Part shown: positions 1 to 9,640 of the stretch, one piece after another
Position numbering within the stretch: the first letter of the stretch is position 1
Layout: each line of letters starts with the position of its first letter
The notes under the pieces: model-generated
What the model was told of the DNA's origin: nothing
What the model saw: the letters and a program-made list of their open reading frames with translations, nothing else
Database searches by the model: none
NCBI GenBank assembly: GCA_964536865.1
Contig: CAZHYN010000021.1
Coordinates: forward strand, 1 to 9,640
DNA from: an uncultured Planctomycetia bacterium
GTDB taxonomy: Bacteria; Omnitrophota; Gorgyraeia; Duberdicusellales; 4484-171
Direction: 5' to 3'
Length of the DNA stretch: 9,640 nt
Program-made: the position numbers and the translations under genes

Positions 1-39
1 ATATTTTTTGATATCTTTCATCTTAACAATATACTCCAT
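1..39 (-). CDS. 5' end of an unidentified leftward gene that runs off the window
   Basis: Minus-strand ATG at 39-37 with AAGGAGGGGG (rc of 46-55) 9 nt upstream. The frame stays open to position 1 (MEYIVKMKDIKKY...), with a second in-frame ATG at 21-19. Only 13 codons are visible, so no product can be called. Confidence 0.3.
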   Translation of the reverse strand, partial: MEYIVKMKDIKKY

Positions 40-68
40 AGGCAACCCCCTCCTTCTTTAAAATAAAA

Positions 69-97
69 ACTATACTTTTTGAGGGGTTGCCTTTGAA
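69..97 (-). promoter_or_regulatory. Candidate sigma70-type promoter for the leftward gene
   Basis: Minus strand reads TTCAAA (rc of 92-97), a 17-nt spacer, then TATAGT (rc of 69-74), about 30 nt upstream of the ATG at 39. Confidence 0.3.
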
Positions 98-107
98 TTA
101 AAAATTT

Positions 108-137
108 TCCACCTGAGGTGGATTCGCCTTTGGCGAA
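108..137. other. Two abutting GC-rich stem-loops, terminator-like in both directions
   Basis: TCCACC-tga-GGTGGA (108-122) is followed immediately by TTCGCC-ttt-GGCGAA (123-137). The pair is flanked by AAAAATTTT upstream and AAACATTTTATTTT downstream. Confidence 0.35.
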
Positions 138-202
138 AACATTTTATTTTAGTAATTATTTTTAACATTTTGTTATTGTAACAACACAAATTCAATAAGA
201 AT

Positions 203-231
203 TTGACATATCTCTAAGTTTTTAGTAAACT
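203..231 (+). promoter_or_regulatory. Candidate sigma70-type promoter for the beta-barrel protein gene
   Basis: TTGACA (203-208), a 17-nt spacer, then TAAACT (226-231), about 19 nt upstream of the ATG at 250. Confidence 0.4.
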
Positions 232-249
232 ACTCCCTTGCTTGGAGAA

Positions 250-951
250 ATGAGAAAGAGGGGAAAGTTTTTGCTTTGTATTTTGATGGGGACAAATTTC
301 TTAATTGGAGTTAAAGTTTTCTCTGCTCCTTGTTACGGAACTTATTTACCTAAAAAAAACAAACTTCTTCTGGGGATTCAGACGCATGCCGTTTCTAAAC
401 GATATCTCAAAGATACTTACGGAAAATTAAGGAGTCTTCAGCACTTTCTACTCTTATCCTATGGAATTTTTGATTGGTTTTCTCTGGATTTAAAGGGAGG
501 AGTAGGGTTTATAAAACAGCATCCTTTGAATTCCGATGAGATAGATTATCCTTCTTGGTTAGGTGGAGGATATGGTTTTAGAGTTAAGCTTTATCATAAT
601 TCTGGGGATAAGATAAAAGTAGTAGGAGGGTTTCAACATATAAGTATTCATCCTAAGAGGGTTTATCTTGAGGGAGTAAAAAACAAAGCTGTTTTAGATG
701 ATTGGCAATTTTCCGTTTTGATTTCTAAGACCTTGTCCAGGTTTACTTCCTATATAGGAGTAAAGTGGTCAAGGATGGATTATATCCACTGGCATAGTGG
801 GATTAGGAAACGTAAAAAATCTGATTTAACTAAATCTTTAGGATTGATATTGGGTTTAGACATACCTTTAAGTAGAAGGACTTATCTCAACTTAGAGACC
901 CATTTCTTTGATGAAGAAGCCACAGCTATTTCTTACCTCTGTAAATTTTAA
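250..951 (+). CDS. Putative outer-membrane beta-barrel protein, family unknown
   Basis: From the ATG at 250 the N-terminus is a signal peptide: MRKRGK, a hydrophobic core, then VFSA/P. The body shows alternating hydrophobic/polar strand-like segments (GGGYGFRVKLY, KVVGGFQHISIH, YIGVKWSRMDYIHW, LGLILGLDI). The C-terminal residue is Phe (...ISYLCKF), typical of BAM substrates. I recognise no named family. Confidence 0.6.
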   Translation: MRKRGKFLLCILMGTNFLIGVKVFSAPCYGTYLPKKNKLLLGIQTHAVSKRYLKDTYGKLRSLQHFLLLSYGIFDWFSLDLKGGVGFIKQHPLNSDEIDYPSWLGGGYGFRVKLYHNSGDKIKVVGGFQHISIHPKRVYLEGVKNKAVLDDWQFSVLISKTLSRFTSYIGVKWSRMDYIHWHSGIRKRKKSDLTKSLGLILGLDIPLSRRTYLNLETHFFDEEATAISYLCKF

Positions 952-1087
952 TTGATAATAATAAAAAATAGGAAGGAAGACTTTCTAAGCTATCTCATAG
1001 AAAATCTCACATCAAGGAGATGATTGAGTTTAAAAGATATTTCGACTCCGATTTTCTTCTAGGAAGGGGTAATTTATTCGATGTAGA

Positions 1088-1477
1088 ATGAAACCCTACT
1101 TAACTGTAGTAGCAGGTTTAATTAGAAGAGGTAAGAAAGTTTTAATCTGCCAAAGGAAGAAGGATGATGTTTTTTCTCTATTATGGGAATTCCCTGGAGG
1201 AAAAGTAGAGAAGGGAGAGTCTTTGGAGGAGGCTTTGATAAGGGAGATTAGAGAAGAGTTAGGAGTAGAGATAAAGGTAAATAGGTTAGTTAATGCTTTC
1301 TATGATGAAAATGAGAAAATGCGGATAAAAGTTTATTTATTTGAGAGTAGAATAGTGAAAGGAGATCCTCAACCTCTAGAGTGCGAAGATGTTAAAATCG
1401 TAGATATAGATGAACTTGATAATTTTGCCTTAGCACCTGTAGATAAGAAAATTGCTCTTTTTTTAAAAGAAAATTAA
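1088..1477 (+). CDS. mutT: Nudix hydrolase, MutT-like 8-oxo-dGTP diphosphatase
   Basis: Nudix box GGKVEKGESLEEALIREIREELGV matches GX5EX7REUXEEXGU. The 129-aa length and the N-terminal VVAGLIRRGKKVLICQR strand resemble MutT. Confidence 0.85.
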   Translation: MKPYLTVVAGLIRRGKKVLICQRKKDDVFSLLWEFPGGKVEKGESLEEALIREIREELGVEIKVNRLVNAFYDENEKMRIKVYLFESRIVKGDPQPLECEDVKIVDIDELDNFALAPVDKKIALFLKEN

Positions 1478-2145
1478 CTACTCTCTATTTCTTCTATATG
1501 ATGCCTTATATCTTTACCTTTAATGATATAGTAAACATCTTCGGCAATATTGGTAGAATGGTCAGCAATTCTCTCCAGATATTTCCCTACTAAGATCAGT
1601 TTTATAGCTCGATTTATGTTTTTAGGATCACTAAGCATGTAAGTTAGCAATTCTCTAAATATCTGGTCGTTTAGATTATCCACAGTGTCGTCACGTTTAC
1701 AAATATCTCGAGCTAATTTTGCGTCTTTTTCTAAAAAAGCTTTTATAGCGTCTTCTAGCATTCCTTGAGCGATTTGAGCCATTCTAGGAACATCAATCAG
1801 AGGTTTAAGAGGAGGCTCTTTTAAGAGTTCTATGTTTCTCTCAGCAATATTTACTGCTAAATCAGCCATTCTCTCTAAGTCAGAATTTATCTTTATTACA
1901 GAAATTATAAATCTTAAGTCACTAGCTGCAGGTTGTCTTAGAGCAATGAGCTTTAAAGCGTGGTCATCAATCTCAATTTGAGCCATGTTAACTTTTTCTT
2001 CGTCTTCAAAGACTTTCTCAATTAGTGATTCATTTCTCTCTTTCAGTGATTCCACAGCATTTTTTATCATTCTTTTAACTAATTCCGACGTTTCTATCAA
2101 TTTTTGTTTCAATTCCTTTAATTCTTCGTCAAAACGCCTTTCCAT
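1474..2145 (-). CDS. phoU: Phosphate signalling complex protein PhoU
   Basis: Two PhoU repeats with conserved acidic motifs (ERMADLAVNIAE, ERIADHSTNIAED). The start is set at ATG 2145, which has AAGGAGGG (rc of 2151-2158) 5 nt upstream and follows the pstB stop (2159-2161). It is the last gene of the pst operon. Confidence 0.9.
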   Translation of the reverse strand: MERRFDEELKELKQKLIETSELVKRMIKNAVESLKERNESLIEKVFEDEEKVNMAQIEIDDHALKLIALRQPAASDLRFIISVIKINSDLERMADLAVNIAERNIELLKEPPLKPLIDVPRMAQIAQGMLEDAIKAFLEKDAKLARDICKRDDTVDNLNDQIFRELLTYMLSDPKNINRAIKLILVGKYLERIADHSTNIAEDVYYIIKGKDIRHHIEEIESS

Positions 2146-2158
2146 TTTTTCCCTCCTT

Positions 2159-2923
2159 TTAGCCAAATTTACCAGTAATATAGTTTTCTGTTCTAGTATC
2201 AGATGGGTGAGTAAATATCTTTTCCGTAGTATCAAATTCTACCAGTTCGCCCAGAAGCATGAAGCCACAAAATTGGGATACCCTCGCTGCCTGTTGCATA
2301 TTATGAGTTACGATAACAATAGTATATCTTTCTTTGAGTTTAAATAACAGCTCCTCGATCTTTAAAGTAGCGATAGGATCTAAACTTGAGCATGGTTCAT
2401 CCAGAAGTATAATCTCCGGTTTTAATATTATAACCCTTGCAATACAGAGACGTTGTTGTTGTTCTAAAGTTAAATTTTTTGCATTCTTTTTTAATTTATC
2501 TTTTAATTCATTCCACAGCCCTACACTTTCTAAAGCATGTTCTATCTCTTCTAATATTTTTGTTTTACTTCTGGAGAGGCGATGAATCTTTACTCCAAAA
2601 GCTAAGTTTTCATATACGGAAAGGTCAAAAACGTTTGGTCTCTGGAAAACCATCCCCACCTTTCTTCTTAAAGAGATAAGATCTATTTCAGGAAGATTAA
2701 TATTTTGATTGTCTATAATTACTTTACCTTTGGTTCTTACATTTTCAATCAGGTCATTCATGCGGTTAAAGCATCTTAAGAGAGTAGATTTTCCGCATCC
2801 TGATGGTCCAATAATAGCAGTGATATTTTTAGGAGGAATTTTTATGTTGATATCTTTAAGAGCCTGGAATTCTCCATAGAATAGATTTAAATTTATAGTT
2901 TGAATTTTGCAAGAATACTCCAT
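2159..2923 (-). CDS. pstB: Phosphate ABC transporter ATP-binding protein PstB, distal copy with a degenerate signature motif
   Basis: Walker A GPSGCGKST, Q-loop VFQRPN, Walker B ILLDEPCSSLDP, H-loop VTHNMQQAARV and the PstB-typical C-terminus ENYITGKFG are all present. The signature reads LTLEQQQRL instead of LSGGQQQRL. The ATG overlaps the upstream pstB stop by 1 nt (TAATG). Confidence 0.93.
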   Translation of the reverse strand: MEYSCKIQTINLNLFYGEFQALKDINIKIPPKNITAIIGPSGCGKSTLLRCFNRMNDLIENVRTKGKVIIDNQNINLPEIDLISLRRKVGMVFQRPNVFDLSVYENLAFGVKIHRLSRSKTKILEEIEHALESVGLWNELKDKLKKNAKNLTLEQQQRLCIARVIILKPEIILLDEPCSSLDPIATLKIEELLFKLKERYTIVIVTHNMQQAARVSQFCGFMLLGELVEFDTTEKIFTHPSDTRTENYITGKFG

Positions 2924-3675
2924 TAACCAAACCTACCTCTTATGTAGTCATCAGTGCGTTTATCTTTAGGAGAAGTGAAAAGAATAGAGGTAGTGTTACT
3001 TTCTATTAGCTCTCCCATAAGGAAGAAAGCACAACGTTGAGTGACTCTGGCTGCTTGTTTAGTATTGTTGGTTACAAGAATTTGCGTATAATTCTTTCGA
3101 AGTTCTCTCATAGCTTCTTCTATTTTTGCTGTAGAGATAGGGTCAAGTCCTGAACATGGCTCGTCGTAAAGAATGACTTCCGGTTCAACAGCTAAGACCC
3201 GAGCGATGCATAATCTTTGTTGTTGTCCTCCGGATAATTTGTTGGCGGATGTATGTAGTCGATCCTTTACCTCCTCCCAAAGATATGCTTTTTTTAGAGC
3301 TTCTTCCACTATAGAGTCAAGTTGCTTTCTTTTTTTTAAGCCGTGAACCTTAGGACCGTAGGCAACATTTTCATAGATAGTCATGGGAAGAATCTGAGGT
3401 AGAGCAAATACTATCCCAATTTTTTTCCTTAAGATGCTATCTTTCATTTCTCTTATATCTTTACCCTCTAATAAAATCTTTCCTTTCTGGTGGTAATTGG
3501 CGTGAAGACAATTTAGTCGATTTAGAGCTCTTAAGAAAGTAGTTTTTCCACTATTAGCTGGTCCAATAATTCCTAAGATTTCATTTTTATAAATCTCCAT
3601 ATTCAAATTTCTTAAAACACAAGAATCATCAAAGTAAGCACTTAAGTTGACAACTTTTATTAGGGGTTCTACCAT
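2923..3675 (-). CDS. pstB: PstB paralogue, proximal copy with a canonical signature but altered Q-loop and H-loop
   Basis: Signature LSGGQQQRLCIARV, Walker B ILYDEPCSGLDP and C-terminus DDYIRGRFG are canonical. Walker A is GPANSGKTT. At the Q-loop position the sequence is VFALPQ (Gln to Ala). At the H-loop position it is VTNNTKQAARV (His to Asn). Confidence 0.9.
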   Translation of the reverse strand: MVEPLIKVVNLSAYFDDSCVLRNLNMEIYKNEILGIIGPANSGKTTFLRALNRLNCLHANYHQKGKILLEGKDIREMKDSILRKKIGIVFALPQILPMTIYENVAYGPKVHGLKKRKQLDSIVEEALKKAYLWEEVKDRLHTSANKLSGGQQQRLCIARVLAVEPEVILYDEPCSGLDPISTAKIEEAMRELRKNYTQILVTNNTKQAARVTQRCAFFLMGELIESNTTSILFTSPKDKRTDDYIRGRFG

Positions 3676-4520
3676 AGTTTTTTCTTTCTAAAATAGGCTC
3701 GCAATATTATGCTTAATAGGTTCATTAAGAACACTAATACAATTAAAACTAGAGCTGTAGCAAAACTTAAAGAAAGGGGCATATTGGGTATTTGCGTAGA
3801 AATTACATAGAGATGGTAGGGGAGAGTCATAGCTTGGTCAAATATCGAACGAGGGAGTCTGGGAAGGTAGAAAGCGGCTACTGTAAAAAGGATAGGGGCA
3901 GTTTCTCCAGCTGCTCTACTTAAGGCTAGAACTGTTCCTGTAAGAATTCCTGGTAAACTATAGGGAAGGACACAGTACCTTATTGTTTGCCATCTTGTGG
4001 CCCCTAGAGAGAGACTTATTTCTCGAAATGATTTAGGAACAGCTTCCAAAGCCTCTTTAGTAGCAGTAATAATTACGGGGAGGCTCATTATTGCTAAAGT
4101 TAGGGAACCTGCTAAAATAGAGGTACCAAACTTTAGAAAGATTACAAACATAGCGAACCCAAATAGTCCATACACAATAGAGGGCACTCCAGAGAGGTTA
4201 ATTATAGCTAACTTTATAGTACGAGTAAGCCAATTTTCCCGAGCATACTCTACCAGATAGATAGCTGCTAGAATTCCTAAAGGAAGAGAAAAAACCATTG
4301 TTCCTAATATCAAATAGATTGTACCTATGATAGCAGGAAATATCCCTCCTTCTTTCATTCCATTTCTAGGAGGTTGAGCTAAGAATTCCCAGGTTAAAGC
4401 AGTAGCACCGTTCTTTATGATGTAGGCAATCACCCCTATTATGGGAAGAATGATTATTAAAGCGATCATTCCTAAAATAAAGAACGCTAATTTTTCTCTG
4501 GTTTTGGCATCAAATTTCAT
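3669..4520 (-). CDS. pstA: Phosphate ABC transporter permease PstA
   Basis: Multi-pass membrane protein with the EAA-type loop EISLSLGATRWQTIRYCVLP. It is the second permease in pstS-C-A-B order and overlaps pstB by 7 nt. Confidence 0.9.
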   Translation of the reverse strand: MKFDAKTREKLAFFILGMIALIIILPIIGVIAYIIKNGATALTWEFLAQPPRNGMKEGGIFPAIIGTIYLILGTMVFSLPLGILAAIYLVEYARENWLTRTIKLAIINLSGVPSIVYGLFGFAMFVIFLKFGTSILAGSLTLAIMSLPVIITATKEALEAVPKSFREISLSLGATRWQTIRYCVLPYSLPGILTGTVLALSRAAGETAPILFTVAAFYLPRLPRSIFDQAMTLPYHLYVISTQIPNMPLSLSFATALVLIVLVFLMNLLSIILRAYFRKKKLW

Positions 4521-5395
4521 TTCTTACTTCTATGTAAAAATAAATCAGCTAAAAAGTTTATTATAAAGGTGATAATAAAAAGAATAAGCCCTACACTAAA
4601 GAGAGCAAAATAGTGTAGGCCACCTCTTACTGTTTCTCCCATTTCGCTAGCAATAGTCGCTGTAAGGGTTCTTAAAGGTTCCAAAATAGAGGAGGGAATA
4701 ACGGGAGAATTTCCCGTTACCATCATTACTACCATAGTTTCCCCAATAACTCGACCTATTCCTAACATAATAGCAGCAATTATTCCTGAGGAGGCAGCAG
4801 GTAAAACTACTCGCCAGAGAGCTTGCCACCTCGTTGCTCCCAGTCCAAAGGCTGCCTCTTTGTAGGTATAAGGTACACTCCTTAAGGCATCCTCAGAAAT
4901 GCTTATGATAGTAGGAAGGGCCATAAATGCTAAAAGAATACTCCCTGTGAACCCACACATCCCTGTGGGGATAGAGAATATTCTTTTTACTAGTGGTCCT
5001 AGCCACACTATTCCTATGAATCCTAAGACTACACTGGGTATAGCAGCTAAAATTTCTATAAAGGACTTTAATATATTTTTTAAGAAAGAGGGAGCAACTT
5101 CAGCAATAAACATTGCGCAACCTATTCCCAAAGGTACACAGATGATAATGGCAAAGAATGTTACGTAGATAGAGCCAAGAAGGAGTGGGATAATTCCAAA
5201 AATTGGTGGTTCAGATATAGGTAACCATTTTCCTTGTGTAAGAAATTCTTTTAAGGAATATGAGTTGAAGAAGAAGAGAGAATCTTTAAGGAGAAATAAG
5301 AAGATTAAAATAACAAAGAGAATAATTAAAACACCACTTGCTTTTATAAAGAACTCTAATATACTCTCCTTAATCCTCTGTAGTTTAGGAGACAT
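4517..5395 (-). CDS. pstC: Phosphate ABC transporter permease PstC
   Basis: Multi-pass membrane protein with EAAFGLGATRWQALWRVVLP. It has an ATGA stop/start overlap with pstA. The start is placed at ATG 5395, 1 nt after the pstS stop. The track start at 5416 is a TTG lying inside pstS. Confidence 0.88.
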   Translation of the reverse strand: MSPKLQRIKESILEFFIKASGVLIILFVILIFLFLLKDSLFFFNSYSLKEFLTQGKWLPISEPPIFGIIPLLLGSIYVTFFAIIICVPLGIGCAMFIAEVAPSFLKNILKSFIEILAAIPSVVLGFIGIVWLGPLVKRIFSIPTGMCGFTGSILLAFMALPTIISISEDALRSVPYTYKEAAFGLGATRWQALWRVVLPAASSGIIAAIMLGIGRVIGETMVVMMVTGNSPVIPSSILEPLRTLTATIASEMGETVRGGLHYFALFSVGLILFIITFIINFLADLFLHRSKK

Positions 5396-5396
5396 T

Positions 5397-6245
5397 TTAC
5401 TTTTCGAGCGGAACAAACCCTACTTCTTCAACCTGCTTCTGCCCCTTTTCATTTAATACGAAGTCAATAAATATTTTCACTATCCCTCTAGGTTCTCCAT
5501 TAGTATACATAAATAACGGTCTGGATAGGGGGTATTTTTTTTCTATAACGTTTTGAGGAGTAGGTAAAAAATAATCCCCCCTATCACTAATAGCTAAAGC
5601 TTTCACCCTGGGGGAGAGATACCCCATTCCTACATAACCAATTGCTTGAGGGTTTGAGGCTACCTCTTCAACGATAGCTTGATTAGAGGAAAGGAGTAAA
5701 ACGTCAGAAGAGAATTCTTCCTTATTTTCTCTCTTATCTAGTTGAACTACTCTTTCCTTAAAATAAATATGAGTTCCTGAGCTTACTTCTCTAGAAAGAG
5801 CAACAATTGAAGAATCATACCCCCCTAATTGATTCCAGTTTTTTATTTTTCCGGTATAGATATCGTGGAGTTGTCTGATAGTTAATTTCTCAATTGGGTT
5901 TTTCTTATTTACAATTATTGCTACTCCATCAAAACCAATGATAATTTCATAAGGAATTACTTTCCATTTTTTAGCAATTTTCTTTTCTTTATCTTTTATT
6001 CTCCTAGAGGCAGTAGCAATATCCGTAGTTTTATTTATTAAAGAGGCGATGCCTACTCCACTACCACCTCCTGTGACTGCTACAAATATATAGGGGTACT
6101 CTTTCATGAACTCTTCAGCTAATTTCTGGGCAGCGTTTACTAATGTATCTGATCCTTTTACTTGGATGAAACCAGAAGGTTCTTGGATATCGGAAAACCA
6201 GGTACAGCTAATAAGAAAAATAATTATAAAAAGGCATGTTTTCAT
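5397..6245 (-). CDS. pstS: Phosphate-binding lipoprotein PstS
   Basis: Lipoprotein signal MKTCLFIIIFLISC with lipobox LISC. PstS-family motifs present: KGSDTLVNAAQKLAEEF, VTGGGSGVGIASL, SREVSSGT. It is the first gene of the operon. Confidence 0.9.
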   Translation of the reverse strand: MKTCLFIIIFLISCTWFSDIQEPSGFIQVKGSDTLVNAAQKLAEEFMKEYPYIFVAVTGGGSGVGIASLINKTTDIATASRRIKDKEKKIAKKWKVIPYEIIIGFDGVAIIVNKKNPIEKLTIRQLHDIYTGKIKNWNQLGGYDSSIVALSREVSSGTHIYFKERVVQLDKRENKEEFSSDVLLLSSNQAIVEEVASNPQAIGYVGMGYLSPRVKALAISDRGDYFLPTPQNVIEKKYPLSRPLFMYTNGEPRGIVKIFIDFVLNEKGQKQVEEVGFVPLEK

Positions 6246-6252
6246 CTTATAA

Positions 6253-6280
6253 ATTTTAACAAAAAAAAAATAACTGGCAA
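6253..6280 (-). promoter_or_regulatory. Candidate pst operon promoter
   Basis: Minus strand reads TTGCCA (rc of 6275-6280), a 16-nt spacer containing T10, then TAAAAT (rc of 6253-6258). Only 7 nt (TTATAAG) separate it from the pstS ATG, and no Shine-Dalgarno sequence is present. Confidence 0.45.
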
Positions 6281-6308
6281 GTTTTTTGTATAAGTCTTTA
6301 TTTTATAT

Positions 6309-6336
6309 TTGACCAAATATCATACAAGAGTATAAT
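6309..6336 (+). promoter_or_regulatory. Candidate pyrE promoter
   Basis: TTGACC (6309-6314), a 16-nt spacer, then consensus TATAAT (6331-6336). Nine nt separate it from the pyrE ATG at 6346, and no Shine-Dalgarno sequence is present. Confidence 0.55.
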
Positions 6337-6345
6337 TAAGTTGCT

Positions 6346-6882
6346 ATGCAAAAGAAAAAATTATGGCGACTTTTACGGAAACAAGCATTCTTCAGAAGAA
6401 GAATTAAACTTTCTTCTGGCAAGATAAGTAATTATTATATAGATGTAAGAAGAGTTAGTTTAACAGGAGAAGGTATATATTTGATTTCTCATCTCATATG
6501 GGATTTAATCAAAAATGAGAAAGTCACTGCTATTGGAGGTCCTACCTTAGGAGCAGATCCTATAATAGGAGGAGTGTGTTTTTTGGCTTACAAAAATAGA
6601 AAGAAATTAAAAGGATTTATAGTAAGGAAGACACCAAAAAAATATGGGGAAAGAAAGTTGATTGAGGGAGCAACACTTTCTTCTAAAGATAGGGTGGTTC
6701 TAATAGATGATGTAGCTACTACTGGTTCTTCTCTCCTTAAAGCTATAGAGATTTTAAAGAGAGAAAACGTAAGAGTAGTTAAGATAATTGTAGTCGTGGA
6801 TAGAAAAGAAGGTGCACGTCAGCTTTTCTCCAATCTAGATTATCCTTTTTTAGCTTTATTCACCAGAGATGATTTCCTGTAG
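6346..6882 (+). CDS. pyrE: Orotate phosphoribosyltransferase
   Basis: PRPP-binding motif VVLIDDVATTGSS and the OPRT N-terminal motif LSSGKISNYYIDVRR. Length is 178 aa. Confidence 0.9.
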   Translation: MQKKKLWRLLRKQAFFRRRIKLSSGKISNYYIDVRRVSLTGEGIYLISHLIWDLIKNEKVTAIGGPTLGADPIIGGVCFLAYKNRKKLKGFIVRKTPKKYGERKLIEGATLSSKDRVVLIDDVATTGSSLLKAIEILKRENVRVVKIIVVVDRKEGARQLFSNLDYPFLALFTRDDFL

Positions 6883-7636
6883 ACTAATTTTTTTTATATT
6901 TTCCTCTTTGTTTTTGGGATGCATTACTACAGAATATAATGTTGCTACCCATAAGCAAGATATATTTATCTACTCCACTGATAAAGAAGTTAACTTAGGA
7001 AGAAACCTCCATCGTAGGATTATAAAGGAATTTAAACTCTCTAAAAATCCTTTCTACATTAAAAGAGTAAGATCTATAGGGGAGAGGATTGCAGAAGTTT
7101 GTGATAGAAGAGAGTTTAATTACCGTTTTTATGTAATAGATAAAGATGAAAAAAACGCATTTAGCACTCCGGGAGGGTATGTATATATAAATAAAGGGCT
7201 ATTAGAGATTTTAAATAGCGATGATGAGATTGCCTTTGTACTTGCTCATGAGATAGCTCATATCGTTGCTCGTCATAGTATAAAAAAACTGCAGGCAGCA
7301 TTAGGTTATCAGATGTTAATTTTAGCTTCTCTACCTGCAGAAAAATCATCTTCTTTTTATCAGGGGCTTTCTTTTGCTTTGGCTCAGATTATGAGTGGTT
7401 ACTCCAGAGAAGATGAATTTAAGGCAGATGAGTTAGCAGTAAAGTATAGCAAGAAGGCAAATTTTTCTCCTTTAGCAGGGATAAAAGTATTAGAAAAACT
7501 TTATCAATTTCATAAGAAAGAAAAAGCCCACCCCCTTTCTTACTTTCGAACTCATCCCTTTATTCCTCAGAGGATAAAGCATATCAAGGAAGTTCTAGGT
7601 ATTCCTCTTACTATTTCTGATTATATGAATGAGTAA
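6869..7636 (+). CDS. M48-family zinc metalloprotease, predicted lipoprotein
   Basis: HEIAHIVARH (HExxH) with the downstream acidic motif EDEFKADELAVKY. Signal peptide with lipobox FLGC. It overlaps the pyrE 3' end by 14 nt. Confidence 0.85.
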   Translation: MISCRLIFFIFSSLFLGCITTEYNVATHKQDIFIYSTDKEVNLGRNLHRRIIKEFKLSKNPFYIKRVRSIGERIAEVCDRREFNYRFYVIDKDEKNAFSTPGGYVYINKGLLEILNSDDEIAFVLAHEIAHIVARHSIKKLQAALGYQMLILASLPAEKSSSFYQGLSFALAQIMSGYSREDEFKADELAVKYSKKANFSPLAGIKVLEKLYQFHKKEKAHPLSYFRTHPFIPQRIKHIKEVLGIPLTISDYMNE

Positions 7637-8571
7637 GGCTTTAAGCTAAGGATGAGCAATATCCCTAAAAAATTATGAAGAGTATGCACACATATAGAAT
7701 TGAATATATTTTGTGTGCGATCATAGATAAAACATAAAACTATACTCAAAGTAAATAGAGGAAGAAAGTTACCTAATCTTGGGTGGAGAAATGCAAATAT
7801 AAAGGAAACGACTAATGTAGATAGACCGAAAGAGATATTTTTTCTTAACCAGGAGAAGAGGAAACCACGGAAGAATAATTCTTCAACCACGGGTCCTAAG
7901 AATAATATCTGAAATATTAGGAGGGAAAGTAAAGCTTTACTTTTGATAGAAAAAATAACAGTTACTAGAGGATGGAATGTGCTTTCTAAGTTAAGTTTAT
8001 TAATAATAAAGTGGTTTAAAATTACCACAGGAACCAATGCTACTAAAGTGGCTGAGTAAATCATTACAAGTTTTTTAGGACAAAACGCCTGTTTCCTTAT
8101 TCCCAATCGATATTTCGGCAGAGAAGCAAGAAGACTCACTAAGATAATAACTTCTAAGATGAAATTGTAGATTATAAGGAAGGATAAATCCCTCTTAAGA
8201 TAATGATAATGTAAAAAGAATATAACCATAAAATTCAATATAAATATATTTAAGAGGACTAATATCATGGTTTTCCAGCTTTTTTCTTCTTTAATCTCCA
8301 CAATAAAGGGTTTGGAAGGCAGTAGTGGTTCTTTATTCAGTCTTTTTCCTATAATAATAAAAATGCTTGCCAACCCCAGAAAGAATAAGAGGATATACAG
8401 GAAAATAGTAAAGATAAGTAAAGGATTTTTGAAGAATTCCAGGGGATTTCCTTTAAACTTAACTACAGTTTTCTCTTTTTGGTAAGAAGTTTCTATAGAG
8501 AGATTTTGAAGAAGAATACCCCCTAAGAGAAGGAGAGTCAGTAAAAGATATAAAATTCTTTTATATTTCAT
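7621..8571 (-). CDS. CPBP (CAAX protease/Abi) family intramembrane metalloprotease with an extra N-terminal multi-TM region
   Basis: All three CPBP motifs lie in the C-terminal half: VVEELFFRGFLF (EExxxR), FIFAFLHP (FxxxH), VHTLHNFLG (HxxxN). The protein is hydrophobic throughout. It overlaps the M48 gene tail-to-tail by 16 nt. Confidence 0.85.
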   Translation of the reverse strand: MKYKRILYLLLTLLLLGGILLQNLSIETSYQKEKTVVKFKGNPLEFFKNPLLIFTIFLYILLFFLGLASIFIIIGKRLNKEPLLPSKPFIVEIKEEKSWKTMILVLLNIFILNFMVIFFLHYHYLKRDLSFLIIYNFILEVIILVSLLASLPKYRLGIRKQAFCPKKLVMIYSATLVALVPVVILNHFIINKLNLESTFHPLVTVIFSIKSKALLSLLIFQILFLGPVVEELFFRGFLFSWLRKNISFGLSTLVVSFIFAFLHPRLGNFLPLFTLSIVLCFIYDRTQNIFNSICVHTLHNFLGILLILSLKPYSFI

Positions 8572-8623
8572 TTTTTAAACTGGTTAGATAAAAAAAATAA
8601 TTTTGTTTTCTCACGAGTGTTGG

Positions 8624-9016
8624 TATGGAGGGAGGGATTTGAACCCAACCTCCGACGAAGTCGGAGTCTTTCTTTGTTGGGTCCAAAATAGCTTATCAAT
8701 TTAATATCAACCCTCATTTATTTAATCTAAAAGTTTTCTAATTCTAAATACAACCGGAGGGGGAGGGATTTGAACCCAACCTCCGACAAAGTCGGAGTCT
8801 TTTTTTGTTGGGTCCAAAATAGCTTAACGATACAACATTAATCTTCATCTATTTAACCTGAAAGCTTTTTAATTTTAAATATAACCAATGGAATAGAGAT
8901 TTGAACCCAACCTCCGACGAAGTCGGAGTCTTTCTTTGTTGGGTCCAAAATAGCTTATCAATTTAATATCAACCCTCATTTATTTAATCTAAAAGTTTTC
9001 TAATTCTAAATACAAC
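8624..9016 (-). repeat. Three tandem 131-nt units (A 8624-8754, B 8755-8885, C 8886-9016), each carrying a tRNA-Ser 3'-end-like segment and a conserved hairpin
   Basis: The anchor GATTTGAACCC recurs at 8636, 8767, 8898 and 9029 (the last is inside the real tRNA), giving an exact 131-nt period. The 59-nt core (8637-8695, 8768-8826, 8899-8957) is identical in A and C and 57/59 in B. Positions 8636-8777 equal 8898-9039 exactly (142 nt). The AT-rich tail of B has diverged but still aligns. Confidence 0.85.
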
Positions 9017-9107
9017 CGGAGGGGGAGGGATTTGAACCCCCGTCCCGACTTTAATCGGGAATCCGATTTCGAGTCGGACCCTTTAAACCAGACTCAGGCA
9101 CCCCTCC
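9017..9107 (-). tRNA. tRNA-Ser (anticodon CGA), type II with long variable arm, no encoded CCA
   Basis: The reverse complement folds as follows: acceptor GGAGGGG/CCCCTCC; anticodon stem TCCGA/TCGGA with loop CTCGAAA; variable stem CCCGA/TCGGG; T arm GGGGG-TTCAAAT-CCCTC; discriminator G. Length is 91 nt. It resembles E. coli tRNA-Ser(CGA) (TGCC.GAG..., CTCGAAA, GGGGGTTCAAATCCC). Confidence 0.9.
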
Positions 9108-9390
9108 TTATAATATCATAGGGGCTCTGCCCCTCCATGACGCTCCGTTCGTAAGAAAAACCAAAGAAGATAACCTTACTTCGCTGTCACCCCGAAGCAT
9201 ATTCAAAGAAGTGTAATTAAAGAAAAAGTATTCGCTCCGCTGACACCTCCGAAGTGTAACCAGAGAAGAGTAATTTTTAATAGCTGTTATCTTTCGTGTT
9301 CGCCTCCAAGTTATTTAAAGAAGCAAACTCCACTTACTGTTAGTTCTGTAAATTTATTAACCAATTAACTATAAGCTAATATACTACACA

Positions 9391-9473
9391 TGCGCGGGGC
9401 GGGATTTGAACCCGCAGGAGGTTTCCTCACAAGATCCTGAATCTTGCGCGTCTGCCAGTTCCGCCACCCGCGC
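9391..9473 (-). tRNA. tRNA-Leu (anticodon CAG), type II, no encoded CCA
   Basis: The reverse complement is GCGCGGG-TG-GCGGAACTGGCAGACGCG-CAAGA-TTCAGGA-TCTTG-TGAGGAAACCTCCT-GCGGG-TTCAAAT-CCCGC-CCCGCGC-A. Length is 83 nt. All four stems pair. Confidence 0.92.
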
Positions 9474-9477
9474 GTAT

Positions 9478-9506
9478 ACTTTATTTTTACCTCTTTGCCT
9501 TATCAA
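9478..9506 (-). promoter_or_regulatory. Candidate tRNA-Leu promoter (second identical copy at 9605-9633)
   Basis: Minus strand reads TTGATA (rc of 9501-9506), a 17-nt spacer, then TAAAGT (rc of 9478-9483). Only 4 nt (ATAC) lie between it and the mature 5' G at 9473. Confidence 0.45.
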
Positions 9507-9541
9507 TATTTTCAAAGCCTACTCTTTTCTCCCTTACCATT

Positions 9542-9598
9542 GCGGGAACGACTGATTAGGTGCTTGCCCTTTAGGCAAGAGTCGTTTCCGCCACCCGC
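9542..9598 (-). other. Rod-like nested stem-loop fused to the duplicated tRNA-Leu 5' fragment (possible tRNA-derived small RNA or pseudogene)
   Basis: Three nested stems: GCGGG 9542-9546 with CCCGC 9594-9598; AACGACT 9547-9553 with AGTCGTT 9580-9586; CTTGCC 9563-9568 with GGCAAG 9574-9579. There is a 9-nt one-sided bulge at 9554-9562. No T arm, anticodon arm or acceptor 3' strand is present, so it is not a tRNA. Confidence 0.4.
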
Positions 9599-9640
9599 GC
9601 GTATACTTTATTTTTACCTCTTTGCCTTATCAATATTTTC

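Follow-up and report, generated by a model that had tools for sequence, protein, structure and literature searches.

The locus analyzed here raises the question of why a functional tRNA-Ser(CGA) gene should be followed directly by a tandem array of short units, every one of which ends in a copy of that gene's own 3' end. Repeats that copy a tRNA 3' end in the trailer of the same tRNA have been known since the 1970s from tyrT of Escherichia coli, and the RtT repeats of tyrT/tyrV were reportedly described by Egan and Landy in 1978 and by Bosl and Kersten in 1991. To our knowledge, the tyrT repeats have never been explained, and they are usually taken as a one-off. The whole stretch of DNA that was analyzed (9,640 nt) is referred to below as the window, and a description made earlier from its letters alone as the sequence-only reading; taken as a whole, the interpretation given there was partly supported.

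Structure of the repeat array

The array consists of a 131-nt unit in 3.1 copies (8624-9039), and was located by Tandem Repeats Finder at 8630-9039 with a period of 131, 3.1 copies, 82% matches and a score of 652. The core of the tRNA end lies at 8629, 8760, 8891 and 9022 (spacing 131/131/131), the last of these inside tRNA-Ser(CGA), in agreement with the sequence-only reading, which had counted three units behind the gene and the gene itself as the fourth repeat position. On the tRNA strand, each unit is composed of an AT-rich trailer (about 40 nt), a variable part (about 25 nt), a nested hairpin and a copy of the last 23 nt of the tRNA gene (9017-9039, GGGTTCAAATCCCTCCCCCTCCG), a segment that spans the T-stem to the discriminator base. 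The unit tails had been described correctly: that of unit B (E1, 8755-8777, CCCTCCCCCTCCG) is identical to the tRNA, that of unit A (E3, 8624-8646, CCCTCCCTCCA) carries a 2-nt deletion, and that of unit C (E2, 8886-8908) reads CTCTATTCCA (full 23-nt copy, GGGTTCAAATCTCTATTCCATTG). On the distal side of unit A follows an unrelated flank and then the CPBP gene, which is the downstream boundary of the array and a syntenic anchor in relatives.

Two diverged unit types were distinguished, alpha (unit B) and beta (units A and C), arranged as beta-alpha-beta in the window, with pairwise identities of 83% (A-B), 82% (B-C) and 94% (A-C). Positions 8636-8777 are repeated exactly at 8898-9039 (142 nt), and the match ends there on both sides. 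This perfect repeat had previously been called a two-unit block; its position and length held, but it proved to be one unit with the 11-nt core GGGTTCAAATC at each end. The count of three units comes from a metagenome assembly through this repeat, which makes the precise copy number less certain than the fact that an array is there.

An assembly artefact from collapsed or looped strain variants is a very improbable explanation for the array, or for its three-copy form alone. The metagenome contig does contain a 142-nt perfect internal repeat, the last base of the window is also the last of a 55-nt repeat, a typical k-mer length, and related contigs often break within the array (L003, L004, L005). 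However, arrays of one to two full units with unique flanks on both sides were assembled independently from at least five other samples (L006, L007, L009, L010, L011), and the differences between units go beyond those that a looping error would create. Arrays of the same kind were found in seven independently assembled related contigs.

Table 1. Position of the features discussed in the text
Feature	Position	Strand	Evidence or content
tRNA-Ser(CGA), functional	9017-9107	minus	ARAGORN; Rfam tRNA, 55.6 bits; CCA not encoded
Unit C (beta)	8886-9016	minus	trailer, hairpin and U-rich tRNA-end copy E2
Unit B (alpha)	8755-8885	minus	trailer, hairpin and tRNA-end copy E1
Unit A (beta)	8624-8754	minus	same as unit C apart from its tail; ends in copy E3
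Nested hairpin, unit C	8900-8949	minus	fold
Nested hairpin, unit B	8769-8818	minus	fold
Nested hairpin, unit A	8638-8687	minus	fold
Terminator-like site, unit C	8912-8928 + TCTTTCTTTG	plus	terminator scan
Terminator-like site, unit B	8781-8797 + TCTTTTTTTG	plus	terminator scan
Terminator-like site, unit A	8650-8666 + TCTTTCTTTG	plus	terminator scan
CPBP (Rce1-like) membrane protease gene	7621-8571	minus	co-directional with tRNA-Ser(CGA)
tRNA-Leu(CAG)	9391-9473	minus	ARAGORN; region 9391-9640 is a related phenomenon, not part of the array

Nested hairpin and terminator-like sites

The nested hairpin of the sequence-only reading is real on the tRNA strand (-25.6 kcal/mol, z -3.3, vs. -23.5 kcal/mol, z -1.6, on the opposite strand), with the correction that its outer stem has 12 bp and not 7. 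This stem (UUUGGACCCAAC/GUUGGGUUCAAA, with one G.U pair) pairs the T-loop part of the tRNA-end copy, and is followed by a 9-nt A-rich one-sided bulge and a 7-bp inner stem, CUCCGAC-UUC-GUCGGAG in unit C. Mean pairwise identity was 98.9% in the hairpin stems, 75% in the trailer and 77% in the variable part, a comparison in which the apparent conservation of the hairpin 3' half is inflated, since a hairpin 21-mer was the search key for four of the loci and its translation was contained in the peptide that found four more. Variation of the hairpin was confined to the bulge (9-11 nt) and the loop; two C-to-U changes in the stem keep U.G pairing, on the tRNA strand only, and one compensatory change (C-G to U-A) occurs in the decayed copy at the tRNA-Ser(GCT) locus. 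Covariation was weak, with this one compensatory pair, most pairs invariant and an observed score that was reached by 38 of 500 shuffles. As judged from these comparisons, the hairpin is probably the selected part of the unit.

On the strand opposite the tRNA, a G+C-rich stem-loop is followed immediately by a U-tract, which is the layout of a putative intrinsic terminator, and in a terminator scan the three inner hairpins with their T-tracts were the best terminator-like sites across the whole 9.6-kb window (Table 1). The same sites are present in L009, and in L006 the interval from the stop codon of a convergent permease gene to tRNA-Ser(GGA) holds no terminator-like site other than this hairpin. 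At the CGA locus there is no obvious convergent gene for opposite-strand terminators to stop, because CPBP runs in the same direction as the tRNA. On the tRNA strand, a proper U-tract is absent after hairpins with E1-type tails.

Beside the array, the promoter-like region and first 15 nt of tRNA-Leu(CAG) (9459-9513) were found perfectly repeated at 9586-9640, and a nested hairpin of the same shape (9542-9591) lies between these two copies. Analogous repeats were also observed at the 5' end of tRNA-Ser(GCT). The tRNA-Leu 5' repeat, the opposite-strand terminator-like sites and the E. coli tyrT precedent were all absent from the sequence-only reading.

Distribution and turnover in related Omnitrophota

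In related Omnitrophota, one to two units of the same family were found behind tRNA-Ser(CGA) and tRNA-Ser(GGA), and tRNA-Ser(GCT) is followed by a decayed copy. The copies thus sit only at tRNA-Ser 3' ends, of three genes, and their number and order vary between strains, which favors something more than the one-off, locus-specific duplication scar that had been considered for the array. At the GGA locus, L006 has one unit, L003 the order alpha-beta, L010 and L011 the order beta-alpha', and L005 at least 1.6 units; at the CGA locus, L007 and L009 have two units and a partial trailer, as compared with beta-alpha-beta in the window. The first unit of L010 is an alpha/beta mosaic, and together with the two unit types and the perfect 142-nt duplicate such mosaics bear out the earlier suggestion of both old and recent duplication or conversion. 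Units have been gained, lost, reshuffled and swapped between the tRNA-Ser(CGA) and tRNA-Ser(GGA) loci, with breakpoints at the 11-23-nt tRNA-end copies and at the hairpins.

The tRNA-Ser(CGA) and tRNA-Ser(GGA) loci share an identical 23-nt end, whereas tRNA-Ser(GCT) shares only GGGTTC.AATCCC with these two tRNAs; a homologous hairpin is nonetheless present there, and the tail at this locus aligns best with the 3' end of its own tRNA (score 13 vs. 5-8). More distant relatives with the same 23-nt tRNA end (L018-L020) have no unit, so the array is a derived feature. Homologues of the permease led to relatives in which tRNA-Ser(GGA) has no unit, and the exact insertion boundaries are unreadable in these because polB intervenes.

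In all of the eight arrays, the first, tRNA-proximal unit carries a U-rich tail (E2 or E2'). The E2 tail, which is internal, and E2', which is terminal, have four derived changes in common, hence these tails arose by copying of units and not by successive displacement of tRNA ends. The exchange would have proceeded by unequal crossing-over and gene conversion; alternatively, site-specific exchange at the core GGGTTCAAATC may occur. Homologous recombination explains neither the origin of the hairpin nor its arrival at the tRNA-Ser(GCT) locus.

Searches for known elements and possible origins of the units

One explanation for the direct repeats is that the units are miniature att-flanked remnants of an integrative element targeting tRNA genes, comparable to a cis-mobilisable element. 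Such an element would have an attP of the order hairpin-core (GGGTTCAAATC)-tRNA tail-trailer; recombination at the T-loop core would be carried out by a tyrosine integrase encoded elsewhere, which would excise 131-bp circles and put them back at any tRNA-Ser core, so that arrays are built up and their order changes. The copied segment extends from the T-stem/T-loop to the exact tRNA 3' end, the classical identity block of tRNA att sites, reportedly set out by Williams in 2002. The direct repeats correspond to the 3' part of the tRNA, and at both loci native, unrelated flank directly follows the distal copy, which has decayed via C-to-T changes as expected of a displaced tRNA end. Also in its favor are the homologous hairpins at three tRNA-Ser genes, with the GCT tail closest to its own tRNA, and the difference in unit order between strains (alpha-beta vs. 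beta-alpha') together with the core-bounded recent duplicate, the last two of which would be easily produced by core-to-core exchange. Fragments of tRNA genes left by integration (attR fragments) are documented (PMC9897764).

Several results do not fit this explanation, and we consider it unlikely. As the sequence-only reading had stated, there is no integrase in the window, and none was found in L006 or L010; the open reading frames of the window correspond to pst/phoU, NUDIX, pyrE-like, M48 and CPBP proteins, the neighboring genes in L006 to a deaminase, a permease and GH57, and between the repeats there are only 108 bp without coding capacity. The exact core was absent from IMG/VR and blastn gave no match in phage and plasmid collections, all of these being incomplete for Omnitrophota, and a relaxed core pattern yielded two weaker IMG/VR matches, both to ordinary phage tRNA genes. 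The changes shared by E2 and E2' point to the copying of units and not to functional ends having been displaced one after another. At the CGA locus it is the proximal copy that differs from the tRNA, whereas the older, distal one has kept full identity with it, and the analogous 5'-end repeats of tRNA-Leu and tRNA-Ser(GCT) are unexplained by integrases. A prophage or ICE scar was rejected on the absence of an integrase and of an attP in these three data sources, and the ordinary att repeat named in the sequence-only reading is not supported, as no matching attP turned up in them.

The core 21-mer occurred in two contigs of one species genome among 185,579 genomes, both at tRNA-Ser loci, as well as in two JGI contigs, at the same loci. 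The units were accordingly rejected as MITE or REP sequences, contrary to an earlier suggestion, since the 21-mer is not dispersed and no short target-site duplication was found. Other candidates were also discarded. The parts between hairpins are homologous (75-77% identity) and hence not the spacers of a CRISPR array, and the differences between units are not adenine-specific, as against the template and variable repeats of a diversity-generating retroelement. Short open reading frames cross the units, and in the JGI contigs some were called as genes of 42-43 aa; they are spurious, since the varying length of the bulge (9 to 11 nt) puts them in different frames from unit to unit. One such open reading frame was used solely as a handle to fetch more arrays. 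The CPBP protein and an open reading frame of the array gave no matching record, and the contigs reached via PstB and the M48 protease were short.

It is also quite unlikely that the array represents decayed tandem duplicates of the whole tRNA-Ser gene with a 40-nt spacer (91 + 40 = 131), the inner hairpin being the former variable arm. The period does equal the length of the tRNA plus that of the spacer of 39-40 nt found in L007 and L009 between the last tRNA-end copy and the start codon of CPBP. Beta units have GAGGGTTG at 92 nt ahead of the unit end, and the tRNA has GAGGGGTG at the corresponding place, 90 nt ahead of its own end; in E. coli, the same repeat system contains both tyrT and tyrV as full genes. 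The 17-nt inner hairpin occupies exactly the place of the 17-nt variable arm, as had been noted, with a partial match; the resemblance that had been claimed is not statistically significant. The similarity between the unit interior and the tRNA body (global, local and ungapped alignments vs. shuffles) was not significant either (p about 0.07-0.16 across these comparisons; p about 0.12, local p about 0.07-0.16), which led us to reject an origin of the interior from the tRNA body.

No tRNA-like fold was detected in the units by ARAGORN or Rfam. In cmscan of 8300-9640 against Rfam (E<=10), only the two tRNAs and sub-threshold noise were returned, with nothing in the units; ARAGORN, with default settings and with -ps, reported only the two real tRNAs, and very relaxed settings gave scattered junk, one hit at 80% overlapping unit C. 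A tRNA pseudogene or armless tRNA was rejected on the lack of anything credible in the units (ARAGORN default, relaxed and mitochondrial; Rfam), and the earlier statement that no 5' tRNA half is present was upheld by relaxed ARAGORN and Rfam (interior similarity, p about 0.07-0.15). Neutral decay of a whole gene, moreover, would not be expected to leave the 'anticodon region' and the T-loop perfectly paired over 12 bp, and the hairpin at the GCT locus resembles the hairpins of the other units and not the variable arm of tRNA-Ser(GCT).

The shape of the hairpin itself recalls folded single-strand recombination sites of the integron attC or CTX phage attP type, in which case the units would be 'cassettes' without open reading frames at the T-arm of the tRNA. 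The consensus of the attC core is RYYYAAC/GTTRRRY, and the base of the outer stem (ACCCAAC...GTTGGGT) fits it; the junction with the tRNA-identical sequence falls within the stem's 3' strand, folding is asymmetric between the strands (a G.U pair and a one-sided bulge), and unit order and number vary among arrays. Nevertheless, this reading is extremely improbable: no IntI-like gene was seen in the window or among the L006 neighbors, a hairpin of about 50 nt with a 9/0 bulge differs from attC sites, which have two boxes and extrahelical bases, there is no GTTRRRY core in the tRNA at the junction, and the tRNA-Leu hairpin of the same shape departs from the consensus, a 7-mer match to which has a chance of about 1 in 1000.

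Preferred reading and implications

The reading that we prefer, with about even confidence, is that the array is a lineage-specific, RtT-like trailer repeat of tRNA-Ser, remodelled by recombination at the tRNA-end copies, with the hairpin as terminator or insulator. The RtT repeats (rttR/rtT RNA) are given as a 178-bp unit repeated 3.14 times (PMC3318445), and the tyrV trailer of E. coli K-12 was verified here to hold a 178-bp unit in 3.1 copies. The terminal part of each tyrV unit is AATCCTTCCCCCACCACCA, which repeats the final 19 nt of tRNA-Tyr from the T-loop on and is paired into the closing helix, and the array in the window has the same architecture, with tandem units 3' of the tRNA and the 3'-terminal segment of the tRNA as 3' strand of the closing helix. 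The link is one of architecture and not of demonstrated homology, since the Rfam RtT model (RF00391, gathering score 45 bits) had no match in 8300-9640 even at E<=10 (cmscan), as compared with 133-137 bits for each E. coli unit in the same search. A literature search on tandem repeats of tRNA ends returned only the general paper on att fragments (PMC9897764) and passing mentions of rttR.

All functions proposed here for the array are predictions from sequence. On the strand opposite the tRNA, the inner stem-loop and U-tract would act as a canonical intrinsic terminator, halting convergent or antisense transcription before it reaches the tRNA gene. Read along the tRNA strand, the complete 12+7-bp hairpin, by pairing the T-loop part of the tRNA-end copy, would place a stable structure in the trailer of the precursor, and the hairpin with the U-rich E2 tail, always found after the first hairpin, may also attenuate read-through into the downstream gene. 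The first unit could have originated from a partial duplication of the tRNA 3' end or from an old insertion at the T-loop.

A broader proposal, which we regard as improbable, unites the Ser units, the tRNA-Leu 5' repeat and the 5' and 3' repeats of tRNA-Ser(GCT) in a single unrecognised process, whereby hairpin modules are copied or inserted at the loops of class II tRNAs (T-loop, D-loop, anticodon loop). The 12-bp stem would then be the tRNA-derived junction strand with its complement, and the hairpin would specify or record the target, either as a folded single-strand recombination site or as a product of template switching. If this were true, the modules would be a new kind of non-autonomous element targeting tRNA ends and not passive repeats.

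Under the preferred, RtT-like reading, a second and unrelated example in a distant phylum alters the view of the E. coli tyrT repeats as a one-off. The occurrence at three tRNA-Ser genes, the turnover between strains, the conserved hairpin and the 5'-end counterparts suggest that tRNA-end-fragment repeats recur as a mode of flank organisation at highly expressed tRNA genes, with termination, insulation and promoter multiplication as possible roles, and the Omnitrophota arrays offer comparative material on how such repeats start. In practical terms, the arrays break metagenome assemblies, yield spurious calls of 40-aa open reading frames and may pass for the att sites of integrated elements.

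Comparison with known systems

The array has in common with attL/attR repeats of tRNA fragments, and with their integrase-less derivatives, direct repeats of the 3'-terminal stretch of the tRNA that begins in the T-loop, a decayed distal copy that abuts native flank and a tandem accretion of copies (for tRNA fragments, PMC9897764). It differs from them in the spacing of only 108 bp between repeats, in the lack of an integrase, of cargo and of an attP in the collections searched, and in internal tails that are copies of each other and not successively displaced ends. With MITEs and REP/REPIN sequences it shares a short non-coding module in several copies and a 12-bp inverted repeat that forms a hairpin, but its units stand head-to-tail, are not dispersed and are not framed by short target-site duplications.

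The inner hairpin resembles Rho-independent terminators in its 7-bp stem with five G-C pairs, its 3-nt loop and its U-tract of 7-10 nt on the opposite strand, and terminators between convergent genes in its location at the GGA locus, where it separates the tRNA from a convergent permease gene. Unlike these, it lies within a longer hairpin and within a tandem repeat that copies the tRNA end, and the CGA locus has no adjacent convergent gene.

The closest likeness is to RtT: in both systems the tandem array starts directly at the tRNA 3' end, on the same strand and with about 3.1 copies; the units end in the 3'-terminal segment of the tRNA from the T-arm (19 nt in E. coli, 23 nt here), which is paired with an upstream complement within the main helix of the unit; and there are GC-rich internal hairpins and a class II host tRNA. 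The unit here, however, has 131 nt instead of 178, without sequence or covariance-model similarity. In RtT, the T-stem and acceptor 3' strand are paired like a minihelix and the CCACCA tail is free, whereas in the array of the window the 5' strand of the T-stem and the T-loop are paired, a 14-nt C-rich tail is free and no CCA is encoded. Finally, the family described here differs from RtT in its presence at three tRNA-Ser loci and in its terminator-like hairpin on the opposite strand.

Organization of the array and its units

In the window (33% G+C, bacterial contig), which also carries a pst-phoU operon and genes for NUDIX, phosphoribosyltransferase, M48 protease and CPBP (Rce1-like) protease proteins, the tandem array that the sequence-only reading had placed behind tRNA-Ser(CGA) was confirmed, with a 131-nt period and tRNA-end cores at the same spacing. 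In tRNA orientation, every unit consisted of an AT-rich trailer of ~40 nt, a variable part of ~25 nt, a nested hairpin and a copy of the final 23 nt of the tRNA (GGGTTCAAATCCCTCCCCCTCCG). Among the units, named C, B and A outward from the tRNA, the tail of B matched the tRNA end exactly, that of C was a U-rich variant (E2, ..TCTCTATTCCATTG), and that of the terminal unit A, which adjoins unrelated flank, lacked 2 nt. The proposed perfect duplication of 142 nt was exact by repeat comparison, and comprised one unit with the 11-nt core GGGTTCAAATC at each end. The hairpin was also present, although its extent had been underestimated: the outer stem measured 12 bp (UUUGGACCCAAC/GUUGGGUUCAAA, one G.U), enclosing a 9-nt A-rich bulge, a 7-bp inner stem and a 3-nt loop (-25.6 kcal/mol, z -3.3 by folding). 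Overall, the earlier interpretation was supported in part.

On its 3' side, the outer stem was built partly of T-stem and T-loop sequence derived from the tRNA. An origin of the units as decayed tandem duplicates of the whole tRNA gene would agree with their length (131 = 91 + 40); no tRNA or recognisable pseudogene was found in the units, the similarity between unit interior and tRNA body was not significant, and we consider this origin decidedly improbable. The 42-43-aa ORFs present within arrays in public gene calls were regarded as spurious, since reading frames differ between units. With 16 nt between them, the T-loop copy in unit C (TTCAAA) and the trailer start of unit B (TATATT) resembled a promoter; the remaining unit junctions had TGTATT instead, and were negative in the promoter scan.

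Coordinates of features in the window and in related Omnitrophota contigs (L003-L011) and more distant relatives (L018-L020)
Feature	Contig	Position	Strand	Description
tRNA-Ser(CGA)	window	9017-9107	minus	G+C-rich gene
tRNA-Leu(CAG)	window	9391-9473	minus	G+C-rich gene
Tandem array	window	8630-9039		131-nt period, 3.1 copies, score 652 by Tandem Repeats Finder; adjoins the tRNA-Ser 3' end
tRNA-end cores	window	8629, 8760, 8891, 9022		one per 131 nt
Promoter-like pair	window	8878-8905	minus	
Array ORF	window	8568-8979 (region)		
Array ORF	L007	285-416		
Array ORF	L009	523-651		
Array ORF	L010	2698-2826		
tRNA-Ser(CGA) locus	L007, L009			two units and partial trailer
tRNA-Ser(CGA) locus	L004			contig breaks within array
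tRNA-Ser(GGA) locus	L006			one unit
tRNA-Ser(GGA) locus	L003			two units, alpha-beta
tRNA-Ser(GGA) locus	L010, L011			two units, beta-alpha'
tRNA-Ser(GGA) locus	L005			at least 1.6 units
Family B DNA polymerase	L018	2058-4600		
Family B DNA polymerase	L019	5320-7874		
Family B DNA polymerase	L020	1455-4009		
tRNA-Leu repeat	window	9459-9513 = 9586-9640		
tRNA-Leu hairpin	window	9542-9591		
tRNA-Leu/tRNA-Ser spacer	window	9108-9330		
Small hairpin	window	~9120-9136		
Repeated motif	L009	280-400		
Region upstream of tRNA-Ser(GCT)	L010	5053-5270		66-nt repeat, 5053-5118 = 5162-5227
Hairpin 3' of tRNA-Ser(GCT)	L010	5357-5423		

Distribution among related genomes

Among 185,579 species genomes, a 21-mer from the hairpin/core junction was present only in a Guaymas Basin MAG of Candidatus Omnitrophota, on two contigs; two JGI metagenome contigs also contained it. 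Searches with the neighbouring proteins, and with a 43-aa ORF spuriously called inside the array, yielded further contigs. In total, 16 units from 9 loci were collected; the array belongs to a family and is not a one-off scar. The CGA locus of relatives was syntenic with the window, with CPBP adjoining, and the final partial trailer ran directly into the CPBP start codon in L007, L009 and L004. Units were also carried by tRNA-Ser(GGA), a separate gene with an identical 23-nt end. The two unit types (~30% divergence in the variable part) were shared by the two loci and by the two lineages, and unit 1 of L010 was an alpha/beta mosaic. Approximately 130 nt downstream of tRNA-Ser(GCT) in L010, a decayed hairpin homologue was detected (45 of 57 positions identical), in which the inner-stem closing pair had changed from C-G to U-A; the best alignment of its decayed tail was to the 3' end of tRNA-Ser(GCT) itself.

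More distant relatives (permease 72-76% identical) had tRNA-Ser(GGA) with an identical 23-nt end and no unit, indicating that the array is derived and clade-specific. In those relatives polB comes after tRNA-Ser(GGA), the family B DNA polymerase gene lying between it and the convergent permease; no polB was found in that interval in the array-bearing clade. The window tRNA genes had 58-64% G+C vs. ~33% in the genome, which, together with the origin of the closest genome in Guaymas Basin, would fit high-temperature growth.

Hairpin conservation and terminator-like sites

Over 14 close copies, mean pairwise identity was 98.9% for the hairpin stems, with 87% identity in bulge and loop, 75% in the trailer and 77% in the variable part. 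Stem changes comprised two C-to-U substitutions, keeping U.G on the tRNA strand (the opposite strand would have A-C mismatches), one T-to-G at the G.U position and, in the decayed copy, a single compensatory pair. Because covariation was formally weak (38 of 500 shuffles as high) and part of the hairpin served as search key for copies, selection on the hairpin is considered likely but not proven.

On the opposite strand, the inner stem-loop (7 bp, five G-C pairs, loop GAA or AAA) was followed by TCTTTCTTTG or TCTTTTTTTG, and the three inner hairpins were the best terminator-like sites of the whole window. At the GGA locus, the hairpin was the sole such site between the convergent permease stop codon and the tRNA; the CGA-locus sites could stop only stray antisense transcription, since the neighbouring gene is co-directional. 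On the tRNA strand, a U-rich tail (E2 or its variant E2', UCUCUAUU...) was found on the first unit after the tRNA in all eight arrays, and E1 tails (the type carried by unit B, UCCCUCCC...) on second units only. The tail follows the full hairpin on this strand, and the pattern might reflect weak termination or attenuation of sense transcription.

Array turnover and possible mobility

Several features indicate that units have recombined with one another and across the two loci that have a 23-nt end in common: the range in unit copy number (1 to 3 across arrays), the swapped unit order between strains, the mosaics, a higher-order pattern of 262 nt and the recent duplicate with the core at both boundaries. 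Internal E2 and terminal E2' tails had four derived changes in common relative to the tRNA end, showing that they are copies of one another and not independently displaced tRNA ends, a pattern that favours unequal crossing-over and gene conversion rather than repeated integrase-mediated insertion. Site-specific exchange at the 11-nt core is possible.

A second near parallel is provided by the tRNA 3'-fragment repeats that integrative elements leave (PMC9897764), and the array boundaries fit such repeats; however, neither an integrase nor an element, the defining features, is present, and the mutual copying of tails is at odds with repeated insertion, making a miniature att-flanked element an unlikely explanation. 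No integrase was found near the CGA or GGA locus, and no related sequence in IMG/VR, phage or plasmid collections; two weaker IMG/VR matches were rejected as ordinary phage tRNA genes. An assembly artefact, which would touch copy number only, is very improbable, and attC-like folded sites are scarcely credible. We hold with roughly even confidence that the array is a recombination-driven tRNA-trailer repeat similar to RtT (RF00391, the Rfam family for E. coli tyrT/tyrV trailer repeats): the repeats would be reshaped through recombination among units, and the conserved hairpin may act as terminator or insulator and give structure in the tRNA trailer.

Repeats at other tRNA flanks

Somewhat raising the interest of the array, the same design was, oddly, observed at tRNA 5' ends in array-bearing genomes: a tRNA end fragment and its flank are repeated and paired into the 12-bp stem of a nested hairpin. 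At tRNA-Leu(CAG), a promoter-like region (TTGATA-17-TAAAGT) and the first 15 nt were perfectly repeated 127 nt upstream, and this 55-nt repeat (at least two copies) reaches precisely to the edge of the window. The nested hairpin between the copies had the Ser-unit shape and unrelated sequence. Its 12-bp outer stem used tRNA-derived bases, with one G.U as the fifth pair, and the bulge measured 9 nt and the inner stem 6-7 bp; L009 begins inside a homologous hairpin arm. The tRNA-Leu/tRNA-Ser spacer contained about four degenerate ~43-nt repeats, each with a GGAGG-type tRNA-Ser 5'-end copy, and a small hairpin beside tRNA-Ser (GGAGGGG-CAGAG-CCCCU). In L009, two copies of GAGCGAAGCG(T/A)CAAGGAGG were present at a distance of 34 nt, accompanied by a strong hairpin (z -3.9).

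Upstream of tRNA-Ser(GCT) in L010, the two copies of a perfect 66-nt repeat were separated by a scaffold gap. The block joins a tRNA piece ending in the anticodon loop (AAGGCAGCCGCCTGCTAA) to the upstream region, so that a 5' half is repeated and the breakpoint falls in that loop. A highly stable nested hairpin 32 nt 3' of the same tRNA (-49 kcal/mol, z -6.5; 12-bp outer and 13-bp inner stem) had no Rfam match. End-fragment repeats were seen only at class II (long variable arm) tRNAs, namely Ser(CGA), Ser(GGA), Ser(GCT) and Leu(CAG), the loci examined containing no class I tRNA gene; E. coli tRNA-Tyr is likewise class II.

Comparison with the RtT repeats of E. coli

The E. coli tyrT locus, described by Egan and Landy in 1978, reportedly contains 3.14 copies of a 178-bp unit, each with the final 19 nt of tRNA-Tyr, and rtT RNA is said to derive from one such unit (Bosl and Kersten, 1991, cited in PMC3318445). 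The E. coli K-12 sequence (NC_000913) showed a period of 178 bp (3.1 copies) beginning at the tyrV 3' end, AATCCTTCCCCCACCACCA closed every unit, and Rfam RtT scored 133-137 bits on each. In the RtT consensus structure, the closing helix has the tRNA-derived AUCCuuCcC on its 3' side, with GgGaaGGAU as upstream partner. The RtT model gave no match in the window, and the paired segment differs, being the T-stem 5' strand and T-loop in the Omnitrophota units and the T-stem and acceptor 3' strand in RtT; for these reasons the array is best classed as RtT-like in architecture and not as a member of RF00391. Both share the same order of parts, a tRNA followed by tandem units, each closed by a tRNA 3'-end copy with its start in the T-arm, which pairs with a complement further upstream.
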